A DNA stretch of 64,000 bases from an uncultured Planctomycetota bacterium. Its GTDB lineage: Bacteria; Planctomycetota; Planctomycetia; Isosphaerales; Isosphaeraceae. Position 1 is the first letter of the stretch. The number at the start of each line of letters is the position of its first letter. This document shows positions 1 through 64,000 of the stretch, in pieces. The notes beneath the pieces are model-generated. The model searched no databases. It was not told the origin of the DNA and saw only the letters and a program-made list of their open reading frames with translations. Both the position numbers and the translations under genes were made by a program. The DNA is taken from positions 480,001 to 544,000 of the forward strand of contig CAWJTV010000034.1 in NCBI GenBank assembly GCA_963845755.1. The letters run 5' to 3'.

Positions 1-14
1 TGACTCAATCCGCG

Positions 15-572
15 TTGCTGGTACGCGGCCGGCGTCTGGCCTTGCTGTCGGTCCTTCTCGAGGGCCGCGATCTCCTGAATGTGAACGGCTGGACGGTGCA
101 ACTCGCGCTCCCGCCGTCGATCGCGGCCGCGCCGGTGGAGGGCTGCCGCGCCCTGGCCCTCGCCGAATCCCACGGTCGCGGTTCCGCGCAGGTACTGCCG
201 ATCGGCCTGCCGTGCGCGGATTATCCCACCGACCGCGGGCGGTTTCAGGCCGAGTGGCCGGACCTGACCTTGAACCATTCGGCCGCGGGCCGGCGCTGCT
301 GGCTCCCCCTCCTGGTCTCCTGGGACCCCGCGCGACATCGTAAGAGCTTGCGCTGGCGCATCTTGACCGTCTCCGAACGGTCGCGAGCCGTTGGCCGGGA
401 CCGGGCCTTCGCCGCACGCGTGAGCTGGGGCCGCGACGAGTCCTATGTCATCTATCGCAGCCTGGGAACTCCGGCGCCTCGTGCCTTCCTGGGACACCAG
501 ACCAAGTCCCGATTCCTCTTCGGACAATTCACGACCGATGGCGAGGTCAAACCGATTGTGACCGTCGATTGA
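15..572 (+). CDS. 3' part of a conserved hypothetical protein (probably begins before the window or is frameshifted)
   Basis: 185-aa ORF with plausible protein composition; no family recognised with confidence. Confidence 0.5.
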   Translation: MLVRGRRLALLSVLLEGRDLLNVNGWTVQLALPPSIAAAPVEGCRALALAESHGRGSAQVLPIGLPCADYPTDRGRFQAEWPDLTLNHSAAGRRCWLPLLVSWDPARHRKSLRWRILTVSERSRAVGRDRAFAARVSWGRDESYVIYRSLGTPAPRAFLGHQTKSRFLFGQFTTDGEVKPIVTVD

Positions 573-575
573 GTC

Positions 576-812
576 TCATGCATCCCACTGACTACCCTGC
601 TCCTTCCTGATCTCCCCGATAACCCGGGCCCTTGCGATGACTGACAGGGACCAAGTGATGTAGATCAGGGTGACACCCACGGTTAGATACCCGGAATGTT
701 GATGGGCCTTCTGTAACGACGCCTGGCCCTGGACGATCAACTGCCCCATGACAAGCTGCGCGATCACCAAGATAGCAGCCAGTACGCCCGTGATCATGAG
801 AAGCGGTTTCAT
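576..812 (-). CDS. small membrane protein (78 aa, two hydrophobic helices)
   Basis: MKPLLMITGVLAAILVIAQLVMG...HQHSGYLTVGVTLIYITWSL; C-terminal part of ORF 576..1733. Confidence 0.65.
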   Translation of the reverse strand: MKPLLMITGVLAAILVIAQLVMGQLIVQGQASLQKAHQHSGYLTVGVTLIYITWSLSVIARARVIGEIRKEQGSQWDA

Positions 813-844
813 TGTGGGACCGAATCCTTCAGAATAGAAAAGTC

Positions 845-899
845 GGTCAGGCTTTCCGGCCTGACGCTCCAAACCGTCAGGCCGGAAAGCCTGACCTAC
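845..899. repeat. REP-like palindromic doublet (GTAG family)
   Basis: GGTCAGGCTTTCCGGCCTGAC...GTCAGGCCGGAAAGCCTGACCTAC; second copy at 10951-11007. Confidence 0.75.
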
Positions 900-911
900 G
901 TACGGGCTATC

Positions 912-1613
912 ATGAACGAAGACCGAATCCGTGAGAACCTGGGGATGATCCGGAACCGAATCGCCGCGGCGGCGCGGCGGTCCGGCCGTGCCGCCGATGC
1001 CGTCCGCCTGATCGCCGTGACCAAACGCAGCCCATTGGAATGGATCCGGCCGCTTGTCGTCGCCGGGGCACGCGACCTGGGAGAGAACTATCCCCAGGAA
1101 CTTTGGCGGAAGGCGGAAGCGCTCGCGGACCTCGGGGATTCCGTCCGCTGGCACTTGATTGGACACTTGCAATCCAACAAGGTCAAGAAAACTCTCCCCC
1201 TGGTCGTCATGATCCACGCGGTGGATTCGCTGAAGCTGCTGCAAACCCTCAATGATTCGGCGGTGACCCTCCCCACACCGCCCTCGGTCTGCTTGCAGGT
1301 CAACACCTCGGGCGAGACGAGCAAGCATGGTTGGACTGCCGCCCAGGTACTCGACGACAGTGAATCGATTGCGGCGTGCCGTGCGATCCCGATTGTCGGC
1401 TTGATGACAATGGCCGCGCTGGGGACGACGCCGGAGACGGCGCGCGGGTCGTTCGTCGCGCTCCGTGAGCTGCGCGACGGCCTGTGCCATCGGACAGGCA
1501 TGGCACTGGACGAGCTTTCGATGGGGATGTCGAATGATTTCGAGACGGCCATCGAAGAGGGGGCCACGCTGGTCCGGATCGGCTCGGCTTTGTTCGAGGG
1601 GGTTGAACCGTGA
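912..1613 (+). CDS. yggS: YggS/PLPBP pyridoxal-phosphate homeostasis protein
   Basis: LIAVTK, GENYPQE, WHLIGHLQSNK, GLMTM, LSMGMSNDFETAIEEGATLVRIGS motifs. Confidence 0.95.
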   Translation: MNEDRIRENLGMIRNRIAAAARRSGRAADAVRLIAVTKRSPLEWIRPLVVAGARDLGENYPQELWRKAEALADLGDSVRWHLIGHLQSNKVKKTLPLVVMIHAVDSLKLLQTLNDSAVTLPTPPSVCLQVNTSGETSKHGWTAAQVLDDSESIAACRAIPIVGLMTMAALGTTPETARGSFVALRELRDGLCHRTGMALDELSMGMSNDFETAIEEGATLVRIGSALFEGVEP

Positions 1614-1903
1614 TCGCGATCGTTCCGCACGCCGAGGGCGCGATCGTCTCCGTCGTGGCACAACCGGGCTCGAAGCGCAATGCCGTCCTCGGCGAGCGCG
1701 CCGGGGCGTTCCGGATCGCGGTGACGGCCCCACCGGATAAAGGGAAGGCCAACGCGGCCATTCAGACGATGCTCGCGGAGAACCTGGGGTGCAAGACCGC
1801 GCAGGTGTCGCTGATCTCCGGTGCGTCCTCGCGGCAGAAGCGGTTCCTCATCCGAGGAGTAGACATCGAGGAGCTGCGGAAACGCATCTTAGAGCGTTTA
1901 TGA
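1610..1903 (+). CDS. yggU: DUF167 / YggU family protein
   Basis: VTAPPDKGKANAA...GASSRQK motif; overlaps the yggS stop. Confidence 0.9.
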   Translation: MIAIVPHAEGAIVSVVAQPGSKRNAVLGERAGAFRIAVTAPPDKGKANAAIQTMLAENLGCKTAQVSLISGASSRQKRFLIRGVDIEELRKRILERL

Positions 1904-1979
1904 GAAGGTGTTGTCGGGTGCTCGGTGAGCACCAATAGTTCTCGGGAAAAGGATTCGGTGCTCGCAGAGCACGCTACCA

Positions 1980-3312
1980 ATGACCATAGAATACCCGGAA
2001 GCGATGCCGATCGAACTTTGGACGGGTGCGCCGCCTTGCGCGGTCGTCCGGGTGCCAGGGTCGAAGAGCCTGACCAACCGGGCGCTGATCGTCGCCGCTA
2101 TGGCGGACGGGCCGAGTGTCCTGACCGGCACTCTCGATTGCGAGGATACGCGTGTGATGGTCGAGGCGATCCGGAGCCTGGGCATCGACGTTGAGCACGA
2201 GGCAACCTCGGCGTCGATCCGGCTGAGCGGTTGCGGTGGCAATATTCCTGCTCGGACGGCCGCATTGGAAGTGGCCAACTCGGGCACGAGCCTCCGCTTC
2301 CTGACGGCGATGCTGGCGACCGGGCAGGGGACCTTCCACCTCGACGGGACGCCCCGGATGCGTCAGCGGCCCGTCGCCGACCTCCTCACGGCGCTGCAAC
2401 GGTCTGGGCGCCGATGCGCGATCGGACCTCGGGACCGGCTGCCCGCCGTTGACCATCCGGGCCAGCGGACTCGACGGTGGCTATGCCTTCGTAAAGGGCG
2501 ACGTCTCCAGCCAGTTCCTGAGCGGCCTGCTCATGGCGCTGCCATATTCCCGGGATGTGACCACGGTCGAGGTCCGGGGCACGCTGGTCTCGCAACCCTA
2601 CGTGACCATGACGTTGGCGGTGATGGAGTCCTTCGGTGTCCGCGTGGACAACCGCAAGTTCCGCCGCTTCGACGTATCGCCCGCGCACTACCATGGCCGG
2701 AACTATGCGATCGAGCCGGACGCCTCGGCCGCCAGCTATTTCTTCGCCATGGCGGCGATCACCGGAGGCACCATCACCGTCGAGGGGCTTGGAGGCACGA
2801 GCCTTCAGGGTGACCTGGCGTTCGTGGACATCCTCGAATACATGGGCTGCTCCGTGAACCGGGACGCGGAGCGGACAACCGTGACCGGCGGCCAGCTGCG
2901 CGCCGTCGACGTTGACATGAACGCCCTGTCGGACACCGTGATGACCCTGGCCGTGATCGCCCTGTTCGCCGGCGGCGTCTCGCGCATCCGAAATGTAGCC
3001 CACATCCGTCACAAGGAAAGCGATCGGATCGCCGCTCTGGCGACGGAACTCCGCAAGTTGGGCGCCGAGGTCGACGAACTCCCCGACGGCCTGGTCATCA
3101 ACCCTCCCTCGAACGACCGCCTCCACGGGGCACCGATCGCCACCTACGACGATCACCGCATGGCGATGTCGTTCGCCATCGCCGGCCTGCGCATTCCCGG
3201 CGTCACGATCCTCGACCCCGGCTGCGTTGCCAAGACTTACCCGGGGTTCTGGGAGGACGTCGAACTTGTCCGGGTCGATGGCGGCAGATGCTCCGAAGCG
3301 CACAACTGTTAA
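1980..3312 (+). CDS. aroA: 3-phosphoshikimate 1-carboxyvinyltransferase (EPSP synthase), one frameshift near 2400
   Basis: PGSKSLTNRAL, NSGTSLRFL, SSQFLSGLL, RHKESDRI, TYDDHRMAMSF, CVAKTYPGFW across ORFs 1980..2813 and 2449..3312. Confidence 0.93.
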
Positions 3313-3476
3313 GAATCGTTAACACTGGGACTGGCCACTACTTCCCGGTACGACGGGTGTTCATAATGTGTGGGCTCAGCCGGGATTGGGGCCGCACCTG
3401 GTCGCCCTTCCGTGCGGGAGGGGACGCTGCCCCCGGTTGGACATCGCCCCATGAGTTTCGAGGAGGGCAAAGTCCC

Positions 3477-3863
3477 ATGCAATCGCGCCGCGGATTCATG
3501 CTCATGCTCACTATGGCCTTCGTGGCCATGGCTTTCGTCGTTGGCTCGGTCATCGCCGACGAGTTACTTGGCGTGATCAGCAAGGTCGACGTCGAGGGCA
3601 AGAAGCTCACCGTCATCGAGAAGGACACCGACAAGGAGATCGAGATCACGATCAACGACAAGACCGAACAGGTGAGCAAGAAGAAGGGTGAAGACGAGCC
3701 GACGGTCGTGAAGCTCGACATGGAGAACCTGGAGAAGTTGGCCAAGGGGGTTGATCGGGCCAAGGAGAAAGGGAGGAAGGGAGTCAACGCCAAGATTACC
3801 CACGAGAAGGGTGTTGCCTCAAAGGTCGAACTTAAGGGAGGCAGGGGGAAGAAGGTGCAGTAA
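3477..3863 (+). CDS. secreted Lys-rich hypothetical protein (OB-fold-like)
   Basis: GAGGAG ribosome-binding site, signal peptide, then GVISKVDVEGKKLTV. Confidence 0.75.
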   Translation: MQSRRGFMLMLTMAFVAMAFVVGSVIADELLGVISKVDVEGKKLTVIEKDTDKEIEITINDKTEQVSKKKGEDEPTVVKLDMENLEKLAKGVDRAKEKGRKGVNAKITHEKGVASKVELKGGRGKKVQ

Positions 3864-4135
3864 TCCGATTTGCGGACACCTCAAAGGCGTGGTCGGGGCC
3901 GGTGTTGGTTCGATCCAGGGCGGTTGAGCCATCCCCGGCCTTTCCGCGCGGATCGAGCCGACGCACACGCGGTCGGGTCGGGGTCGCTTCGCCAGGTCAT
4001 TTTCATCTCACCGATGGTCAGAACCTCATCTTCCCTCGCAATGCGCTTTCCTCTTGAAGGTCGCGTTCATTCGATTGTCGGGGAGACACAGGATTCCGTT
4101 GACGCGACCGTCAACCGGGGCGTTTCGTCGGTCCC

Positions 4136-5187
4136 TCAGAAGGAACTTTCGGAACGTCCTTGAAACGCGGCGATTCGAAGGTCTTGATTCCTTCGGGGGT
4201 CAAGCGACGGAAGATCGCCGCGTGCGCCGGGGGTCTCGTCGACCAGCCTGAGCCCCCGGTCGGGACCGAGAAGATAGGCGGTCGTCTCGAGGGCGTCGGC
4301 GGTCGCCCCGTCGGGGGCGACGACGGTGACAGCCGCGCGGTCCTCGTGACCCAGACCCGTCGCCGGATTGATGATGTGCGAATAGCGATGTCCATCGATG
4401 ATGACGAACCGTTCGGCGTCGCCGGCGGTCGAAACCGCGGCGTTCTTCAGCAGCAGGGTAGGTGGATGGTCACCGAGCTTGGGGTCCAGCGGCGCGATGG
4501 CGATCCTCCAGCCCTCGGCGTCGGGGGGAGGGTCGCCAACGACGATGTCGCCGGCGCCGCCGACCAGCGCCCGCGTGATCCCCTTCGACCTGAGCACGTC
4601 GAGCCCGGCCTGGGCGGCGTAGCCCTTGGCGATCCCGCCGACGTCGAGCTTCATTCCCGGCTTCAAGAGCTGGACGGTCCGTGCCGCCGGGTCGAGCACC
4701 ATCTTGTCCGAGCCGACGAGCTGTCGGGCCTCGGCGATCCGCGCCGGGTCCGGCAACTTCCGGTCGCGGCGCGCGCGCGCCAGAGCCGGCCGACCGGTGC
4801 GATCGTGACATCGAACGCCCCACCCGATCGCTCGTACATCCGCTTCGATCGCGCGAGCACGTCGAAGAGGTCGGCTTCGACCTTCGCCGGCGGCCCGCCG
4901 GCCGATCGCGACAACTTCGACAGCGCGCTCTCCGGATCGTAATCGCTCAACACGGCATTCAGCGCCTCGATCCGATCGAAGGCCGCTCGGGAGGCGCGTC
5001 TGGCGGTCGCGTCGTCCGTCGAGTATAAAACAAGATGAAATGCGCTGGCCATGTGCGTCTCCTCAAACTCGAAACGCGACAGGCGCCGGCCAGATTCACG
5101 AACCTGCCCGGCCGTTCTCCCGACCTCACCGCCGGGACTTGACGGGAACGATTGAACCCACAGCCACGCGATCAAAGTCGCACCCAT
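4136..5187 (-). CDS. apbE: FAD:protein FMN transferase (ApbE), frameshift near 4785
   Basis: HMASAFHL, GAFDVTIAP, LDVGGIAKGYA, YSHIINPATG, ADALET motifs in two frames. Confidence 0.9.
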
Positions 5188-5266
5188 GAAGGCCTCCGGG
5201 GCGTGAACTCGGCCTCGGGAATCCGTACTCGTGCCAGGAAATCCGGTCACTTGGAGCATATCAAAC

Positions 5267-6342
5267 GTGAGCCGTTTCTCGAATACCGTCGGGCTGGCCG
5301 TCGTCGCCTCGGCGCTCTGGCTCGGGTCGCCACGGATGGCGACTTCCGCGCCCAGGAGCCGGCGGCGGAGACCGCCAGTTCAATGAAGCCTTATGTGGAG
5401 ACTATCCCCGGGACCGCCGTCAAGTTCGAGATGGTCCCGATTCCCGGCGGGACCTTCACCATGGGCAGCCCTCCGGAAGAGGCGAAGCTCGAGAAGGACG
5501 ACGACCCGCTCATCAAGGTCGCGCCGAGTCCGCAGCACCCGGTCCAGATCGCCCCTTTCTGGATGGGCAAGTACGAAGTCACCTGGGACGAGTACGACCA
5601 GTTCGCGTTCTCCTTGGACTTGAAGAAGAAATCGCGAGAGAAAGTCGATCTCACCCAGCAGCCCGAGACCGAGAAGAAGGCCGACGCGGTGACCCGGCCG
5701 ACCCCTCCGTACGCCGACATGACGTTCGGCTTCGGCCGGGATGGTCAACCCGCCATCTGTATGACTCACCACGCGGCGATGGAATACTGCCGGTGGCTCT
5801 CGGCCAAGACCGGGAAAACCTACCGTCTGCCGACGGAAGCCGAATGGGAATATGCCTGCCGCGCCGGGACGAAAACCGCCTATTCCTGGGGTGATGACCC
5901 GGAGAAGCTCGACGCGTACGCCTGGGACGTCAACAATGCCGAGAAGCCCATGCCCGTCGGCAAGAAGAAGCCCAATCCGTGGGGCCTCTATGACATTCAC
6001 GGGAACGTCTCGGAGTGGTGCCTGGATCATTACTCGGCCGACGCCTACAAGACCTATCCTACCGGGAAGCCGACCCTGGGCCCGGTCAGCCTGCCGGATG
6101 CCAAGGAGTATCCCTACATCGTCCGGGGCGGGTCGTGGGACGACGACCCCGAGAAACTCCGTAGCGCGGCCCGCCGGGGTTCGAACAAGGAATGGAGCAC
6201 CCAGGACCCGCAACGTCCCCAGAGCATCTGGTGGCACACCGACGCCACATTCGCGGGGTTCCGGATTATCCGCCCGCTGAACGAGCAAGCCAATCTCAAG
6301 GGCCTCAAGTCGCCGGTCGTCAAGGGCAGGGGCACCCGATGA
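5267..6342 (+). CDS. formylglycine-generating-enzyme (SUMF1/EgtB/PvdO) family protein; start approximate
   Basis: MVPIPGGTFTMGS, YRLPTEAEWEYACRAG, PNPWGLYDIHGNVSEW, RGGSW, GFR. Confidence 0.9.
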
Positions 6343-6488
6343 TCCGTCGGGTCCCGGCCCGTTCGAGTCGAGTCGCGTTCCGCCAAGTCGCCTTGAATCG
6401 ATAGGACGAAGAGTGAGCGTGTCCGAGGGGTGAGGGCCGAGTGGCCCTCCGAGTTGATGACATCCCAACCAGCACCAGGAGTCGAACG

Positions 6489-7775
6489 ATGACCGAGCCA
6501 ACCTCTTCGAAGAACTTCTCCCCTTCGCGGCGTGATTTCCTGAAGACTTCGACCGCCGCCGCGGTCGGCCTGGGCGCGATGGGCCATGTCCACGCCGCCG
6601 GCAGCGATGTCATCAAAGTGGGGCTGATCGGCTGCGGCGGCCGTGGCCGCGGCGCCGCGGACAACATCTGCGAGGCGGCCGGTAGCAGCTACAATATCAA
6701 GCTCCACGCTCTGGGCGACGTGTTTCCCGACCACCTCAAGGATTGCCGTGAGTTCCTCCGCAACAACGCCAATTCCAAGGAGCGGATGGACATCTCCGAC
6801 GATCGCTGCTTCGTCGGGTTCGATGCTTACCAGAAAGTGATCGAGTGCTGCGACCTCGTGATGCTGGCCACCCCTCCCGGCTTCCGGCCGCTGCACATCG
6901 AGGCGACCATCAAGGCCGGCAAGCAGCTCTTCACCGAGAAGCCGGTGGCCGTCGATGGCACGGGCATCCGCAAGGTCCTGGACGCTTATGAGGAAGCCAA
7001 GAAGAAGGGCCTGTCGGTCGTCGCCGGCACCCAGCGCCGCCATCAGGCGGGCTACCTTGAGAGCCTGAAGCGGATTCACGACGGAGTGCTGGGCGACCTG
7101 GTCACCGGCCGCGTCTACTGGAACCAGGGCGACATCTGGGTCCATCCCCGCAAGGAAGGCTGGAGCGACACCGAGTATCAGATTCGCAACTGGTACCACT
7201 TCCTCTGGCTCTGCGGCGATCACATCGTCGAACAGCATGTGCACAATCTCGACGTGGCGATCTGGGCACTGGGTGCCCATCCGGTGAGTGCCGTCGGGAT
7301 GGGCGGCCGCCAGGTGCACAACGAGCCGGCCTATGGACAGAGTTACGACCACTTCGCCGTCGATTACGAGTTCCCCGACGGCAAGCACGTCCTGAGCATG
7401 GCCCGGCAGATCCAGGGCTGCGCCGACAATGTCTCGGAGACGATCATCGGCACCAACGGCGAGTTTCACAGCGGTGGCTATCGCTTCACCGGACGATACA
7501 AGGATCGCATCCGCATCCGCGAGGTGAATCCCTACGTCCAGGAACACATCGACCTGCTCGAGAGCATTACGGCTCATAAGCCGATCAACGAGCTGAAGCA
7601 GGTGGCCGAGAGCACGCTCACGGCGATCATGGGTCGCGATTCGGCGTACACGGGCAAGAAGCTCTCCTGGGACCAGGCGCTCAACTCGACGCTCAACACG
7701 TTCCCCAAGTCACCGCTGGCGTGGGGCCCGATGAAGGAAGGCCCGGTGCCCCGTCCGGGCATGGAGCTGGGCTGA
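6489..7775 (+). CDS. Tat-exported Gfo/Idh/MocA oxidoreductase
   Basis: SRRDFLK signal, GLIGCGGRG, FTEKP, GDHIVEQHVHNLD. Confidence 0.92.
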   Translation: MTEPTSSKNFSPSRRDFLKTSTAAAVGLGAMGHVHAAGSDVIKVGLIGCGGRGRGAADNICEAAGSSYNIKLHALGDVFPDHLKDCREFLRNNANSKERMDISDDRCFVGFDAYQKVIECCDLVMLATPPGFRPLHIEATIKAGKQLFTEKPVAVDGTGIRKVLDAYEEAKKKGLSVVAGTQRRHQAGYLESLKRIHDGVLGDLVTGRVYWNQGDIWVHPRKEGWSDTEYQIRNWYHFLWLCGDHIVEQHVHNLDVAIWALGAHPVSAVGMGGRQVHNEPAYGQSYDHFAVDYEFPDGKHVLSMARQIQGCADNVSETIIGTNGEFHSGGYRFTGRYKDRIRIREVNPYVQEHIDLLESITAHKPINELKQVAESTLTAIMGRDSAYTGKKLSWDQALNSTLNTFPKSPLAWGPMKEGPVPRPGMELG

Positions 7776-7877
7776 GTTATCGGATCCGGCTCCGTCCGAC
7801 GACCCGAGATCCTCGGCGGACGGAGCCCCTTCTCCGATCGCGCAACGTCTCCCCCGCAAACCCACGAGGACATCCCG

Positions 7878-8767
7878 ATGAGGAAGCTGCTGGCTTACGC
7901 GCTCTCGACACTCGTGACGGCCTGGTTGATCGGCACCGTCGCACCCGCGCAGGCCGCCGACACGGCCAAGGTTGTCCTGGTCGCCGGCCGGCCCAGCCAC
8001 GGCCCGGGCGATCATGAGTTCAATGCCGGTTGCAAACTACTGGCCAAGTGCCTGGTGCAGGTCCCTGGCATCGAGCCCGTGGTCGTGACGGGAGGCTGGC
8101 CCAAGGATGAATCGGTATTCGAGGGCGCCGGACGCTCGTGTTCTTCATGGACGGCGGCGGCGGACACCCCATGATTCAGGGGAACCATCTGGAGACGCTC
8201 CAGAAGCTGATGGATAAGGGCGTGGGCCTGGTCTGTCTGCACTACGCGGTCGAGGTCCCCAAGGGCGGGCCGGGCGACAAGTTCCTGGACTGGATCGGCG
8301 GCTATTATGAGACCGGCTTCTCGACCAACCCGCACTGGACGGCGGAGATCCAGAGCCTGCCGACGCATGCGATCACCCGGGGTGTCAAGCCGTTCGCCGT
8401 CAAGGACGAGTGGTACTTCAACATCCGATTTCGCCCAGGCATGAAAGGCGTCGTGCCACTCGTCGTGGCCAAGCCCGATGACAAGACGCGCCAGGGAGTC
8501 TCCTCATCCCCGCGCGGGCCGTACCAGCACATCGTTGAGGCCAAGGGGCGCGACGAAGTGCTCGCCTGGGCGGTGGAACGCCCGGACGGCGGCCGTGGCT
8601 TCGGCTTCACGGGCGCCCACGCCCATAAGAATTGGGGCGATCCCAGTTTTCGCAAGCTGGTCCTCAACGCGATCCTCTGGACCGCCAAGCTCGACGTGCC
8701 TGCCGAAGGGGTTAACTCGTCGGTCACCGATGAGGAGTTGAAGCAGAACCTCGATCCCAAGAGATGA
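7878..8767 (+). CDS. ThuA-like domain secreted protein, frameshift near 8135
   Basis: signal peptide, SHGPGDHE, GVGLVCLHYA, DEWYF, GRGFGFTGAH, LVLNAILW. Confidence 0.85.
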
Positions 8768-8779
8768 GCCGGACGACTC

Positions 8780-9083
8780 CTATCCGCCCTCATCGCCGCC
8801 GGCTTCACGGAGCGCGCGAGCGATTCGACTCCGCGCCTCCGTGGAGAGGATGTTCTCGTTCGGGTCGCCCTCGACCACGAGTTGATTGCGGCGACGGACG
8901 ACCCGACGGATGAGGCCGATCTGCTGGCGATACCGACGACACGAGCGGCACAGCATCAGATGACACCTGAAGCGCCACACGCTCGAGGCGGGGCAGTGTC
9001 TCGTCCAGCTCTCGCGACGCCAGCGCCGAAGCGGCGTCGCAATGGAGAGTCAGGATTTCTAGCAGACCGCTCGACCAACTCAT
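8780..9083 (-). CDS. zinc-finger (zf-HC2) anti-sigma factor, frameshifted
   Basis: LHCDAASALASRELD...HLMLCRSC (HxxxCxxC); overlaps the sigma factor stop. Confidence 0.8.
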
Positions 9084-9727
9084 GGGGTCCCCCTCGACCC
9101 GCCGTGGTCCTCGCAGAACCAATGTTTCTCGAGACATTCGCGGAGCAGGAGCCGGGCACGGTGGAGACGCACGCGGAGATTCCCCTCGCTCAGGGCGAGG
9201 TCGCGGCGGAGTTCCGCCGTATCCAGGCCCTCGAGCTCGCGCAAGACGAAGACGGAGGATAACGATCGCGGCAGTCGAGCCAGGCAGCCGTCGAGCACGT
9301 CCCAGAACTCGCGATCCTCGAGCGCCTGTTCCGGTGCCTTCCAGGATGTCACGGCAGTTTTCCACAGCCCCTTAGGGCTGAAGTACCGCTGACTGACGAG
9401 ATCCGGTCGGCCGACCGCGTCGTCGTCCGTCTCGGAGTCGGTCGCAGGTACAGGACTCGCCGCGCGCCGATAGTGATCCACGATCTTATGGCGCAGGATG
9501 GAAACCAACCACGTCCGGATGGCCGCGCGCTGTTCGAATCGGCCTTGCGACTGGAGCGCCGCGAGGAAGGCATCCTGAACCAGGTCTTCCGCCAGCTCCC
9601 GGTTGCCGACCCGAGATCGGGCGTACTGGTACAAGGCGTCCCCGTGCGCGTCCAGCCAGGTCGCGGCATCGCCGGACATCGCCGGCGAATCGGAACGGTC
9701 GGTCTGCGGGGTCTGACGGGCGTTCAT
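9080..9727 (-). CDS. ECF sigma-70 factor
   Basis: AEDLVQDAFL, TWLVSILRHK, VFVLRELEG, VRLHRARLLLR. Confidence 0.92.
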   Translation of the reverse strand: MNARQTPQTDRSDSPAMSGDAATWLDAHGDALYQYARSRVGNRELAEDLVQDAFLAALQSQGRFEQRAAIRTWLVSILRHKIVDHYRRAASPVPATDSETDDDAVGRPDLVSQRYFSPKGLWKTAVTSWKAPEQALEDREFWDVLDGCLARLPRSLSSVFVLRELEGLDTAELRRDLALSEGNLRVRLHRARLLLRECLEKHWFCEDHGGSRGTP

Positions 9728-9987
9728 TGATCCCTCGCCGACTCCTCTCCTGGCGCCGACCCGGTCAGCCGTGATACCCCCGATTCATGTTACATCGATC
9801 ACTCGCCCGGACAAGTCCCCGAGGCAAGAAGAGCGCTGCAATCCCGTGGGAGTGAGATCACTCGGGAACGGTCACCTCTTTTTTCGCCAGGTGGCTGTAA
9901 CGCCGAAGCGATCTCCGCGACTAAACCGCGTGCGGACAGACGGTCCGCGGTTGCAAGGAGTCTCCTCTTCTGGCATGGAGTTCGATC

Positions 9988-10827
9988 GTGATGCGCAAGG
10001 TATCTCCGCCGGTTTTGCTCCGGGTCGTCGCAGCGTTGGCCGTTCTTGGGATCACGTCCACGGCGTCTGCGGCCCAGATACAGATCACCGTGACCAACAA
10101 CCAGCCGGCTGGCGGCTTCGCGCTGGCGCCGGTGTGGCTGGGAATCCAGGATGGTACGTTCAACGCGTTCACACCGGGCACGACCGCCAGCCCGGAGATC
10201 GCCACGTTAGCCCAGTTCGGCAACACCGCCCCGCTCTCGTCTTCCTTCGAGTCCCTGGGCATCGGAGTTGATACGACCCTGACCTCCGGGGTGCCGGCCT
10301 TGAAGCAGTTTGTGCCGGGTCAGTCGAATTCAACGATCCTCGACGTGAACAATCCCGCCATGACCCAGTACTTCAGCTTCGCGGGGATGGTCGTTCCGTC
10401 CAACGACTTCTTCATGGGCAATGCCACCCCGCTCCAAATCTTCAACTCGAACGGCAGATTCATCGGCCCGATGACGATCCAGATCTTTGGTTCGGACGTC
10501 TGGGATTCGGATACCGAAGCCCAGAGCACAACGACGGCCCTCACCTTCATAGCGGGCCAGACTCCCGGGAGTGGGACGCAGATCACCAATGGGACGATCA
10601 CCACGGTGTTGCCGAATTCGGCAGACTTCCTGAACAGCATCAACGGCCTGACCACGGCAGCCGGCTATACGATTACCAACGTCCCCACGAGCGACCAACT
10701 CATCGCCACGATCCAGCTCAGTTCCGTGCCAGAGCCCGCGTCGATCGTGCTCCTGGGCATGGGGTTCGTCGGCATGATCGTGGGAAGCCGGGCTGTGCGA
10801 TCGCGAAAAGCCGGCAAGAACGGATGA
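9988..10827 (+). CDS. spondin-domain PEP-CTERM protein
   Basis: signal peptide, AGMVVPSNDFF, VPEPASIVLLG followed by a transmembrane segment and basic tail. Confidence 0.85.
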   Translation: MMRKVSPPVLLRVVAALAVLGITSTASAAQIQITVTNNQPAGGFALAPVWLGIQDGTFNAFTPGTTASPEIATLAQFGNTAPLSSSFESLGIGVDTTLTSGVPALKQFVPGQSNSTILDVNNPAMTQYFSFAGMVVPSNDFFMGNATPLQIFNSNGRFIGPMTIQIFGSDVWDSDTEAQSTTTALTFIAGQTPGSGTQITNGTITTVLPNSADFLNSINGLTTAAGYTITNVPTSDQLIATIQLSSVPEPASIVLLGMGFVGMIVGSRAVRSRKAGKNG

Positions 10828-10950
10828 ACGATCGATTCGGTTGTTGATGATGGCAATCTCGCGGCCGGGCGCCACGTCGATCGTTTATCCTCATTCTGAT
10901 GACGTGGCGACCGGCCGATCCATTATTACGCCGGCAATGAAGAGCCTCAT

Positions 10951-11007
10951 GTAGGTCAGGCTTTCCAGCCTGACTCTTCAGGCGCGTCAGGCTGGAAAGC
11001 CTGACCT
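10951..11007. repeat. REP-like palindromic doublet (GTAG family) between convergent genes
   Basis: GTAGGTCAGGCTTTCCAGCCTGAC...GTCAGGCTGGAAAGCCTGACCT. Confidence 0.75.
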
Positions 11008-11051
11008 CCTTTCTCGCCGGCGGAATACATCGAGTTCGCGAGGGAGGTATT

Positions 11052-14000
11052 CTATGGCCCGTCGTGCGAACTCGTCTTTTCCTCGAACGGATCGGAGATC
11101 GTTTCGTCCTCCGCTCGGCGAGATGAGAGGGCGATCAACCGTTCGCCCAGCACGTAATAGACGGGGATGACGAACCGGCCGAGGACCGTGCTGACCAGGA
11201 TGCCAAACGCGATGACGACGCCCAGGGAGTTCCGGCTGTAAGCCCCGGCGCCGGTGGCGCGTGCCATCGGCAAGACGCCCATCACGAAGGCGAACGAGGT
11301 CATCAGGATCGGCCGCAGCCGTTGCCGCGCCGCCTCCTTGGCCGAATCGATGATGCTCATCCCGTGCTTCTCCTGGAGCTCGACCCCGAACTCGACGATC
11401 AGGATGGCATTTTTTGTCTCCAGGCCGATGAGCATCACGAGCCCGATCTGCCCGAAGACGTCCAGCGGCATGTTGTAGAGCCACAGCCCCACCACCGCGC
11501 CGAACATCGCCAGAGGGACCGTGAAGATGATCACCAGCGGCCGGACCCAGCTCTCGTAGAGCGCCGCCATGAACAGGAAGACGCAGACGATCGAGAGCGC
11601 GAAGATCCAGCCCGCGACGTTGCCCGTCTTCTGCTCCTGGAATGTGGTCCCGGTCCACTCATAAGAGAAGCCTTCCGGGAGCGTGAGATCGGCGACTTCT
11701 TCCATCGCCTTGATGGCCTGACCGGAACTGTAACCCGTCGCGGGCTGACCGTTGATCCTGGCGGCATTGTAGAGGTTGTAGTGGGGCACGTCGATGGGAC
11801 CGAGGGTGTAATTCACATCCCCCAGGGCGCCGAGTTGCACCTTCTGCCTCTGTCGATTGAGCACGTAGAGGGAGCGGATGTCGGCAGGCTTGGCCCTGTT
11901 CTTCCCCTCCGCCTGGATGAAGACTTTCCAGACCTTGCCGTAAAGGTTGAAGTCGTTGACATAATAGCCGCCGAGGTAGGTCTGGAGCACGGAGAAGACG
12001 TCGGCGACGGAGACGTCGAGCCGCTCGGCCTTGGTGCGATCGAAGTCGAAGCGGAGCTGGGGCACGCGGGCCGAGAAGGGGGTGAATAGTCCCGCCAGCT
12101 CCGGACGTCTGCGAGCGGCATCGAGGAACTGGTCGGTGATCTGGGCCAGCGCCTCGACTCCCTTGCCGTCGCGGTCCTCGATCATGAACTCGAATCCGCC
12201 GGTCTGGCTCAGGCCGCGGATCGGCGGCGGTTCGAGGACCAGGGCGACGGCGCCTTGCACCTCGGCCCGCAGCGCGGCCTGGAGCTTCCTCGCCATCGCG
12301 TTGGCACGCAGCTCGGGCGTCTTCCGTTCCGACCACTCCTTGAGCGTGACGAACGCCACCGCGGAATTCGTCTGGTTGGTGGAGCTGAGGACATTGAAGC
12401 CGTCGAGCAGCACCACGTCGCTGACGCCATCCAACTGCATCGCGATGCGGCTGACATCTTGCGCGATCCGTGTGGTCACCTGACGTCCGGTGCCATCCGG
12501 CGTCTGAATTGCCGCGATCAGATACCCCTGGTCCTCGGTCGGGATGAACGCCTTGGGCCGCTCGATCAGCATGTAATACGTCAGGGCCAGCAGGGCCAGC
12601 GAGGGAATCACGATCGTCCACCACTGGTGGGCCGTGAATTCGAGGAACGCGTCGTACGAGTTCTCGAGCCACGCATGCCCCGGTTGAACCATTGGAACAG
12701 GATGAACTTCGACTCGCCATGCTTGGGCCGGAGGAACACCCGCGACATCGCAGGGCTGAAGGTGAGGGAGTTGATCGCGGAGAATAAGAACGAGAACACA
12801 ATCGTGAGGGCGAATTGCTTATACAGGTTGCCGGTCAGGCCGGGGATGAACGCCACCGGGACGAAGACCGCCGCCAGGACGAGCGTGATGGTGACGATCG
12901 GCGCGGTGATTTCTGCCATCGCCGCCCGCACCGCCTGGAGCGGCGAGTCGCCACGCTCGAGGAACTTCTCGACGTTCTCCACGACGATGATCGCGTCGTT
13001 AACCACCAGGCCGATCGCGAGGATCAACCCGCAGAGTGTGAGTGTGTTGATCGAGAAGCCGAACGCGGACATCATGGCGAAGGTGGCCACGAGCGCCACC
13101 GGGATGGCCAGCATCGGGATGATCGTCGCCCGCACGCCCTGGAGGAACACGAAGACCACGAGGAGGACCAGGACGAACGCTTCGAGGAGGGTCTCCTGGA
13201 CCTCGACGATGTTCTCGTGAACGTACTTGGTCGTGTCGTAGGCGATGCGGTACTCCAGACCTGGCGGGAAGTTCCTGGCGAGCCGGTCCATGCTCGCGCG
13301 GACCTGCTTGACGATGTCCAGCGCATTGGCGTCGGAATACTGGTAGACCGGGAGCGTGCCGGCCGGCTTGCCGCTGAGCCAGCCGGAGGTCTCGTAGTTC
13401 TCCGAATCCAGCTCGACTCGTGCGACCTCGCTGAGACGGACGATCGAGCCGTCGTCCCGGCGTCGTACGACGATCTCTTCGAACTCGGAAACCTTCGCGA
13501 GTCGGCCCTTGGTGAGGATCGGAAATTCGAAGACCAGCCCAGGCGGCCCCGGCTGGCCGCCGATCTTGCCCGCGGCCGCCTGGCGGTTCTCCGACTGGAT
13601 CGCCTGGATGACCTCGGTGGGCGAGATGCGCTGGGCGGCCATGCGGTCCGGGTCGAGCCAGACACGCATGGCGTACTTCCGCCCGAACGCGTTAACGTCG
13701 CTGACGCCGGGGATCCGACGGAGGACGTCGAGCACGTAAATCTGCGCGTAATTATCCAGGAATGTGGAGTCGTAATGACCGTCGGGCGAGACCAGGTTGA
13801 CCACGCAGACCATGTCCGTCGAGGTCTTCTTGATGGTCACGCCGAACTGCTTCACCTCCGGCGGCAGTACGGCCTCGGCCGTCTGGACGCGGTTCTGGAT
13901 GTCGACCGCGGCGATGTCCTGCGAATAGCCGACGTCGAAGGTCGCGACGATGTTCGCGAGGCCATTGCTGGTGCTCTCGGAGCTGAAATAGATCATCCCC

Positions 14001-14218
14001 TTCACACCGTTGATCTGCTGCTCGATCGGCGTACTGACGGTCTCGGCCACGGTCCTGGCGTCGGCGCCGGTATAGGTCGTGGTCACCTGGACCTGCGCGG
14101 GCGTGACCTGGGGATACTGCGAGACTGGGAGGATGAACAGGCAGATGCCGCCGACCAGGAGCATCAGCAGGGCCAGCACCGTCGCGAAGATCGGCCGGCC
14201 GATGAAGAAGTTGACCAT
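11052..14218 (-). CDS. HAE1-family RND efflux permease (AcrB/MexF-like), frameshift near 12680
   Basis: FFIGRPIFA, GLVVNDAIIVVENVE, KNAILIVEF, RLRPILMTS. Confidence 0.93.
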
Positions 14219-14436
14219 GCTCGAGCCTTCCTCCGTACGATCTCCGCGCGGTGCGGCCGCTTTAAAGATTCCGATTCAATATTCAAAATTTCAGATAAGG
14301 ATGATTACGGTTTTTAAATTTTTAATCCCGAATCTTGAACTCCTCTTGGATTGCGGTCGAAGGCCGCATCGGGCTCCCCTCGCTGGCGAGTCTGGTTTGG
14401 GTTGTGACGAGAAAAGCCCGAATCGCTGCCCATCCC

Positions 14437-15868
14437 TCATTTCTGTTTGTCGGGCGCCGTGTCCTTCGTGACGGGATGCGTCGGCTTGCGACGGGCGTCG
14501 GGCTCCAGCCCGGGAATGCGCGAGATGGAGCTGTTGAATCGCTGATCGCCGGTCGCGGTCGTTGTCTCGGCCCGGATGTACTTCGTCAGCGGAGCTTCCT
14601 GTGGCTCGACGATCTGATCCTGGCGCACGAGCTGGATCCCTTCGACGACGACCTTCTGGCCCGATTCGAGCCCCGATTCCAGCACTCGCAGTCCCTCATA
14701 GACATCGACCGGCTTGACCTTGACGACCTGCACCTTGTTCGCGGCGTCGACGACATAGACGCGCGAGCCATCCTGCCCCTCGATCACCGACTGCTCCGGA
14801 ACAACCACGGCATCCACATACTGGCCGACGATCATCCCGGCGCGGACATACTCGCCCGGCAAGAGGGACCCGTCGGGATTCGGGACCGCCGCACGCATCA
14901 GGAACGTCAACGTGGTAGTGTCCACGACGTTGTCGATAAAGATGGCCCTGCCGAAATGGGGGTGCTGGCGCTCGCCCTCGACAGTCAGCTCGACCTTCAA
15001 GCCGGGGCCGAGGCTGCGCCGTCGCCACCGGGAGATACCGAGCGGGCGGGCGAAAGTCCAATCCCATCGGATCGAGCTGCTGGATCGTGACCAGCTCGGT
15101 CGCCTGGCCATCGCCGACCAGGTTGCCGACCTTGATCTTCAGCTCGCCGATGCGCCCATCGATGGGTGCCATCATCCGGCAATAGCCCAGATTGAGGTGG
15201 GCATCGTCGACGCCGGCCTTGGCTCGGGCGAAGTCGGACTTGGCGGTCTCGATATTGATCCGATAATCGGCCTCCTCCTGCTCCAGGTTGGCGCGATCGG
15301 ACTCGACTTGAGCCGCGGTCTTCTTGAGCTGAGCCTCGGCCTTATCGTAGTCGTCCTGAGACGCCGCCTTGCGCGAAAGCAGGCTGCGTTCGCGCCGTTC
15401 CTCGACGCGGTCGAGCAATAGCTGGGCCTGGTCCAGATCGAGTTGGGCCTTGGCGACCTGGGGCCTTCGCGAGGCCTCGGCTTTCTTCAAAGCCGCCCCG
15501 GCCGCCTCGAGCTGCGCCTCGGCCTGCGCGAGCTGGAGCTTGTAAGGCTGCTCGTCGATCACCAGCAAGAGTTGAGCTTTCTTGACATTGCCGCCTTCCT
15601 CGAAATGCTTCTCCGTGAGGAATCCCTTGACTCGCGCCCGTATCGTCACGTCCTGGAGGGCTCGGGTCGTGCCGATCGGGTTGACGACGATCGGCAGAGT
15701 CCGCTTCTCCGATAGGGTGACCGTAACCTTGGGCGGCGGCGGTTTATGCTCCGGTTCCTGAGTCACGCGACAGCCGGCGAGCCCCAGCGCGATTGTCGCC
15801 GCCGAGCCCGCTATCAGCGGGAACATTCTGGATACGAACGACCGAGCCGGTGCTGGCGATAGCGTCAT
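14437..15868 (-). CDS. RND periplasmic adaptor (MFP) lipoprotein, frameshift near 15050
   Basis: LAGC lipobox, VTIRARVKG, APIDGRIG, LLPGEYV. Confidence 0.9.
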
Positions 15869-15960
15869 GTTCGTTGTCCGTCGTCCTTCTTCCGTTCCGA
15901 GTCCGCCTCGGGGCAGGGCGCGATCCCTGGGCCAGGCGGAAGCCATCATACTGAGGCTCA

Positions 15961-17016
15961 TCAGGGAACGCCATGGACGTCGGACGGCTTCTTACGAGCC
16001 ACATCCCAGCCGGGAAGGGTGACCGGCTCCTGGCCCGGCGGCGGTGGCTCGACCAGCTTGCCGTAGAGCTCGGGGCGACGCGCCCGGAGATAGCGCCGGC
16101 CCGACGAATGCTCCAGTTTTTCGGGTGTCAGCAGGGCCACGACGACATCGTCATCGAGCGCCCGGCTCTCGGCGAGGACCTCGCCGAACGGGTCGAGGAT
16201 CATGGCGAGGCCGGGCTTGACCGTGTCGTCGTCGAGGCCGATCGGGTTGCTGAAGACGGCATAGACGCCGTTCTCCCAGGCGCACGCCGGGAGCCACCTC
16301 ATTAGCCAGCCACGACCCTTCGGGCCTTGAAACTCGAGTTGCAGCCGGACCGGGTCGCGTTCTCGGTTGTCCCACAAGGTCCGGCCCACGATGCCTCGCC
16401 CCGGCATGATCGAGGGAAGGCATCCGGTCACATGCGGCATGAAGATGACCTCGGCGCCCATCATCGCCGTGATGCGGACGTTCTCCGGCAAGTTGTTGTC
16501 GTAGCAGATCAGGAAGCCGGCCTTGATGCCCCGGATCTCGACGACGTTGTACGAATCCCCGGGAGTCAAGGCGGGATTGATGAACGTGTGCAGTTTGCGA
16601 TACTTGGTGATGAATCCCTCCGGACCGACCGTCACATAGCAATTATGGAGCGTCCCCGACGGATCCGACTCGACGAGCCCGGCCATCACCACAGCATCAT
16701 ACCTCCGCGCAATCGCTTCCAATGCACGGACCGACAGACCGCCCGGGACCGGCTCCGCCACCGCGGAAAGCCCGGAGCGGCTCAAGTTCTGGAGATAAGT
16801 ATAACCCGAAATCGCACATTCGTGGAAGCTGACGATCTCGGCACCTTGCTCCACGGCGCGGCGAGTCAGTGCGTCGATCCGGGAGAGATTATATTCTTTA
16901 TCGTTATTGCGATGCTCGAACTGGGCGGTGGCCACTCGGATGTCTCGCACGGGAACGTCCTTTTCAGCCAGCACAGAAACGGGATGTCTCCGATGGTTCG
17001 ATCCCGGATGCATCAT
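15961..17016 (-). CDS. nitrilase / carbon-nitrogen hydrolase family protein
   Basis: FHEC, YRKLH, LICYD catalytic E-K-C motifs. Confidence 0.9.
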   Translation of the reverse strand: MMHPGSNHRRHPVSVLAEKDVPVRDIRVATAQFEHRNNDKEYNLSRIDALTRRAVEQGAEIVSFHECAISGYTYLQNLSRSGLSAVAEPVPGGLSVRALEAIARRYDAVVMAGLVESDPSGTLHNCYVTVGPEGFITKYRKLHTFINPALTPGDSYNVVEIRGIKAGFLICYDNNLPENVRITAMMGAEVIFMPHVTGCLPSIMPGRGIVGRTLWDNRERDPVRLQLEFQGPKGRGWLMRWLPACAWENGVYAVFSNPIGLDDDTVKPGLAMILDPFGEVLAESRALDDDVVVALLTPEKLEHSSGRRYLRARRPELYGKLVEPPPPGQEPVTLPGWDVARKKPSDVHGVP

Positions 17017-17430
17017 TCTGACACAGGATCGGCCTGGATGCCGATTCTAACAGGATGGATCTGCTCGCGTGCGATGAAGGCGTCCGGATTTCGGGTGCCC
17101 GGGAGGAGCGATGCAGGAGTACGACACGTGCGGCAGGTGCCTGATCCAGGACCACGGCAATTCGATCCGGGTGCACGGATGATTCCAATACGGCCTGGAC
17201 CAGGAAATGGGGAGCAGCGCACTTCGAGACGCGCGTCCGCCCTGTGCTGGCCCTCAGGCGTTGCGGCGTGCCGACATGGCGAGTATGTTAAGCAATTGTC
17301 GAATCGCCGGGGACGCTGCATCGTCAACCTCCGAGATTCAGTCACGCCAACGACACCACTCCATTCGAAATACCGCGGGTCTTCCCGCTGGTCCGCCAGA
17401 CTACGCCGCTCGATCCGAGAAGGAGACAAC

Positions 17431-19293
17431 ATGGACCGCATCTTCAGAGGGACTTCGCGCGTGTTGATCGCAGTGTTCGTGGCGGTGGCGACGGCGGGCC
17501 TTGCGATGGCGCAGCAAGCCGCGGTGGTTGGGACGCTCGACGGCCACACCGAGGCCGTTTACTCGGTCGCCTGGAGTCCGGACGGCAAGACGCTGGCGAC
17601 GGCCGGATTCGACAACACGGTCCGGTTCTGGGACGTCGCCAAACGCAAGGAGATCCAGAAGTACGAAGGGCATTCCAAGCTGGTCCTTGCCGTCGCGATC
17701 TCGCCGAACGGGCGGCAGATCCTCTCCGGGAGCATCGATAACACCGCAAAGGTCTGGGACGTTCCGTCATTCGAACCGCGGCGTCTGGACGCCGGGCAAC
17801 CGATCAACTCCTTCGCGCTGAGCGACGATGGGACCAAGTTGGCGACCGGCGGCGATGACAAGATTCTGCGGATCTGGAACCGGACCGATTGGAAGCTGAT
17901 CCGGGAAATCTCAGTAGCGGACCAGCCGATTGTCTCCGTCGCGTTCCGCCAGGATGGATCTCAGATCGCCCTGGCCCTCGCGAACAAGTCGGTGCGGATT
18001 TGCGGCGTCGCCGACGGCAAGGAGGTCAAGAAAATCGAAGGCTTACCGTCGCCGATCACTTCGATAGCGTTCCGGGCGGATGGCTCGCGGCTAGCGATCG
18101 CCGGAGAGGACAACATGATCCGGATCGTCGGCGCCGGTGATGGCAAGACCATCAAGGAGCTGAAGGGACACACCGGGCGGATTCACGCTTTGGCATTCGC
18201 GCCGAAGGACGGCAACCAGATGGCTTCGGGATCGGCCGACAAGACGGCCCGGCTCTGGGACACGAATCAGGGGAAAACTTTGCGGACCTTGGCGGGCCAT
18301 GGGGACGCCGTTGGCGGCCTGGGTTTCAGCCGGGATGGCACCAAGCTCGTGACCGGCTCGCAGGACAAGACGGTCCGAACCTGGAACGCGGCCGACGGCA
18401 AGCTACTCCTGGCGATCCCGGGGCTCCCGGCCGGAGTGAGTGCCGTGGCTGTCTCGGGCAACGGTGCACTCACGGCGGCGGGCCTGACGGACGGGACCGT
18501 CAAGGTCTTCGACACGGCGGCGACCCAGGCCGCGAAGTCCGAGCGTGCCACCTACCGGGGCTCCGCTAGCCCGGTGACCGGGCTGGCATTCTTGCCGGAT
18601 TCGACCGGGCTGATCTCCGCCTCCACCGACAAGACCGTCGAACTCTGGACACTTCCTTCTTCCGCGGCATTCAAGACATTCACAGGCCATACCGGCCAAA
18701 TTTATGGCGTCGCCTGGAGCCCCGACGGCAAGCTGGCGGCGACCGCGGCCGCCGACAAGACGGCGCGGATCTGGGATGTGGCCAAGGGGACCTCGCTCCG
18801 ATCGATCGCCGCCGATCCCAACGTTGTCTATGCCGTCGCGTTCGGCCGCAAGGGAGACGTGCTCGCCACTGGCGGTGACGACAAGTTGATCAAGTACTGG
18901 AACGTCGCCGACGGCAAGGAACTGCGGAAGAGTCAGGGCCACGGCGCCGCGGTCTATAGCCTGGCCTTTCATCCCGACGGCACCACGCTGGCTTCCGGCT
19001 CGGTCAACAAGACCGTGCGAATCTGGAACGTGACCGATGGCAAGGAGCGACACAAGCTCGACGGGCACCCTTATGAAATCTACTCGATCTCCTTCAGTCC
19101 CGACGGTCAGAAACTGGCTTCGGTCGACGTCGGCGGCACCCTGTTCGTCTGGAACGTCTCCGAGGCCAAGCCGATCTTTCACCAACGCGTGGCCGCGGAC
19201 ATCATGACCTACGGCGTAGCCTGGAGTCCCGATGGGTCTCAACTGGCCGTCGCCGGGTCGAACAACAGGACGTACCTGCTGAAACTGCCGTGA
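17431..19293 (+). CDS. secreted WD40-repeat protein
   Basis: AAGGAG ribosome-binding site, signal peptide, many GH...WD repeats. Confidence 0.9.
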   Translation: MDRIFRGTSRVLIAVFVAVATAGLAMAQQAAVVGTLDGHTEAVYSVAWSPDGKTLATAGFDNTVRFWDVAKRKEIQKYEGHSKLVLAVAISPNGRQILSGSIDNTAKVWDVPSFEPRRLDAGQPINSFALSDDGTKLATGGDDKILRIWNRTDWKLIREISVADQPIVSVAFRQDGSQIALALANKSVRICGVADGKEVKKIEGLPSPITSIAFRADGSRLAIAGEDNMIRIVGAGDGKTIKELKGHTGRIHALAFAPKDGNQMASGSADKTARLWDTNQGKTLRTLAGHGDAVGGLGFSRDGTKLVTGSQDKTVRTWNAADGKLLLAIPGLPAGVSAVAVSGNGALTAAGLTDGTVKVFDTAATQAAKSERATYRGSASPVTGLAFLPDSTGLISASTDKTVELWTLPSSAAFKTFTGHTGQIYGVAWSPDGKLAATAAADKTARIWDVAKGTSLRSIAADPNVVYAVAFGRKGDVLATGGDDKLIKYWNVADGKELRKSQGHGAAVYSLAFHPDGTTLASGSVNKTVRIWNVTDGKERHKLDGHPYEIYSISFSPDGQKLASVDVGGTLFVWNVSEAKPIFHQRVAADIMTYGVAWSPDGSQLAVAGSNNRTYLLKLP

Positions 19294-19302
19294 TCGCAGC
19301 GG

Positions 19303-19746
19303 TCATCCCTGTTCGGGCAGATCGGACATGGGAACCATCTCACCCCAGGCGCGGAGGATGCCGACGGGACCGTCGAACCTCCAGCCGCCGTTCTCGAAGA
19401 CGAACTGGTAGACCGGGCCGATGCGATTGGTCGGGCAGATCCAAACGTTCGGACCTTCGCGCCAGGCCTTGAAGTTCTTGTTGAGGTTCCGCGGGATGCC
19501 GACGAGTCCCCCCTCGGCCGCGACCGACAGGGCATGGGTCTGGAGGTAGCGCGCCGAACAGAGCGACCGCGCCGCCTGGAGCCGCTCGGACTCGCTGAGG
19601 CCCGGCCGATTGGCGACGGTGAAGAGCTCGGAGCACGTCCGCATCGCCCCGCGCACCGGTTGCGTGGCGATGATCTCGAACGCCAGGCCACCGATCACGA
19701 TCGAGGTGATGGCACTCGCGATCAGGATCCAGCGGATTCGGGACAT
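19303..19746 (-). CDS. hypothetical protein with N-terminal membrane anchor
   Basis: hydrophobic N-terminus; coding-like GC3 pattern. Confidence 0.65.
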   Translation of the reverse strand: MSRIRWILIASAITSIVIGGLAFEIIATQPVRGAMRTCSELFTVANRPGLSESERLQAARSLCSARYLQTHALSVAAEGGLVGIPRNLNKNFKAWREGPNVWICPTNRIGPVYQFVFENGGWRFDGPVGILRAWGEMVPMSDLPEQG

Positions 19747-19874
19747 GGGGAACCATCCACGGCGAGCCGAACGGGCTGGGAGCAACAGGCGTCATCCCCT
19801 ATGATAATGGGGATGTCCGCTCGCTGCCGATAGAATCCTCAGAAGTTTCCCGCGATGCCCGATTGGGACGATCC

Positions 19875-20846
19875 ATGAGTAAGATCCCCGACAATCGCAC
19901 CACGCCGAAGGGTCGTACGTTCAAGATGAAGCCTAAAAGGAAGGCTGAGGACGGCGAGGGTTCGTTCGAATACGGTTATCGTGATGTGCGGAAGAAGCTC
20001 CCGAGCGGTCGGTATGGCTTCGTGCGTGTTCCCTTAACCTTGGATGATTTGTTGCACCCCAAGGAAGGAGACGTCCAAGTCCATAGTGTTTCGCATACCG
20101 ACGATCGCACCTACCTAAGGTGTGTACTTGGGGCTCGGCTCGCGATCGACCACTCGGTCGTTGTGTTCTCCAACTGTGGCATATTCTGGGACATTCCCGG
20201 CCTGAGACACCATAGCCCCGACCTGGCCGTGATCTTCGGAGTGAAGCAGCGAAAGGACTGGGTGGCATTCTACGTCAAGAAGGAGAAGGTACGGCCATCC
20301 TTGATCATCGAGGTGACGTCGACCGGTACGCGGGTTCTCGACGTCAAGACGAAGGTCGAGCAATACGCGGAGGCGCGGGTGCCCTATTACGTCATCGCCG
20401 ATGCCCGGGAGGAACCGGACGCAGAAGGACAGGTCCGTAGGCGGCTCGACCTGATTGCCTATCGGTTGAAAGGAGAGGCTTACGAGCGTGTGCCGGCAGA
20501 TCAACAGGGACGAGTTCGCCTGGAGCCGGTGAACTTGCTGTTGGGAGTGCGGGTGGATCGCCTGACGGGTAGCGACCGCCTCGTGCTGATCGATCCGGCG
20601 ACCAACGAGGAAATCGGCGACTACACGGCCGTGGACCAAGCCTATGCCGCCGCGGTAAAGGCCCGCGCCGCCGCCGAGGCTCGGGGCAAAGTCGCTGAAG
20701 CCCAGATCAAGGCCGCCGAGGTCCGACTTCAGGCCGCCCAGGCTCGGCTTCGCGAGCTGGAGGCCGGCTCGGAACGGGTGCAAGCGTGGAGAGTAAACGA
20801 TGGCACGGCCAAGGAAAGCCCAATCACGACCTCAGCCGCTTCTTGA
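19875..20846 (+). CDS. Uma2 (DUF820) restriction-endonuclease-fold protein with coiled-coil tail
   Basis: HSPDLAV, PSLIIEVTS, KVEQYAEARVPYYVIAD. Confidence 0.85.
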   Translation: MSKIPDNRTTPKGRTFKMKPKRKAEDGEGSFEYGYRDVRKKLPSGRYGFVRVPLTLDDLLHPKEGDVQVHSVSHTDDRTYLRCVLGARLAIDHSVVVFSNCGIFWDIPGLRHHSPDLAVIFGVKQRKDWVAFYVKKEKVRPSLIIEVTSTGTRVLDVKTKVEQYAEARVPYYVIADAREEPDAEGQVRRRLDLIAYRLKGEAYERVPADQQGRVRLEPVNLLLGVRVDRLTGSDRLVLIDPATNEEIGDYTAVDQAYAAAVKARAAAEARGKVAEAQIKAAEVRLQAAQARLRELEAGSERVQAWRVNDGTAKESPITTSAAS

Positions 20847-22224
20847 GATCCTCGCGAAGCCGGTCGATCACCGAGTCGGCCTTGGCCTGCGCGAGGATCT
20901 GCTGGATGACGGTCTTGATCCCGCGCGGTCCCCACTGGCAGCCCTGACGAAGGTAGGTCTTGGCACCCTGGCCAAGGACGTACGACGTCATGGCGCCGGT
21001 CGCCGCCTGGCCTAATCCAATCGCGCCGTAGCCCAGTGCGGTGAGCGGAGCAGCCAGCCCGCCGCTCATGACCGTCAACCCGGCCAGCGACGACTTCAGT
21101 CCGCTGGCCAGCAAGCGGCTGGCAACGCCGACGAGGCCCATCGCGCCGAGCGCCAGCATCATGTCGCGGACCAGGCTGGCCGCGGTCCGGCGCGTCAAAG
21201 GGATGCCGTAAAGCTTGCTCAACGTGAGGATCATCCCCACGTCAACGGCCAGGCCGCCGGCCATGTCAGCGACCGGTATGGGGTTGATCGCGACCGCCGC
21301 TCCTTTGGCCATCGCGAAGTTCCAGATCAGCCGGTTGGCCGCCTCATCCCGGATCTGAATCTTCCGCGCCACGATCTCGGCATGGAGGTCGCCCGCCATG
21401 AGCAAGGTATTCAAGGCGACCAGAGCTTTGCCCTCGCGGTCGAGTACGTCGAGGATGCGGACCTTGAGCGGCTCGATCAACGGAGCCGGACGCTCCCACT
21501 GGGTCTGGACCGTCCCGTCGGGAAGTTGCACCCGGACCTTGAAGGCGTCGGGCCGGGCCGCGGTCATCACGACGTCTTCGGGACGGACCAGGTGCTTGAC
21601 CCGCTCGTCCTTGATCTTGGCATAGATCTGGTCGCGGTCGAGGTCGGGATAGCGATCGATCTGGTTGAAGACCAGGATGATCGGCTTTTGTACTTCGCGT
21701 AGCTCATTGAGAGCCTCGATCTCGACGCGCTGCATGTCGCCCGAGACGATGAAGAGGATCAGATCCGCATGACGCGCGACATCGATGCGCGAGCGCCTCG
21801 CGGGCCTCGCCGCCGACCTCATCGATGCCCGGAGTATCGACCACGACGAGTTTGGCACCCGCCAATCCGGGACGGCCGATGGCGCTCTGCTCCCATCGCT
21901 GGGCGGCGCGGACGACCGTGGTGCCGTGCGTCGCGCCGATCTTGAACACCTCCTGGCCGATCAGCGCAGTTGAGGACCGACGACTTCCCCCGGCTGACCA
22001 TGCCGAATGCAGCGATCTCGATGGTCGTCTCGTCGAGCTTCCGGGTCAGGTCGCGGAGCTGGCGCAGTTCCTCGGCCAGCACCTGCTCTTCCTCGGGCGT
22101 GAGTTTGAGCCCCGCCAGGGTCTCCTCGAGGCTCTCCCGCGCAGCGCTCGACAGTCTGGTCGGTCACCTCACTCTGTCGGTCCAGTTCGTCGAGCAACTC
22201 GATCAGCTCCTCGTTGCCGGCCAT
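20824..22224 (-). CDS. GTPase with DUF697/YcjF C-terminus, two frameshifts
   Basis: FGMVSRGKSS (G1), DTPG (G3), NQID (G4-like), NPIPVAD. Confidence 0.85.
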
Positions 22225-23589
22225 GGTCCGGGGTCCTTTATTGTCGCCGGGTTCGGATGGCTTGTTCGCACCACTCGGCTGTTCGCAGAAGTTTCAGGTC
22301 CTGGAATGGCGAGGCGACGAGCTGCAAGGCAACCGGCAGGCCGTCCGGCGCGAGGCCGATTGGGAACGAGACTGTGGGCAGCCCCGTGTAGCTCCACGGC
22401 GCAGTTGAAGGATGGATCCCCGGTGGTCGCCCGATCGGGAGCCGTACTGGGAGCAGCGGGCGTAATCCATGCGGGGGCCTTCTTCGAATTCAAGTGTTCC
22501 ATCATTCGAAACATCGTCAATGTCATGCGATCCCTGGCTTGGATGTAGTCCAACGCCAGTCGTGTTCGGCCCTCCAAAACGATTTCTCGGATGCGAGGTG
22601 GATAATCGTCAGGAAAGTCATCGAGCCAGTCGGAATGCACCTTGGCGGCTTCGGCGGTCAAGACCGTGCGATGGTCCTGGAGGATCGCCTCGAAGTCGAC
22701 AGGGTCATCGAGTTCGACGATGTCTGCTCCTCGATCCACGAAGGCTTGAACAGCCTCGTCGAGCACAGAGCGAAGGGCCGGCGTGGCGAGACGATCAAAA
22801 AAGCCCCGCGGGCGGCCGAGTCTAACAGGCAGTGGCGGGCAGAAATCGAACTGACGGTCGAGTCTTTTCTCGTCGGCCATCGCCAGCAGCAGGAGTCGAA
22901 GGTCATCGACCGTTCGACCGATCGGGCCGACATGATCCAGGCTTTCGGCAAACGGCAAGAGACCTTGCATCGCGTGAGTAATAGTCATCTTGCCCGGCTT
23001 CATCCCGGAGACACCGCAAAACGCGGCTGGCCGTGTGATCGACCCGCCCGTCTGGGTGCCCAACGCCCCGTAGCACATGCCGCAGGCCACTGCCGCGGCC
23101 GAGCCGCTCGACGAGCCGCCAGGCGTCCGTTCAAGATTCCACGGATTGCGCGTCACCGGGGGATCGAGACAAGCATACGCTGTCGTCACGGTTTTGCCCA
23201 TGATCACCGCGCCCGCCGTCCGGAGCCGGGCGACGACCTCAGCATCCTTCTGGGCGATCCGATCGACCCAGCGCTCCGCCCCGCAGGCCGTGGGCAGTCC
23301 CTTCACGTCGAAGATGTCCTTGATTCCGATCGGAATGCCATGAAGCGGGCCACGATCGTTGCCGGCTTTCAGCTCCTCATCGAGCGCCCGCGCCTGAGCG
23401 AGTGCTCCCTCTCGATCGAGCACGACCCAGGCGTGGACCTTGCGCTCCCACTCATCGACCTGTTCGAAAACAACGATTGAGCACATCGACGCAGGAAACG
23501 CGGCCCTCTCGAATCGCGCAGCCGATGCCGGCAATCGTCTGCTCGGGCCTGGGAAAAAGGCGCGGATAGTCTCGGTGTGCGTCGCTCAT
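22220..23589 (-). CDS. amidase signature family protein (frameshifted; ends approximate)
   Basis: GPLHGIPIGIKD, TPGGSSSGSAAAVA, GTQTGGSITRPA. Confidence 0.88.
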
Positions 23590-23612
23590 CGGGTTCGTCC
23601 TGGATTGGCCTT

Positions 23613-25178
23613 TCAATTCTTGGATGCGGGGGTTTCCTGGGACTTCGCGGAACCGGTAAGGAACCGACCGGAGACTTTTTGAACGGCCTGCTTGGCGAAT
23701 TCCTGAAGGAAATCGGTGCGGCTGGTGAGATCGAACTGGTGGATCAAGGCCGCCTGGAGGCCGCCGTCGCCCCAGGTCTGACCGTGCCGGAAATACTCGG
23801 TGAACGTCTCGCCGGAGATATGGGTCAAGTAGGCCATTGATACGGCCTGGACGGCGCCTCCCGCCGCGTAGCCCACCAGCGACGACTTGAAGATACCCGC
23901 GATTAGCGACGTGGTCGCCTCGACCAGGCCGAGCTTCAGCAGCATCTGGATCATCTCGGTGCCGATCATCCGGACGTTCGAGGCCGAGATCGTCACACCA
24001 TAAACGTTTGCGAGCTCCGTAATCATCTGGAACTGCACGGCGCCGCTGGCGAGCAGCTCCAGGGCGGGGAACGGGTTGGTGAAGACCGTCGCGGCCGTCA
24101 TCCACTGGAACTTCTCGACCACCGACTCGGCCCGCAGATCCCGCTCCCTCGAGAGCTGATCCTGGGCCTTTTTGCTCAGCAGGTGGGCGCGGAGCAGGAG
24201 ATTGCCGGCGCGGAGAGCGTCTCCCTCGCGCTTGAGGATCCGGGCAATCCGGTCGCGAAGCGATGCGAGTTCAGGCTGCTGGTCTTCGAGGATCGTCTCG
24301 GTCGTGCCATTGGCGCGACGGACGCGGACGGGACTCGGCCGAGGGGACGCAGCACCCGCGACCACGTCATCGGCCGGTACCAGCCCGCGAAGCCGCTCTC
24401 GGAGCTTGGCCAGGATCGCGTCGCGATCCTCATCGGTGAACCGATCCGTCTTGTTGAAGAACACGATCGACCGCTTCCCCTGCCGGACCAGCGCCGAGAG
24501 TGGCTCGAATTCGGTGCGAATCAGATCGTGGTCGACGACGAAGATCAGCAGATCCGCGCGGGCGGCTAGCTCGCGGGCTTCTTGCTCGCGCGTGGCGCCG
24601 CCCGCCCCGATCTCCGAGAGACCGGGCGTGTCGGTGAGGAACACCGTCCCTTCCACGCCACCCAGAGTGTACGTGTGGTGCTCGGCCTGCTGGGTCGTCC
24701 CCATGACGGCCTCGGTCTTGCCGACGTCTCGGCCCAGGAGCGCGTTGATGAGCGAAGTCTTGCCCGCGGAACCTGTTCCGAAAATGACGACGTGGAACTC
24801 GCGATGTTCCCGGCCGGACCGTAGTTCGCCCAATTCGCGGTTCAGCTCCGCCTTGGCCGACTGGTCGCCGACGCGCCGGATCACCCCTTCGGCCTGATCC
24901 GCCTGGAGAGCCGCCGCCTGAATCACATCGGCCGGGACCGGTGTGGCGGCTGGCGATCGGGATCGCGATCGCCAGGCCAGCCGGGCCAGCCAGAGAGAGC
25001 CGATCGCCAACAGGACGATCAGGACGACGAGAAACGCCAGCCCTAATGCCCTGGATTCCTGCGCAAACCGCTGATGGAGCTGGTTCAGGGAGCTCACCAG
25101 CCAGGCCGCCAGTCCCAGCGCCGCAGTGACAAGCAGGAGCGCCACCGTCGCATAAGTGTAGGTCGTACGCCTTGGCAT
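23613..25178 (-). CDS. membrane-anchored GTPase with DUF697/YcjF domain
   Basis: two N-terminal transmembrane segments, GTGSAGKTS, DTPG, NKTD, NPFPALE. Confidence 0.88.
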   Translation of the reverse strand: MPRRTTYTYATVALLLVTAALGLAAWLVSSLNQLHQRFAQESRALGLAFLVVLIVLLAIGSLWLARLAWRSRSRSPAATPVPADVIQAAALQADQAEGVIRRVGDQSAKAELNRELGELRSGREHREFHVVIFGTGSAGKTSLINALLGRDVGKTEAVMGTTQQAEHHTYTLGGVEGTVFLTDTPGLSEIGAGGATREQEARELAARADLLIFVVDHDLIRTEFEPLSALVRQGKRSIVFFNKTDRFTDEDRDAILAKLRERLRGLVPADDVVAGAASPRPSPVRVRRANGTTETILEDQQPELASLRDRIARILKREGDALRAGNLLLRAHLLSKKAQDQLSRERDLRAESVVEKFQWMTAATVFTNPFPALELLASGAVQFQMITELANVYGVTISASNVRMIGTEMIQMLLKLGLVEATTSLIAGIFKSSLVGYAAGGAVQAVSMAYLTHISGETFTEYFRHGQTWGDGGLQAALIHQFDLTSRTDFLQEFAKQAVQKVSGRFLTGSAKSQETPASKN

Positions 25179-25462
25179 GCCTGGAAGCTCGCACAGTTGA
25201 GGTCCGAGATGATCTCGATCCCATCCCCGTGAAGTGGGTTCGTCGGATGCCCCCCGGTATTCACGATCGGCGGCCGGATGTGGCGTCGACCTCGATTGTG
25301 ACAGGATCGAGACGAGTTTGCATCACTTCAACCGGCCGAGTCGCTTCCAGAGGATGCGGATCCGGAGGATACTCCCCGTGCAAACGAAATCTCCACAAGG
25401 TTGTCTGGGCGAGCCAGGACCTTGTGGAGTTCGGAAGGGATCGGACTTCGCGTCGTGAGAGA

Positions 25463-26329
25463 TCAGCGCCGGAACCAGTTCATCCCCAGTCCGCCGAAGA
25501 GGCTGCTGATGAACCCGCGGCGCGGGGCCGGTTGCGTCGAGTTTGTCGAATTGGACGCAGTCGCCGGTGCGGCTGGTTGGATCGGGTCGGAATCGAAGAG
25601 CGTGCCGACATTGGCGGAGCGGGACACATCGATGTCGTCAATGGGCAGCAACGGCCCGTCATTGGCATGGGCCACCGTCTCGTCGTCCACACCCGCTCCG
25701 GAAGAGCGCGCTGCGGAGTCTCGCTCGGGCTGCGCGGCCGGTGGCGACAGTTCCGGCGCGTCGTCCACCATGCTTGGCGCAGTGGGCTGCGTCCGTGGAG
25801 CACGTCGGGACGGAGCCGCCGCCCCCTGATCATTAAACGGTGACGCGTCTCGTGGAGTGGCCGGGCGTGGAGGCGGATTGCCTCCGGGTAAGGGGATGGG
25901 TCCCGGCCCACCGTTATCCATCTCGAAGGGAGAACGTCTGCCCTCTGGCAAGGTAGGAGCAGCTGGCCGGCCACCACCGGGTACCGGGCCGATTTCTTCC
26001 TCACCCAGGCCTGGCCCCCCCTCGCCCAGCTCTGGAGGCTTGCCCAGAGGCTGTTCGCGGAAGGACTTCTCCTTGTCCGGAGCCTCTTGACTGGGAGCTC
26101 CCCATCCCGTGGGGAACTTCCTCCAGTAGGTGGGATGGTAGCCGAAATACTGCTGTTTGTAGAGCTTGTAGACCGGATCCTCGTTCGCGCAGGGTGGCCG
26201 CTCTCGGCGGATCGGCGCCAGCGGGAACATGCCGCTCTGCTGAGCCTGCGCTCGTTCGGAGAGGCTGACCACCAGGGCCAGCACCGTCAATCCGATCGCC
26301 CGAGCTCCACTCGTCCAGTTTGTGCGCAT
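25463..26329 (-). CDS. Pro-rich secreted hypothetical protein
   Basis: signal peptide ending AQA; YFGYHPTYWR motif. Confidence 0.65.
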   Translation of the reverse strand: MRTNWTSGARAIGLTVLALVVSLSERAQAQQSGMFPLAPIRRERPPCANEDPVYKLYKQQYFGYHPTYWRKFPTGWGAPSQEAPDKEKSFREQPLGKPPELGEGGPGLGEEEIGPVPGGGRPAAPTLPEGRRSPFEMDNGGPGPIPLPGGNPPPRPATPRDASPFNDQGAAAPSRRAPRTQPTAPSMVDDAPELSPPAAQPERDSAARSSGAGVDDETVAHANDGPLLPIDDIDVSRSANVGTLFDSDPIQPAAPATASNSTNSTQPAPRRGFISSLFGGLGMNWFRR

Positions 26330-26698
26330 CCTGGCCTCATCCGATCTCGGTTGTCTTGGTTCGCCTCCGAAATCTCCTGGGCGGAGGCCGTCCCATCCGG
26401 ATTTCAAGTCTAACTCGTTCGATCGGGTCCCTTCTTCCTCTCACTCCAGCGAATTTGGAGAAAACAGCGATTATCCGGACTTTGCGCAAATAACGAATTC
26501 CGGGTATTCACAGGTTGCAACGCTTTTGAGTGTTCTCGCAGGACGCCCCTCGTCGAAACCATGCAGTGGGCCGCGGGGAGCCCCGGAAGGGAGCCGTTTC
26601 GGACACGGTCTCATTGTCTTGCATAGGAATTCGGACTTGTGGCATCGATCGCAAAGCCGGTCCGCATTCTTGGGATTTCACGAAGGAGGGATTCGCCG

Positions 26699-27325
26699 AT
26701 GAACGATTCACGATGGAGAATCGCCTGCGCCGGGCTGCTGTACGCCGCAGGATGGCTCAGCGGTGGGAAGGCGGAGGCCCAGAGTCTGGGCACCCCTTCC
26801 CCGAATACAGGTCCGTCGATGGGGACTCCGAGTTTGGGGACCGCGACCATGCCCTTTCCCCTGGCGATGCCGATGATCGCCCCATCGAACCTGAACGCAG
26901 CCGCCAGTTCGGGGACGGACGTGGGAGGAAACCCCGTGCAGGGCAATATCTTCGCCAACCCCTACATGGTGCCATTCTTCTACGGAAGTATGATGCCGGG
27001 CGGCTTCGGCACCGGCACGTCCGCATCGGCCTCGACCTCGAGTGCAACATCGGCCTCGACCGCGGCGGCCGGGATGGGGATGGGAATGAACCAAATGGGA
27101 CTGCTGATGATGGCGACGCAAAACCCGAACGGAGTCGGCTCGGGCCGGATGAGCGGCGTACGGGGCGGGACTCCGTCGCGAACCGGTTCGAGCACGCAGG
27201 CCCAGCCACGTCGAAACGGGTCCAATCAACCCGGTGGTTTGGCCGCCCGTTACTTCAATCGGGCCGCGCCCTGCGCGAGCATCCCTCGGAACTACTACAA
27301 TCGGCAAACTCGCTATTTCCCGTAA
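26699..27325 (+). CDS. low-complexity secreted hypothetical protein
   Basis: AAGGAGG ribosome-binding site; signal peptide. Confidence 0.6.
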   Translation: MNDSRWRIACAGLLYAAGWLSGGKAEAQSLGTPSPNTGPSMGTPSLGTATMPFPLAMPMIAPSNLNAAASSGTDVGGNPVQGNIFANPYMVPFFYGSMMPGGFGTGTSASASTSSATSASTAAAGMGMGMNQMGLLMMATQNPNGVGSGRMSGVRGGTPSRTGSSTQAQPRRNGSNQPGGLAARYFNRAAPCASIPRNYYNRQTRYFP

Positions 27326-27563
27326 ATCCCTAACTGAGGTGCGACTTACCCTGTTTCGATTTGAGCGAACAAGCGATTGTGCCGATTCTATCTCTTGTCA
27401 AGAGGGATTCGCCAGGAAATGGGCCGGGTCCCGACAATTGGAGTCTAAGCGACCGGGAACAGGGCGCGTTCCATGGCGAACTGGACTGTCCGTGATCGTC
27501 CCCGGGGGTTGGTTTCGGTCCGTCCCCGGGCGCCTGTTCGGCCGATGTCGGAGTGCCGGGAGG

Positions 27564-28507
27564 ATGACTCAGATGAATGGCAGAAGGACGAACTACCGAC
27601 GGGCCGGCTGGCTGACGATGCTTCTCCTCTGCGCCGCTTGCGGATGCCAGACGGTTCGGACGCCGGAAAATAAAATCGCCAACAGCAATATTCCGCGCGA
27701 GTTTACCAAGGTCAGCATGCCCGATTACATCGTGGAGCCGCCGGACCTGGTGCTCGTGGAGGTTCTTGAAGCCGCGCCCGGTCGCCCGATCTCCGGGGAG
27801 CGGCTGGTGCGACCCGACGGTAAGATCTCGCTGGGTTTCTACGGAGAGGTCTATGTCGCGGGTCTCACCATCCCGGAGGTCAAAGAGAAGGTTGTCCTTC
27901 ACCTGAGGAAGTACCTCAGCGATCAGACTCTCGGATTGGTCGAGATCGATCCATACACCAGCGAACCGACGGTCGATCCCAAGACCAACAAGCCCAAGCC
28001 GGTCGATCCCCGTGATACCGACCGGGTCTTTGTTGACGTCACGGCCTATAACAGCAAGAATTACTACGTTCTGGGCGACGTCCTCGTGCCGGGTAAGATG
28101 CCGATCACCGGCAACGAAACCGTGCTCGACGCGCTCCAGTATGCCCAGGGCCTGCTGCCGACGGCTGCGCCCAGAACATCCGCCTGGTGCGCCCGGCACC
28201 TCCCGGGGCTTGCTGCGAGCAGGTCTTGCCGGTCAACCTGGCCGCAATCACCAGCGGCGGCGACCCTTCGACCAACTATCAAGTGATGCCGGGAGACCGG
28301 ATCATCGTCTATCGCGACCCAATCGTCCGGTTCACCGTGTTGCTGGACCGTTTAATTGCACCGTACCAGGCCGTGATCGGGTCGGGTCTGCAGACCACGT
28401 TCTTCATTCGTTACTTGCAGTTCCTCAAGGCGCCCGTCGGGGGCGCGGCAGGTGCAGCAAGCACGAGAATTCCTCCGCAGCTCCCCCTGGAGCCAGGAGC
28501 GAGATAG
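27564..28507 (+). CDS. polysaccharide biosynthesis/export (Wza/SLBB) family lipoprotein, frameshift near 28170
   Basis: YIVEPPD, VRPDGKISLGFYG, GNETVLDAL, NYQVMPGDRI. Confidence 0.85.
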
Positions 28508-28760
28508 CCTGACCTGAGCAGTTCGACCTCCGTCGTCTCGCTTCCGCGAGTCGCCGGTTCGGGAACTGGGATTCGTCTGGCCGGCCTTTCCCCGGGGTAG
28601 GGAGGGGCCGGCCCGGTCTCGTTTCCTGACCGCGTCTTCGACACGCGGACCTCCGATCGGTCCCTTTCGAGAGGATCTGACGGAGACTCGGGTAGGATCC
28701 TGGTGGACGTCCGCGGCGATTTGTGGTTAGCTCCACGGTTGAAACGGAAAGGAAACGCCC

Positions 28761-29486
28761 GTGGCACGGATCCTGCCTTCCCTCCGGACCGAGGCGGATG
28801 AGTCCCGCGTCCCCGCAAGACCTCGCAAGCACCCCGCCAAAGCGGCGGCGGTCTTGCTTGTCCTCGTCGCACTCGGTCTCTGTTGCGTGTTCCGGCGGCC
28901 CTGGTTCCAGGGGAATCTGGGCGTCGTCGATGCCGGTCGGGCCTTCCGATCAGCCCAGCCTACAACTCAGCTCACCGAGTGGATCCGTGACTACCATCTC
29001 CGATCCATCCTGAACCTGCGCGGTGGAAGCTTCGCGGACTGGTGGTACGAGGCGGAAGTCCAAACGGCTCGGGATCAGGGCGTGTCGTTCTACGACCTTC
29101 AGCTCAGCGCCACGCGGCGACCGACCCGGCGCGAACTGCTCCGACTCATCGATACCTTGAAGTCCTGCCCGTATCCCCTCCTAATCCACTGTAAGTCCGG
29201 TGCCGATCGGACCGGACTTGCTTCGGCCGTCTATCTGCTGGTGAATCGCGGCGAATCTCCTGAAGGCGCCGAGCATGCGTTCTCCATCGAATTCGGTCAT
29301 ATCCCCCTCGGTGGCCCCGAACACCTACATGAGCCGCTCGATGAATACGCCGCGTGGCTGACCGGCCGGGGACTCTCGCACACGCCGGAAAGGTTCCGCG
29401 ACTGGGTCAAGAACGACTATGAGCCCGGCGGAGATCGAGCCGACCCACCTCCCCTGGAGCCCGGCCCGCGCGTCCGACGCCCCTGA
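28761..29486 (+). CDS. protein-tyrosine/dual-specificity phosphatase-like protein
   Basis: FRSAQP, ILNLRG, IHCKSGADRTG (HCx5R). Confidence 0.88.
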   Translation: MARILPSLRTEADESRVPARPRKHPAKAAAVLLVLVALGLCCVFRRPWFQGNLGVVDAGRAFRSAQPTTQLTEWIRDYHLRSILNLRGGSFADWWYEAEVQTARDQGVSFYDLQLSATRRPTRRELLRLIDTLKSCPYPLLIHCKSGADRTGLASAVYLLVNRGESPEGAEHAFSIEFGHIPLGGPEHLHEPLDEYAAWLTGRGLSHTPERFRDWVKNDYEPGGDRADPPPLEPGPRVRRP

Positions 29487-29576
29487 TACAACTGTCCTCT
29501 GAAACGTGGGAGATCCCCGGACACGAAGAGTCGCGGCCCTGGGCGCGGTGTTGGGGAACACGCTTGCATCCACCGC

Positions 29577-32001
29577 TCATCGATAGAGCAAATATCGCTC
29601 ACGGATGGTACGGAACTCCGTGAGATCCTTGTCCCACCGCCTCAGAATCTCCTCAACCGGCTTGCCATCGAGGATATCCTGGTAGGCGGCCCGATTGGCC
29701 ATCAGGCGGAGCATCCCTTCCGGCTTCCACTGATCCGGATAAAGCGTCCGAAGCTGGACGGCCAGCGTGATCCCCAGCCGGATGGGATCGAACCCTGACC
29801 AGTTGTCGATGATGATATGCACGCCCCCGCATCGGACGCCGGCGAACTGCCGCTGGGTCGGGGTGAAGACGCTGGGGACGAATCGAGCCCCCTCGACCTT
29901 CGCATCATTGAGGGCCGCGGCGAACGGCTCCGGGTCAATCCAGGGGTGCGCCACGCGCTCGAACGGCGTGTCGGTGCCTCGGCCCGTGGCCAGGTTGGTC
30001 GCCTCCAGCATGCCGACGCCCGGGTAGAGGATCGCCTCGGTCAGGCTCCGCATGTTGGGAGACGGATTGATCCAGACCAGCCCCGTGCGGTAGAAAAGGT
30101 CGCCCCGCGACCAGCCGCGGCAGGCGATCACCTCGAGCGAGGCGCCGATCTTTCGTTCGGCGTTATAGAGCCGTGCCAGCTCGCCGACAGTCATCCCATG
30201 ACGGACAGGCAGGGCATGATACGCGATGAACGAGGCGAACTCGTCGTCGCGGAGCGGGCCCGAGACCTCAAGGCCCCCGATCGGGTTAGGGCGGTCGAGG
30301 ACCAAGACGGTTTTGCCCGCATCCTTGGCGGCCTCCAGTACCAGGCCGAGCGTGGTGATGTAGGTGTAGAACCGGGCTCCGATGTCCTGAATGTCGTAGA
30401 CCAGGACATCGATCCCCTCGAGTTCCCTGGGCATCGGCTTGCGGTTTCGTCCGTAGAGGCTGACGATCGGCAGGCCGGTCGCCTCATCCGTGCTATCCGG
30501 GACGGCGGCGTCGACCTCGCCGCGGATGCCGTGCTCGGGACTGAACAGCTTGGCGAGCTTGACCCCCGGAGCCCGGAACAGGACGTCGATGGTCGAGGCT
30601 CCGCCGCGCGTCCGTCCCGTGTGATTGGTCACCAGACCGATTCTTCGGTTGCGCAGTGGCCGGAAGCCGTCTTCGACCAGGACGTCGATCCCGCAGTGGA
30701 CCGGATCGGCCGCGACCGAGCCGGTTCCAGCTCGGGCGCAGAGCGGATCGGCCGCGACGGTGGCGGAGCCGGATTAGACAACGGGACCGGCCGGGATGAG
30801 GCATCGGCGACCGCGGCGGCCGCGAGAGTGGCGACCTCGAAGCGGAGCGACGTTGGCGAAGCTCCTCGACCATCGGGATGCAGACGACTGGTCAGGATGA
30901 CGACGAAGGTCTCCGTCTCCGGATCGATCCAGAGGCTCGTGCCGGTGAAGCCGGTGTGTCCGAACCCGGTGGGACCGAACAGCCCTCCGCGCGGGCGCTC
31001 TGACTCGTCTCGACGTCCCAGCCCAACCCCCGGCGCTGGTTCGGCGGCGTGTCGGCCGCGTCGATCATGGTCTTGACCGCGAGCGGCGAGAGGACGCGCC
31101 GGCCGTTGGGGCCGAGACCGCCGTTGAGGAGGGTCTGAGCGAAGATGGCGAGGTCGTCGGCCGTGGCGAACAGACCCGCATGTCCGGCAACACCGCCCAG
31201 GGCTCGCGACCGGGGATCGTGGACGACTCCGCGGAGCATCCGGCCTCCGCGCGATTCGGGCTCCGTCGGCGCGACCCGCACGACGGCGGCTCTGTCGTTC
31301 GTCGCCTCGGCCTGATCCAGCGGGCGGAAGTGGGTGTCCTTCATCCCCAGTACGTCGAAGATGCGCCTCGTGGCGAACCGGTCGAGTCGTTCTCCGCTGA
31401 TGCGTTCCACCAGGCGTCCCAGGATCAGGAACCCCACGTCGGAATAGCGGAACCGCTCGCCGGGCGGCCCGACGAGGTCGAGGTCGGCGAGCCGCTTCCA
31501 GGCGGTCTCGGGCCCCTGCTGGTAATCCGCGATCGGATCATCGGGGATCAATCCCGCGCGGTGACGGAGGAGCTGATCGATCGTGATGGCACCCTTGCCG
31601 TGATTGTCGAACTCGGGGAGCACGCGGCCGAGCCGATCGGTCAGTCGCAGCTTCCCCTCCTCGATCAGGATCATAACTGACGTCGCCGTGGCGACCGGCT
31701 TGGTGAGGGAAGCCATGTCGAAGACGGTGTCGCGCGTCATCGCCTCGGGCGCGGGGCCGGCGACGCGTCGGCCCGCCGCGCGCGCATAAGTGATGAACCC
31801 GCGACGGCCGACCAGCACCACGGCGCCGGGGACCTGGCCGCGTCCGATCGCCCGGTCGATCGCGCCGTCGATCCGTTTCAGCCGTTCGGCGTCGAAGCCG
31901 ATCGTCGACGGATCGGCCGCCGGCAACTCCGCGCGAGCCCTCTCTGCCATCGCCAAGGCGACCAGAACCATGATCCAGAGGAATCCCATCGAACGTATCA
32001 C
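29577..32001 (-). CDS. serine hydrolase (beta-lactamase family) fused to DUF1343 / NamZ exo-beta-N-acetylmuramidase, frameshifted
   Basis: ASLTKP, YSD, GHTGFTG in the N-terminal half; [34 protein letters not shown] in the C-terminal half. Confidence 0.85.
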
Positions 32002-32092
32002 AGTCTCCCCTCCGCCAAAGCATGGAGTCCCGGCCAAACTGAAGGTCTCCTATCGGGAGGATGGTTATGCGGTCATCGCCCGGACGCATACC

Positions 32093-33271
32093 TCATGTCG
32101 ACGAATCCGGCGCCTGAACCGGTTGTTGCTCCTTGATCCATCGCAAGGCGATCTCGGTAGCAAGTTGCGCCGTGTGATGCAGCGCGGAGGAATCGACCCG
32201 ATCCTCGCTTCGGACCCATTTCAAATAATCGTCGCCGATGAATGCAACAAAGTCTTGATGGCAGCGGTCAGACGGCCAGAGCTCGGCTCGCCGGAAGGAT
32301 CGGGTCGCAAGGTGATTCGTGAGCCAGAGGCTCTCCGACGCTGCCTGGACCAGGTCACGAAGGTTCCGACTCGCGATCGTGAGTTTCTTGCCAATCCCCG
32401 GAGCGAACCAGTTGAGCAGCAACGTCGGGATTCGAGGAGATTCCGACAGGACCCACCGAAACATGGCGCGGGAGCCGGCGAAATCGAGGACCTGTCCTCC
32501 GGCTCCCGCAAAGATGATCTCGACGCGATGCGTTCTCGGAGACGACCACGTGCGTGCCAGCTCCATCAGGACTGCGACTCCGGTCCTGTCCGCCGGCTTA
32601 GTCACTGGTCTCGACCGATTGGATCGCCACGCCGAGATCACCCGGCCGGCCACATAGATCCAGAGAAGTCCGATCAAACTCAATCCCCATAAGCGCGAAT
32701 GAGACAAAGATCCAGGAGTATGATGAGAATCCAAGGTCAAGGAGAAGGCATCGTATACCAGGAAGATGCAAAGGATCTCGCCCCAGGCGGATGAAAGCCA
32801 GGAAGACGATTCGTGTGAGTCCGCAGAGATCCGGCCGATCGGCGTCTGGAAGACGACTCGACAGCAAGGCGAGGAGTCGGGTCCCTTCCGTGCGACGATC
32901 AGCGGTGCCGTGCTCTTAGGGGGCAAGTCCCAACCGAAACGGAAGCCGAGGCGGAGCGCCAGGATCAACCAGAGAATGGCCAGAATCAGGAGCGGCCAGC
33001 CGAAGACGTGAGTCGGCCACTCGCTCCTGAAGGTCCAGACGACTGCCATCGCCGCGGTCATGGCGAAGCCGAATCCCAGCCAGCTCACCCAGGAGACAGC
33101 CCATGCCGGAAAGCCGGATCCGACCACCGCCCGGTTCTCGACTTGAAAACCCATGCTCGCGAACTGCTCCGCGACGAGATCGGCGACCCGTGCCTCGCCG
33201 TCCGGCCCTGCGAACCGCGGATCACCCAGTTTCTGGAACATTTCCAGGGCCTTCGCGGCGTCGAACCTCAT
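32093..33271 (-). CDS. membrane protein, possibly a degenerate M28-peptidase-like protein
   Basis: PRFAGPDGEARVAD N-terminus, four transmembrane segments, TGVAVLMELAR. Confidence 0.55.
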   Translation of the reverse strand: MRFDAAKALEMFQKLGDPRFAGPDGEARVADLVAEQFASMGFQVENRAVVGSGFPAWAVSWVSWLGFGFAMTAAMAVVWTFRSEWPTHVFGWPLLILAILWLILALRLGFRFGWDLPPKSTAPLIVARKGPDSSPCCRVVFQTPIGRISADSHESSSWLSSAWGEILCIFLVYDAFSLTLDSHHTPGSLSHSRLWGLSLIGLLWIYVAGRVISAWRSNRSRPVTKPADRTGVAVLMELARTWSSPRTHRVEIIFAGAGGQVLDFAGSRAMFRWVLSESPRIPTLLLNWFAPGIGKKLTIASRNLRDLVQAASESLWLTNHLATRSFRRAELWPSDRCHQDFVAFIGDDYLKWVRSEDRVDSSALHHTAQLATEIALRWIKEQQPVQAPDSST

Positions 33272-33373
33272 GGACCTCGGCTTTCCACCCCAACTCCGGA
33301 TCTTCGACGATGTGAATCGGCCCAGGCGGAGAGACGGAGGTCTCCCGGCGCCTGGGCATCGCGAACGTACCAA

Positions 33374-34684
33374 TCAGGCGAACTCGGTGTACCCCGGCAC
33401 GGGGACACCGCGGGTCTTCAAGGGACCGTACTCATAGCTCGGCGGGCTCAGGTCTTCCTTGGAGTTGAGGATCATCTCCGGCGTGACGACCTTGCCCGTG
33501 TACGCGGCGGTGCGGGCCATCAGGGCGAGCAGGGTGCTCTGCGCCGCATGCTCGCCATTGTTGGCCGGCTTGCCGGCGCGGATTGCGGCGAACATCTCGT
33601 CGTGTTCGACTTGATACATGTTGGACTTGGGGCCGCGATAGCGCCACGACTTCTCGGCCCTGATGATGTTGCCGAAGACATCGGCCGTGCCCGTGCTGCC
33701 GAGGATGTAGTCCTTGACCCGATTGGGCGTGTTGACCCAGTGGCGGCACTGGTGGTAGCCGCGGACGTTGTCGGGGTACTCGAAGACGACCGAGAAATGG
33801 TCCCAGATGTTACCGTACTTCGCGTCGGTGCGCGATTGCCGACCGCCCACGCCCCAGCAACGGAGAGGCGGCTTGTCGCCCATGACCCAGCCCATGGTGT
33901 CGAGGCCGTGGATCGCCTGCTCGACGATATGATCACCGGAAAGCCAGCAATAGTAATACCAGTTCCTCATCTGATATTCCATGTCGGACGAGCATTCCTC
34001 GCGCTTCTTCCGCGGTTCCCACACACCCGAGGAGTCGTAGGTCGTCTCGATGGCGACGACCTTGCCGATCTGGCCGTCGAAGACGCGCTTCATGGTCTCG
34101 CGGCGAGGCCCGTCGTAGCGCCAGCAGAATCCGTTGACCAGCGAAAGGTTCTTCTCCTTGGCGACCTTGCACGCCGCGAGGTACTTGCGCAGGCCCGGCC
34201 CATCGACAGCCATCGGCTTCTCGACGAAGGCATTGACGCCCTTCTCCACGGCGTAGGCCAGGTGGATGGGCCGGAAGTGCGGGGGCGTGGTCAGGAGGAC
34301 CATGTCGACCTGGTCGATGACGTGCTTGTAAGCGTCGAAGCCGGTGTATTGCCGGTCCTTGGGGACCTCGACGCGTGAGCCCACGCCGGAGCCCTTGAGG
34401 CCCGAAAGGCTGTCCTCGAGCCGGTCCGGGAAGGCATCGGCCATGGCGACGAGCTTGGTGTTGGAGTCGGCGGTGAGGGCCTGCTCCGCCGCGCCGCTGC
34501 CCCGGCCGCCACAGCCGACCAGTCCGAGCTTGATCGTGCTGCTGCCGTCCGCGTGGACCATCGGCACGTAAAATCCGGTCGAGACGGTCGCGGCCGCGGC
34601 GGTGGTGCCTTTCAGGAAATCCCTGCGGGATGATGAGGAAGGAGCCGATTCGGCGGGGTTCGTCGCTTGGGGTCGGTCGGTCAC
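33374..34684 (-). CDS. Tat-exported Gfo/Idh/MocA oxidoreductase
   Basis: SRRDFLK, GLVGCGGRG, FVEKP, SGDHIVEQAIH. Confidence 0.92.
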   Translation of the reverse strand: MTDRPQATNPAESAPSSSSRRDFLKGTTAAAATVSTGFYVPMVHADGSSTIKLGLVGCGGRGSGAAEQALTADSNTKLVAMADAFPDRLEDSLSGLKGSGVGSRVEVPKDRQYTGFDAYKHVIDQVDMVLLTTPPHFRPIHLAYAVEKGVNAFVEKPMAVDGPGLRKYLAACKVAKEKNLSLVNGFCWRYDGPRRETMKRVFDGQIGKVVAIETTYDSSGVWEPRKKREECSSDMEYQMRNWYYYCWLSGDHIVEQAIHGLDTMGWVMGDKPPLRCWGVGGRQSRTDAKYGNIWDHFSVVFEYPDNVRGYHQCRHWVNTPNRVKDYILGSTGTADVFGNIIRAEKSWRYRGPKSNMYQVEHDEMFAAIRAGKPANNGEHAAQSTLLALMARTAAYTGKVVTPEMILNSKEDLSPPSYEYGPLKTRGVPVPGYTEFA

Positions 34685-34998
34685 GGGAAGGTCTCCAGGT
34701 GAGCGAGAAGGCAGGGTGAATGGTCCCCGTGGGCCGCGATCTCCTCGACCCACACCAAGTCGTTTCATGGTAACGCCTTTCCGGGCAGGATGCTATGCGA
34801 CTCGGAGGTTTCGCCCAGGTCAGTCCGGGGATCGGATCGCCACGATAGACGTAGTGAGGGCGATCCTGAACGTCGAGCCAGACGAGGGTCGCCGACCGTT
34901 CCGGCGCGTGGTAGGATGAATTGCCCCACAGGGATCTTCCGCGGAGCGACATGGGTGCGCGAACTTCTCGCAACGGAGTCACCACGTTGAACCGACGA

Positions 34999-35732
34999 AT
35001 GACGATCGAGATCTGCGTGGGCGACGTCGAGTCGGCCATCGCAGCAGAGGTTGGGGGTGCGGATCGGGTCGAGCTGTGCGACAACCTGTCCGTCGGCGGG
35101 ACGACACCCAGCGCCGGCACGATCGCCGAGACTTGCCGGTGGCTGAGCATCCCCGTTCACGTCCTGATCCGACCGCGGGCGGGCGACTTCGTCTATTCGG
35201 AGCGCGAGCTGGCCGTCATGCGGCACGACATCGAGGCCGCCAAGGCGCTCGGGGCCGCCGGAGTCGTCCTGGGCGTGCTGACGGGCGAGTTCGGCATCGA
35301 CCGCGACCAGACCTCGGCGCTCATCGCCCTGGCGCGGCCCTTGAGCGTCACCTTTCACCGGGCGATCGACCAGGCCGCCGAAGCGCTCGAAGCGCTCGAG
35401 GCCTTGATGATCCTCGGCGCCGACCGCGTGCTGACGTCGGGCGGCCGGCCGACCGCCCTCGAGGGCATGGAGGCCTTGAAAACGCTCGTCGATCGGGCCG
35501 CGGAACGGATCGCGATCATGGCCGGCGGCCGACTCGATCTCGACAACCTCGAGACCATCATCCGAGGCAGCCGGGTCGCCGAGGTCCATCTCGGTTCGGC
35601 CGTGAGCCGAACGGTACCCGGCCCCGAGCCCGCCCGGCGCGCGACGGATCCGAGACGTCGTGGAATCGCGTCGACGCCCAGAGAGTCGCGGCGGTGGTGG
35701 CGCTGGTCCAGGGCCTCGGTGATGGTCGATGA
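34999..35732 (+). CDS. cutC: CutC family protein, frameshift near the C-terminus
   Basis: IEIC, GADRVELC, GGTTPS, VLIRPRAGDFVY, TFHRAID, RVLTSGG. Confidence 0.92.
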
Positions 35733-35759
35733 AACGATCATGAATTCTCGCATGTTTAA

Positions 35760-38700
35760 TTAATCAATCAATGGCTGCGTGCTGCGCAGATAGGCGAACA
35801 GGTCGCGGACGTCCTGGTCGCCCAGGGTCTTCAGCAGGCCCTCGGGCATGATCGATTTCGGGCTGGTCTTGATCGCGTCGATCTCGTCACGGGCGATCGT
35901 CCGTTCTTTTCCGTCGTCGGCGCGGATGACCACGACATTCTTATCCTGCTCGGTCACGACGCCACTCACGACACGGCCGTCGGTCGTGGCGAGGATCGAC
36001 ATGGTGTAGCCCTCGCGGATCTCGGCGCTCGGGTTGACCATGTTCAGCAGCATGGTCTCGAGATCATCGCGACGGTAGGTCGTCAGGTCGGGGCCGACCT
36101 TGCCCCCGTTGCCGAAGAGGGTATGACAGCGGGCGCATTGCCGGTCGAAGATCGCCCTGCCGGGCTTTGGGATGCCGGAGCCGGCACGGACGACGGCGGC
36201 CAGCCGCTCGACTTCCGCGCGGAGCTCGGCCGACGTGGCGGGCCGGATCGGTCCGAAGAGCCGGGCCACGCGATCGGCGATCCCGGTCTCTCCCGGCACG
36301 AGCAGCTTCTCGACCACCTCGCGCGGTACCGTCTGTGGGTCGATGGACCGGGCCTCGATCGCCGCGAGGAAGAGGACGGCCCAGCCCGGTCGAGAGGCGA
36401 GCAGATTCTGAGCCGATGCCAGGACGTCGTCGGCCATGTTGGGATACGCCCCGAGCACCCTGGCGGGGATGGCCGGGTCGTCGTAGCCGGCCAGTGCCGC
36501 TCAGGGCGGCGCTGCGCAGAGCATTATCGGGCGACTCGCAGGCGATACGAAGCACGACCGGCACGCAGGCCGGCCGGCGCACTTCGGCCAGGACCTGGAG
36601 GAGCTGGAGCTGCCTGGCGCGATCGGCGCGTTCGTCGGTCAGCAGTCGGAGGGCTTCGGTCATCGCCTCGGGCTTCCCCTGGCGCAGGCCGATCGTGAGC
36701 GACTGTCCGCTGTACCTGGCCAGTGCGTCGACCAGCTCAGGCGGCAGCCCGGCCAGCGATCGTCCCGCGTAGGCCGACTCGAACCCGGCCATCAGGCGCT
36801 TGACGCGATCGGGGCCCGGAGCCAGGGCCAGGAGTCGGGCGCATCGGGTCAAATCCGGCCGCGTACCGGCCGCGGCGAACCGACGCATCAGGCGATCCAG
36901 CACCATCGACTTCGCGACCGGCAGGTCCCAGACGGTCCGATCCTCGAACATCGCCAGCACCGCTTCGGGATCGGTCCCGACCTTCGACTCGATCGCCCAC
37001 CAGAGCAGGAGCGGGATGTGGATGTCGCCGGCATCCTCGCCCCGGGCCAGGAGAGCCCGGACGATCGGCAACGCATCGCGTGCCGGTAGCCGCTTCGCCG
37101 AGCACGCGAGCTGGCTGCGGACCTCGACCTCCGGCTCGATCGCGGCGCGCCGTGCCAGCGAAGCGGCGACGGACGACGAGACTTTCGAGCCATCGCAGGC
37201 CAGCCGCGCCGTCCAAAGCCGCACGAAGGGGTCGGGATAATCGAGCGTCTTCAAGGTTGTCGCTTCGTCCAGTCCACCCATGAGGTTCAAAGCCCAGAGG
37301 GTCTCGAGCGCATCTTGACCGGTTCGCTTCCCGACCAGTTCCCGGAGTTGAGGTACGAGCGACTGGTCCTTCCGATCGCCGATCAACCGCAGCGCCGTCT
37401 CGCGCGTCCACTTGTTGGAATCCGCCAGGAGTTCGACCAGCGCGGGGGTGCTCAGGGTCGCCAGATCCGTGGATTTGGCTGCCGCTCGATCTCCCTTCGC
37501 GCGGAGCCGATAGATCCTCCCGTTGCCCGGCTCGATTTGACCCTGGTGGTTGAGGTAGTGATTGACCTGGCGGTCGTACCAATCGGCGATGTAGAGCGCA
37601 CCGTCGGGGCCGAGTTTGATATCCACGGGCCGGTACCACGGGTCGGACGACGACACGGCCAGACCGACGTCCCGCGTTTGAAACGAGGAGCCATCCGGTC
37701 GAATCGCGCTCGTCACGACGTGATTGAGCAACGGCGCGACCCCGAAGAGGAGCCCGCGATAACGCTCGGGGAACGCATCGGCCTCGTAGAAGACGAACGT
37801 GTGAGTGAACCGCGGGACGCGGTTGTGCTTCATCGCCGGAAAGTAGCCGAACGCATAGGGATTCGACAGCGGACCATGCTTGTTGAACCCCTTCTGGAGA
37901 TAGGCGCCCTGGACGTAGTGGAACCCGCGTGTGTCGCCTCCATTGTGTCCCGAGTAGATCCGCCCCTTGGCATCGATCTCGACGCCGAACGCGTTGCCGC
38001 CCCCTTCGGCGAAGACCTCGTAGCGCCGGGTCTCGGGGTGGTATCGCCAAATGAGCTGTCCCATCGAGTGCACCGGCTCCTTGCCGTCATCGAGGCCCGG
38101 CCGGGTGACGTGGCCGGTGACCGTCGAGCCCTGCGCGGCGTAGAGCCAGCCGTCGGGACCCCATCGCAGACTGTTGACCACGGAGTGGGTGTCTTCCAGC
38201 CCGAATCCCTTGAGGTGGACCTCGGGGTCGCCGTCGGGCACGTCGTCGCGGTTACGGTCGGGGTAGAAAAGCAAGTACGGCGGGTTCAACACCCAGACGC
38301 CGCCGCGTCCCTGCGCCACGGCGGTCGCGATGTTCAGCCCGTCCACGAAAGTCTTGTGCCGGTCGAACACGCCGTCGCCGTCGGTATCCTCATGGATCGT
38401 GATCTTGTCCTTGCCGCGGAAATGGTGGGGCGGGGCAGGGGGGACCTTATCGTAGACCGCACGCCAGACGCCGTCGTGGCTGACCATCCGCAGCCCCGCC
38501 GGGAACGGGTACTGGAGATACTGCACGACCCAGAGCCGCCCGCGTTCGTCGAAGTTGATCGAGACCGGCTGACGGACCACCGGCTCGGCCAAGACCAGGT
38601 CGAGCTGGAGGTCGTCGGGAACTGTGAATGAGGCCAGGGCCGCGCGAGGCGAGAGCGCGCCCTGGCCGCGATCAAAAGGGACGCGGGACTCCGGGGAGGC

Positions 38701-40327
38701 CGCGGCTGCGGCAGATCCCGTGCCGGGATGCGTGCGCAATTCGGCCGCAACGGGCGGAGCGGACTTCCGGTCCAGGGCCCAGAGCACCGCGTTGCGAAGG
38801 AGTCGGCGGAACGCAGGAATCGCGAAGTCGCCCGGGTGGCCCAGCGAGGTGTAGAAGATCCGCGCATTGCCCTTGGCGTTGATCCACGCGACCGGCTCGG
38901 CCGGATGGTCCGGGATCTTTCCCATCAACAGAGGGACGGTCGAGGACGCCAGCGGACTCACCTTGTAGAGCGAGCCCTGGCCACTGAACGGTGTCTCGAC
39001 CCCGTCAACGATCGGGACGGGCTTCTTGGTGATCACCCGTTCGATGACCGGCTTGAGGTCGTTCGCGTGATGATTGGTGTAATGGCCGCCGAGGACGTCC
39101 GGGTCGAACGTGGTCCATTCGGCGTGACCGGCCGGCGCCTTGCCGCGGGTGTCGAACGCATGACAGGCCGTGCGGATGCCGACGACCGGCTTGCCGGCCT
39201 CGATGTAACGGCGGATGATCGCCATCTCGGCGGCCTTCGGTGCGCGGCGGCGGACGCTCAAGACCAAGACGTCGGCGTCGTCGAGCGCCGCGACCCCCGG
39301 GAAATCGTGCGGCGTCTTCGGATCGGCGATCGCCATCGTGCAGCGGATGCCCAGCGGCTCCAGCTCCTTGGCGGCGAATGCCGGCAAGGTTTTTTCTGTC
39401 TGGTACTCGTCCTCGCCGATCACGAACACGGCGCGGGGGCAATCGTCGGTCTGGAACCGGAACGCGGGCTGGCCGGTGAGGTCGGTCGAGAGGATGCTCG
39501 GAGCCACGTACTTCTCGACGTGCTCGATCATCCGGTTCGTCCCCTCGAAGTGGCTGACATACGGCCAGCTCCGCGAGTTATACATGGTGTCGGTGAGGTC
39601 GCGGACGAGCACGACATTCTTGCCATGGCTGGCGAGCTGACGTAGTCCGAACGGTCGTCCCAGCACGCACATATTCAAGTGAACGCCCATCAGCATGACG
39701 TTCTTGATCCCGCGGGCTTCGAGCAGGTTCCAGATCTCGACGCCCGAGTCGCTGATGGCATCTTCGTCCCGGATCTCGATCGCGGCGACCTGCGACCTCC
39801 AGGGAGATCCCTGGGGGCACTGGGGACCGTCGTCACAGCCGCCGTCGGACTGGTCGATCGGGTAGACTCCCTTTTCCTCGGAGGGGATCCGGCTGCACCA
39901 GCCGGCGATATCCTTCGGGAGGTTCGCCGCCCGGGGGGCAGTCTGTGCGCGCTTCCGTCCAGGGTAGTCCTTGTAAGCCTCCATGCAACTGCTCGGCGCG
40001 TGGATGATCAGAACGCCCTTGGCCCGCGCCGCGGCGATCGTCCGGTTCATCGCCGGTGCCACCTCGCCGACCCGACGCGTCGCCCCCTGGCACCAGTGCT
40101 GGTTCCACATGTCGCAGATGATGATGGCCGTCTGGCCCGGGTCCCAGCGCAGGACCTCGTCCTTCACGACAGACCCGCCCGAGTCCGGCACCCGTGCCCG
40201 CGCATGGAGGACCAACGGTGCGCGCGGCGGGTCCTCGACCCGCGCTCCGGCCACCGCGGCGACTGCCATGACCAGGCCGCTGAGCCAGGCCACTGCCCCC
40301 GTCCTTGCCGCACCAGGTCACACGCAT
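35760..40327 (-). CDS. PVC-type heme-binding CxxCH protein: isochorismatase-like + ThuA + beta-propeller dehydrogenase-like + HEAT + cytochrome c; frameshifted
   Basis: IICDMWNQHWC, GVHLNMCV, YTSLGH, FDERGRLWVVQ, WGPDGWLY, CARCH, VGPDLT, SIMPEGL. Confidence 0.88.
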
Positions 40328-40630
40328 GGCTGATCCTCCTTTCCTTCCCGACCGACCGGCTGCTCGATTTGCGATGTTAAACACTCGCTGGATAATCTAC
40401 CCCTCTCAACGCCAGATCGCCATGGTCGCGCGGGCTGTTCGAGCCGCGTTTACTGGAAGGCAATCCAATCAGAGAAATCGATTCAAGTACCCCAATCACT
40501 ACAAGCTTGATATACGGATTATTTTCTCCAGATTGCCGATGGGTTCGTTCGGTTCGTTTGCTGCATCTTGTCATTGAAGCGACCTCACACCGAACTCCAA
40601 TCGTTAAATTTTGCCGGATCGATACAATCG

Positions 40631-40782
40631 TGGCTTCGTTTGATCGATTTTCCGCGTCGGTTTCGTTCGCGGACCCTGTGGTTGACCGTGGTGTCTGGCT
40701 TCGTTTGATTGATTTCGGATGCGCGCGTCATCCTCTTGCATCAATCCATGCGATAGTCCCTGGCTTCGTTTTGATGATTTCG
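40631..40782. repeat. three degenerate ~22-bp direct repeats at exact 65-bp period
   Basis: TGGCTTCGTTT starts at 40631, 40696 and 40761, each followed by a GAT..GATTT(T)C-like tail. Confidence 0.65.
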
Positions 40783-41451
40783 CCATGCTGATCTCGCAGT
40801 CGTGATTTCCGGGTGTGGGCTGTCGATGAGGTGGGCGCGCACGATGACTTACAGATATTATGGGACACTTGAGCGTGCCTGGCCACGAATTCTGGAAGAA
40901 AAGTTGGCGGCGACCGGGTGTCGCCGAGGGCGAGTCGGGAAGATATACCTTTGAAGGTCAAGGGCCGCCGGCCGTGATGGCGGTATGGGAGGAGTTCCGC
41001 TCGAGGTGTGGGCTGGCCATCAGTGCAACGTCGAACCGGGCGGACAGCACGGCGAGCCGGTGGCCCAGGCATGGGCTCACGTCCTCGGCTCGCCATCTGA
41101 ACACCAGAGCAGGGGGAACGGCCGGCGGATCATGCCCTGCTGCGCCGATTATCACGCGGGTGATCTGCTCGCGGCCTTGGTCAGGTCCCGGGTGACCATC
41201 GGAAGCCGTAGAGAAGGCGCCCGCATCAGGGGTCTTCGTCCGCCGGAACAGGGAAGAGTGCAGAGGGGGTTCGGGGGAGAGGGGACGTGTCACGCGACAC
41301 CAAGTTGGATCGCGAAATCCCGACACCCGGTTTGATCGTACCTGCTCATCGGTGCGCGTTTATGGGTCGAAGGTGACAGTCGTTCAGGAGCGAAAAGGGC
41401 GGCAGCGTCAGAGCCGATCCAGCCCGCAGAGGGCCAGAGGCAACCCCTGTG

Positions 41452-41481
41452 GGTGCTTCGGTGTCGTCGGACGAATGGCAC
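41452..41481 (+). other. putative recombination core site S1
   Basis: GGTGCTTCGGT-GTCGTCGG-ACGAATGGCAC. Confidence 0.65.
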
Positions 41482-41695
41482 TAGCTTAAGCGTAACACTT
41501 TATGCCATTTGAGCTTAAGTGCGGATCTCCAGACATATTTTCAACGATTGTAGATATTCGCTTGTAATATTGATAGAGAGTTTAGCCTCAAATCAAGCCA
41601 CATGGACCCAACCTCATATCCTCCTGAATACTATTAATGGGCAAACCGTCGCGACACAACTCGTTTTCTGAAAACGAGTTACGCTTAAGCTAGTG
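41471..41695. repeat. non-coding linker L1 (233 bp including 44134-44141); right arm interrupted by intron copy 1
   Basis: terminal inverted repeat ACGAATGGCACTAGCTTAAGCGTAAC; AT-rich core homologous to L2. Confidence 0.8.
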
Positions 41696-44133
41696 ATGAG
41701 GTAGGCGGCCAGCCCCTTGATCTCAAGGGAATCCAACCGCCCCCTCCCGAACCGGACAGGCACGTTTTCGTGCATCCGGCTCTCCAGACACAGGATCTAC
41801 ATTTGTGTCACGGTCCAACCCGGTATGCCAGGTCCGCCAGTCGGAGGCCATCATATTCTCCTCGGTGGATCTTACGGTGGCACTCTCGGCAGACGGGCAC
41901 TTGCTTCCGGTTCTGGAGTCGCATCAGCCAGGCAAACCCACCGACAGGTTTGCCCTCCATCTTTCGGATGTGACGGACGTGGTGCATCTGCACCCCGACC
42001 GTTGTTTCGCAGATGATGCATGGGTGGTCCAGGCGGGACCTTGTCCGGAATCGGACGTGCATCTCCAGTGGGTCGGTTTGATCTCTTCCCGTTAGAAATG
42101 CCGTGGGGTTCCGGGTCCAGTCGGAGTTGGCTTTGAAGAAGGTGTTCCGTTCCTTCCCCTCGCCGTCTTTCCAGTTGAATTGCAGAGTGCGTCCGTGTTC
42201 GCAGAGGAGCTGCTTAACGGGCTTCTGCAACTTGTGGGCTAAGGTCTTCGCAAGTGACAAATGCAGGATGTACTGGATACGGCTCATGGAGGCGAAGTTG
42301 TCAGCAAACCTGTAGTAGTTCAACAGCCCCCAATTGGTGCTGTTGAACAGTTCGATGATGTGCTTCACCTCCAGGCAGACCCACGCTGTCTTGGATCGGG
42401 CGATGCCCTCACCGTCACAGAAGCCCTTCTGGTGAAGACGCTTGACCAGTTTCCTGATCGGCGCTCGCATCAGCGGGCTCCACCCCGTACACCGGCGCCG
42501 GTAGTGCCGCCGTTGGTTGTGGCAGTGGGTAACCTTGGGCTGTGGGTTGACGGCCCCCACCTGAAGCCGCGTCCCGAGAAAGAAGGCCTCCTCGGTCTTG
42601 GCGTGAGTGACGACCGTCTTTTCCTGGCTGAGTTGCAGTTTCAGCCTGTCCCATAGGAACGCCTGAATCTCGTCCTTGATCTGTTCGGCCAGGGACCTCG
42701 GCCCCGTGACGCCGACGATCCAATCGTCTGCATATCTGATGTATTTGACTCTGACGAAGCCAGGGTCAAACGTGTCCATCGACGGGAGAGATCGCATCTG
42801 TTTCGTCAAAGCGCGAATCTCCGGCGTCATGATCCCACCTGACCGTTTCAACGCTCGCTGCCTGCGATAGTTGATCCGGTGATACTCGGGGCTGTCCTTC
42901 CGCTTGCTGCCCTTCTCGTACTTCTGCTGTAGTCCCTCGACGAAGAGGTCGAGTTCGTGCAGGTAGATGTTGGCGAGGATAGGGCTGGCCACGCTCCCCT
43001 GCGGGGTCCCGATAAACGAGGCCCCCGGTTCCTTCCTCCATAGGTAGCCTGCCCGGAGTGCTTTCCAGATCAGGCCGATGAAGCGTTCGTCCGAGATCCT
43101 CTTCCGGATCAGGGAAACCAGGACGTGGTGATCGATCTCGTCGAAGCAGGATTTTATATCCCCTTCGATGATCCACGTCACACCAGACCACTTGGTCCTG
43201 AACTCATGCAGGGCCGTGTGAGTCCCTCGACCAGGCCGAAAACCATGGCTACAGTCGCTAAAGGTAGGCCCTTTCGGACTGTCGTAGATCGCTTCGAGGA
43301 TCACATGGATGACCTCTTGGACGATCTTGTCCCTTGGGGATGAGATGCCGAGAGGCCGCATCTTGCCATTTGCCTTGGGAATGTATTCCCGCCGCGAAGG
43401 CTTGAATTGGAAACCCTCGTCTCGCAGGGTCGCCACGATGTCGTCGATGGCATCCATGGAGAACCCATCGAGAGTCATCCCGTCGGTGCCAGGAGTCAAG
43501 TTCCCGGGAGCGGATTTGATTTTCTCATACGCGACGATGTAGAGATCCGTCTTGTAGAGGAGTCGATACAGATCCGCGTTGACCCAGTTGAGGTCCGTGT
43601 TGCACTTCCGCAGTGCTTCAAGCCTGAGTAGGGCTGAATGACTCATCCGAGTCACCCCGTTCTTGGTGAAGCCCTGTGTCCTGTCCCCCTTGGGCCGATG
43701 CCTACTACGGGGACTCTGTCGCCTTGGGCATTGCTGCCGTTAGGCGATCCCGTGGTTGTCGGTCAGGTCCGGTCCACGTTGAGGGCCTCCGTTCATCCCT
43801 TGCCCCTGCTCATTGCAGGGTGTGTCCTGCCGGAAGATCACGGAGGTGAATGGCATGCCCCCGTGAGACAGGAATCCGGGTTTCAGCGTCATTCCCGGCG
43901 GTGATCGAGCACACCCACTGGGACTGGAGTTCAAGCAATCCAGCCTTACCCATGCGTGGCCTAACTTGCGAACGTCTCTCGGCCCTTTGACGCTGGGCCT
44001 CACGTCGCTTCTTCCGCATGCTGTTGTCCCCTCGATCCTTTCGGTTGAAGGTCAGCGGAACGTTTGACCCGCCTTCTTCCAGCGGGGTCGGGGCACTCCC
44101 GACAAGACCAGACAAACCTTAGCCACGGCGCAC
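41696..44133 (-). mobile_element. group IIA (ML class, LtrB-like) intron, copy 1, 2,438 nt
   Basis: 5' GTGCG at 44133-44129; domain V/VI and terminal ...CCTACCTCAT at 41696; removal restores GAATGG|CACTAG. Confidence 0.93.
41808..43646 (-). CDS. ltrA: intron-encoded reverse transcriptase/maturase with HNH endonuclease (LtrA-like)
   Basis: RPLGI, GTPQGSVASPILANIYL, YIRYADD, C-terminal CIIC..HH..CRECH; ATG at 43646 (ORF track uses GTG 43655). Confidence 0.93.
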   Translation of the reverse strand: MSHSALLRLEALRKCNTDLNWVNADLYRLLYKTDLYIVAYEKIKSAPGNLTPGTDGMTLDGFSMDAIDDIVATLRDEGFQFKPSRREYIPKANGKMRPLGISSPRDKIVQEVIHVILEAIYDSPKGPTFSDCSHGFRPGRGTHTALHEFRTKWSGVTWIIEGDIKSCFDEIDHHVLVSLIRKRISDERFIGLIWKALRAGYLWRKEPGASFIGTPQGSVASPILANIYLHELDLFVEGLQQKYEKGSKRKDSPEYHRINYRRQRALKRSGGIMTPEIRALTKQMRSLPSMDTFDPGFVRVKYIRYADDWIVGVTGPRSLAEQIKDEIQAFLWDRLKLQLSQEKTVVTHAKTEEAFFLGTRLQVGAVNPQPKVTHCHNQRRHYRRRCTGWSPLMRAPIRKLVKRLHQKGFCDGEGIARSKTAWVCLEVKHIIELFNSTNWGLLNYYRFADNFASMSRIQYILHLSLAKTLAHKLQKPVKQLLCEHGRTLQFNWKDGEGKERNTFFKANSDWTRNPTAFLTGRDQTDPLEMHVRFRTRSRLDHPCIICETTVGVQMHHVRHIRKMEGKPVGGFAWLMRLQNRKQVPVCRECHRKIHRGEYDGLRLADLAYRVGP

Positions 44134-44159
44134 CCATTCGTCGATCACACCGAGGCAAG
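44134..44159 (-). other. putative recombination core site S2 (A-arm split by intron)
   Basis: (GTG|)CCATTCGT-CGATCAC-ACCGAGGCAAG. Confidence 0.6.
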
Positions 44160-44380
44160 CAAGCAGTAGAGGGATGACGATCTGCCTGGCTCCGCGCGGC
44201 GGTTGCGGCGCGGGGGCGTTCCGTTCACGATTGACCCGCCAGGTCTTCGGTCTCGCGTCCATCCTCGGATCCTCTCCTGTGGTAAGAAGAAGGATGACGA
44301 AGAGGCCGCCAGCCGGATACCCGGTCCTTCAATACCTGCAATTCGGTAGGATCAGGAGAATCGCAAGGGAGCCTCGCATC

Positions 44381-45163
44381 ATGAGCATCTTCGACCGATT
44401 CAAATTGACGGGAAAGCGTCTCTTCATCACGGGAGGTAGTCGCGGCTTGGGACGGGAGATGGCACTCGCGATCGCCGAGGCCGGCGCCGACGTGATCCTC
44501 GTTGGCCGCGACCCGGCAGGTTTGGAGAAGGCAGCCGGCGACATCCGCGCCCTGGGCCGCCAATGCTGGACCCTCGCGGCGGACGTCGGAAAGCCGGCCG
44601 AATGCGAAGAGGCGTGCCGGTTGGCTCTGGATCATCACGGCCCGATCGACATTCTGATCAACAACGTGGGCGGCCGGCACGAGAACATCCCCACGGAAGC
44701 GATGTCGCTCGACAAATGGCGCGAGCTGATCGACCTGAACCTCACCAGCTGCATGCAATGTACGAAATGGCTCGGCGCGGCGATGATCGAGCGCGGCGGG
44801 GGCGGGCGAATCATTAACATCGCTTCGATCAACGCGCTCGTGGCGGGGCGTGGCATCACGGGCCGGCACTACGAGACAGCGAAGGCGGCGATGCTTCAGT
44901 TCACCCGCGCGGTCGCGGCCGACTGGGCGGTGCACAAGATCACGGTAAACGCCATCCTGCCGGGCGGCTTCATGACAGAGGCGAACCAGCGCTGGTCCGA
45001 AATCCATCCGGAGGTGATCGAGCAGTTCCGCGCCAATATCCCGCTGGGCGATTTCGGCCAGCCGGAGGATCTTGGGCCGCTCGCGGTGTACCTGGCCAGC
45101 GACGCCTCGCGCTACATGACCGGGGCAGCCCTGGTGATCGACGGCGGGTACACGTTGTGGTAG
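44381..45163 (+). CDS. SDR family NAD(P)-dependent oxidoreductase (cargo 1)
   Basis: TGGSRGLG, DILINNVG, INIAS, YETAK (YxxxK), VIDGG. Confidence 0.92.
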   Translation: MSIFDRFKLTGKRLFITGGSRGLGREMALAIAEAGADVILVGRDPAGLEKAAGDIRALGRQCWTLAADVGKPAECEEACRLALDHHGPIDILINNVGGRHENIPTEAMSLDKWRELIDLNLTSCMQCTKWLGAAMIERGGGGRIINIASINALVAGRGITGRHYETAKAAMLQFTRAVAADWAVHKITVNAILPGGFMTEANQRWSEIHPEVIEQFRANIPLGDFGQPEDLGPLAVYLASDASRYMTGAALVIDGGYTLW

Positions 45164-45215
45164 GAAGACTGACGCGGGAATGTGATCACGCCAGTCTCCT
45201 TGTCGAGGACTTGAA

Positions 45216-46035
45216 ATGAACGGACCCAGAACGGTCAGATCGTTCGTGTCAAGTAGCCCGGAGTATCATCGGGCATTCCAAGCGTTCCTGGCCCACACTG
45301 ACCAGAAGGACAAGGCCAGGGAGTGGATAAGGCACGAGGTCGACGGGCTCGCGAATCGGTCGGTCATGATTGACGCGGGCGCCGGCAGCGGGCGGCTCAC
45401 TTCGTGGCTCACTCCGCTGTTCGGGACTGTGATCGCCATCGAACCGAACCCCTCCATGGAGTCGGAGCTTCGGATCGCTTGCCCAGACGCGGTGGTGATC
45501 GCCGCCACGATCGCCTCGGCCTCACCGCCGACGGCAGGGGACTTCGTGCTGTGCTCGCACGTGTTCTATCACATCCCCCGGTCGCAGTGGGAAGCGACCT
45601 TGCTGCACTTGATGGGCTGGCTAGCTCCCGGGGGCGTTCTCGCCGTCGCGTTGCAGAACCCCCGTGCTGACTGCATGCGCATGGTCAACCATTTCCTCGG
45701 GGGCCGCCTCGATCTGAGCGAGCTTTGCCCGATGGCGAACGCAGAGGATGGTGAGTATGAGGCACGGCTGGAGACCGTTCCTGCTCACATTCGCGCGCCC
45801 GACCTCGGGACAGCCTGCGAGATCGCCGAATTCTTCCTGAATGACCTGCCCATGCCCGCGCCACCGAGGTGGGAGGACCTGGAGCATTACGTTGAACGAG
45901 CATTTCAAGCAGGCCGAAGGTGGTTACCAGCTCTCGTGTCATCAAGACTTCTTACGAGTCTCCAGATCGATTGGATCGCCTCTATCGGCGATAAGAGCGG
46001 ACCGTCCGCACGGGGCGCGGCGGTCGTCCCCTTGA
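45216..46035 (+). CDS. class I SAM-dependent methyltransferase (cargo 1), frameshift near 45900
   Basis: MIDAGAGSG, IAIEPN, DFVLCSHVFYHI, LAPGG. Confidence 0.82.
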
Positions 46036-46199
46036 TCTGGGGGCGAGAGCTTCTGCGCCAAACGGTGCAGGGACTGGACCACCGTTCGGCTCGTCTCGGG
46101 AGGCCGACGGTTGATTGGCGGCTGGATGGACCGGACTATCTGGGTCTGGGACGCGACGCCGCTGCCGGAATAGCAGCGAGGGTGGGGACACTGTTCGCA

Positions 46200-46400
46200 G
46201 TCGTCCTCAATCGGCCGGCTCCGCCCGTGCAGACCTCACCTTCCTCGCGATGACGCGGCAGCGGTTCGGTCGGCCGCAAGAGGCCCGAGAGGGCCTCGAC
46301 CGCCTCCGGGAGAACCTGGAGGACCCAGCCCGCGCTAGATGGCGAGGCCCCGGGCTTCTTGCGCGAGGCCCGAGCGGTCTTTGCCGCTTCACGCCGTTGG
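46200..46400 (+). pseudogene. remnant resembling the TPR-like C-terminus of planctomycete Ser/Thr kinases
   Basis: DLTFLAMTRQRFGRPQEAREGLDRLRE; no intact start. Confidence 0.4.
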
Positions 46401-46481
46401 CCTGCGAGCCACGCTGCTGAACGATCAGCCCGGCGTGCCGCGTCGCCGTGATCTCGCCGCCGTGGAGCGCCTTCCTTTTGC

Positions 46482-46746
46482 GCGCGTCGGTCCGACGACA
46501 CGAATGGCACTAGCCTAAGCGTAAGTCGCTGATACTAAGTGACTTGTGTCTGTGACGGTCGGGGTTCTTGCAGAGAATACCCGACTATGATCATGATTTG
46601 ACGATGGGCTAGCCGGGAAACCAAGGCCTCAGATGGAGCCCCTAGGAATCCGGTCCATGGATCAAGGAAGTCCATTGTTTGCAAGTTCAATTTCTGCCAG
46701 AGGTTGCGCTTATGCTAGTGCCATTCGTGTCGTCGGACCGACGCGC
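46482..46746. repeat. linker L3 (46500-46728) with core sites S3 and S4 forming a 33-bp perfect inverted repeat
   Basis: GCGCGTCGGT-CCGACGAC-ACGAATGGCACTAGC at 46482-46514 and its exact reverse complement at 46714-46746. Confidence 0.85.
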
Positions 46747-46841
46747 AGAGAGCCGTTCCACAAGACGCCGGTGAATCCAGAACTAACCGCGTCCCTGTTC
46801 CCCTCCCTTGGATACAAATTCAAGAGGACTCGGTTTCACGC

Positions 46842-47389
46842 TCAAGCGAATCCCTTGTCTTTGAGCCACTTCTCAATCACAGATGGAAGGGTGGTGCCCG
46901 GGTTTCTCGTGTCGAAGGGCTTGTAGAGTTTGCCGTTCAGATCGGCTTGAAGGGTCTTGAGAGTCTTGTCCTTCAGCAGTAAGACCGGCTTGTTGAGGGC
47001 CATCATGTAGCCGACCTCTAGGCCGACATTGGGATTGAACTCCTCTTGCTCGATCCGATCGAAGATGGCGATGCCGAAGCCGCAGCCGTGCATGTAGGTC
47101 TTGATATTGGAGAAGGTGTCGTCGTCGTATTCCTTGTGATCGGCCCGCATGGCGGCAATTCCATGCTTTGCGGTCGTCTCCTGGATCACACGGACGATGT
47201 CACTGTGAGCGTCGGTCTCGGTGAACCGCATCATATGAAGGCGGCCTTGCGTGGGTCGGGATGCTCAGCCTGGAACGCCTGGAGGCTTTCTTGGATATCG
47301 GGCGGCAAAGATGGAAGGCTTGGCTTCGGCGGTAATGCTTTGCTTCTTCGTCCAGATGGGCGAGTCGAGACTGAACCTGGATCAGGCAT
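46842..47389 (-). CDS. nucleoside-deoxyribosyltransferase/TIR-like domain protein (cargo 2), frameshift near 47234; start uncertain
   Basis: AFI|MMRF, RAD, GIAIFD, NPNVGLEVGYMMALNKPVLLL, LQADL. Confidence 0.7.
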
Positions 47390-47565
47390 CTCAACGAGCG
47401 CAGCACTCGAATAGTTCGCCAGGCGCCGCCCCTTTCCTTCGTCCCACACGCATTCAAGATTGCTAAACATTGAGTCTACTTGCGCAGTATGGGTAAGCTG
47501 GCCCCCCCCTCAGACTACGCAGTCCGCTTGGAATATTAGCAATATCCCTCGGCAAAGACGAGGAA

Positions 47566-48660
47566 TCAGCTCGAGCCGAGTCCCTCATACTCGGGGGATA
47601 GCCGGTAACTCCGCGACTTCCTGGCCGGGTCAACCACGAGCACGAACCCGCCGCTCACCCATGAAGAGAGGATGTTCCGGGCCGTCCTCTGGGAGACGCC
47701 GAAGAGGCCCTCGACGTCGCGGCTGGTGATGACGACCGAGCGGCGGAAGAGCTCCAGGGCCCGGCGCCGGCGGGGGTCGAGGCGACGCAGCGCGGCCGAG
47801 TCATCCCTCATGCCCCGGTCGGCGGCCTCCCGGGCGCGGCGGCGGACGCTCTCGAAGCTGTCGGCCATGCCCGCGCAGAAGTATTCGACCCACGCCGTGA
47901 TGTCCGCCTCGGCACGGCCCTGATAGTAATTGTGCGACGGCCCGACCGCCAATGCCCGGTAGTAGGCCGACAGGTCTCTGGCGTAGTATTCTTCCAGCGA
48001 ATAGAGCCCCTTCAGGTCGTACCCGCCCCGGTGGAGGATCAGGGTCGTCAGGAGCCTCGCCGTGCGGCCGTTGCCGTCGTAGTAGGGGTGGATCGTGGCG
48101 AACTGGTAGTGGGCGATCCCGGCGCGGATCGGGCACGGGACGCCCTCGTGCTCGCTGCGCCGGAGCCAGTCGACGAGCTCCTCCATGAGCCGGGGGACAT
48201 CCGATGCCTCCGGGGGCATGTAGACGATCCGACGGCTGCCGGCGTCGCGGATCACGTTCTGCCCGCCCCGGTATGGGGTGGGCTTCTTCACCGCCTTGCC
48301 GCTGGCCATCACGAGGGCGTGAAGGGTTCGGACCTGGAGGTCCGTCACGTCCCCTCCCTGGGCCGCGAATCGTTCGAGCCGCTCGATCGCCGCGTAGTAG
48401 CCGAGGACCTCGGCCTCGTCTCGCTCCCGGCCCGGGAAATGCCTCCCCTGCTCGATCAACGAGGAGACCTCCTCCCGAGCGAGGCGGTTGCCCTCGATCA
48501 TCGTGGAGTAGTGGGTGGAGAAGAGCCGCGCGGTCTCGCGGAGGCCGGCGAGCACGGAGGACGTGATCGGCAGGTCCTCCACGGCCTGCCGGGCCGCCTC
48601 GATCCTCATGAGGTGGGTCGCGGTGCGGGGCGTGATCCGGTAGTTGGGCTCGAACGGCAT
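47566..48660 (-). CDS. Fic family protein with C-terminal HTH (cargo 2)
   Basis: STMIEGN; HPYYDGNGRTAR Fic motif. Confidence 0.92.
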   Translation of the reverse strand: MPFEPNYRITPRTATHLMRIEAARQAVEDLPITSSVLAGLRETARLFSTHYSTMIEGNRLAREEVSSLIEQGRHFPGRERDEAEVLGYYAAIERLERFAAQGGDVTDLQVRTLHALVMASGKAVKKPTPYRGGQNVIRDAGSRRIVYMPPEASDVPRLMEELVDWLRRSEHEGVPCPIRAGIAHYQFATIHPYYDGNGRTARLLTTLILHRGGYDLKGLYSLEEYYARDLSAYYRALAVGPSHNYYQGRAEADITAWVEYFCAGMADSFESVRRRAREAADRGMRDDSAALRRLDPRRRRALELFRRSVVITSRDVEGLFGVSQRTARNILSSWVSGGFVLVVDPARKSRSYRLSPEYEGLGSS

Positions 48661-48979
48661 TCGGCGGCACTTTCTCGGTCGGTTTCCTTGCCGTTATTGT
48701 GCCGTTAAAGTGCCGATAAATCAAGCGATCGGTGTGGGTCGAGGTAGGCACTCTGCTCACAACCTGGGACGCGTATCTGGATTGCGGCGTCGCCGGCGAG
48801 GCGGCGGGGGGTGAACGCCGACATTGCGATTAGTCCGACGCTTGGGCGGTCTAGACAAGCGCATGTCCCGCCGGGCCGGCTCGATGGCCGCCCCGCCCCG
48901 GGCCCGGCCCGGCCGATCGCCGGACGGAGCCGGTTCGTCCAACAGACGGGGCGGAGTCGGGCCGGAGCCGGCGACGTTG

Positions 48980-49005
48980 CTTGCTTCGGTGGGATCGACG
49001 AATGG
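48980..49005 (+). other. putative recombination core site S5 (A-arm split by intron)
   Basis: CTTGCTTCGGT-GGGATCG-ACGAATGG(|CAC). Confidence 0.65.
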
Positions 49006-51443
49006 GTGCGCCGTGGCTAAGGTTTGTCTGGTCTTGTCGGGAGTGCCCCGACCCCGCTGGAAGAAGGCGGGTCAAACGTTCCGCTGACCTTCAACCGAAA
49101 GGATCGAGGGGACAACAGCATGCGGAAGAAGCGACGTGAGGCCCAGCGTCAAAGGGCCGAGAGACGTTCGCAAGTTAGGCCACGCATGGGTAAGGCTGGA
49201 TTGCTTGAACTCCAGTCCCAGTGGGTGTGCCCGATCACCGCCGGGAATGACGCTGAAACCCGGATTCCTGTCTCACGGGGGCATGCCATTCACCTCCGTG
49301 ATCTTCCGGCAGGACACACCCTGCAATGAGCAGGGGCAAGGGATGAACGGAGGCCCTCAACGTGGACCGGACCTGACCGACAACCACGGGATCGCCTAAC
49401 GGCAGCAATGCCCAAGGCGACAGAGTCCCCGTAGTAGGCATCGGCCCAAGGGGGACAGGACACAGGGCTTCACCAAGAAAGGGGTGACTCGGATGAGTCA
49501 TTCAGCCCTACTCAGGCTTGAAGCACTGCGGAAGTGCAACACGGACCTCAACTGGGTCAACGCGGATCTGTATCGACTCCTCTACAAGACGGATCTCTAC
49601 ATCGTCGCGTATGAGAAAATCAAATCCGCTCCCGGGAACTTGACTCCTGGCACCGACGGGATGACTCTCGATGGGTTCTCCATGGATGCCATCGACGACA
49701 TCGTGGCGACCCTGCGAGACGAGGGTTTCCAATTCAAGCCTTCGCGGCGGGAATACATTCCCAAGGCAAATGGCAAGATGCGGCCTCTCGGCATCTCATC
49801 CCCAAGGGACAAGATCGTCCAAGAGGTCATCCATGTGATCCTCGAAGCGATCTACGACAGTCCGAAAGGGCCTACCTTTAGCGACTGTAGCCATGGTTTT
49901 CGGCCTGGTCGAGGGACTCACACGGCCCTGCATGAGTTCAGGACCAAGTGGTCTGGTGTGACGTGGATCATCGAAGGGGATATAAAATCCTGCTTCGACG
50001 AGATCGATCACCACGTCCTGGTTTCCCTGATCCGGAAGAGGATCTCGGACGAACGCTTCATCGGCCTGATCTGGAAAGCACTCCGGGCAGGCTACCTATG
50101 GAGGAAGGAACCGGGGGCCTCGTTTATCGGGACCCCGCAGGGGAGCGTGGCCAGCCCTATCCTCGCCAACATCTACCTGCACGAACTCGACCTCTTCGTC
50201 GAGGGACTACAGCAGAAGTACGAGAAGGGCAGCAAGCGGAAGGACAGCCCCGAGTATCACCGGATCAACTATCGCAGGCAGCGAGCGTTGAAACGGTCAG
50301 GTGGGATCATGACGCCGGAGATTCGCGCTTTGACGAAACAGATGCGATCTCTCCCGTCGATGGACACGTTTGACCCTGGCTTCGTCAGAGTCAAATACAT
50401 CAGATATGCAGACGATTGGATCGTCGGCGTCACGGGGCCGAGGTCCCTGGCCGAACAGATCAAGGACGAGATTCAGGCGTTCCTATGGGACAGGCTGAAA
50501 CTGCAACTCAGCCAGGAAAAGACGGTCGTCACTCACGCCAAGACCGAGGAGGCCTTCTTTCTCGGGACGCGGCTTCAGGTGGGGGCCGTCAACCCACAGC
50601 CCAAGGTTACCCACTGCCACAACCAACGGCGGCACTACCGGCGCCGGTGTACGGGGTGGAGCCCGCTGATGCGAGCGCCGATCAGGAAACTGGTCAAGCG
50701 TCTTCACCAGAAGGGCTTCTGTGACGGTGAGGGCATCGCCCGATCCAAGACAGCGTGGGTCTGCCTGGAGGTGAAGCACATCATCGAACTGTTCAACAGC
50801 ACCAATTGGGGGCTGTTGAACTACTACAGGTTTGCTGACAACTTCGCCTCCATGAGCCGTATCCAGTACATCCTGCATTTGTCACTTGCGAAGACCTTAG
50901 CCCACAAGTTGCAGAAGCCCGTTAAGCAGCTCCTCTGCGAACACGGACGCACTCTGCAATTCAACTGGAAAGACGGCGAGGGGAAGGAACGGAACACCTT
51001 CTTCAAAGCCAACTCCGACTGGACCCGGAACCCCACGGCATTTCTAACGGGAAGAGATCAAACCGACCCACTGGAGATGCACGTCCGATTCCGGACAAGG
51101 TCCCGCCTGGACCACCCATGCATCATCTGCGAAACAACGGTCGGGGTGCAGATGCACCACGTCCGTCACATCCGAAAGATGGAGGGCAAACCTGTCGGTG
51201 GGTTTGCCTGGCTGATGCGACTCCAGAACCGGAAGCAAGTGCCCGTCTGCCGAGAGTGCCACCGTAAGATCCACCGAGGAGAATATGATGGCCTCCGACT
51301 GGCGGACCTGGCATACCGGGTTGGACCGTGACACAAATGTAGATCCTGTGTCTGGAGAGCCGGATGCACGAAAACGTGCCTGTCCGGTTCGGGAGGGGGC
51401 GGTTGGATTCCCTTGAGATCAAGGGGCTGGCCGCCTACCTCAT
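49006..51443 (+). mobile_element. group IIA (ML class, LtrB-like) intron, copy 2, 2,438 nt
   Basis: GTGCG at 49006; EBS2 near 49231-49238; delta/EBS1 TGCCATTC 49284-49291; domain V 51357-51390 (GAGCCGGATGCACGAAAACGTGCCTGTCCGGTTC); ends CCTACCTCAT at 51443. Confidence 0.93.
49493..51331 (+). CDS. ltrA: intron-encoded reverse transcriptase/maturase with HNH endonuclease (LtrA-like); translation identical to copy 1
   Basis: same motifs as copy 1; AAGGGGTG ribosome-binding site before ATG 49493. Confidence 0.93.
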   Translation: MSHSALLRLEALRKCNTDLNWVNADLYRLLYKTDLYIVAYEKIKSAPGNLTPGTDGMTLDGFSMDAIDDIVATLRDEGFQFKPSRREYIPKANGKMRPLGISSPRDKIVQEVIHVILEAIYDSPKGPTFSDCSHGFRPGRGTHTALHEFRTKWSGVTWIIEGDIKSCFDEIDHHVLVSLIRKRISDERFIGLIWKALRAGYLWRKEPGASFIGTPQGSVASPILANIYLHELDLFVEGLQQKYEKGSKRKDSPEYHRINYRRQRALKRSGGIMTPEIRALTKQMRSLPSMDTFDPGFVRVKYIRYADDWIVGVTGPRSLAEQIKDEIQAFLWDRLKLQLSQEKTVVTHAKTEEAFFLGTRLQVGAVNPQPKVTHCHNQRRHYRRRCTGWSPLMRAPIRKLVKRLHQKGFCDGEGIARSKTAWVCLEVKHIIELFNSTNWGLLNYYRFADNFASMSRIQYILHLSLAKTLAHKLQKPVKQLLCEHGRTLQFNWKDGEGKERNTFFKANSDWTRNPTAFLTGRDQTDPLEMHVRFRTRSRLDHPCIICETTVGVQMHHVRHIRKMEGKPVGGFAWLMRLQNRKQVPVCRECHRKIHRGEYDGLRLADLAYRVGP

Positions 51444-51668
51444 CACTAGCTTAAGCGTAACAGCTTATGCCATTGGAGTTTAGGCACGGGTCGTCAGGCA
51501 TATTTTCAGCGATTGCAAATATTCGCTTGTAATATTGATAGAGGATTTGGCCTCAATTCAAGCCACATGGACCCAGCCTTATATCCTCCTGAGTACTACT
51601 GATGGGATAAACATTGCGACGCAACTCATTTTCTAAAAAAGAGTTACGCTTAAGCTAGTGCCATTCGT
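51444..51668. repeat. non-coding linker L2 (233 bp including 48998-49005); left arm interrupted by intron copy 2
   Basis: same terminal inverted repeat and length as L1, with a diverged but alignable core. Confidence 0.8.
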
Positions 51669-51686
51669 GGGATCGACCGAAGCACC
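51658..51686 (-). other. putative recombination core site S6
   Basis: GTGCCATTCGT-GGGATCG-ACCGAAGCACC. Confidence 0.65.
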
Positions 51687-51928
51687 TTCGAAACATGCCT
51701 TGTGGCTGGACGCCACTCTGTGCGTCTGTCACCTTCGACTCGTGAACGGGCACCGATGAAGAGGTTCGATCAAACCGGGTGTCGGGATTTCGCGATCCAA
51801 CTTGGTGTCGCGTGACAGGACGCGTCTCCTCCGAAACTCATCACGAGCGCGGGCGAAGCCCGCCACCGCTGGCGTTGGCGCCTAGAGCGATTCACGCTTG
51901 GGTGGCTGACGGTCGGGGGACAGAGCCC

Positions 51929-53325
51929 CATACGAAACTGGTTAAGCCGCAATCCTTGGTGCGAACAGCAGTTGTCGCGTACTGGGGCGTTTCTTCCGTC
52001 GGCCACGCCGGGGCAAACGACTCAAGCGGACTCGCAGTTTCTCCAACACCCGCCGCAACCGCGCTGGGTCGCTCAGCGCCGCGGCGATTTGCAATGCCAG
52101 CCGCTTCACCCGCCGAGCCGCCCGGACCAGGCTGATCCCACACAGGGGCCCTCCGCGCAGCAGCGTCCCCCAGTGCTGCACCAGCATCCCCAACAGCTTG
52201 GCATACCTCTCGCACAACACCCGCTGGCCCCGCCGACCCCGCGTCCGGTCCACACCCCCTCCCGATTTCCACGCCTTATACAACAACTCCACCTGCCAGC
52301 GGACACGATAAAGCACGCAGATTTCTTCAATTGTCAACGTGCCCGCCGGCAAATCGGTGATCAGCACCGTCCCCTGGCACATCACGCGCTGGCGATCACT
52401 CAGCGTCTTCCCCTTCTTCCGCAGCTCCTTTCGCAGCCGACGCAATCGGATCTCGGCCACCTCCCGGGGCACCCGCAGGGCCACCAACCGACAGCCCAAG
52501 GTCGCCTTGGTCCCCAGGACGACCGTAGTGTCGATCCGACCCTCCGTTTGCCGATCCAACCACGCGCTGATATTGACCCCACCCGGCTCACCGGCTCGCA
52601 CTTTCAACTGCGCCGGGACGCGGCTGATAAAGTGAATCCCCTTCTGCTGATCGGCGGCCAGTCGTTCCAGGTCGAAAAAGCCCAGGTCGCACAACCGCAG
52701 GCTGTTGGCAGGTAAGGGCGCCAGCTCCTCGGCCAGGGTTCGCTCAGAATCGCGCGCCGGTGCCGGTGGCTGAATCTCCAAGCGGCCGGTGGTCACATCC
52801 CACCGCGTCAAGAGCTTCCATCCCGCTTGACCGCCTTGGGGATCAGAGCCACCACAGCCGGGGAAGGATCCGGCCAATTCGGCCGGCAACCCGACGATGG
52901 TGACGTCCTCGACGGAAACGGTCGCGAAGCGGCGCAACAGCGGAATCATCTCGGGCCGGGCCGCGAACAGCAGGTTCAACGCCTTCTCGAGCACCCGACG
53001 CAAACAGTCCGCGGCGCGGGCGTTGAAGCGTTCGTTGAAAGCCGCCTCGCTGATGTCGAGGTCTTCAATGATCTCCTCAATGGTGGCGTCGGGATTCTCC
53101 AGCCAATGAAAGACCAGGGCCTGGACGAATCGGGACCCGGTGAGCTTGCGCTGGCGCCGAATCATGCCGGAATCCTTGGCAGCCTCATCGGCGTCGGTGG
53201 TGAAGAGGGCTTGCAAGGCATCAGCCAGTTGATCGATCGTGATGGTCATCCGGTACTCCTCCGGTGCGGAAATACTGATCAAATGTATTGTACCAGAGGA
53301 GTTACTTCTTAACCAGTTTCTCATG
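51929..53325 (-). mobile_element. IS4-family insertion sequence (~1.4 kb)
   Basis: terminal inverted repeats CATACGAAACTGGTTAAG / CATGAGAAACTGGTTAAG (16 of 18 match). Confidence 0.85.
51942..53249 (-). CDS. IS4 family transposase
   Basis: RRQRKL, DLGFFD, YRVRWQVELLYKAWKS (YREK motif). Confidence 0.9.
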   Translation of the reverse strand: MTITIDQLADALQALFTTDADEAAKDSGMIRRQRKLTGSRFVQALVFHWLENPDATIEEIIEDLDISEAAFNERFNARAADCLRRVLEKALNLLFAARPEMIPLLRRFATVSVEDVTIVGLPAELAGSFPGCGGSDPQGGQAGWKLLTRWDVTTGRLEIQPPAPARDSERTLAEELAPLPANSLRLCDLGFFDLERLAADQQKGIHFISRVPAQLKVRAGEPGGVNISAWLDRQTEGRIDTTVVLGTKATLGCRLVALRVPREVAEIRLRRLRKELRKKGKTLSDRQRVMCQGTVLITDLPAGTLTIEEICVLYRVRWQVELLYKAWKSGGGVDRTRGRRGQRVLCERYAKLLGMLVQHWGTLLRGGPLCGISLVRAARRVKRLALQIAAALSDPARLRRVLEKLRVRLSRLPRRGRRKKRPSTRQLLFAPRIAA

Positions 53326-53383
53326 GGGCGTCAGCCCCCTGTCCGGTGAGCGACGGACCTCCAAGACAGGGGGCTGACGCCCC
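53325..53383. repeat. GC-rich hairpin (19-bp stem) between two IS elements
   Basis: GGGGCGTCAGCCCCCTGTC...GACAGGGGGCTGACGCCCC. Confidence 0.75.
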
Positions 53384-54765
53384 TGTCACCCGACAGTAGG
53401 TTTTGCCGCGAATCCCGACAAAAAGGTTTTGCCGCCTCGTGGCGGGGGGTAGTCTGTGATGGTCCGATCCTGCCAACTCCTGCGAGGGTCACTATGCCCG
53501 CTCCACTCCCGCCGACAACCCGGCGCCTCATCTTGCTACGATCCCGTCGCGGCCAGACCGCGGCGGCCATCGCGGACGCCCTGCATCTCTGCCCCCGCAC
53601 GGTCCGGCACCTGCTCCAGCGGGCTCGCGACCCGGCGAGCCCTCAGGGGACCGCTTATCGGCCCGGTCCGGGGCGGCCCGCCGACGACCACCCGCTCCGA
53701 GCCCAGGCCCTGGCCCTGCGACAGCAGCATCCGACCTGGGGAGCGGGCTACATCCGCGTCCGCCTGGCCACCGAGGCCGACCCGGCGACGGTGCCTAGCG
53801 AGCGCGCACGTTGCGGCGCTGGTTCCGCCGCCAGCGGCACCCGCCTGCGGCGGGGGGACGGCGGTCGCCGTCGGCCGCCGACCGTGCCATCGCCCCGCAT
53901 GACATCTGGCAGAGGGACGCCGCGGAGCAACTCCGCACGGCCGACGGCCAGGGCGCTGCTGGCTGCGGCTGGTGGATGAATATACGGGGGCCTTCCTGGG
54001 CACCACGGTTTTCCCCCCACTACTACTGGGCCCACGTCCCCGAGGCCGAGGTGCAGCGGCACTTGCACCGCGCCTTCGAGCGGTGGGGGCTGCCGCGCCG
54101 CATGCGGGTCGATAACGGCAAGCCGTGGGGGTCCTGGAGCGACCTGCCCCCCGCGCTGGCGTTGTGGCTGATCGGCCTGGGGGTCGGCGTGATCTGGAAC
54201 GACCCGCGGCGGCCGCAACAGAACGGCGTGGTGGAGCGGTCGCAGGGGACGGCCAAGCGGTGGGCGGAGCCGCACGCCTGCGGCAACCCGGCGGAGCTGC
54301 AGGCCCGCCTGGACGCCGACGACCGGTTGCAGCGGGAGCGGTATCCCGTCGCCGGGGGACACAGCCGTTGGGAGCTGTTCCCGGGTCTGGCGCACAGCGG
54401 CCGCGCCTACCGCGAGGCGGACGAGGCCGGCGCGTGGTGCCGGGGGCGGGTGCGCGACCACCTAGCGGAGTGGGCCGTGCCGCGCCGGGTGGACAGCCAG
54501 GGAAAGGTGTCGATCTATAACAGGAATATCTATGTAGGAGTGTTATATGCGGGCCGGGACGTCTGGGTCCAGTTCGACCCGGGGCACGGCGAGTGGCTGA
54601 TCAACGACGGCGGGGGCCAGCAGCTGCGGGCCCGGCCGGCCCCCGAGATCGACGCGGAGTCGATCCGCGGGTTGCGATTGTCGGGACGGAAGTAGGGACC
54701 GCCGGGTGTCCATGCGGCAAAACCTTTATGTCGGGATTCGCGGCAAAACCTACTGTCGGGTGACA
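53384..54765 (+). mobile_element. IS481-like insertion sequence (1,382 bp)
   Basis: ~52-bp terminal inverted repeats TGTCACCCGACAGTAGGTTTTGCCGCGAATCCCGACA...; GCCCC duplication at 53379-53383 and 54766-54770. Confidence 0.88.
53494..54695 (+). CDS. HTH + integrase-core (DDE) transposase, frameshifted
   Basis: N-terminal HTH, HPTWGA, WQRD, RVDNGKPWG, PQQNGVVERS. Confidence 0.8.
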
Positions 54766-55626
54766 GCCCCCCGCTCGCCCGGACCGGCCCTTCTGGGACA
54801 GACTCTTATTGCGGGCTTCCCAAATCACCTCTGTGTTTCGGTTCTCCCCGTACGGGGATGACCTGTCCGTTTCATCAGTGAATCACCGTTTACGGAGTAC
54901 GCCGCAGACCAGACGGCTCGGCTGCATGGCGGTTAAAGACTGCGCGGTCGCTTGGCTTCGTTTTGCAGAATTCAGGATGTGCTGCGCGGCGTTTTGGCTC
55001 GTTTCGCGGGTTCGGCATCCGGCAGGACGAGGATTCTTGGCTTCGTTTCAGCGATTCCGCGCGGCACGCTTCGCATTCCAGTGCGATCTCTCGTTGAAGT
55101 ACAAGAATATCGTGCGTGGATTAATAGTTCCTTGCACCCAAGATCTCAAGTGAGAATATTCCTTCATGACTGAGTGAACCCAAAGCGAGCGTGCTCGCAT
55201 TTTACCCGAATGGAGGCACCGATCGCATCGAACCGTCCTGGCAGACGACTTCCCGGGACTCAAAGCGGAAAACCTCGACCCGAGACGGGTGGTCGGTTGC
55301 ACGCACCCTGCGAATCCGCGGGGGATCCTCCTGACCAATCTCGGCCCATTAGCGAACCTCATATTCTTCAGGATGCCGCAACTTGGAAAAAACGTTAATG
55401 CATTTCGGGCGAATTGGGCTCGTTTATTGATTCAAGTCCCTACCTGACAAGGAAATAAAATCTTCGAAAACTTTTTCGGGCCGGTGGACTGATTCCTGTG
55501 CGCTGCCGGTCGGCCAACGCGCGTGCTCGCGTCCGATCCGGCCAACCCGCGTCACGATCGTGGCGATCACGTCCGATCGATCCGGCCTGCTCATCGATAT
55601 CGATGAGACTCGGGATCCCTCGTTCG

Positions 55627-56315
55627 TTATGGGGACGGTGCGTCCCGTCGTGTGAAGACGTCCAAGCTTTCCAATTCCGCCGTGAACGGTTTGGTTGACG
55701 AGTTTACTGCCGCGACACCGATCTTGACTTCGTCAGGCAGGTGGACTTCCAGAGGGGGAAACGGCGTCCAGTGAACGCCATCCTGACTGGCGGACGCATA
55801 GATTCTTCCCCCGCGACGTTCCAACCGCAAATGGGTGGGAAGGTCGTGGAGGGCATGTCCCTGGCTGAAGGCTGCCGGCCCTCCTTGAAATGCTCGAAAT
55901 TGACGTATGTGATGAATGCCTCGTCACGGATCAAGCCGGCTCGCTCGAGGCGGAAATAGTTGTCCCGGTCCACCCAGAGAAGCAGTCCGGTACCATGATA
56001 AGGGAGGCCATCCGCAACATTGGACTCGGGGCCCGGGTGAACACCACCGGTTGACTTGACCATCGCGATAAACTCTCCCTTGACGGGACTCAGGACGGTG
56101 GGGGAGTTGACCTGGCCGCTATCGGCGACAAGATTGTGGAGTGTGCCTGGGACGGCGATCGTCAGCTTGCCATCCTTCTGCTGGAAGCGGCAATCGCCAT
56201 CCGGATCGGAGGCCTGGCCCCACCCTTTGAGCACTGGCGGGGATGCAGCCCACAAGGTACACGTCGCGATGAGGAGGCCAGCCGCCCCCCAAAGGCATGA
56301 ACGAAACCGACTCAT
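55627..56315 (-). CDS. DUF1349 / ConA-like lectin domain secreted protein, frameshifted
   Basis: GWGQASDPDGDC, GLLLWVD..NYFRLERA, LRLERRG...SQDGVHW. Confidence 0.65.
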
Positions 56316-56412
56316 ATCGCCTCCCGAGAGTTGCATGGACATTGGCATGTGTTCTTGAGGACCCCTGTTGTCGCTGACGACTCGAGTGTCGGATTCGACG
56401 ATGGTTCACACG

Positions 56413-56865
56413 TGTAATGATTCAACGTGAAATGGGGAAACCGGGGTTGAGAGATCAGGTAGAGTGCACATGGGAACAGATGGGGGTCGATTTGCCGCTT
56501 TTGTGCCAATCCCGAAAGGGAAAGACAGGGCGGCATCGTGCCGCTCCCTTCGGTCTTGGCCCCTGAGTCGGCGCTCGCGTCGTGTCGCCTCGGAGCCCTA
56601 TCCCCGCCCAGGTCGTCGTCCATCATAGTCCCGCCCAACGACTCAGGCAACGACTCCGCGGCGATCAGACCGCCGGCCGACTCGCCTCTCGTGCGGCTTT
56701 CTTCCGCTGGCGTGCCGCATCCAGCCTGGGGTCCCGCTCGGCGAGGATCGCCCGGTCGCGACCGGCCAGGTTGTCCGCCGGTGCGACGTAGCCGATCGCA
56801 CCGTGCAAGCGGAGTTCGTTGTCGTGGGCCACGAATTCCGTGACGAGTCGCCGCGCGTCTGAAGC
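56413..56865 (-). pseudogene. IS3-family remnant (transposase C-terminus and right end)
   Basis: HDNELRLHGAIGYVAPAD; candidate end TGTAATGATTCAACGTGAAATGG at 56413. Confidence 0.65.
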
Positions 56866-56979
56866 AAGACACGGGCGCGTCCGAGTGAATGTGGGCGGAA
56901 GACGCAGGTAAGTTGTCTTGAGATCAACGGGCCCGCAAGGAGGCTTACTTCGCGACTTTTCGAAAAAAACCTTGGACCA

Positions 56980-57008
56980 TTGACTCCCTATCATCTAATA
57001 GGTAAGGT
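56980..57008 (+). promoter_or_regulatory. sigma70-like promoter overlapping a candidate TetR operator
   Basis: TTGACT-17 bp-TAAGGT with dyad CCTAT-N6-ATAGG in the spacer; related dyad CTACCTATTGATAGCTAG at 57705-57722. Confidence 0.5.
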
Positions 57009-57107
57009 TCAGCGAACGAGGCGGAGAAATTACAGATGCCGAGGGTCTCAGGATTGGCTCCAGGCGGTCTTGAGCGCCTCCGATCCCTTCCCGATCGGAA
57101 TCGAGCG

Positions 57108-57683
57108 ATGAGCGATCGCGATACGCGCAGAGAGTTGCTGGATCTGGCCGACACGTTGGTGCGGACACGGGGCTATAACGGTTTCAGCTATCGCGACCTG
57201 GCCGAGCAGATCGGGATCAAGACGGCGAGCATCCACTATCATTTCCCCACCAAGGGTGACCTGGGCGAAGCCTTGATCGAGAATGAAAGGGAGGTGTTCG
57301 CCAGGAACCTCGCCCAACTCGACGCCGCGGAAAAGGACCCGCGACGCCGGCTGGAGCGATTCATCCAGCTCTTTCAGGCCAGCACGATCGGTTGTCATAA
57401 CCGGATGTGCCTGGGGGCCATGCTCGCGGTCGAGCAGGAGACCTTGCCGGACGCCGTCGGTCAAGGGGTCCGGCGACTCTTCGCGGACAACGAGGACTGG
57501 CTTGCGAAGTTGCTGGAAGAAGGGCGAAAGACGAGGCAATTCCGGTTCAAGGGGTCCGCGGATGTGGCCGCCCGGTCCTTGTTCTCGTCGCTCGAAGGGG
57601 CGTTGTTGACAGCCAGAGCCTTTCACGATACCGGCCGGTTCGAGGCCACCTCTCGATGGGTCCTTGAGACCCTGATTGCCTGA
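57108..57683 (+). CDS. TetR/AcrR family transcriptional regulator
   Basis: RGYNGFSYRDLAEQIGIKTASIHYHFPTKGDL. Confidence 0.92.
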   Translation: MSDRDTRRELLDLADTLVRTRGYNGFSYRDLAEQIGIKTASIHYHFPTKGDLGEALIENEREVFARNLAQLDAAEKDPRRRLERFIQLFQASTIGCHNRMCLGAMLAVEQETLPDAVGQGVRRLFADNEDWLAKLLEEGRKTRQFRFKGSADVAARSLFSSLEGALLTARAFHDTGRFEATSRWVLETLIA

Positions 57684-57769
57684 CATTTTTGGGGCCCAGC
57701 TCACCTACCTATTGATAGCTAGTCAGGATGGTACTGCCTTTGAATGGAGAGCAGCTTGCGGTGAACTCG

Positions 57770-57970
57770 TCTCTGAACCCGATGGCCTTCGCGATGCGAC
57801 ACCCGGTCAGTGTCAAGGCGGGCGTGGCGGCCCTGGCGGTTGCCAGCGCCCTCGCCGTGGAGCGCATGGCCGTCAATGTCTTCCCCGCCCTCGACCTGCC
57901 GGTCATCTACATTGCCCAGGCCTACGGCGGCATGGACCCGAGTCACAAGGAGAGCCAGCTCACTTCCTGA
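57770..57970 (+). pseudogene. truncated N-terminus of an RND efflux permease
   Basis: NPMAFAMRHPV...VFPALDLPVIYIAQAYGGMDP followed by a stop. Confidence 0.7.
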
Positions 57971-58019
57971 TACGTGGGCCACTCGTTCTAAATGACATAC
58001 TCTCCAAGGACACCGCCCT

Positions 58020-58601
58020 ATGAATCGGACATTGCCCACCCCCTGGAAACCCACCAAAGCCCAGGTCCTCGCCGCGCGCAACAAGCTCGTCCCGGATCTC
58101 GCCGCCAAAGACCTCATCGTCCTCTTCGCGGGCATCAATCCCGGCCTCTACACCGCCGCCATCGGCCGCCACTTCGGCCGCCCCGGCAACCGCTTTTGGC
58201 CCGCCCTCCACGGCGGCGGCTTCACCCCGCGCGTCTTCTCACCCTTTGAAGAATCCCTCCTCCTCGACCTCAAATTCGGCATCACCAACATCGTCGAACG
58301 CGCCACGGCCCGCGCCGATGAACTCACCGACGACGAGCTTCGCGCCGGCGGCCAGCTCCTCCAAGCCAAAGTCGAACTCTGGCGCCCCACCGTCGTCGCC
58401 TTCGTCGGCATCGGCCCCTACCGCATCGTCTCCGGCATCAAAGACGCCCGCGTCGGCCTCCAAAAGGCCCCCTTCGGCGGCAGCCACGCCTGGGTCCTCC
58501 CCAACCCCAGCGGCCTCAACGCCCACTATCAGCCCGCCGCCCTCGCTCAACTCTTCGGAGACCTCCGCCTCTGGGCCATTGCAGAGCACGGGCGTCGATG
58601 A
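58020..58601 (+). CDS. mug: G/U mismatch-specific DNA glycosylase
   Basis: GINPGL, HFGRPGNRFW, GITNIV, VLPNPSGLNAH. Confidence 0.92.
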   Translation: MNRTLPTPWKPTKAQVLAARNKLVPDLAAKDLIVLFAGINPGLYTAAIGRHFGRPGNRFWPALHGGGFTPRVFSPFEESLLLDLKFGITNIVERATARADELTDDELRAGGQLLQAKVELWRPTVVAFVGIGPYRIVSGIKDARVGLQKAPFGGSHAWVLPNPSGLNAHYQPAALAQLFGDLRLWAIAEHGRR

Positions 58602-58703
58602 AATACCTGTTGGTCGTCGTTGCATTCGAGGCGACCGAAGTTGACGATTACGGCCAGGTGTTCAGAAAAAAGCCAAACGGAAAATAGGAGGTAGGCGTCC
58701 ATT

Positions 58704-60468
58704 ATGACACGGTTATTGTCGGTCAATGTGGGTCAACCCCGCGAGATCGCGTGGCGCGGTAAGACTGTCTACACGTCCGTTTGGAAGGAGCCGGTGGAGG
58801 GACGTCGCCTGGTTCGGCGTCTCAACATCGATGGTGACGCACAGGGTGATCTAGCCGGTCACGGTGGAGAACACCGGGCTGTGTTTGTCTACCAGATGGA
58901 TTCCTATCACTATTGGCAGCGTGAACTGAAGCGAGCCGATTTCACTTTCGGGCAATTCGGAGAGAACTTCACGGTGGAAGGCCTCGCCGACAGCGAGGTC
59001 TGCGTCGGCGATCGCTATCGCATCGGCGGCGCCCTGTTCGAAGTTACGCAGCCGCGTGTGACCTGCTACCGCGTTGGCATACGAATGGATGAGCCCAGGA
59101 TGGCGGCGTTGCTGGTCGCGCATCACCGCCCGGGGTTCTATTTTCGCGTCATAGAAGAGGGTGAGGTGGGCGCCGGCGATGAAATCGTCAAAGTTGACCA
59201 GGGCCCCGAACGCCTCACGGTCGCCGCGGTCAACGGCGCTGCTCTATCTTCCGGGACCCGCCAAAGAAGAACTTGAGCGGGCTCTGCGCATCCCGGCCCT
59301 GAGCCCGGGCTGGAAGTCTTCCTTTGAGGCTCTTCTCCAACAGATGGCGCAGCCGGGATCGCGCACCGGGAATGCCGGATTGGCGTCACCAGAACAGATG
59401 ACCACGGCCGTTCCCGGATTCCGGCCTCTGAAAGTGGCCAGAATGGATCGCGAGAGCAGCAGTGCGGTCTCGCTGGTGCTGGAGCCTGTGGACGGTCGTC
59501 CTCTGACCGTCCCTCTCCCCGGGCAGTTCGTGGTGTTGCGACTCCGTCCTAACGCTGACGCGCCTCCGGTCCTGCGCAGCTACTCCTTGTCAAATCTGCC
59601 GGACCCCGGTCGTTATCGCATCACCATTCAGCAGGAGCCGCACGGAATCGCCAGCACCTACGTGAGCACACAGCTTCGTCCAGGCGACGTGCTGGATGTT
59701 AGCGAGCCCCGGGGCGCCTTCACACTGAGGCGCGGCGATCTTCCTGTGGTGCTATTGAGCGCAGGGGTGGGGGTGACTCCGGTGATGGCCATGCTCCACG
59801 CGCTGGCGGCCCAGGAGTCGGTGCGCCCGGTCTGGTGGATTTATGGAGCACGCAACTGCCTGGATCACATCTTCGCCCGGGAAGCACGCGATCTGCTGGC
59901 TAAACTACCCCACGCCCGGAGCCACGTCCAGTACAGCCGGCCCGATGCGACTGACCGATTGGGTCTCGATTTCGACGCTGCCGGCAGGCTGACTGTCACG
60001 GTTCTCAAAGAACTGGACGTACCTCGCGACTCCGATTTTTATCTGTGCGGCCCTCCGGCCTTCCTTGAGGACTTGACCGCCGGCCTCGTCCGATGGGGTG
60101 TCATCCACGATCGCATCCACACGGAAGCTTTCGGTTCAGGCAAGGCTATGACGCCGGGTGTGAACGCGGTGCCGCGACCCCTACCGCACGCGCCGACCGA
60201 CTCCCACGGTGAAGGTCCAAGAATCTCCTTTGCTCGCGCCGGGCTTACGGTTTCCTGGGACTCGAACTTCCAGAACCTGCTGGAACTCGCCGAAGCCTGC
60301 GACGTCCCGGTGCGCTGGTCTTGCCGGACCGGAGTTTGCCATACCTGCGAGTGCGGGTTGATTTCCGGGTCGGTGAAGTATGATCCCGAGCCGCTCGAAC
60401 CTCCGGCGGCAGGGAACCTATTGATGTGCTGCTCGCGCCCCCAGGAAGACGTGGTAATCGACATGTAG
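58704..60468 (+). CDS. MOSC + 3-alpha + FAD/NAD-binding reductase + 2Fe-2S fusion protein, frameshift near 59240
   Basis: HGGEHRAV, FGENF, QPRVTC, RSYSLS, AGVGVTP, YLCGP, CRTGVCHTC. Confidence 0.88.
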
Positions 60469-60799
60469 AACGCAATGATTGGAAGCAAGAGTCACCGGCG
60501 TGGCACGGGTTCCTAAGCAACTCCGCAGAAATAACTTGACAAAAGTCCCACGATCTCGCGGAAAACTGGCTCTATCTCAGGCAGACGCCAGCTCGAAAGG
60601 CGCGGCGATGTCAAATCAATTCTGCCGAGTTGCTTAGTCGATGGGGCTTTCTTTACCCGGTTAGTGCGGATGGGGAGCCGGAAGGCTTCTCGCATAGCCC
60701 AGACTTGCGTCCCGAGGGACGCCGGAACCCCGATGACTCTCGAAACGTGCGAGCGCTCGCGCGGTAATGAAGGTCCACCGTGTCCTGAGGGGCAGATTG

Positions 60800-60975
60800 T
60801 TGCGCGCGTCAGTCGGATCGACGAATGACAGTAGACTAGGCGCAAGTGTTTTCTGATAAATGACTTGGACCTGTACAGGGCCGGTCGTTTAGGGGAAAAA
60901 TCTTAGTCTGTTCACATTATGATTAATTGGCTGGCCGGGAAACATAGGGCTCCAGATGGAGACCCCGAGAATCAA
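60800..60975 (+). repeat. degenerate core site S7 and partial L3-type linker
   Basis: TTGCGCGCGTCAGT-CGGATCG-ACGAATGACAGTAG; shares GACTTG, GCCGGGAAAC and CAGATGGAG with L3; no right arm found. Confidence 0.7.
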
Positions 60976-61034
60976 GCACGCGAGGAACAGGAAGCAGCAT
61001 CGCGAATGGTAACGGGCAGACGACGCTCAGCCCC

Positions 61035-61523
61035 GTGTATGAGTTCTGGTACGCCGGACTCCCCGGCGGAGGGGTGATCCGGGGCGGCACCGGCGTGACG
61101 GTCCCGACAAGCGGTGCGGCTGGGGCCCGGACGCTTTACAAATACGACTTCTCCGTCGGGAAGTACTGGACCCCACACGATGCGTGGCCGGGCGACTTGG
61201 TCACCTATCTCTCGATCAACGGCTTTACCACCCTGGACGACCGCGGTCCGACTTACTCGTATCTCAGAGGCTGTCTCGGAAGGTCTTTGTAGGGTGCTCT
61301 GTGAGCACCAAGCCGGCGTAGTTTGCCGAATTCGGTGCTCACAGAGCACCCTACGGGACGGCCATCGAGGCTTCCGGGACAGACTCTAAGTTTGACACCG
61401 GGCCCGCGCTTCCACGTGCGAAACAACGACTATTTCTCCGCAGGAGTCGAGGTTCCTGTAACCGGACCCAAGACCGAGAACTACGCCTTCGCGCCGATGT
61501 TCTGGATCACCAAGTCCTGGTGA
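61035..61523 (+). pseudogene. 3' fragment of a probable outer-membrane/hypothetical protein gene
   Basis: disrupted frames ending LSLTPGPRFH...AGVEVPVTGP...WITKSW. Confidence 0.4.
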
Positions 61524-61834
61524 CCGACCGAACGAGACCGGCGCGATTAGCTCGGCGCGGGCCCGATGTCCCGGGCCGGGGCCGGTCCCAGGATCAGCGA
61601 GTATCCCGCCATCTCCTTGCCATCCCCAGACCTCCTAGCTACAACCGTTGAAGGGGCCCTCCCTCGTTATTCGCGATATTCCTTGAGCAGATAACCAGCG
61701 GAGGCCCCAGTCATCGCGCGTCCGGAGGCAGACCAGGTGGCCGGATGCGAGCGAAGCCCCTCGATGAGTGGGCGCTCTTGATCGCGGCTTCGTGCGTGCT
61801 CATTCTACACACGGACCAACGAAGGAGACTTCCC

Positions 61835-63010
61835 ATGTCCAACATGCAGAGGCGTGAATTCCTGGCGGGTGCGGGGCTCACGGCCGCGGCGGCCGCGGCG
61901 CTGGCGAGCCCGAGGGCTGCCGAGGCCGGCGATCCGAGCTTCATGAACAACGTCCCGGACCCGCTTCTCGCGGGCGAAGAGCTGCCGACGTTCAAGTACG
62001 AGCTGGAGAAGTCGGCGGGGAAGGTCATGGACGGCAGCGAAGCCAGAGAGGCCACGGTCAAGCAGCTTCCGATCTCCAAGGGGATCGCCGGGGTTTCGAT
62101 GACGCTGGCCCCGGGCGCCATGCGCGAGCTCCACTGGCACGCCACCGCAGCCGAGTGGGCGTTCGTGGACAAGGGGCGAGTCCGGACGACCGTCCTCGCC
62201 CCGGGGGGTTACACCGAGACGAATGACTTTGAGCCGGGGGACGTCTGGTACTTCCCGCGCGGCCACGGCCACATGCTCGAGTGCGTCGGCCAGGAGGCGT
62301 GCCACTTCGTCCTGATCTTCGACAACGGCTACTTCTCCGAGTTCGGCACCTTCAGCATCACCGACTGGATGGCCCACACCCCCAAGGCGCTCCTGGCGAA
62401 GAACTTCGGCGTCCCCGAATCGACCTTCGATGGGTACCCGAAGAAGGAGGTGTATTTCGCCCGGGGTGAGGTGCCGCCCAAGAAGGCGGCTGACCCGCTC
62501 GCGGGACCGAAAAAGCCGCCGATGACGCACAAGTGGCAACTCCTCGCCAGCGACCCGCTCGTCGACAACACGGGAGGCCGGCTGTGGCTGGTCGATTCCA
62601 CCAAGTTTCCCATCTCCAAGACCATCACAGGCGCGGTCCTCGAACTCGAGCCCGGGGCGCTGCGGGAGTTGCACTGGCACCCCACCGCCGACGAGTGGCA
62701 GTACGTCCTCGAGGGTAAGGTCAGCATGACGCTGTTCGGCTCGGGCGGGCGCTACCGGACGGAGACGTTCGAGAAGGGTGACGTCGGTTACTCCCCCCAA
62801 GGGTACGGGCACTCGATCGAGAACGTCGGCGACGGGAAGTGCCGCGTCCTCATCGGGTTCAACTCCGGGGTCTACGAGGAGATCGACCTGTCGGAATGGA
62901 TCGCCGGCAATCCGCCCGACGTGCTCGCCACCAACTTCGGTAAGCCGGCTTCGCATTTCGAGCAGTTTCCCCGCCGCGACGTGTTCATCACGTCCAAGGG
63001 CGGGACTTGA
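61835..63010 (+). CDS. Tat-exported bicupin, oxalate decarboxylase family
   Basis: QRREFL signal; two RELHWH...EW cupin motifs; AAGGAG ribosome-binding site. Confidence 0.9.
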   Translation: MSNMQRREFLAGAGLTAAAAAALASPRAAEAGDPSFMNNVPDPLLAGEELPTFKYELEKSAGKVMDGSEAREATVKQLPISKGIAGVSMTLAPGAMRELHWHATAAEWAFVDKGRVRTTVLAPGGYTETNDFEPGDVWYFPRGHGHMLECVGQEACHFVLIFDNGYFSEFGTFSITDWMAHTPKALLAKNFGVPESTFDGYPKKEVYFARGEVPPKKAADPLAGPKKPPMTHKWQLLASDPLVDNTGGRLWLVDSTKFPISKTITGAVLELEPGALRELHWHPTADEWQYVLEGKVSMTLFGSGGRYRTETFEKGDVGYSPQGYGHSIENVGDGKCRVLIGFNSGVYEEIDLSEWIAGNPPDVLATNFGKPASHFEQFPRRDVFITSKGGT

Positions 63011-63255
63011 AGACCTTGGCCTGGTCTCCCGGGACCGCCGTCAAGAGGGCATGATCGGTGGGATCTGGCGACCTTGCTCACCGGCTCCGCCATGGGCACG
63101 AGGGAGGAGATCGCATGACCCTCGCGATCGGCTCGGCCGCTCCACCCCGGTCGGTCATCACCTGGAAATCGCGGCGGAGGCGGCTCCAGCAGACCTGGTG
63201 GTGGGGCCGGGGTTCCGATCGCAATCCGGGGATGGAGAAGCCGAGCCGTCGCGGA

Positions 63256-64000
63256 TCAGAAGTAGACCTGGAACCGCAACCAATACAGATCGTTCGACTT
63301 CTGGAAGCCACCTGCGTTGTAGAAGACGGGGCTGCCGAACATGGCGTGCTCCCAGTCGAGGTAGACCTTGACGAACTTGTTGAGATACCAGTTGAAGCCG
63401 ACGTCGACCATCTGGGCGCGGTTGGTCCAGAGGTTCGGGTCGGCCAGCCCGCCGGTGAAGACCGACCGGCCCAGCGTCAGCTCGCTGTATCGGGCCGTCA
63501 TCTCAAGGGCCCCCAGGCCGAAGTGCCCCGGACGCAGGTCGAAGGGGCGCAGGGGATCGATCAGCGTCCGGTCGCGGATCGTCTCGCCGGTCAGGATGTA
63601 CCCGGCCTGGACGAAATAGCCGCTCGTCGGCACACGGACCGGCGGCGGCCCGGAGCTGCCCTGGGCGTAATCCTGGAACCCGCTGTCCCAGGCCCCCAGC
63701 AGGGAGAGGCCCTGATAGTAGTAGGCCATGTGCAGCTCCCAGAGGGCGCGATACCCGCCGCTCCATCACGCCGTTGTTGAAGGCCAGGAAGGGGACCTGC
63801 GCGGATCCCGGGCTCAGTGTCGAGGTGGCTGCCGGTGGCGCCGAGGTCGTCAAGACGGCCGGCGAGAGGGGATTGTTCTCGATCCCCGCGTCGACTGAGC
63901 CGCCGATCTGCAGGTTCTGCAGGAAGGAATCCGTCCACGGATCGAACGGCTTGAAGTTGAGGAAGGCCATGACATCCTGGTGGCTGCTGAAGTTCAAGTA
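63256..64000 (-). CDS. OprO/OprP-like phosphate-selective porin, 3' part, frameshifted
   Basis: GYFVQAGYILTGE, GALEMTARYS, GFNWYLN, terminal RFQVYF. Confidence 0.8.

Follow-up and report, generated by a model that had tools for sequence, protein, structure and literature searches.

What kind of element strings together short repeated sites, non-coding linkers and gene cargo between one pair of inverted repeats? The question is raised by a locus in a 64,000-nucleotide stretch of DNA from an uncultured planctomycete of the Isosphaeraceae (contig CAWJTV010000034.1, positions 480,001 to 544,000; hereafter the window). A sequence-only reading had proposed a gene-cassette platform, in which each of six recombination sites consists of a B-arm, a variable spacer and an invariant A-arm. 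To us the locus looks like part of a shuffling system of soil planctomycetes, in which blocks of genes are swapped at short repeated DNA sites, probably by a recombination enzyme of its own. It also looks like a set of nested parasites, with the sites invaded by small mobile elements and these invaded in turn by self-splicing introns.

Much of the proposed geometry stands. The sites S1 to S6 lie in the order given, the spacers are 7-8 bp long, the cargo limits are correct, the outermost arms are 11-bp inverses (41452 and 51676) and the 51-bp outer inverted repeat is perfect (41288-41338 and 51767-51817), flanked by a 5-bp duplication, GGACG. The 14-mer A-arm repeats are real as well, with 5 matches in the window at up to 2 mismatches, versus a mean of 0.20 and a maximum of 2 in shuffled sequence. 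The single type of B-arm had to be given up, as the outer arms (B2) are distinct from the cargo-facing arms (B1). The features are as follows.

41283..41287, no strand: 5-bp target duplication of the outer element (GGACG), second copy at 51818-51822
41288..41351, plus strand: IS481-like end, the 51-bp terminal repeat and 13 bp matching the IS right end
41352..41470, plus strand: alpha block, with an IS66-like end (~120 bp), B2 arm (41452-41462) and 8-class spacer (41463-41470); site S1
41461..41472, plus strand: left copy of the 12-bp IS4 target duplication, same as 46727-46738
41473..44139, no strand: MITE L1, 229 bp minus intron, with 24-bp terminal repeats, the right one split by intron copy 1
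41696..44133, minus strand: group II intron copy 1, 6 bp inside the IS4 terminal repeat, RT-maturase-HNH ORF at 41808-43655
44140..44162, plus strand: site S2, 7-class spacer (44142-44148) and cargo-facing B arm
44149..46491, plus strand: cargo 1, inverted relative to cargo 2; short-chain dehydrogenase (SDR) and SAM methyltransferase
46478..46501, plus strand: site S3, B1 arm and 8-class spacer (46492-46499)
46502..46726, no strand: MITE L3, 225 bp
46727..46750, plus strand: site S4, right copy of the 12-bp duplication (46727-46738) and B1 arm
46737..48990, minus strand: cargo 2, nucleoside-deoxyribosyltransferase-like ORF and Fic protein
48977..48999, plus strand: site S5, B1-type arm and 7-class spacer (48991-48997)
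49000..51666, no strand: MITE L2, 229 bp minus intron, left repeat split by intron copy 2
49006..51443, plus strand: group II intron copy 2, ORF at 49484-51331
51667..51753, minus strand: beta block, with a 7-class spacer, B2 arm (51676-51686) and IS66-like end (~87 bp); site S6
51754..51817, minus strand: second IS481-like end, the 51-bp repeat and 13 bp resembling the same IS right end

The A-arm had been taken for one half of a tyrosine-recombinase site, yet the same arms also delimit full elements of 1.83-2.04 kb that encode an IS4 transposase. An insertion sequence of the IS4 subgroup has the A-arm as its terminal inverted repeat; the linkers are recognisable as ~230-bp miniature copies (MITEs) of this element, and GT-spacer-AC as the 11-12-bp target duplication of element and MITEs. 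What had been described as one site is, on this comparison, two things merged, the IS4 repeats or MITEs and their target site. Because A-arms are IS4 ends, the rule that they face linkers while B-arms face cargo is trivial.

Several features point to the IS4 subgroup. IS4 transposases, those of loci L001 and L046, lie above the NF033592 cut-off of 115, with scores of 213 and 202 bits, and related ORFs occur in L026, L036, L043 and L100. The L046 transposase has the YREK motif at residue 315, where F replaces Y in the copy of G000, the genome to which the window belongs. The repeat starts with GAATGG and has TTA at positions 14-16, in agreement with the subgroup end -AATR--------WTW; a MITE with a CTAG duplication is ruled out by this start. 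Table 1 of PMC2266710 lists this end, and 10-13-bp repeats, for the subgroup, a range that includes the 11-12-bp duplication of all five full-size elements. The size of 1,830-2,040 bp exceeds the 1,400-1,650 bp of the subgroup, which is a typical range and not a strict criterion. Direct spacer repeats surround 32 of 41 IS4 elements in other genomes and 7 of 13 IS4/MITE pairs in G000, 6 of the 13 being without; 24 of 25 IS4 repeat copies in G000 adjoin a B arm. L2 is 86% identical to L1, and its neighbour S5 carries an 11-bp duplication (48989-48999, second copy at 51667-51677).

The A-arm is intact at four of the six sites, so that its invariance was only partly right: at S2 and at S5 a 2,438-bp group II intron interrupts it after ACGAATGG, and the two intron copies differ at 2 positions. 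The linker size is correct, but L1 and L2 therefore come to ~230 bp only after removal of the introns, which make up about half of the 10.5 kb element. The intron scores 62 bits against RF00029 (threshold 40) and has domain V/VI, a GUGCG start, an RT-maturase ORF and EBS1 pairing, and in copy 2 a hairpin loop at base 281 of the intron presents an EBS1-like CCATTC that is complementary to the repeat tip. Pfam, run on one of the two copies with identical proteins, finds RT, maturase and HNH domains in the ORF; its TIGR04416 score of 252 bits is below the cut-off of 300. No EBS2 co-variation was seen between the two introns and their spacers. In G000 all 12 full intron 5' ends lie in an IS4 repeat. 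Introns in transposon inverted repeats have been reported before, and our literature search returned no report of them.

The ladder of sites appears to sit in IS66-like ends, and these inside IS481-like ends. A Tn402-type outer transposon had been suggested. Elements of ~1.39 kb that have these outer ends and encode an rve/HTH transposase occur in G121, G034 and G053; this cognate IS, in place of a tni module and res site as in Tn402/Tn5053, rules out Tn402- or Tn7-type ends. The best NCBIfam match of its transposase is IS481 (40 bits against a cut-off of 224, over a 201-aa piece only). In a DNA search with 41288-41470 as query, 37 of 121 family genomes gave a match, and the cargo between the same ends differs in relatives, in line with the gene-capture idea. 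IS66 elements have GTA-type ends and an 8-bp duplication. Among 10 inward-facing pairs of our IS66-like ends one such duplication is perfect and two match at 7/8; the window has none. L197/L198 encode an IS66 transposase (288 bits against 180) and share only the first 19 bp with the alpha and beta ends.

If IS4 elements and MITEs are taken away, what is left? The empty palindromic site predicted for this locus exists in many copies: G000 has 38, against 2 and 2 in reversed and complemented controls, and under a wider rule 54 of its 96 sites are empty. Both arms of this B site (B-spacer-B') share one GC-rich core, and the site is polar, with the B1 motif on one arm in 41/53 versus 2/53. There are two spacer classes, the 7-class and the 8-class. 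Orientation alternates in 13 of 19 neighbouring empty pairs, 12 of which join different classes, and all six same-orientation pairs share one class. Polarity, classes and alternation hold among IS4-free sites. Gene-bearing modules have B1 arms inside. B2 arms are on the inner side of the recombinase gene described below, of the IS66-like ends and of tiny modules, which measure 26-36 bp with clusters at 32 and 36 bp; fusion modules occur besides. The analogy with pdif/Xer modules, drawn from the window, fits these arrays. Strict sites number up to 84 per genome; there are none in 67 of 121 family genomes, several of them 99% complete, or in 191 of 201 phylum genomes. Viral contigs have 12 stretches with the empty-site pattern.

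Gene-block exchange at the site had also been proposed, and is seen as single flanks that recur among empty sites. We compared 181 of these: 169 pairs share one flank only and 8 share both, whereas control anchors (110-129) give no one-sided pair, which indicates that DNA blocks are exchanged at the B site. With alpha and beta ends removed 78 pairs are left, and polarity is crossed in 3. At 11 empty sites each flank is reused separately elsewhere. Sequencing runs, all of them contigs and none covering half of the stretch, showed no excised circle, inversion or informative joint. The flank pattern marks B sites as borders of exchangeable modules, comparable to the dif modules of Acinetobacter, whose site is another. 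IS4-free alleles of S2, S4 and S5 exist with other partners: S2 has another neighbour in metagenome locus L225, S4 another left neighbour in G000 (C6:57166), and the right end of cargo 2 (S5) recurs in L288. Starting at the site, the first 1,025 bp of cargo 1 match L225 at 96% identity, and the homology stops near the stop codon of the SDR, which ends at 45163; the SAM methyltransferase follows at 45216-46253. In cargo 2 the nucleoside-deoxyribosyltransferase-like ORF (46842-47234) is below the Pfam cut-off and the Fic protein is encoded at 47566-48660.

Which enzyme could act on these sites? No integrase was found inside the window element, and a recombinase supplied in trans had been postulated. 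A candidate gene, traced from one site-adjacent pseudogene, encodes a divergent tyrosine recombinase of 348 aa that is likely to be the enzyme. It is bounded by B sites in related genomes, and L325 and L339 are examples of loci with an intact gene. The best site lies 9 bases past the last codon at 16 of 17 same-family loci, and across 15 loci identity is 1.0 in spacer bases 1-3, 0.71 in the outer arm and 0.27 beyond it. A two-arm score of 11, set in advance as the threshold, is reached upstream in 8 of 38 windows and downstream in 1 of 32, against 0 of 67 controls (maximum 0.9); few windows reach it because the inner arms are degenerate. Downstream of other-family recombinases only 3 of 15 loci exceed the control maximum. 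IS4 has inserted into the bounding sites in L324, L340 and L327.

The protein matches PF02899 above cut-off. Its predicted fold (pLDDT 67, with the C-terminal 70 residues unreliable) has lambda Int, XerA and Tn1549 Int as top Foldseek matches (E about 1e-5, TM about 0.3). K203, K272, R275, H296 and R201 are invariant and Y306 nearly so, as assigned by motif and not by structure; on the same motif-based assignment the Arg-I position is an invariant Asp (D158). A close clade has a C-terminal CxCC motif.

The distribution of the gene is uneven. A class-wide profile search finds it in 30 of 301 genomes and a phylum-wide protein search in 2 of 301; a plasmid collection gave one distant match (26%), viral contigs gave no relative and a PDB sequence search only chance lipase matches. 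Co-occurrence of recombinase and sites is modest (14/18 versus 40/103, among kin that are not independent). Ten further site-bearing genomes have, by profile, fragments only (5) or nothing (5), at a completeness of 54-93% where given; genomes in which the profile finds no intact gene include ones with 84, 42 and 30 strict sites, and G103, G123 and G094 have an intact gene and 0 strict sites each. Our own tyrosine-recombinase profile gave 9 matches at 281 foreign loci, without a recurrent family, and missed the divergent candidate; 802 clustered site-near proteins comprised kinases, IS4 transposase and sigma factors, and no recombinase. The C40 integrase family (L005), tried as the enzyme, served as a control, with a site at 1 of 30 loci, its own.

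We favour, with a probability of roughly 0.6, a model of nested layers, in which IS4, MITE and intron insertions lie on a ladder of B-site modules that is run in trans by the recombinase and moved by IS66- and IS481-like ends. The IS4 layer is the part established at the level of sequence. The IS4-subgroup element and its MITEs insert into the polar palindrome B1-spacer-B2', duplicating GT-spacer-AC, and the group II intron homes into the IS4 terminal repeat. The ground plan of the element is alpha end, site, cargo 2, site, beta end; a MITE-cargo 1-MITE composite has landed in its 8-class site and a third MITE in its 7-class site. Along the ladders the sites alternate between the two spacer classes, like C and D modules in pdif ladders. 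The recombinase, itself a B2-type module, would recombine sites in trans, probably requiring identity solely in the three conserved spacer bases beside one arm, so that modules may be swapped, added in pairs or deleted. Whole ladders would be moved by the IS66- and IS481-like ends with transposases in trans. As the recombinase gene of G000 is truncated, a pseudogene, recent change in this genome was probably driven by IS4 and the intron.

Could IS4 have done all of this alone? B sites would then be REP-like targets, arrays would be reshuffled by insertion, composites, MITE recombination and precise excision, and the recombinase gene would be a passenger. L1-cargo 1-L3 is indeed a composite flanked by a perfect 12-bp duplication, hybrid MITE flanks occur, and site-rich genomes lack an intact recombinase. 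There is a precedent in ISRm22, for which part of PMC1525189 describes IS4-family targeting of REP palindromes and hybrid repeats. Against this, polarity, two classes and alternation persist at IS4-free sites, tiny modules cluster at two sizes, the recombinase gene has sites at fixed positions, and each of the 169 one-sided empty pairs would require an insertion, a rearrangement and a clean excision. We regard this explanation as improbable.

Slightly less probable again is a small tyrosine-recombinase transposon, like Tn554 or Tn916, whose module and tiny derivatives enter B1-type targets with mismatched overlaps; cargo would be the intervals, moved secondarily. IntCTnDOT tolerates mismatch. 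The two spacers of one recombinase module do differ, and G103 has three copies with different outer flanks, an identical upstream spacer and a downstream spacer that varies in its outer bases. B1 is on both sides in 21 of the 181 empty sites, and the invariant R-x-K without a first Arg parallels IntCTnDOT, as part of PMC8138268 describes it. The regular alternation of classes speaks against this, as do B1-side flanks that recur with new partners in 23 of 78 pairs.

We consider it distinctly unlikely that B sites are planctomycete dif-like sites of the host XerC/XerD, which would make them a true dif-module system in another phylum. The architecture is that of C/D modules (as laid out in part of PMC13141974), the site-rich genomes that have no candidate gene would make sense if a host enzyme did the work, and the available part of PMC3025954 reports that dif prediction failed for the one planctomycete genome included. 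But the spacer is 7-8 bp and not 6, the arms have a common core, and the strict site is missing from too many family and phylum genomes for an essential chromosomal dif. That the B-arm and A-arm form the recombination site, with linkers as functional parts of a platform, fits the geometry of the window and is by far the least probable account, largely refuted by autonomous IS4 copies in which A-arms end elements with transposase and target duplications, and by the related elements L151, L183 and L185, in which the sites between these outer ends are empty and linkers are absent.

How does the nested-layers model compare with what is known? It is conceivable, at somewhat below even odds, that this is a third natural kind of module shuffling besides integrons and Xer/dif, with its own tyrosine-recombinase family, a rearranged active site, non-interacting spacer classes, RMCE-like cargo swap, a wide distribution in soil planctomycetes, and an IS4 parasite and intron hyperparasite of its own. 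A literature search whose coverage left out most subscription journals, ISfinder and supplements returned no description of such a system. If true, dif-like shuffling arose more than once, while dif modules are held to be confined to Acinetobacter and dependent on host Xer. Very large planctomycete genomes have mosaic accessory DNA, for which such a system would be one explanation, and its compact recombinase-site pair and site-specific IS4 would be potential tools.

The insertion layers have close parallels. As far as the available extracts describe them, the IS4 subgroup and the IS231-MIC231 cassettes share the terminal signature, YREK, the 11-12-bp duplication, target-arm specificity and gene-bearing composites; the element here is larger, inserts into a putative recombination site and is in turn targeted by introns in its terminal repeat. 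Among group II introns, those with specialised targets (IIC-attC, and IIB at integrons) likewise home to a repeated part of a mobile element, which here is the IS4 terminal repeat. The candidate recombinase resembles those of IntCTnDOT, Tn916 and Tn554 in the missing first catalytic Arg, an invariant Arg further on and differing end overlaps, and departs from them in its single-gene 1.25-kb module, in the CxCC of its close clade and in that no arm-binding domain was seen.

Integrons and CALINs also pair a tyrosine recombinase with gene-bearing units, in arrays that outlast the enzyme and are carried by transposon ends. Unlike them, the arrays here have two inverted sites per module, not one per cassette in a constant orientation, no cores of the attC type when compared by eye with the consensus, and no IntI family match beyond a far sub-threshold NCBIfam score. 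The dif modules, called unique to Acinetobacter in part of PMC13141974, have in common with the B-site ladder polar arm-spacer-arm sites, two alternating module types, fusion modules, spacer classes and, in the extracts available, a dedicated insertion sequence, there of the IS1202 family. Their sequence is another, their spacer is 6 bp between the XerC and XerD sites (same source) against 7-8 bp as delimited here, and it is in the B sites that both arms share a core. They reside on Rep_3/OrfX plasmids, whereas the ladder described here is chromosomal and lies in IS-derived ends. Where dif modules use XerC/XerD, the likely enzyme here is a dedicated recombinase whose own gene forms one of the modules.

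Flank comparisons show, at the level of sequence, that DNA blocks are exchanged at empty sites, that is, putative recombination sites (B arm, spacer, B arm) without an IS4 element. In a set of 181 distinct empty sites (source genome plus fetched loci), one-sided sharing of flanks was seen in 169 pairs and two-sided sharing in 8, and three sets of shifted control anchors gave no one-sided pairs. The loci were picked by site and end searches, so alpha and beta (IS66-like end blocks within the 51-bp IS481-like ends) are over-represented among these sites. When both are left out, there are 78 pairs on 59 sites; 3 of the pairs cross polarity, and at 11 sites both flanks recur, each on its own. IS4-free alleles of S2, S4 and S5, three of the six window sites, were also found, with different neighbours.

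Empty sites number 38 in the source genome, compared with 2 in each of two controls; under a less strict rule the count rises to 54, next to 42 IS4-occupied half-sites. Of 121 family genomes, 54 contain strict sites (maximum 84 per genome), as do 10 of 201 phylum-wide. The pattern of B arm, spacer and A-arm first noted in the window was found in at least 107 stretches of the genome contig collection, Planctomycetota making up 76 of the 80 titles among the matches listed. Sites show polarity (41/53 versus 2/53), and their spacers form two classes. Neighbouring empty pairs alternate in orientation in 13 of 19 cases, joining different spacer classes in 12 of these 13, while same-orientation pairs share a class in 6/6. 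Between sites 52 modules of 17-97 bp were found, mostly of 32 or 36 bp. The commonest cargo near sites (L245, L152, L194 and other loci), named by eye, combines a Ser/Thr kinase and an ECF-type sigma factor. An identical B-like 24-mer, present once on the second contig of each of two near-complete genomes (G031:C2:2706, G102:C2:15538), may be a site for plasmid resolution.

Contig C34, from which the window comes, belongs to a genome of 14.3 Mb that is 88% complete. The sequence-only reading had described six sites, their spacers, a 51-bp outer repeat and the cargo limits, all of which were confirmed on the sequence; the A-arm 14-mer is far more frequent in the window than chance allows. Of the six A-arms, two are split by group II introns (near-identical, 2,438 bp each) that the sequence-only reading does not mention. 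The outer repeat is accompanied by a GGACG duplication, and both termini of the element are right-end-like. The cargo comprises genes for a short-chain dehydrogenase, a methyltransferase and a Fic protein, together with an ORF that weakly resembles a deoxyribosyltransferase.

The idea that the A-arm is half of a recombination site was not borne out: it is an IS4 end, with transposase between arms and spacer duplications. Inward-facing A-arms enclose 58-260-bp spacers or ~1.85-kb elements coding for an IS4-family transposase with a YREK motif, the ends and duplication length of which agree with subgroup IS4 as given in Table 1 of PMC2266710. Around A-arm pairs in other genomes the spacer is a direct repeat in 32 of 41 (one more has one mismatch, the other 8 differ); in the source genome it is direct in 7 of 13, inverted in 2 and other in 4. 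MITEs (in the window L1, L2 and L3, the former 'linkers') have nothing beyond their terminal 15-28 bp in common with the five full elements compared. Of 25 IS4 repeat copies in the source genome, 24 are placed on a B arm, and full intron 5' ends fall in the IS4 repeat tip in 12 of 12 (one partial match left out). These positions show IS4 and MITE targeting of B sites, and intron targeting of the IS4 repeat; we consider this reading of the IS4 layer close to certain. S1 and S4 have an identical 12-bp duplication, so L1-cargo 1-L3 is interpretable as a single composite insertion, and S5 and S6 bear the 11-bp target duplication that belongs to L2. The same picture could be obtained by recombination between MITE copies, of the sort described for ISRm22 in PMC1525189.

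Further features of the window and of related loci are:

Window 40630-40782: 23-bp direct repeat, three copies spaced exactly 65 bp, upstream of the element
Window 41694-44065: most of an intron, covered by soil-metagenome contigs (run X10, one metagenome) with zero differences, which suggests recent spread
Window 51942-53324, minus strand: second, unrelated IS4-family transposase adjoining the element (NF033592, 168 bits)
Window 53494-54695, plus strand: IS481-like transposase with a frameshift, broadly similar in kind to the owner of the 51-bp ends
Window 60809-60834, plus strand: B arm carrying a decayed IS4 end, whose partner (source genome, C34:545770) is 5 kb off, outside the window; the pair has a direct 7-bp spacer repeat and encloses cargo
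L060:4967-5024: minimal 58-bp form, two IS4 ends back-to-back, B arms on both sides, differing spacers
L011:9037-13951 (source genome, C11): copy of the same intron interrupted by ~2.4 kb of inserted DNA that contains a 681-aa ORF
L013:7174-11642 (source genome, C36): further intron copy interrupted by an element with IS21-like ORFs

IS4 ends on B arms also occur in records titled Pseudomonas kielensis (L047:6001-6026), Burkholderiales, Solirubrobacteraceae and Acidobacteria (L038, L074 and L087 among the loci); some of these non-planctomycete records may be misbinned.

The 51-bp end also borders ~1.39-kb IS481-like elements in three other genomes (G121, G034, G053). Other cargo in the same outer element, a prospect raised from sequence alone, is present in G001, G087 and G064, and in two of these elements the IS481-like transposase is still present, entirely or for the most part. 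The 5-bp flanks of the ends on C10 and C45 of the source genome are complementary; these two ends may come from a single element divided by assembly. Alpha (120 bp) and beta (87 bp) adjoin the 51-bp end, are conserved through the spacer and often occur without that end. Their beginning matches an autonomous IS66 of G059 over the first 19 bp, and among ten inward-facing pairs one shows a perfect 8-bp duplication and two more agree at 7/8 positions, which makes an IS66 origin likely, short of proof. At L221:4250, L238:868 and L288:314, 96-97-bp modules hold a beta-like IS66 end flanked by two B2 (outer) arms.

Which enzyme might exchange the blocks? A recombinase supplied in trans had been postulated, and a candidate tyrosine recombinase gene with attached sites was found, although it is broken in the source genome. 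Surveys of genes near sites yielded no recurrent recombinase; the lead was one integrase fragment adjoining a site in the source genome. The conserved 348-aa candidate family (933 clusters; 1,141 representatives in another search) is annotated only as 'integrase' or 'hypothetical'. Its predicted fold resembles lambda Int, XerA and Tn1549 Int; Asp occupies the first catalytic Arg position and R-x-K is invariant, an arrangement described for IntCTnDOT in PMC8138268. Comparison of same-family loci shows sites at fixed places around the gene: one spans the stop codon, with a constant offset, in 16 of 17, and many loci have a second ~180-215 bp upstream. Homology around the gene ends at the outer arm, IS4 insertions are found within the flanking sites, and a control integrase has none of these features. 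Other observations count against the candidate. A preset score was reached by only 8/38 and 1/32 windows at the gene (controls 0/67), few passing because inner arms are degenerate; at candidate loci of other families the site is present weakly. Candidate and sites co-occur modestly, in 14/18 versus 40/103. In 10 further site-bearing genomes the recombinase is fragmentary or was not found; fragments in G066 and G087 still terminate in a site, with the 7-class spacer of the source genome's ladders. Spacer conservation at candidate loci is 1.0 for bases 1-3 and 0.63 for bases 4-7.

We propose that the 348-aa enzyme would perform the block exchange at B sites, acting in trans and requiring identity in only ~3 spacer bases; we put the probability of this recombinase-site link at about 0.6. 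Integron arrays without integrase exist, and by analogy site-rich genomes missing the enzyme might have lost it; otherwise a different enzyme may be at work.

Within the literature covered, our search found no description of the system. The B-site ladder has the same layout as the Acinetobacter C/D modules set out in PMC13141974, but the B site itself is different. Functionally the system resembles a dif-module ladder, but departs from it on the spacer criterion and is hence classed apart. Nor is the B-site system an integron. Each of the IS4, IS66-like, IS481-like and intron layers adds a new member to a known family. The module-exchange system, observed here via its parasites, is real and probably undescribed.

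Follow-up and report, generated by a model that had tools for sequence, protein, structure and literature searches.

The IS481 family carries its transposase in a single reading frame, and the mechanism of pdif modules is likewise taken here as general background. Transporter IS (tIS) and non-autonomous elements such as MITEs are defined in the relevant sections of PMC9330008. The Tn5053/Tn402 family, as treated in part of PMC7765201, is characterized by a tniABQ-res-tniR module and 25-bp repeats. In the main description given in bioRxiv 10.1101/2022.12.17.520857, members of the IS1202 family have a single ORF of 400–500 aa, and the ISAba32 subgroup abuts xrs sites. The element and sites reported below were not found described in the literature searched, which was mostly open-access text outside ISfinder and supplements.

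The window, that is, the whole 64,000-nt stretch analysed, contains a 10.5-kb unit (Table 1) that probably derives from a cargo-carrying IS481-like insertion sequence by loss of the transposase. Its structure is layered, with mobile elements of four kinds nested together. An earlier note on this DNA had claimed perfect 51-bp inverted ends, a 5-bp target duplication and no transposase. All three are confirmed. By direct sequence comparison, nt 41288–41338 are the exact reverse complement of nt 51767–51817, base 52 being the first mismatch (91.6% identity when compared over 95 bp), and GGACG is present on both flanks. Five transposase queries, namely the cognate IS481-like protein in two halves, two IS4 proteins and one IS66 protein, found no match in the unit by tblastn at E 0.01. 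A Pfam scan of 22 ORF references that lie within the unit or overlap it, which took in one of the two identical RT ORFs, detected only RT/maturase/HNH, SDR, methyltransferase, TIR/NDT-like and Fic domains. Both end motifs, held to be tandem, do occur as CGACAC motifs at repeat positions 8–25 and 34–51, but they are spaced 26 bp apart and do not abut. The looser similarity to about 90 bp is present as well; what had been missed is a second, inner, IS66-type set of ends. With these inner ends, later introns and modular cargo, the unit did not arise as one piece.

Table 1. Features of the 10.5-kb unit, with positions in the window.
Feature	Position	Strand	Details or basis
5-bp target duplication, left copy, GGACG	41283..41287		Target is loop of a G/C-rich hairpin repeat; single-copy targets and fold
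51-bp terminal repeat of IS481-like IS, right end (IRR)	41288..41338	+	Two CGACAC-containing motifs; identical 51 bp flank transposase in L032, L033, L034, L041
13-bp tail of IS right end	41339..41351	+	5 bp plus one copy of inner unit's 8-bp duplication
Inner cargo unit, IS66-type ends	41352..51753		A end left, B end right
Outer half of palindromic site A	41455..41472	+	8-bp arm, 8-bp core; 41461-41472 is left copy of 12-bp duplication
Composite of two IS4-family MITEs around block 1	41473..46726		5254 bp, in site A, 12-bp duplication
MITE 1	41473..44139		229 bp: 41473-41695 plus 44134-44139, split by left intron
Group II intron, left copy	41696..44133	-	2438 nt; RT-maturase-HNH ORF 41808-43655 (615 aa)
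Cargo block 1	44140..46501		B half-site 44140-44156 to A half-site 46484-46501; reversed relative to unit
Short-chain dehydrogenase/reductase gene	44381..45163	+	Pfam adh_short_C2 E 1.5e-55; ORF 44174-45163; start by inspection
Class I methyltransferase gene	45216..45960	+	Pfam; end approximate
MITE 2	46502..46726		225 bp; ~58% identical to MITEs 1 and 3 (global alignment), same ends
Cargo block 2	46727..48999		Inner half of site A 46727-46744 to B half-site 48983-48999
TIR-like / nucleoside deoxyribosyltransferase-like gene, 3' part	46842..47234	-	Weak Pfam matches below cut-off
Fic-domain gene	47566..48660	-	Pfam
MITE 3	49000..51666		49000-49005 plus 51444-51666, in site B, split by right intron
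Group II intron, right copy	49006..51443	+	ORF 49484-51331; EBS2 near 49231-49237, EBS1 49286-49291
Outer half of palindromic site B	51667..51683	+	7-bp core, 8-bp arm
Second copy of 13-bp right-end tail	51754..51766	-	Occupies place of relatives' 1.3-kb transposase arm
51-bp terminal repeat	51767..51817	-	Sequence
5-bp target duplication, right copy	51818..51822		Sequence

Autonomous copies of the end sequence, for which the note had suggested a search, do exist. The same 51-bp repeat accompanies a two-frame transposase in L032, L033, L034 and L041, and with 1–2 changes in L035, L038 and L046; the ends are of the DDE type, and the reading of the unit as a transposase-less cargo carrier with autonomous relatives is borne out. 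Bare relatives without load measure 1384–1389 bp (in genomes G021, G263 and G702). The right-end tail is uninterrupted in L045 and contains a duplicated 8-mer in the loaded copies L032, L033, L038, L041 and L044. Most relatives with both ends have a 5-bp duplication, as seen in L046, L047, L049, L215, the neighbouring IS and C10/C45, while it is missing or imperfect in L033, L034, L041 (4 bp), L048 (4/5), L214, L217 and L218. The two frames of the transposase are joined at a conserved T4C6 run in all 22 spanning copies (one with T3C7) among 23 examined. When scored separately, both halves have the IS481 profile NF033577 as their best NCBIfam family, with 41–76 bits against a cut-off of 224; NF033594 (IS1202 family) scores weaker, and both are far below the curated cut-offs. 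Thus IS481 is the closest of the four groups named earlier, although the presence of two reading frames leads us to file the family as IS481-like and not as a member of IS481. The outer ends begin with 5′-TGT, a feature of IS481 according to the family description in bioRxiv 10.1101/2022.12.17.520857. The relatives depart from IS1202 in having two frames instead of the long single ORF and in being flanked by palindromic repeats; the table of 166 IS1202 members belonging to that preprint may bear on this assignment. They depart from Tn5053/Tn402 in having one IS-type gene and 51-bp repeats. By this comparison both outer ends are the right-hand repeat of an IS481-like IS; in the present unit a second right end has taken the place of the transposase arm. 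The 88% complete assembly G000 yielded no intact cognate transposase, only a truncated copy on C45, and the five copies of a related IS in it are 41–55% identical, with 31 of 51 repeat bases matched in a gapped alignment. Decay in place is seen in the truncated C45 and L046 and in the one-ended C29 and L212.

Inside the outer repeats lies the second set of ends, 27-bp imperfect inverted repeats at nt 41352–41378 and 51727–51753, recognized as IS66-type by comparison of copies. The features of single-ORF (ISBst12-type) IS66 members are general background and were checked on the copies in G000 itself, where 8-bp duplications are present in 4 of 5, one of them after a one-base shift of the left boundary. 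The inner ends begin with GTA, and 9–11 of their first 12 bases match the G000 IS66 copies carrying PF03050; the B end shares 11/12 first bases with the single-ORF copies. Around the inner unit, within the IS, 6–7 bases of an 8-bp duplication are matched. A/B-ended units lacking IS481 ends have such a duplication in 4 of 7 tested (8/8, 7/8, 7/8 and 6/8) and a missing or imperfect one in the other three, and it was not found for most decayed pairs in G000. A first test around 27 Pfam matches, with a window and thresholds unsuited to the task, detected no IS66-type ends. Ten IS66 proteins gave no match inside any A/B unit tested, and no autonomous partner with A/B ends was found; the inner unit is evidently non-autonomous.

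The next layer consists of IS4-family MITEs and group II introns. Exact 12-mer ends are preceded by a half-site in 20 of 20 cases. The ends fit the -AATR signature, and the duplications of 11–12 bp fall within the 10–13-bp range of the IS4 subgroup of IS4. MITE 3 is 85% identical to MITE 1 and is flanked by an 11-bp duplication (nt 48989–48999 and 51667–51677). A partner IS4 of 1830 bp with the same ends and a 12-bp duplication resides in G000 (C47:276274-278103); its transposase matches NF033592 with 212.7 bits (cut-off 115), and the copy appears frameshifted. Insertion of the MITEs at CTAG in a 24-bp palindrome was considered and dropped, as the duplications are the 11–12 bp outside the ends. 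Block 1 was carried into site A as a MITE-bounded composite: the 12-bp duplication agrees 12/12 at the outer ends (its right copy lying within nt 46727–46744) and only 3–4/12 at the inner junctions. A 12-bp match between two A cores can come about without a common insertion, as on C47, and the evidence for the composite therefore includes, in addition, the lack of a match at the inner junctions and the reversal of the block.

Two group II introns, which differ at 2 positions (99.9% identity) and which the note had passed over, account for 4.9 kb of the 10.5 kb. Rfam RF00029 recognizes the intron with 62 bits (cut-off 40); RVT_1, Intron_maturas2 and an AI2M-like HNH in its ORF exceed the Pfam cut-offs, and TIGR04416 gives 252 bits, below its cut-off of 300. 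Read directly off the sequence, EBS1, in a predicted loop, pairs with IBS1 in 6/6 positions, EBS2 with IBS2 in 7/7 (left copy) or 5/7 (right copy), and δ-δ′ is a G-C pair. Immediately before each of the 13 intron 5′ ends stands a half-site joined to the first 6 bases of an IS4 end; in 11 cases the core is a B core. For the left site, the public run X3 contains an intron-free allele in which nt 41695 is joined to 44134. Half of the interior is thus intron DNA that arrived later.

What remains is the cargo. Block 1 is 96% identical over 2356 bp to a stretch of G714:C6, where both sites are intact. Its methyltransferase gene has an apparent frameshift near nt 45900, with the listed ORF extending to nt 46253. 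In block 2 the 3′ part of the TIR-like/NDT-like gene is out of frame with its 5′ part, and the Fic-domain gene has 92–97% identical copies in different surroundings in six other genomes. Relatives in soil planctomycetes carry at least five different full loads between the same two sites; eleven cargo stretches fall into seven groups, with five known over more than 5 kb. Sites A and B belong to a class of palindromes present 101 times in G000 and 0 times in a shuffle. Whole sites were used since a loose-pattern scan for half-sites was noisy (468 against 160 in the shuffle). In a sample with many loci chosen because they hold a site, and after identical contexts (29 of 221 sites) were dropped, which lowers the count for both sides, flank families switched partner at the site in 19/20 cases upstream and 16/17 downstream (35/37 in total). 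A control position 400 bp away gave 1 one-sided and 7 two-sided pairs. Families were counted instead of pairs because the commonest shared downstream flank, a promoter-like segment of 210 bp that ends in GTT ahead of various genes, inflates pair counts. By these flanks, by the co-orientation of neighbouring sites (79 of 82) and by the recurrence of block 1 between intact sites, sites A and B are breakpoints, and the exchange of cargo may proceed by recombination at them.

Tyrosine recombinases show no clear adjacency to sites (7 of 34 loci within 7 kb, 1 within 1 kb). A small serine recombinase is a lead and not a result: of the 7 loci at ≥85% identity, 6 lie no farther than 360 bp from a site, and true sites are absent from all 36 more distant loci, but the best homologue in G000 (79%) has none, the site-rich G699 has no match at threshold, and matches in G714 and G001 reach only about 50%. 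An origin of the sites from REP/RAYT was rejected, as 0 of 10 Y1 transposase loci, compared by eye, adjoin a site. A PF04986 search for IS91-type elements gave no match, with its control likewise silent. Enrichment of kinases near sites is weak (15/281 within 3 kb against 8.7 expected). Unlike an integron or CALIN, the unit has short palindromes lacking attC end boxes as its cargo borders, and it contains no integrase.

From these layers the following history can be proposed. Into a 1.39-kb IS with 51-bp TGT ends and 5-bp duplications, which inserts in palindromic repeats, a unit with IS66-type ends entered between the stop codon and the right end with an 8-bp duplication; copies of both stages are seen. 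Sites A and B lie close to opposite ends of this unit, and the intervening DNA was exchanged repeatedly, as comparison of the relatives shows, so that the family carries different loads. Recombination at the sites, helped by IS4 composites, may have driven this exchange. MITEs of the IS4 subgroup entered the site cores, as their duplications document, two of them bringing block 1 into site A. The group IIA intron, given the observed pairing, would home to the point where a site core meets a MITE end. Finally, a second copy of the right end may have displaced the left end and transposase here; the simplest route would be template switching, since the inverted repeats form two pairs, one nested in the other. 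The two-right-end unit would now depend on a transposase in trans.

That this two-right-end unit was moved in trans at least once is slightly favoured by us. The tails differ at 3 of 13 bases and the 51-bp repeats and the 5-bp duplication at none, a contrast with a chance of about 0.007 by simple arithmetic if changes were evenly spread. Somewhat less probable, yet to be taken seriously, is that the same anatomy was inserted with its transposase still present and lost it in place, the two-right-end form being a relic that never moved. No second two-right-end copy was found in 249 loci or G000, which also lacks an intact cognate transposase, and decay in place affects other copies, as described for C45, L046, C29 and L212. 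All four X3 contigs there have the ancestral letters at nt 41345 and 41354, and contig 17 has the same left flank, which would fit a change in place after insertion, with the contig unreliable across the 51-bp repeat. Loss in place sits poorly with the contrast between tails and repeats and with a derived G at base 3 of the inner repeat common to both ends; this G implies that the copied end came from one like the unit's own left end and then had time to diverge. That the unit is instead an assembly artefact, whether folded back or wrongly joined at the identical introns or 51-bp repeats, is very improbable. The assembly has frameshifts in several genes and two almost identical 2.4-kb introns, and the metagenome contigs L033 and L034, with one flank on opposite ends, are probably misjoined through the 51-bp repeat. 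Against this, every internal layer has its own duplication, the ends diverge past base 51 into A and B sequences both seen in relatives, and the two flanks, put together, restore a known repeat in which the 5-mer occurs exactly once. The empty site with a single GGACG, which the note had asked for, exists in sister copies of the target: an intact one in G015:C141 (88% over 101 bp spanning the junction) and diverged ones in G000:C39, G000:C41 and G714:C3. The orthologous empty site was not found; homologues of the upstream gene are present in 4 of 5 genomes searched, where the matches stop about 850 bp or more short of the junction, which leaves the sister copies of the target repeat as the only empty sites. 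Contig 17 of X3 spans the left junction with 3 letters different, covering nt 41187–41357 and so reaching from 101 bases beyond the left end to 70 within it. Of 20 public runs with shares of 0.04–0.11, none of them the source, four were compared, their uncovered parts being uninformative; among the matches listed, 32 of 421 pieces, none crosses the right junction or the whole unit. With the single-5-mer targets and the spanned left junction, the fold-back that the note had feared does not hold.

As to the sites, a bolder reading can be offered only tentatively: A and B would be recombination sites that do not match each other and that serve a cassette system, as yet undescribed, in large-genome Isosphaeraceae, a mobile IntI-less analogue of integrons which swaps multi-gene blocks, often an ECF sigma factor with a Ser/Thr kinase, and helps inflate the genomes. 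The small serine recombinase, whose closest clade lies between B and A sites, could be its enzyme. If so, A and B at opposite transposon ends would form a natural platform for cassette exchange. It is also possible, if doubtful, that the sites are passive repeats into which IS4 inserts and moves composites, to be lost later by slippage between the 11–12-bp duplications so that a clean site is restored. The composite of this window and a second IS4-ended unit (4.9 kb, 11-bp duplication, from nt 60823) would be products of such a process, no recombinase is tied to the sites, and since there are just two types of core, a site would often be regained by precise loss. However, the composite here is reversed, yet 79 of 82 neighbouring intact sites are co-oriented. 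IS4 ends are absent from most sites, and passive repeats leave the spread of the sites and their conservation across 14 genera unexplained.

A transposase-less cargo element is by itself ordinary. Of interest is that an IS is here combined with two fixed exchange sites, which gives a transposon shell with a changing load; the logic is that of the success of class 1 integrons on Tn402, with unrelated parts. It offers a concrete and testable route of gene gain in giant soil planctomycete genomes, and the two sites, empty and filled, are defined substrates for hunting a new recombinase. Also obtained are an IS4 that is target-specific and has known duplications, and an intron whose target arises through the insertion of another element.

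Compared with known systems, the unit resembles the tIS, as outlined in PMC9330008, in having passenger genes inside IS inverted repeats and needing a transposase in trans; unlike a tIS its load is not fixed but swapped at two sites, these lie inside the ends of a second element, and both outer ends are right ends. It shares with class 1 integrons on defective Tn402/Tn5053, as portrayed in part of PMC7765201, a cassette platform in transposon ends, 5-bp duplications, lost transposition genes with enzymes in trans, and several nested elements. However, it has no tniABQ, intI or, at its borders, attI/attC (judged by the attC end boxes), its repeats are of 51 and not 25 bp, its targets are palindromic repeats and not res sites, and its blocks of 1–10 kb lie between two site types, unlike integron cassettes. 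With IS481 (NF033577) and IS1202, in the portions of bioRxiv 10.1101/2022.12.17.520857 devoted to them, the outer IS and its autonomous relatives have in common the TGT ends, the 1.39-kb size and a transposase with HTH and integrase core, and with the ISAba32 subgroup the 5-bp duplications, passenger genes occurring in some family members; two frames and repeat targets stand against the single frame and xrs sites of IS1202. GTA ends and 8-bp duplications are those of single-ORF IS66 members, whereas A/B units are 4–16 kb of cargo without an IS66 gene in any tested. The IS4 layer agrees with the IS4 subgroup, as covered in part of PMC2266710, in its -AATR ends, duplication range and strong target-arm specificity, and differs in consisting mostly of 225–230-bp MITEs, in targeting a cassette site and in a duplication length that tracks core length. 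Like group IIA introns such as Ll.LtrB, in the features set out in PMC4424553, the intron has a GUGCG start, an AU end, EBS/IBS and δ-δ′ pairings and an RT-maturase-endonuclease protein, and is housed in other mobile DNA; unlike Ll.LtrB, its target is made by the insertion of another element, IBS1 being the IS4 end and IBS2 lying in the duplicated site core. Finally, the gene blocks between short two-arm sites that are also IS targets recall the pdif modules of Acinetobacter, as mentioned in the IS1202 preprint, but the sequence is not dif-like, the cores are of 7 and 8 bp, and the sites are co-oriented in arrays.

The perfect 51-bp inverted ends that the earlier note described for the unit are confirmed, and their looser similarity, estimated there at about 90 bp, extends to 95 bp at 91.6% identity. 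GGACG is present on both sides. The claimed lack of a transposase also holds: tblastn with five transposase queries gives no match in the unit, and the Pfam content is only RT-maturase-HNH, SDR, methyltransferase, a TIR/NDT-like fragment and Fic. The two flanks, rejoined, make up a hairpin and align with intact repeats that contain the 5-mer once; the best match, in another genome (G015:C141), has 88% identity along 101 bp spanning the junction. The left junction is spanned by one contig of the public sequencing run X3, the assembly of the source genome G000, from a planctomycete most likely of the family Isosphaeraceae, is 14.3 Mb and 88% complete, and an assembly artefact is a highly improbable origin for the unit.

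Coordinates of the unit, its parts and related features (window positions unless a contig, C, of G000 or a locus, L, in genomes or metagenomes is given)
Feature	Position	Remark
Unit	41283..51822	
Right-end tail, 13 bp	41339..41351; 51754..51766	
Cargo block 1	44140..46501	SDR, methyltransferase genes
Cargo block 2	46727..48999	TIR/NDT-like fragment, Fic gene
Fic gene region	47557-48750	
Related IS481-like IS	53384-54765	1382 bp, 52-bp ends, 5-bp duplication GCCCC
L033 left flank	L033:1-48	likeness to T arm of tRNA gene
IS4-family transposase gene	51942-53324	NF033592, 168 bits; directly right of unit
Second IS4-ended unit	60823 to C34:545756 (past window)	4934 bp, in B site, 11-bp duplication
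206-bp MITE	C22:135111-135316; C34:682743-682948	11-bp duplication at C22
Multi-copy element with IS66 gene	C21:74807-79500 and six further places	>4.7 kb, >99% identical
Serine recombinase clade, 186 aa	L140:4214-4771; L144:7269-7826; L145; L161-L164; L178	
Compound sites	C19:407545-407607; C19:410473; C39:359428; C39:361409; C13:29386	B + A ~16 bp apart, or B every 43 bp
210-235-bp segment after site A	C39:198420-198660; L082; L083; L135; L137; L139; L141	
Further copies of the intron	C11:965048-967501; C36:46509-49021; C45:4627-5424	two split by ~2.5-kb inserts in RT gene, one without most of its ORF
Hairpin repeat family	842-899; 10951-11012	
65-bp-period copies, three	40628-40782	directly left of unit
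125-bp element	60513-60637	29-bp inverted ends

The 51-bp repeat occurs five times in G000: twice in the unit and once each in C10, C45 and C29, the last solitary. The C10 and C45 repeats appear to be opposite termini of a single ~12-kb element. They have a common 5-bp duplication, the rejoined target has 86 blast hits that extend over the junction, and a kinase-TPR gene exits one contig and continues in the other, with an overlap of only 84%. The initial 147 codons of a transposase come after the repeat in C45. Autonomous copies do exist, the repeat flanking a whole transposase gene at six loci in other genomes and metagenomes (L032, L033, L034, L035, L038 and L041). The IS481 assignment stands in part: NF033577 is the best-scoring family for both transposase halves, with scores far under the cut-off, and the outer element is IS481-like and not filed as an IS481 member. 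Its transposase gene is divided into two frames, joined at a T4C6 run; this holds for each of the 22 copies, out of 23 examined, that extend across the run, and makes a programmed frameshift there likely. The related IS481-like IS has the same run; all five of its G000 copies lie at the same position in one palindromic repeat, the repeat that the C10/C45 element also targets.

Bare relatives measure 1384-1389 bp, and copies loaded with an inner cargo unit read left end, transposase, B end, cargo, A end, right end. In the window unit the right-end tail stands on both sides, 13 bp taking the place of the 1.3-kb transposase arm; the switch point falls within the initial four bases of the inner repeat, at which the two ends of the unit have a derived G in common. 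Template switching between two nested inverted-repeat pairs would account for this replacement, and for the loss of the arm, in one step. The tails have changed at 3 of 13 positions and the 56 bases of repeat and duplication at none, and this tips the balance slightly towards movement of the unit in trans, without a transposase of its own. Against such movement stand the lack of a second two-right-end copy, the lack of an intact partner in G000, and an X3 contig with ancestral letters.

At locus L045 the sequence ahead of the right end is uninterrupted, and in loaded copies 8 bp of this sequence are duplicated around an inner unit whose ends start with GTA. IS66 elements carry such ends. Without IS481 repeats, A/B ends give 32 profile hits in G000 (overlaps counted), and in relatives they bound units of 4-16 kb; four of seven tested have 8-bp duplications (8/8, 7/8, 7/8 and 6/8). 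The single-ORF IS66 copies of G000 make 8-bp duplications and share 9-11 of their 12 initial bases with the A/B ends. No IS66 gene was found inside any A/B unit examined.

A palindrome lies ~105 bp inward of the A end and another ~70 bp inward of the B end, with 8-bp arms (GCKTCGGT and its complement) around a core of 8 bp in A and 7 bp in B. G000 holds 101 such sites, whole or interrupted, and a shuffle none. Site A (at most one mismatch) is found in 29 of 120 family genomes, mostly large ones, and in none of 400 others sampled across the phylum, where G000 is the sole family member. Removal of identical contexts left 192 distinct sites of 221 intact ones for a flank comparison. Of 20 families that share the upstream flank, 19 have different partners across the site, as do 16 of 17 that share the downstream flank; at controls 400 bp off the sites, sharing was two-sided in seven cases and one-sided in a single case. 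Adjacent sites at most 15 kb apart have the same orientation in 79/82 cases.

Likeness among the loaded copies ends ~7 bp inside the sites. Eleven cargo stretches fall into seven groups (the unit in the window; C10/C45 and L041; C29, L044 and L032; L046; L033 and L031; two short stretches). The five full loads are mutually unrelated, though not every load differs, and three contain an ECF sigma factor with a Ser/Thr kinase. Block 1 has 96% identity along 2356 bp with a block of genome G714 that is flanked by intact sites of B and A type, within a row of more sites. Block 2 did not turn up in one piece, and its genes are found apart from one another. Six genomes of a different genus have the Fic gene region at 92-97% identity, with borders that are alike but not identical; this region may have its own route of movement.

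We infer that cargo would be exchanged by an enzyme acting on sites A and B. The further reading, that the two sites are a naturally occurring platform for cassette exchange carried by a transposon, is possible but rather doubtful. An equally doubtful rival route is that cargo changes through IS4 composites followed by precise loss. None of the recombinase candidates examined could be tied to the sites; a clade of small serine recombinases, encoded between B and A sites, is no more than a lead. The gene of this clade is followed after 79-94 bp (five loci) or 273 bp (one) by a B-type or hybrid site, and at times an A site lies ~280 bp ahead. Compound sites are possibly junctions of stacked cassettes. 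The 210-235-bp segment has a TTGACA promoter-like box and GTT at its end, is followed by different small genes, and resembles what a classical integron has as attI and promoter, here enclosed within a block bounded by sites.

Three IS4-family MITEs of 225-229 bp with ends GAATGGCACTAG are located in site cores, and C47 carries an 1830-bp IS4 with the same ends. These ends and the 11-12-bp duplications agree with subgroup IS4 of the IS4 family, for which PMC2266710 gives ends in -AATR, repeats of 10-13 bp and marked specificity for target arms. All 20 exact MITE/IS4 ends in G000 come after a half-site. MITE 3 has an 11-bp duplication of its own; MITEs 1 and 2 have no individual duplication (3-4/12), their outer ends match at 12/12, and block 1, which they enclose, has a reversed orientation. 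Since A cores are all alike, the 12-bp match by itself does not prove a composite. An inversion between the two MITEs is rejected because it would give a B half, and an A half is present. MITE 1, block 1 and MITE 2 form a composite insertion into site A. By eye, the second IS4-ended unit contains a porin-like gene and an IS630-like fragment; the 206-bp MITE, with ends one base off, lies outside A/B sites.

The two introns of the unit have 2 differences in 2437 aligned bases. In G000 each of the 13 intron 5′ ends is preceded by a half-site plus the six initial bases of the IS4 end, 11 of them at B cores, and all seven 3′ ends are followed by the remainder of the IS4 end. EBS1 pairs with the six IS4-end bases, EBS2 with the site core, and the base preceding EBS1 with the first 3′-exon base, the same pattern as that of group IIA introns in PMC4424553. 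In run X3 the left site lacks the intron (joint 41695/44134), which fixes the left intron's borders and shows its late arrival.

The unit comprises five layers in an established order, with autonomous relatives and different loads bordered by sites. Every part is in or near a known class; for the combination, with a two-site exchange platform inside IS ends, no description was found in the literature searched. The unit belongs to neither the Tn402 family nor the integrons. It works like a transporter IS (PMC9330008), and is alike in logic to the class 1 integron on a defective Tn402 (PMC7765201).

Follow-up and report, generated by a model that had tools for sequence, protein, structure and literature searches.

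The stretch of DNA analysed here (the window, 64,000 nt of a genome from the planctomycete family Isosphaeraceae) contains three linkers (L1-L3) and two cargoes, separated by six short spacers (S1-S6) that recur in pairs, and it raises the question of what these pairs record. A sequence-only reading had taken them for traces of integration, either attL/attR-like or as target duplications. We find that the flagged pairs are ordinary transposition scars, i.e. target-site duplications (TSDs), and it is highly probable that they were left by MITEs of the IS4 subgroup inserting into palindromes that form module boundaries (Table 1).

Table 1. Features of the locus, from left to right, in window coordinates; spacer cores are counted with the flanking GT..AC.
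Feature	Position	Strand	Description
Left direct repeat	41283..41287	+	5 bp, GGACG, outside the outermost end
Left TGT-type terminal repeat	41288..41338	+	51 bp
IS66-type left end (Y8)	41352..41454	+	about 104 bp; terminal GTA changed to GTG
S1	41455..41472; core 41461-41472	+	outer half of 8-class palindrome, arm and 12-bp core GTGTCGTCGGAC
L1	41473..44139		229-bp IS4-type MITE (41473-41695 and 44134-44139), right TIR split by intron
Group II intron copy 1	41696..44133	-	RT/maturase/HNH ORF 41808-43655
S2	44140..44156; core 44140-44150	-	cargo-side half of 7-class palindrome, 11-bp core, inverted
Cargo 1	44157..46483		SDR dehydrogenase from 44381; SAM methyltransferase domain in ORF 45216-46253
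S3	46484..46501; core 46490-46501	-	cargo-side half of 8-class palindrome, inverted
L3	46502..46726		225-bp IS4-type MITE, second subfamily, TIR bases matching 21/24
S4	46727..46744; core 46727-46738	+	cargo-side half of 8-class palindrome
Cargo 2	46745..48982		ORF 46842-47234 and Fic-domain ORF 47566-48660; 8-to-7 module
S5	48983..48999; core 48989-48999	+	cargo-side half of 7-class palindrome; left copy of 11-bp TSD GTGGGATCGAC
L2	49000..51666		229-bp IS4-type MITE (49000-49005 and 51444-51666), left TIR split by intron
Group II intron copy 2	49006..51443	+	ORF 49484-51331
S6	51667..51683; core 51667-51677	+	right copy of 11-bp TSD and outer arm of 7-class palindrome
IS66-type right end (Y7)	51684..51753	-	about 70 bp; terminal GTA changed to GTG
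Right TGT-type terminal repeat	51767..51817	-	perfect inverted copy of the left
Right direct repeat	51818..51822	+	5 bp, GGACG, identical to the left copy

All six spacers lie where the sequence-only reading had placed them and are related as it described: S5 equals S6 and S1 equals S4, both pairs being direct repeats; S3 reads as the reverse complement of S1/S4, and S2 corresponds to S5 turned round, with one mismatch. Its proposal of a MITE-like insertion with a 7-8 bp duplication was right as to element and duplication but not as to length, which is 11-12 bp (GT, spacer and AC) because the element boundary lies 2 bp inside the 'A arm'. The match of S5 with S6 is informative, since their core occurs at only 3 of the 92 sites in the source genome (G000), two of these being S5 and S6 themselves; that of S1 with S4 is weak, their core being common to 39 of the 92. 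A refuting test set beforehand found spacers at paired ends to match above chance: exact 11- or 12-bp direct repeats flank 6 of the 11 adjacent left/right end pairs in G000, where 20,000 shuffles of the 22 ends gave 2.4 matching pairs on average (P=0.007). The five pairs that have no repeat need secondary rearrangement, reconstructed for the window only. Removal of L2 leaves a palindrome, as had been predicted, once the intron in its left end is also taken out, and genome G093 provides a natural empty allele (locus L123) with an identical GGGATCG loop and a similar right flank. Insertion of linkers into palindromic B-spacer-B sites is likewise supported, and such sites also occur empty, 24 of them exact in G000 and 0 on the reversed genome used as control.

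At 225-229 bp, the linkers represent MITEs of an IS4-subgroup element with ends GAATGGCACTAGCTTAAG: they are short and non-coding, bear the TIRs of an autonomous IS, and are multicopy with TSDs. L1 is 99% identical to TSD-flanked copies on contigs C2 and C47, and L2 is 86% identical to L1. A gene-bearing partner lies at C47:276274-278103, where a transposase ORF (score 212.7 on NF033592, cut-off 115) is flanked by linker-type ends and a 12-bp repeat. This copy may be inactive or mis-assembled, because F replaces Y in its YREK motif (FREK) and some stretches look frameshifted; over 52 homolog loci, the first residue of the motif is Y in 35, F in 3 and unreadable in 14. Among 63 homolog loci, not all independent since some come from one genome, ends could be paired in 24, with a repeat of 10-12 bp in 15 of the 24. 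In a separate count, of 62 detected ends 30 lie in the palindrome and 18 more in GT-N7/8-AC. The MITEs occur in both orientations relative to the core, and related ends in G000 show 10-11-bp repeats at five loci with non-palindromic targets. A different element, one duplicating CTAG inside an A-CTAG-A palindrome, was rejected: no empty palindrome of such form was found, and relatives set the boundary at GAATGG.

Assignment to the IS4 subgroup follows from the end signature, a 10-13-bp duplication and a YREK-type DDE transposase (NF033592) between matching ends (De Palmenaer et al. 2008, PMC2266710). Table 1 of that paper gives the signature as -AATR--------WTW, which the linker TIR fits, and direct repeats of 10-13 bp. 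Unlike the subgroup at large, the window copies are gene-less and strongly prefer one palindrome family, and the partner, at 1.83 kb, exceeds the 1.4-1.65 kb listed there. The palindrome-targeting IS4 layer is of a known kind, exemplified by ISRm22 of Sinorhizobium meliloti, an IS4-family element that inserts on the axis of a dispersed palindrome (Tobes and Pareja 2006, PMC1525189). As here, some ISRm22 copies have no matching repeats, which its authors ascribed to recombination between copies; in contrast, the ISRm22 repeat is 6 bp, against 11-12 here, and the target here is a polarised pair of module-boundary sites rather than a RAYT-linked REP (PMC1525189).

The other mechanism that had been offered, crossover of an A-spacer-A circle junction with B-spacer-B (attL/attR), is very improbable: the linkers are indeed flanked by paired spacers and empty B sites exist, but a search of G000 for A-spacer-A junctions returned none (a single near-match was unrelated), and the A arm is an IS4 TIR, which is found beside DDE transposase genes as well and whose family duplicates 10-11 bp of unrelated, non-palindromic targets, as do the transposase-bearing relatives. 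The exclusion of a XerC/XerD-type mechanism is upheld. The shares obtained from public sequencing runs were small, at most 0.16, and came from other organisms; the runs contained no source-strain reads and gave no evidence of junctions.

A history of the window can be proposed on this basis. An IS4-subgroup DDE transposase, that of the C47 partner, would act in trans on the MITEs; its preference for the symmetric site arm-GT-N7/8-AC-arm and duplication of the central 11 or 12 bp are visible as a sequence pattern, the enzyme's part being presumed. L2 would be a plain insertion. In the L1-cargo 1-L3 block two MITEs would have acted together, through either (a) a composite inserted backwards, with S1/S4 as the TSD, or (b) a Tn10-type inside-end inversion that turned cargo 1 within a tandem array already in place, with S1/S3 as the TSD. 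The shared core makes the two inseparable; flank similarity (S1/S3 against S1/S4) leans weakly, not decisively, to S3. The linker-cargo-linker composites suggested earlier can explain the flipped spacers, and inversion fits too. The palindromes would predate the MITEs, the 8-class forming the left and the 7-class the right boundary of cargo modules that travel inside IS66-type ends. A group II intron would then have homed into the TIR adjoining 7-class cores, and the whole block would last have moved on IS481-like ends, with their 5-bp repeat.

The two intron copies, each 2,438 bp with two differences between them, sit in the TIRs of L1 and L2. Copy 2 has an EBS1-like CCATTC at 49286-49291, in a hairpin loop, and an EBS2-like sequence at about 49231-49236; judged by complementarity, EBS1 would pair with the TIR and EBS2 with the core. 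The intron is presumably of group IIA (LtrB-like), which it resembles in its RT-maturase-HNH ORF, its GTGCG..AT ends, and the EBS1/EBS2 and delta-like pairing. Unlike such introns, its site, the junction of a 7-class core with the IS4 TIR (12 are listed in G000), exists only once IS4 has inserted.

On the outside, the TGT-type terminal repeats, which we take to be IS481-like, resemble the ends of an HTH and rve element at 53384-54765. Palindromes often lie just inside IS66-type ends with 8-bp duplications, at fixed distances. Sixteen inward-facing pairs of such ends in relatives have direct repeats matching at 8/8 in three cases, 7/8 in two more and at most 5/8 in the remaining 11; the window's own pair matches at 1/8, and among four pairs in G000 the best repeat matches at 6/8, short of the full 8 bp. 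Similar ends, GTA[GC]CCGTTCA (first 11 bases), occur on a single-ORF IS66 of G000, and at one metagenome locus (L252, a partial case) a transposase C-terminus lies 187 bp from an IS66-type end motif; no IS66 that is both complete and autonomous was found to carry the palindromes. The names 'ISBst12 group' and 'MIC' (mobile insertion cassettes) are used beside IS66 family and transporter IS (tIS). Published IS66 ends read GTAAGCG, with 8-bp DRs (PMC11946415), and tIS and MITE are defined in PMC9330008; our elements share GTA-starting ends, 8-bp duplication and passenger genes with these groups (PMC11946415, PMC9330008) and differ in having no transposase inside and in cargo of up to 18 kb that is delimited by internal palindromes.

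The palindromes mark both ends of shuffled gene modules in some planctomycetes. Unrelated cargo lies between sites of the two classes, whose polarity is fixed: the ratio of co-oriented to oppositely oriented neighbours is 44:9 in G000 and 35:1 in G093, and long same-strand gaps run 8-to-7 (18 and 13, respectively) more often than 7-to-8 (3 and 6). Where sites are intact, the arm extension on the cargo side points towards the cargo in 19 of 29 cases for the 8-class and 18 of 32 for the 7-class. G093 and G091 share a 2.6-kb module at 99% identity; the DNA immediately beyond an intact 8-site is unrelated. Cargo 1 is an 8-to-7 module in inverted orientation; the first ORF of cargo 2 has a weak nucleoside deoxyribosyltransferase-like match, below cut-off; and cargo elsewhere includes kinases, WD40 proteins, restriction genes and metabolic operons. 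The exact site pattern occurs in 37 of 151 genomes of the class, mostly as single matches (controls also gave matches), and no neighbour gene is conserved among 35 short loci. A search that covered few subscription journals and not ISfinder found no published description of the sites, modules or protein discussed below.

The attL/attR idea may still apply at a deeper level, to the B-spacer-B palindromes, which the sequence-only reading had regarded as passive targets and which may serve as recombination sites for gene swapping driven by a recombinase. It is quite conceivable, if short of an even chance, that they belong to a dif-module-like system in which a 348-aa protein of tyrosine-recombinase fold exchanges like sites (8x8, 7x7), with crossover within the core beside the conserved (T)CG(G) bases; this is compatible with the IS4 explanation. 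Since the two module ends differ, cargo would not be self-excised but swappable between carriers. An attP x attB model with 8x7 crossover was dropped for like-with-like exchange, because its two predicted hybrid cores each occurred once in 121 genomes, neither in carrier context. Besides the polarity, the arm extensions and the G093/G091 module, the gene for the protein itself speaks for such a system. In the source's family it is bracketed by module sites: among 26 family loci, 17 of the 18 that could be read have a site overlapping the stop codon, and 15 of 23 have one upstream (shuffled rate 0.3%), as judged by a pattern chosen after the family loci had been viewed. In G109, two 1,243-bp copies, 99.9% identical, end at one site's arm and inside the other site's core, and a relative sharing the flank breaks after the same three core bases. 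The predicted fold is that of lambda Int/Xer/Tn1549 Int (Foldseek E 1e-5; VIA Z 11.1, rmsd 2.8 and 148 aligned residues against the lambda catalytic core), with core-binding and catalytic parts present, and Lys, the second Arg, His and Tyr (K202, R274, H295, Y305) are invariant in 86 sequences.

Against this, the full R-K-H-R-H/W-Y active site is absent, the first Arg being an invariant Asp157 and the first His Lys271, and the model is unreliable over residues 284-308. The family loci are related, so the 17/18 may reflect one old capture, and in other families (21 loci, strict test) a site lies upstream in 0 of 17 and downstream in 1 of 19 (3/19 by eye). The protein has 916 homologs, with no sequence match among solved structures. 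A profile found homologs that a single-protein search of the phylum had missed; viral contigs and PLSDB plasmids yielded none. Of five site-rich genomes, three have only fragments of the gene and two nothing, whereas canonical sites are scarce in genomes that contain several intact copies. Around the Pfam-detected integrases of G000 there is no enrichment of sites (3 of the 92 lie within 2 kb, against 1.5). Such discord between site abundance and intact copies, the weak link outside the family and the missing Arg would also be expected if the gene were a mere passenger or a site-seeking element, and the palindromes were recombination or binding sites of modules built by another enzyme; other integrases do adjoin single sites in 3 of 20 distant loci. 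We regard this reading as possible and only slightly less probable than the former: the stop-codon overlap and the copy boundaries within the core are easier to understand if the gene moves itself by the sites, and the integrases of G000 offered no better candidate. As to a possible integron, integrases adjoining sites score far below IntI cut-offs.

It is unlikely that REP-like repeats, or mere sub-terminal hairpins belonging to IS66-derived ends, account for the palindromes, with IS66 transposition spreading them and IS4 composites and precise excision as the only means of reshuffling. The palindromes are intergenic, form tandem pairs 14-20 bp apart like BIMEs, and keep fixed distances inside IS66-type ends. 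Yet either-way IS4 insertion would scramble the polarity that intact sites retain at 35:1, many sites have non-IS66 outer flanks, and the two exact classes occur at only 17 of 99 metagenome IS66-type ends. None of 10 Y1 matches adjoins a site, which leaves no RAYT link, and site flanks carry no GTAG/CGTC tag of REP/BIME. An IS91-type transposase search gave no match, nor did its controls.

Compared with the pdif/dif modules of Acinetobacter, the sites of the proposed like-with-like system are similar in being two-arm boundary sites, inversely arranged, with alternating module types and polarity (PMC13141974), and in attracting a specialised IS, as IS1202 targets pdif (PMC10132070). pdif exchange needs like spacers (PMC13141974). 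Here, however, GC-rich arms enclose 7-8-nt spacers, where pdif has XerC/XerD arms and a 6-bp spacer (PMC13141974); the sites are absent from most complete genomes and carried in IS66-type ends; the candidate enzyme is not XerC/D; and the signs of exchange are comparative breakpoints. Identity with chromosomal dif was rejected, most of the near-complete genomes searched having no exact site; PMC3025954 gave no prediction of dif for planctomycetes, so a degenerate relation to dif is possible.

The worth of the spacer pairs lies in what they point to: unrelated cargoes ending at two shared sites with strict polarity. Tentatively, and with some reserve, we suggest that the source's planctomycete family has dif-module-like gene shuffling, in which each module carries two unlike palindromes, an atypical tyrosine recombinase on a site-bounded 1.25-kb module swaps modules like-with-like in a natural cassette-exchange design, IS66-type ends move loaded modules, and the sites are parasitised by IS4 MITEs and afterwards by a group II intron. 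Little is understood of the way in which non-autonomous elements acquire their passengers. Should the sites prove to be recombined by the 348-aa protein, a recombinase family with an unusual active site would come with ready-made pairs of sites that are incompatible with each other, and this would help explain the shuffling of accessory genes in the 10-16-Mb genomes of planctomycetes.

The six spacers S1-S6, the cores beside linkers L1-L3 (225-229-bp IS4-type MITEs), are present in the window as the sequence-only reading described, and are very probably target-site duplications of IS4-type elements. When all related ends in the source genome (G000; 14.3 Mb, 49 contigs, 88% complete) are paired, the elements begin at GAATGG and are flanked by a 12-bp repeat on contigs C2, C12, C42 and C47; since the repeat lies directly outside GAATGG, the AC and GT previously assigned to the arms are part of the duplication. 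One pair of A arms (the linker-end sequence, an IS4 TIR) brackets an IS4-family transposase gene on C47. In sister families whose ends are similar, the repeats are 10-11 bp long and the targets unrelated (five loci), and the window-type ends agree with the end signature and 10-13-bp repeat of the IS4 subgroup, as given in Table 1 of PMC2266710, available in part. Among 63 homolog loci, ends were paired in 24, and 15 of these had a 10-12-bp repeat. A wider pattern gave 62 ends, several loci coming from the same genome: 30 lie within the palindrome and 18 within GT-N7/8-AC, a looser site; the other 14 are elsewhere. Most named relatives of the G000 elements are planctomycetes.

The proposal that spacer pairs record integration held up in G000, where 39 IS4-type ends lie in such sites and form 11 adjacent pairs; six pairs match exactly, vs 2.4 by shuffling (P=0.007). 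Empty palindromic sites, which it had anticipated, number 24 exact copies in G000 and none on the reversed genome, and an empty counterpart of S5/S6 was found at L123, a locus in a relative. The circle junctions (A-spacer-A) that it had also put forward were not found in G000. Unmatched repeats, as at some pairs here, are likewise reported for ISRm22 (3 of 9 copies, in the portion of PMC1525189 available). The spacer-pair layer is of a known kind: IS4-subgroup MITEs with ISRm22-like behaviour. Further elements and repeats are collected in the table.

Features of the window and of the source genome (G000)
Feature	Position	Remarks
23-nt GGCTTCGTTT-type repeat	window 40628-40782 and 54952-55059	five copies, three spaced 65 bp
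Second IS4-family element	window 51925-53329	
HTH+rve (IS481-like) element	window 53384-54765	5-bp repeats; sited in a different GC-rich palindrome family, several copies in G000
Degenerate 7-class half-site and decayed IS4 end	window 60821 (G000:C34:540821)	extra; ~9 kb right of block
Head-to-head IS4-type ends	G000:C28:30745 region	two ends, ~5 bases between, no core; possibly an end-to-end junction
IS630-like element	G000:C34:545758, C9:310504	inserted at CTAG inside the IS4 TIR; second parasite of that TIR
Sister IS4-subgroup elements/MITEs	G000:C3:216792, C11:690168, C22:135111, C34:680142, C43:95017	related ends, other targets (GGGTCAG-type palindromes for some)
Further group II intron copies	G000:C11:964050, C36:44681, C42:394860-405297	interrupted, truncated or stacked
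Separate ~90-120-bp repeat	G000:C39:193000-198700; also locus L136	ahead of genes inside some 8-to-7 modules

The targets fall into two classes that bound gene modules, GT-N8-AC (8-class) on the left and GT-N7-AC (7-class) on the right. A census of G000 gave 92 sites, intact or half: 44 8-class, almost invariant, and 48 7-class, with variable first bases. Another genus has both classes, with different yet equally fixed sequences. Adjacent sites no more than 30 kb apart mostly share one orientation (44:9 in G000; 35:1 in genome G093, with 70 exact sites), long gaps mostly run in 8-to-7 order, short 7|8 and 7|7 junctions (14-20 bp) are found repeatedly, and a GCGCAA-type extension lies on the cargo-facing side. 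Crossover between the two classes was discarded, the expected hybrid cores being almost absent. At L137, L178 and L155, 7-class sites recur with a 43-bp period and similar 20-nt linkers, and could be misread as CRISPR repeats in an array. In another family (L274/L275, genome G237), three co-oriented palindromes with a single different loop flank single 429-470-aa genes in cassette-like fashion; these genes had no Pfam or NCBIfam match.

Where a MITE inserts, the palindrome is left as two halves, one on the outside and one beside the cargo. The outer halves here are S1 (8-class) and S6 (7-class); S4 and S5 are the cargo-side halves of cargo 2, and S2 and S3 are those of cargo 1, read in reverse. 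Cargo 1 may have been turned by either of two routes: an L1-cargo 1-L3 composite would have transposed and entered the 8-site backwards, or L1 and L3, lying in a tandem array, would have attacked the upstream 8-site with their inner ends, inverting cargo 1. Inside-end rearrangement is known for Tn10 (PMC9330008, in the part available). Because S1, S3 and S4 all have the core that occurs most often (39 of 92 sites), both routes are compatible with the sequence.

One group II intron is present twice in the window, as two long blocks of 2,438 bp that have two differences and are mutually inverted; each interrupts an A arm, with GAATGG on one side of the insertion and CACTAG on the other. A hairpin loop of the intron carries CCATTC, complementary to the first six TIR bases, and the G before it might form a pair with the first base of the 3' exon; upstream lies TCGATC, complementary to the 7-class core and containing one of the two differences. 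The pairing roles of these motifs are inferred from the rules for IIA introns. A forward 7-class core precedes nine of the 12 listed intron-TIR junctions.

Outside many sites lies a shared motif starting with GTA, ~104 bp from 8-sites and 69 bp from 7-sites. The left-end region of the window has matches in 37 of 121 family genomes. Sixteen inward-facing motif pairs in relatives include three with perfect 8-bp repeats (3.8, 15.6 and 18.2 kb), two with 7/8 and eleven with at most 5/8 matches, several of these eleven not being true partners; the pairs and their 8-bp repeats agree with IS66 as described in the available text of PMC11946415. Cargo shows no kinship from unit to unit. Both IS66-type ends of the window carry mutations and are joined to TGT-type repeats of 51 bp, which are flanked by a 5-bp duplication, and genomes G093 and G001 hold related TGT-bounded units with different cargo.

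A module system with a dedicated recombinase is a tentative reading of the sequences, somewhat less probable than its opposite. Sites in G000 are not enriched near genes matching the Pfam integrase model. A C25 fragment with only an N-terminal SAM-like match has homologs at three other site-bearing loci; the full-length candidate has 348 aa, 916 homologs and a predicted fold like those of lambda Int, Xer and Tn1549 Int. Lys, the second Arg, His and Tyr are invariant in its family, and the first Arg is replaced by Asp. It occurs in 19 of 121 family genomes (partial query) and 39 of 401 class genomes (profile). Among 26 family loci (29 less three duplicates), a 7-type site overlaps the stop codon in 17 of the 18 whose C-terminus is readable, and 15 of 23 have an 8-type arm ~190-225 bp upstream; the gene thus sits where 7|8 junctions have their short linker. 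Some of these sites also hold IS4 ends (L294, L296). Genome G109 has two near-identical copies that terminate at such sites, in one case within the core; in a relative, the break follows the same three core bases. Against this reading, strict tests at 21 other-family loci gave 0/17 and 1/19 (three by eye), the gene is present only as fragments in G000, G093 and G065 and absent from G074 and G091, and canonical site matches number one and zero in G109 and G128, which each carry several intact copies.

No description of the sites, modules or protein was found in the literature searched, most subscription journals lying outside it. Tagged REPs are listed for Planctomycetes in the accessible part of PMC3733652, and the module-boundary sites lack those tags. 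The portion of PMC3025954 available gives no dif prediction for planctomycetes; the patchy distribution of the sites is unlike that of chromosomal dif. The target-site modules operate similarly to the dif modules of Acinetobacter (PMC13141974, available in part), but differ in arms and spacers. The target-site modules are therefore not dif modules, despite their similar working.

Follow-up and report, generated by a model that had tools for sequence, protein, structure and literature searches.

Two copies of a group IIA (ML) intron were found in the window, the 64,000-nt stretch G000:C34:480001-544000 of a 14.3-Mb genome whose domain content is that of a planctomycete. Judged from sequence, this mobile intron very probably retrohomes into a composite target, made up of the tip of an IS4-type element and the duplicated spacer of the palindrome which that element had entered, and a sister lineage would use the same kind of palindrome when it is empty.

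Each intron copy was 2,438 nt long and the two lay in opposite orientations, copy 1 at 41696..44133 on the minus strand and copy 2 at 49006..51443 on the plus strand. They differed at 2 nt only, intron nucleotides 226 and 475, and neither mismatch altered the protein. An earlier note on this DNA had placed the two copies at an identical site in the arms named S2 and S5, and this was indeed the case: both shared one exon junction, with a 5' exon ending in ACGAATGG and a 3' exon starting with CACTAG (GAATGG|CACTAG). Group IIA introns have the bulged A 7 nt from the 3' end. The same distance was seen here, together with further features of IIA/ML RNA, namely a 5' GUGYG (GUGCG), a catalytic domain V, a domain VI with the bulged A and a 3' YAY (CAU). 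The 3' end of each copy matched Rfam RF00029.

The same 612-aa protein was encoded in both copies (49493..51331 on the plus strand in copy 2) and contained RVT_1, Intron_maturas2 and AI2M-like HNH domains, with the YADD motif of the reverse transcriptase intact. Its closest solved relative was LtrA, matched over the full protein length at an E-value of 3.5e-96 (the next two relatives gave 1e-31 and 2e-30), and the TIGR04416 score was 252 bits, under the family's cut-off of 300. The ML class was assigned from best matches, and the trees took in close homologues only. The class C attC type of intron, in which EBS1 is short, was ruled out by the HNH domain and by the presence of a 6-bp EBS1 plus an EBS2. 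The protein search across the order returned only homologues at 37–49% identity, all in other targets. Two other ML introns (L055 and L057, 38–40% identity) appeared to form twintrons, lying within domain V of a different group II intron.

The element that would recognise the 5' exon was located at 49284..49291 (plus strand), where TGCCATTC combines delta (TG) with EBS1 (CCATTC, 49286-49291) and is complementary to GAATGG|CA. It was the sole exact occurrence within the intron, and the single match with one mismatch fell in the ORF. Folding of the RNA, proposed earlier as a check, gave a divided result: TGCCATTC was located in an 11-nt loop closed by a 9-bp stem, whereas the fold of the whole domain I was no better than shuffled sequences (z -1.3), and the intron structure therefore rests on co-variation. 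We compared this loop in 14 intron rows, of which L099 lacked the anchor and L110 folded differently and scored 4. In 12 of the 13 anchored rows the loop held a 6-mer scoring 4.5–6 of 6 against its own exon, and in homologues with unrelated targets (L021, L022, L087 and L106) the score was 5–6 of 6. Wherever the 3' exon is known (six rows, two of them the window copies), its first base paired with the delta base, which lies immediately 5' of the EBS1 6-mer. As EBS1 and delta co-varied with unrelated targets, the IIA geometry was supported. We concluded that the window introns are probably ML/LtrA-type group IIA introns; the earlier identification of an LtrA-type IIA intron with HNH was borne out by the domains, the best match and this loop, and so was the proposal that the domain I loop makes the EBS1-IBS1 and delta-delta' pairings.

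On its sequence features, the arm into which the introns are inserted is the terminal inverted repeat (TIR) of approx. 228-bp IS4-type MITEs, not a cassette recombination arm. Genome-wide the arm occurred as pairs 226–231 bp apart; the window held six arms (S1–S6) within 41473-51666 and a degenerate seventh near 60823. Direct repeats of 11–12 bp were present outside the arm in 5 of 10 pairs of family A, to which the window arms belong. In the sister family B, matching duplications were found in 6 of 7 MITEs, their sequences being unrelated between copies. The same TIR bounded a 1,830-bp transposase-bearing IS at G000:C47, with a 12-bp duplication and a score of 212.7 bits against the IS4 model NF033592 (cut-off 115), and a similar transposase-bearing IS4 was found at G001:C9 (178.1 bits). 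Only about 16–18 nt of end sequence were common to MITE and IS. The arm thus shares its TIR with an IS4 transposase element and comes with a duplication of about one helix turn, as described for the IS4 family, in which the subgroup IS4 has strongly conserved target arms (PMC2266710). Because of the target duplications and the same end on IS4 transposase elements, S1–S6 were assigned as TIRs of three MITEs, and the view of the earlier note that the intron homes into the arm of cassette sites was rejected. The MITEs would be moved by the IS4 transposase in trans.

These MITEs interrupt a multicopy palindrome with a spacer of 7 nt (class Y) or 8 nt (class X); the foot consensus is TTGCGC, and many arms of the palindromes start with CGTC. 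Intron copy 1 interrupts MITE 1 (S1/S2, 41473..44139) at a distance of six nt from the right tip of the MITE. The flanks of MITE 1 are mismatched, an X half on the left and a Y half on the right, and its body shares 99% identity with MITEs at C2 and C47 that have no intron. MITE 2 (S3/S4, 46502..46726) is intron-free and both of its flanks are X halves, in inverted orientation. MITE 3 (S5/S6, 49000..51666), which intron copy 2 interrupts at a distance of six nt from the left tip, has an 11-bp target duplication (48989-48999 and 51667-51677). On the plus strand, the left half of a class-X palindrome was located at 41456..41472 and that of a class-Y palindrome at 48984..48999, the latter supplying IBS2 (48993-48998). 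Matching flanks were missing from half of the family-A units, two of the window's three among them, and these need a later rearrangement; recombination between copies can produce this, by analogy with ISRm22, for which mismatched flanks were ascribed to such recombination (PMC1525189). The degenerate seventh arm (60805-60850) consisted of a Y half-site and a decayed TIR, without intron. The family-B MITEs (230 bp, related TIR, 11-bp duplications, loose specificity) lay at G000:C5:535206, C5:820755, C11:690168, C12:183482, C25:15402, C25:139863 and C43:95017, and none was found carrying the window-type intron. Empty palindromes numbered 85 in the genome (40 X, 45 Y), and 40 of the 85 were within 10 kb of another, compared with 9.3 at random and at most 25 in any of 200 draws.

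The IS tip supplies only six bases of the 5' exon, and positions -8 to -13 come from the duplicated palindrome spacer. These positions would pair with a putative EBS2 at 49231..49236 (plus strand; CCGATC in copy 2), which corresponds to intron nucleotides 226-231, a position taken from co-variation and not from a folded loop. TCGATC was present there in 5 of the 6 main-type copies read, window copy 2 having one change, and pairs with GATCGA of forward class-Y flanks. The intron variant at C6, inserted at an X flank, had an altered EBS2 fitting that flank at 5 of 6 positions, and EBS2 was TCCGAC in the sister introns L103, L105 and L108. In these three sisters, as in the C6 variant, a change of spacer class went with a change of EBS2. 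Exceptions were L170 and L171, both at X flanks, L170 with a Y-type EBS2 and L171 with a poor fit; the fit in the two was poor or needed wobble pairs.

The target census agreed with this recognition. All 14 intron 5' ends in the genome lay at the IS4 tip (12 exact, 2 with one change) and none at an empty palindrome, and all seven 3' ends ran on into the TIR; the MITE bodies concerned differed, and both arms were used. The 5' end was present in 5 of 121 family genomes, and in four relatives 5 of 5 introns were at the tip (two in G001, one each in G021, G067 and G106). The specialisation on a multicopy mobile-DNA site that had been proposed earlier therefore held in the genome and in the relatives. 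Two soil runs contained further palindrome flanks ahead of the tip. Filled tips made up 11 of 15 in the Y-forward class versus 3 of 27 others (Fisher 8e-5, with copies that are not independent). EBS2 was readable only in C6 among the three filled G000 tips that were not Y-forward, and four Y-forward tips were without intron, one of them with a changed IBS1. We concluded that the fit of the outer flank to EBS2 largely predicts which tips are filled; the forward-Y preference accounts for S2 and S5 being filled and S1, S3, S4 and S6 being empty in the window.

Several intron copies were altered. Those at G000:C11:965048-967501 and C36:46509-49021 were broken by approx. 2.5-kb inserts, with a resolvase-family gene inside the C11 insert. 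ORF-less derivatives with domain IV deleted were found at G000:C45:4626-5424 and C6:61152-61739, and similar deletions occurred in RNA contigs of relatives (run X15). In the contigs of X15 (share 0.08), mostly from relatives, no ligated exons were detected, which speaks neither for nor against splicing.

From the sequences we propose the following course. As the sequences show, an IS4-family element or its approx. 228-bp MITE first enters the palindrome spacer and duplicates 11–12 bp. The pairings of the next step are likewise seen in the sequences: EBS1 matches the first six TIR nucleotides, delta the base after them and EBS2 the duplicated spacer that adjoins the element on its outer side. 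Only tips whose outer flank fits EBS2, mainly forward class-Y flanks, would be good targets. By comparison with Ll.LtrB, reverse splicing by the intron RNP between TIR nucleotides 6 and 7 would be followed by cleavage of the second strand by the HNH domain and by reverse transcription. Finally, the TIR tip would be parted from the inner TIR by 2.4 kb, which would immobilise that end of the MITE, and after insertion the intron would travel only with larger units. Hitch-hiking on the transposon and inactivation of the occupied site, both suggested earlier, may occur, the part broken by the intron being the MITE TIR. Among seven copies there was no case of a MITE that had kept its intron, in one body and one arm, and reappeared within a fresh duplication.

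The sister introns pointed to a change of target. Seven of 47 metagenome loci, at 82–92% protein identity to the window intron, did not show the IS tip. Their three readable 5' exons all ended in the palindrome's own arm, with no TIR, and their three readable 3' exons, likewise without TIR, ran into spacer and then a second palindrome. EBS1 was readable in five, as GCTTCG in four and GCGTCG in one. In L105 and L103 the insertion lay six bases past the GGAC of the spacer, the register of the IS seam; L108 had one extra base between arm and intron, and the flank of L103 was a degenerate palindrome. Since the empty-site sisters insert at the same distance from the spacer, the lineage would have been retargeted via EBS1 with the EBS2 register kept. 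Homologues at 54–69% identity used unrelated targets, the observation that had been set to count against a specialised intron; it applied at that distance, not to the close lineage with its 14 of 14 and 5 of 5 insertions at the tip. Unrelated targets at such identity are normal for group II introns and leave the window lineage untouched.

The direction of the switch is weakly in favour of empty palindrome to IS-filled site. When a tree was built from the 5' RNA, after excision of the EBS loops and with L087 as outgroup, the six IS-tip sequences formed a clade (81%) nested within five empty-site ones, which were paraphyletic; the support of the root was only 44–57%. The opposite order, with the IS tip as the original target and the empty-site introns descended from it, or a separate origin of both from a third target, is somewhat unlikely. 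It draws on the weakness of the deep nodes of the RNA tree and on the protein tree, where the window intron was sister to L084/P0002 and the ancestor was not resolved; the protein tree, which includes the 76–87% homologues P0003 and P0004 as proteins only, leaves the polarity undecided (L098, L106 and L110, being frameshifted, were read with X). Against it stand the nested position of the TIR type and the seam itself, which needs a pre-existing palindrome. The change from empty to filled site would thus be the likelier direction.

The two introns lie within a larger host unit (41352..51753) that is bounded by 28-bp IS66-like inverted repeats (41352-41379 and 51726-51753) and is without transposase. 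X lies approx. 106 nt inside the left end and Y about 72–73 nt inside the right end. The 28-bp repeat was present in 36 of 121 family genomes, with 19 ends in G000, and begins like the end of the IS66 at C34:641661 (such a repeat was seen at 1 of 17 IS66 loci). No autonomous element carrying this repeat was found. Elements derived from IS66 have GTAA-type inverted repeats and 8-bp duplications. Flanking duplications of the units studied here were 8/8 in L260 and 7/8 in L255, and none was seen in the other paired loci compared. Other non-autonomous IS66-like units, L249–L267 among them, were 0.5–18 kb long with varied cargo bounded by X/Y palindromes. The stretch of approx. 120 nt between the left inverted repeat and the X site (41351-41472) was conserved in about 30 family genomes. 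Outside the host unit, TGT...ACA ends with a 5-bp direct repeat (GGACG) were located at 41288..51817. Their first 51–61 bp match an approx. 1.39-kb element in relatives, which is probably IS481-like, and a Tn7/Tn5053 reading of these ends was dropped on this match. Adjoining the host unit were an IS4-family transposase gene (51942-53324) and an IS481-like element (53384-54765) that is broken and has inverted ends of 53 bp. Elsewhere in the window (17500-19050), WD40-like repeats (repeat families D2 and D3) were found in a long ORF.

Two cargo modules were present, module A (44140..46501) with a short-chain dehydrogenase and a methyltransferase-domain ORF, and module B (46727..48999) with a Fic-domain ORF and a weak nucleoside deoxyribosyltransferase-like ORF. 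The cargo varied between units, and no enzyme was common to them. This arrangement bears on the explanation that the 217–230 bp units are site-specific recombination (cassette) sites, with the arm as recombinase-binding sequence and the intron blocking exchange. The units do lie between gene modules, flanks do not match in 5 of 10 family-A pairs and in the S3/S4 unit of the window, and homology between loci often begins or stops at X/Y sites. Yet the same arm ends IS4 transposase elements and target duplications are present, the module ends recur at loci that lack a MITE (C39:361420 and C39:253422 versus C47/C2), and only 6 of the 85 empty sites have a tyrosine recombinase within 6 kb. Moreover, the genome has a true integron integrase, accompanied by two attC sites of the ordinary kind (G000:C3:153899-162186), around which no strict X/Y site was found in 25 kb and one lax X/Y-like match lay 12 kb away. 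For the arm this explanation is largely refuted and very unlikely. As the homology breaks at X/Y sites, the cassette idea may apply to the palindromes rather than to the arm, and the module boundary is likely the X/Y palindrome into which the MITEs inserted.

That one single insertion gave an intron-bearing MITE which then spread by transposition or duplication, with no ongoing homing, is hardly credible, even though the main intron copies are 99–100% identical and C9:311649 and C42:394860 have a flank in common, given that the MITE bodies of the copies differ by 15% or more, opposite arms are used, the intron splits the TIR and MITE 1 has its 99% identical intron-free sisters; the copies were therefore taken as independent insertions.

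We also searched for an enzyme acting on the X/Y palindromes. None was identified among the tyrosine recombinases (43 matches; of 31 loci, 6 lay no more than 6 kb from a site), Y1 transposases, resolvases or the integron integrase, nor among ORFs common to the units beside the left end (25 loci) or in the cargo (16 loci). Y2 enzymes gave no match in the genome, but the control search was also without match. The X pattern was found in none of 400 genomes of other families of the phylum, a sample without the window's own family, and in no viral contig, and Rfam at E<=5 gave no match for X/Y sites or for the 120-nt left end. An identity as integron attC sites was rejected, since RYYYAAC...GTTRRRY boxes were missing in that order and the integron at C3 has ordinary attC sites. 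REP/REPIN sequences are short palindromes arranged as inverted heterodimers, with a GTAG/CGTC tag and a Y1 (RAYT) transposase that they flank. By comparison, 12 of the 85 sites were within 60 bp of another (6 pairs, 4 of them X/Y), most being single and tied to IS66-like ends, and none of 10 Y1 genes had a listed X/Y site within 10 kb. Tentatively, X and Y may be the sites of exchange in an undescribed, integron-like system that shuffles modules between IS66-type ends and is carried by about 30% of family genomes. ML introns would first have colonised X/Y, and one branch, after the IS4 invasion, would have rewritten EBS1 to the IS4 tip, with EBS2 still directed at the host site, and would now parasitise and freeze the parasite of its former target. 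We regard this as possible, if doubtful as a whole.

Retrohoming into the composite site would mean that two unrelated elements can together make up a single homing site. Introns that are nearly alike (about 90% protein identity) but differ in EBS1 would use one site before and after its invasion, and with such a natural pair the evolution of group II target sites becomes directly testable by a six-base swap. The units that carry cargo in modules bounded by X/Y may be of greater importance than the intron; if the module-shuffling reading is true, natural retargeting has been caught with both states alive. In the literature, of which our coverage was incomplete, no description was found of a composite IS/target homing site, of natural EBS1 retargeting or of an IS66-like non-autonomous unit with X/Y sites.

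Ll.LtrB resides in a relaxase gene, whereas the window intron lies in non-coding multicopy DNA, where its splicing restores no protein. The RT-X-HNH layout and the recognition by EBS1, EBS2 and delta are shared with Ll.LtrB/LtrA (PMC4424553). Introns at palindromic sites between gene modules are also known as IIC-attC introns and UHB.I2 (PMC7923331). The latter, an integron intron of type IIB1/CL1, adjoins an attC, so the statement of the earlier note that attC-targeting introns are class IIC holds for that group but not strictly (PMC7923331). In IIC-attC introns a hairpin replaces IBS2 and no endonuclease is present (PMC7923331), whereas the window intron pairs by sequence from -13 to +1, and X/Y sites were not found in the genome's own integron. 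On the side of the MITEs, ISRm22 and the IS4 subgroup resemble them in insertion at the palindrome axis, conserved target arms and duplications of the 10-bp class (PMC1525189, PMC2266710); ISRm22 makes 6-bp repeats in REPs of S. meliloti (PMC1525189), in contrast to 11–12 bp in X/Y palindromes tied to IS66-like ends. The IS1202 family beside pdif sites of Acinetobacter dif modules (PMC10132070) is likewise specialised on module boundaries, and pdif sites are served by XerC/D, whereas no recombinase was identified for X/Y.

Mobile DNA is the usual home of group II introns (PMC3522654), and for RmInt1 a role in limiting its host IS has been proposed (PMC4238363). The targeting of IS inverted repeats is already known from RmInt2 of Sinorhizobium meliloti GR4, all copies of which lie in ISRm17 inverted repeats, with two potential sites per element (PMC4615759). 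It resembles the window intron in this target and in a relaxed EBS2/IBS2 pairing, and close relatives of RmInt2 are reported on other IS targets (PMC4615759). RmInt2 is a class D, IIB intron without endonuclease, and in the portion of that report available to us no sister intron on the pre-insertion site is described (PMC4615759). The window intron differs from it as an ML/IIA intron with HNH endonuclease that occupies mostly MITE ends, has a homing site from two elements, with IBS2 outside the element in the duplicated host palindrome, and has a sister lineage on the pre-insertion site.

Follow-up and report, generated by a model that had tools for sequence, protein, structure and literature searches.

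Target choice by group II introns is set by the pairing of EBS2 with IBS2. Among the described systems, the targets of Ll.LtrB-type introns are recognized by EBS1, EBS2, and delta (PMC3898094, PMC4424553). Guide-based targeting, divergence of the EBS elements, ORF-less copies, and insertion in mobile elements have all been described (PMC2882425, PMC3898094), as has the insertion of IS4-family elements into REPs (PMC1525189). The intron analyzed here shares the RT, maturase, and HNH domains of Ll.LtrB and its protein LtrA (class ML, group IIA, Lactococcus lactis); Ll.LtrB sits in a relaxase gene (PMC6003770), whereas the present intron occupies a noncoding, multicopy seam between two different repeats. 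The TeI3/TeI4 introns of Thermosynechococcus elongatus resemble it in forming families through diverged EBS, in having ORF-less members moved in trans, in their conserved insertion sites within other mobile elements, and in forming twintrons, but those are CL/IIB1 introns (PMC2882425), and here the EBS variants stay on one palindrome family. For E.c.I4, found in IS629/IS911 transposase genes, a mobile element likewise supplies many homing sites that are incompletely occupied; however, E.c.I4 inserts inside the transposase gene (PMC3522654), whereas the intron studied here targets the terminal repeat and spans the element boundary. Group IIC introns, which follow terminators or attC hairpins, also insert by or within a family of DNA hairpins, but they lack EBS2 and read the hairpin as structure (PMC3898094), whereas the present intron appears to read the loop by base pairing. 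On the transposon side, ISRm22 and other REP-targeting ISs show IS4-family insertion at the palindrome axis with target duplication and some mismatched repeats; ISRm22 itself is an IS4Sa element with 6-bp repeats, and the text of PMC1525189 available mentions no intron at such junctions. No published case of a palindrome loop read by EBS2, or of an IS-palindrome seam as a target, was found in open-access text without supplements; intron-database entries may exist. Introns at the ends of MITEs are not mentioned in the accessible part of PMC4853749. Although the targeting mechanism itself is textbook, the target described below is unusual, and so is the EBS1 switch.

The window is a 64,000-nucleotide stretch of DNA from an uncultured Planctomycetota bacterium (GCA_963845755.1 CAWJTV010000034.1:480001-544000). 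A preliminary description had proposed that EBS2 of an intron in the window reads a variable spacer at seven sites, S1 to S7, and thereby explains which of them are occupied. Judging from sequence comparisons, it is very probable that an LtrB-like intron retrohomes to a composite target, in which EBS1 reads the terminal repeat (TIR) of an IS4-type element or MITE and EBS2 reads the loop of the palindrome that this element entered.

Two intron copies form inverted repeats of 2,438 nucleotides each, copy 1 on the minus strand (41696..44133, read 44133 to 41696) and copy 2 on the plus strand (49006..51443). They begin with GTGCG and end in CCTCAT, in keeping with the GUGYG start and AY end of group II introns; each scores 62 bits against RF00029 (gathering threshold, 40), placing domains V/VI at the 3′ end. 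Only two bases differ between them, at intron positions 226 (T/C, the first base of EBS2) and 475. Both encode the same 615-amino-acid protein (41808..43655, minus strand; 49484..51331, plus strand) with RVT_1, Intron_maturas2, and AI2M-like HNH matches, the last at 23.4 bits (cut-off, 23), and with the YADD of an RT-maturase ORF at residue 308; its TIGR04416 score, 252, is under the cut-off of 300. LtrA (5g2x) is the nearest solved relative (326 bits over the full length, E = 3.5e-96), and the remaining nine solved-structure matches score at most 113 bits. Since LtrA is by far the nearest solved relative, similarity to it points to an LtrB-like intron of class ML with structure IIA (class table in the available text of PMC4424553). 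The EBS1-IBS1 and EBS2-IBS2 pairings expected of class ML and group IIA are both present. A search of assembled contigs from four sequencing runs gave no trusted spliced junction or empty allele of S5.

The sites themselves had been taken for recombination sites made of two arms and a spacer. Instead, S1 to S7 are seams between IS4-type transposon ends and halves of a palindromic target, because the TIR bounds IS4 elements and the palindrome of the second arm is found intact elsewhere. The first of the supposed arms, GAATGGCACTAGCTTAAG, is found in the source genome in inverted pairs with a spacing of about 225 bp; on contig C47 it also delimits a 1,830-bp element whose transposase is frameshifted. 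TIR-bounded elements of about 1.8 kb encode an IS4 transposase; in the intact element at locus L055 it scores 202 bits against NF033592 (cut-off, 115), and its translation contains the YREK motif, YERRWDGEVDIRSIK, with the IS4 spacing Y(2)R(3)E(6)K. The TIR fits the end pattern of subgroup IS4, -AATR--------WTW, and the elements here, at about 1.75 to 2.0 kb, are larger than the 1.4 to 1.65 kb of that subgroup (PMC2266710, Table 1). Direct repeats flank 42 of 59 TIR pairs (exact 11-bp repeats at 28, exact 12-bp repeats at 14) and are lacking at 17; the duplicated target is GT, the "spacer," and AC, 11 to 12 bp in all, and subgroup IS4, which is alike in end pattern and duplication, duplicates 10 to 13 bp (PMC2266710, Table 1). 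The second arm is the stem of the palindrome GC(T/G)TCGGT-N7/8-ACCGA(A/C)GC. Intact palindromes with family-type loops number 55 among 306 loose matches, compared with 3 among 234 in the reversed-genome control. With loops of 7 to 8 nucleotides, the 55 listed palindromes show no evident unpaired GTAG or CGTC tag (criteria of PMC3733652), and by coordinate comparison none of 10 PF01797 matches lies beside one of them. Because neither the tag nor a RAYT neighbor was found, we therefore call the palindrome only REP-like. The sequence left of S1 bears out the seam: about 190 bp of it recur on contigs C10 and C29, where they end in an intact palindrome.

Of 121 family genomes, 25 contain the palindrome-TIR junction pattern, which has no match in the reversed control; it also occurs in at least 115 stretches of a genome collection, mostly labeled Planctomycetota. 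It was also seen in records labeled Chloroflexia, Burkholderiales, Pseudomonas, and Solirubrobacteraceae (L038, L044, L057, and L089), two of which, L044 and L089, encode a related transposase. A related end family, GAATG(C/G)CATTAAGTTAAGCGTAA, occurs free of palindrome arms at C5:535212, C5:820761, C11:690391, C12:183488, C25:15408, C25:140086, and C43:95240; two of its copies lie within about 2.3 kb of genes for 485-amino-acid integrases, and none of the seven holds an intron of the window type.

It could be argued that S1 to S7 nonetheless belong to a cassette array as pdif- or RIT-like sites of a tyrosine recombinase (arm-spacer-arm), which the intron parasitizes, given that cargo genes in the window lie between inverted sites of alternating orientation and that the genome has 43 PF00589 matches, trios included. 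However, no such arm was seen at the ends of recombinase loci in the nine regions inspected of the 43 matches, the arm bounds IS4 transposase genes and comes with 11- to 12-bp duplications, and the uninterrupted palindrome exists alone. The recombination-site and RIT-end reading was rejected as largely refuted and is, in our judgment, scarcely credible. The RIT-like tyrosine-recombinase trios, partly broken, are at C6:52852-55985, C6:124044-127031, and C13:261949-264354 and are unrelated to S1 to S7.

The seams, whose spacers read as the preliminary description had given them, are arranged around three MITEs. S1 (41455..41472, plus strand) is an empty half palindrome with the 12-bp target copy GTGTCGTCGGAC. 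It is followed by MITE 1 (41473..41695), which has IS4-type TIRs and shares 99% identity with uninterrupted MITEs on C2 and C47; intron copy 1 splits its right TIR after base 6, at S2 (44140..44156, minus strand), a half palindrome with the loop GTGATCG and IBS2, GATCGA, at 44146-44141. MITE 2 (46502..46726; 225 bp) has two empty ends, S3 and S4, whose loops both read CCGACGAC inward and make 1/6 pairs with EBS2. At S5 (48983..49005, plus strand), which comprises a half palindrome with the duplication GTGGGATCGAC at 48989-48999, IBS2 at 48993-48998, and IBS1 at 49000-49005, copy 2 splits the TIR of MITE 3 after base 6. Beyond copy 2, the remainder of MITE 3 (51444..51666) ends at S6 (51667..51677, plus strand), which is the second copy of the 11-bp duplication GTGGGATCGAC and is empty; read in reverse from the MITE side, its loop makes 2/6 pairs with EBS2. 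S7 (60812..60845, plus strand), also empty, joins a matching loop, CGGATCG, to a decayed TIR (GAATGA CAGTAGACTAGG), the damaged GAATGA being as previously noted.

Several features of this neighborhood were recorded in passing. Across 41461-46738, S1 and S4 share a 12-bp repeat in direct orientation, and MITE 1 and MITE 2 each lack matching repeats; the two MITEs possibly flank a composite transposon with genes for a short-chain dehydrogenase and a methyltransferase, a reading weakened by the fact that the loop common to S1 and S4 is the commonest allele, with 22 intact palindrome copies. Between MITE 2 and MITE 3 (46842-48660) are a 130-amino-acid ORF resembling nucleoside deoxyribosyltransferases (its Pfam match is below the cut-off) and a 364-amino-acid Fic-domain gene, cargo that is possibly defense related. 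The interval 51942-54766 contains another IS4-family transposase (NF033592, 168 bits) and an rve-type transposase between 53-bp inverted repeats at 53383 and 54714.

The insertion point of the intron is between TIR bases 6 and 7, and IBS1 of copy 1 (44134..44139, minus strand), GAATGG, is the first six bases of the IS4-type TIR. EBS1, CCATTC (intron nucleotides 281 to 286), together with the delta G preceding it, complements GAATGG|C; the delta-EBS1 stretch lies at 43848..43854 (minus strand) in copy 1, within a hairpin loop, and at 49285..49291 (plus strand) in copy 2. EBS2 of copy 1, TCGATC (43903..43908, minus strand; intron nucleotides 226 to 231), complements GATCGA at exon positions −13 to −8 and lies about 50 nucleotides 5′ of the EBS1 hairpin. 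Neither folding model has it paired. In the fold of the single sequence (z = −0.65, no better than shuffles), EBS2 occupies the loop of a small hairpin and EBS1 another loop, and the EBS2 stretch is likewise free in the consensus fold of 20 sister introns. In copy 2, EBS2 (49231..49236, plus strand) reads CCGATC, its first base mutated, and makes 5 pairs. The delta-delta′ pair is G-C in the window copies, T-A in the distant L135, and G-T in L134; by eye, most sister introns pair at this position, and L312, L314, and L326 do not.

A longer, 8-base pairing had been proposed. The underlying readings were confirmed: copy 1 reads TCGATCAC at 43908-43901 (minus strand), the exact complement of its own 5′ exon from −15 to −8, GTGATCGA, and copy 2 reads CCGATCAC at 49231-49238 and makes five pairs with the S5 spacer. 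When the first 480 bases of the intron are shuffled 5,000 times, 3.5% of the shuffles contain an 8-nucleotide complement of the GTGATCGA stretch. What is conserved is a hexamer pairing, TCGATC with GATCGA, amounting to 5 or 6 bp; occupied sites pair over 3 to 8 of the 8 nucleotides, with all 8 only in GTGATCG loops. Eight bases as a rule were rejected, the last ones closing a predicted hairpin and being unmatched at most occupied sites. Also discarded was the idea that the T-to-C change in copy 2 adapts it to its own spacer: the changed base faces an invariant A at −8, and position 226 is T in near-identical contigs from 3/3 DNA runs. Since all three runs read T, the change is a private mutation or an assembly error.

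Seven sites alone say little. Their occupancy does fit EBS pairing, as had been claimed, but with three matching sites in the window the chance of this pattern is 3/21 = 0.14. The proposed tabulation of spacer against occupancy was therefore read across the source genome, starting from 43 junctions; one false hit (C11:630203) was dropped, and two junctions missed by the pattern (on C28 and at C34:545758) were added, giving 14 junctions with an intron 5′ end and 30 empty ones. At least 5/6 Watson-Crick pairs to TCGATC are possible at 11/14 occupied but only 5/30 empty junctions (Fisher P = 1.3e-4), and all seven near-identical intron copies with a 5′ exon match EBS2 (the copy at C42:405297, which has no 5′ end, is outside the 14). 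The three occupied nonmatches are the C6 variant and two short fragments (C25 and C40) that have lost EBS2. The one readable copy in a spacer without GATCG, at C6:61152, is 94% identical and has a compensatory EBS2, ACCGAC, which makes 5/6 pairs with the loop GTCGTCGG, and so supports the pairing. Conversely, junctions of the reverse type, CGATCnn, are empty in 7/8 cases, the eighth having a 67-nucleotide intron fragment without EBS2, and 11/11 junctions of the CCGACGAC type are empty. Orientation matters because the "spacer" is the target duplication, which, for a MITE that has simply inserted, is read forwards at one end and reversed at the other, as at the occupied S5 and the empty S6.

The five empty matches comprise two with a damaged IBS1 (S7 and C42:136862) and three in which IBS1, IBS2, and delta′ are all perfect (C9:310723, C11:1000518, and C42:137088). 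Two intron-bearing sites have an IBS1 mismatch (C45, GATTGG; C42, GAATGC). Because three perfect sites are empty and two occupied ones are mismatched in IBS1, the emptiness of S7 needs no special excuse, although its mutated IBS1, to which it had been attributed, is real. Partial filling of target sites is common for such introns (PMC3522654, in the text available).

Could EBS1 and delta suffice, making the intron a plain parasite of IS4 ends for which EBS2 hardly matters? EBS1, delta, and the base before delta pair with 8 invariant junction bases, TGCCATTC, and some sister introns sit in mismatched loops; even so, 25/30 empty junctions lack an EBS2 match, most of them with intact IBS1, while the near-identical copies match without exception, and we regard this explanation as highly unlikely. 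EBS1 is nevertheless a gate as necessary as EBS2, because 55 intact palindromes with family-type loops exist and none holds a located 5′ end of the window-type intron. Loop identity and orientation thus license insertion rather than determine it; the preliminary description, in having them decide, was right about a strong occupancy bias and overstated it, given that 3/30 empty junctions are perfect and about 5/28 sister introns are mismatched.

The census also turned up altered copies. Those at C11:965048-967501 and C36:46509-49021 are each interrupted by roughly 2.5 kb of inserted sequence, and short duplications mark the joints. The copy at C6:61152-62500 (L001) is ORF-less, intron nucleotide 531 being joined to 2314, and a sequence that begins with GTGCG and looks like a second group II intron (twintron) breaks up its domain V; no 3′ exon was found within 2 kb. 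ORF deletions start at intron nucleotides 528 to 533, approximately, in several copies (C45:4626-5424; L142; L329; run X20), which suggests one ORF-less lineage or a deletion hot spot.

Sister introns provide a second line of evidence. A 20-base anchor search returned 46 metagenome and 6 genome loci, and, with loci from another search included, 47 rows proved to be family members. Rows lacking a 5′ exon were dropped, as were two duplicates and six rows located behind another intron; with L142 added, 33 rows, 28 of them unique, entered the pairing analysis. The 28 unique EBS2/exon pairs average 4.95/6 pairs, compared with 4.29 ± 0.15 when permuted (reached in 0/20,000 permutations), a contrast that is overstated since the sisters are related; 19/28 reach at least 5/6, and 9/28 fall under 5. 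EBS2 changes track loop changes, as in the C6 copy, in CCCGCC with GTCGGG, and in TACCGT with GTCGGT: introns reading CGATC are in (G/A)ATCGA loops in 7/8 cases, and those reading CCGnC are in GG-type loops in 16/16. There are misfits, for example L142, which combines EBS2 TCGATC with the loop GTCGTCGG, and the CGGTC readers L143, L289, L319, and L321, with only 3.5 to 4 of 6 pairs; about 5/28 sisters sit in poorly matched loops. In alignment A1 (28 of 40 rows with exons), 79.1% of cells are paired compared with 67.3% when shuffled, and two-sided changes number 29 compared with 14, relatedness inflating the contrast. The EBS2 register outscores all six slid registers (11 to 62% paired), one of its seven columns is paired in only 13/28 rows, and pairs with a two-sided change (5, compared with 4.4 in shuffles) are not above expectation. 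Together, the genome census and this covariation uphold the identification of the element as EBS2, reading the 3′ end of the "spacer."

These data also bear on whether the loop bias is set by the intron protein or by history, a founder having been copied by duplication or recombination, so that the EBS2 match would be incidental. LtrA-type proteins do recognize bases flanking the IBS (PMC3898094, in part); some junctions are duplicated with their flanks, the occupied rows C9:311649 and C42:394860 sharing the same flank and probably being one event; and there are the roughly five sisters in mismatched loops. Yet the near-identical copies represent separate insertions, because five different loops occur among them and their MITE 3′ exons differ as well, and EBS2 follows the loop base by base in copies that are mostly ORF-less and would depend on a common protein acting in trans. 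We consider the protein-or-history account unlikely and favor EBS2 pairing.

The EBS1 side varies as well. Instead of a TIR, most metagenome sisters occupy the 3′ arm of an intact palindrome (loop-AC-CGAAGC| or -CGACGCG|), with EBS1 GCTTCG or CGC(G/T)TCG; their 3′ exons continue the arm, many are ORF-less and about 640 nucleotides long, and the ORF is absent from most of those with a visible 3′ end. A small group has EBS1 (C)GCGGAG and the target CTCCGC, and in all three settings (TIR, palindrome arm, and CTCCGC) EBS1 agrees with its own exon. Both EBS1 types are found together with EBS2 CGATC and likewise with EBS2 ACCGAC. A domain I tree with the EBS loops removed requires two changes between TIR and palindrome targeting, with starred branches forcing one, its root being arbitrary and its bootstrap support unsettled. 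The distant L134 and L135 (about 67% DNA identity) have unrelated targets with matching EBS1. A protein-based search found six loci, three of them close relatives; exons could be read at two loci, both with other targets. A 15-base junction scan of the genome collection gave 120 stretches from unrelated taxa with no intron BLAST match among the loci fetched, a degenerate 27-base scan of metagenomes gave 0, and a one-mismatch 18-base scan of the 121 family genomes gave mostly chance matches. At L293, L298, L303, L305, L322, L324, and L326, an intron 3′ end abuts another intron 5′ end, reflecting either circles or introns stacked head to tail at one palindrome site; in L322, a complete ORF-less unit is flanked by the end of another intron on one side and by the palindrome arm on the other.

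Put together, the junctions show a first step in which an IS4-subgroup transposon or a 100- to 230-bp MITE enters the palindrome loop, duplicating GT-loop-AC (11 to 12 bp). Then, on the strength of complementarity and covariation, EBS1 CCATTC would pair with TIR bases 1 to 6 and the delta G with TIR base 7, while EBS2 TCGATC would pair with the final five bases of the loop and the adjoining A. A junction would be a good target only if its loop, read towards the TIR, ended in (G/A)ATCG, so that a MITE that has simply inserted would qualify at no more than one of its ends. The intron-encoded RT/HNH protein would presumably complete homing, with matching sites licensed and not necessarily filled, and the intron-split TIR would probably be dead as a transposon end. 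In the pattern seen, sisters keep the EBS2 register on the same loop, EBS2 varying with the loop allele; those with EBS1 GCTTCG or CGC(G/T)TCG enter the 3′ arm of the empty palindrome, and ORF-less ones would need protein in trans.

The genome thus offers a natural experiment, with about 44 near-identical junctions whose main difference is IBS2, alongside sisters in which EBS1 and EBS2 have changed in a compensatory way. This makes testable both the retargeting of group II introns by guide mutation and the neutralization of a transposon by an intron that splits its end, and it brings to light an LtrA-like, possibly programmable intron from GC-rich soil bacteria, with relatives mostly labeled Planctomycetota. 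It is quite possible, though we would stop short of calling it probable, that the intron family is a dedicated parasite of a palindrome family that IS4 also uses, with two guides evolving as separate modules: EBS2 follows the loop, while EBS1 switches back and forth between a reading for the empty hairpin and one for the hairpin occupied by IS4 or a MITE. The form that reads the TIR would then detect prior transposition and, in splitting the terminal repeat, immobilize the transposon, and a few coding copies would serve a swarm of ORF-less, differently programmed ones. If so, the family would amount to a natural targetron library and to a three-way contest over one DNA hairpin.
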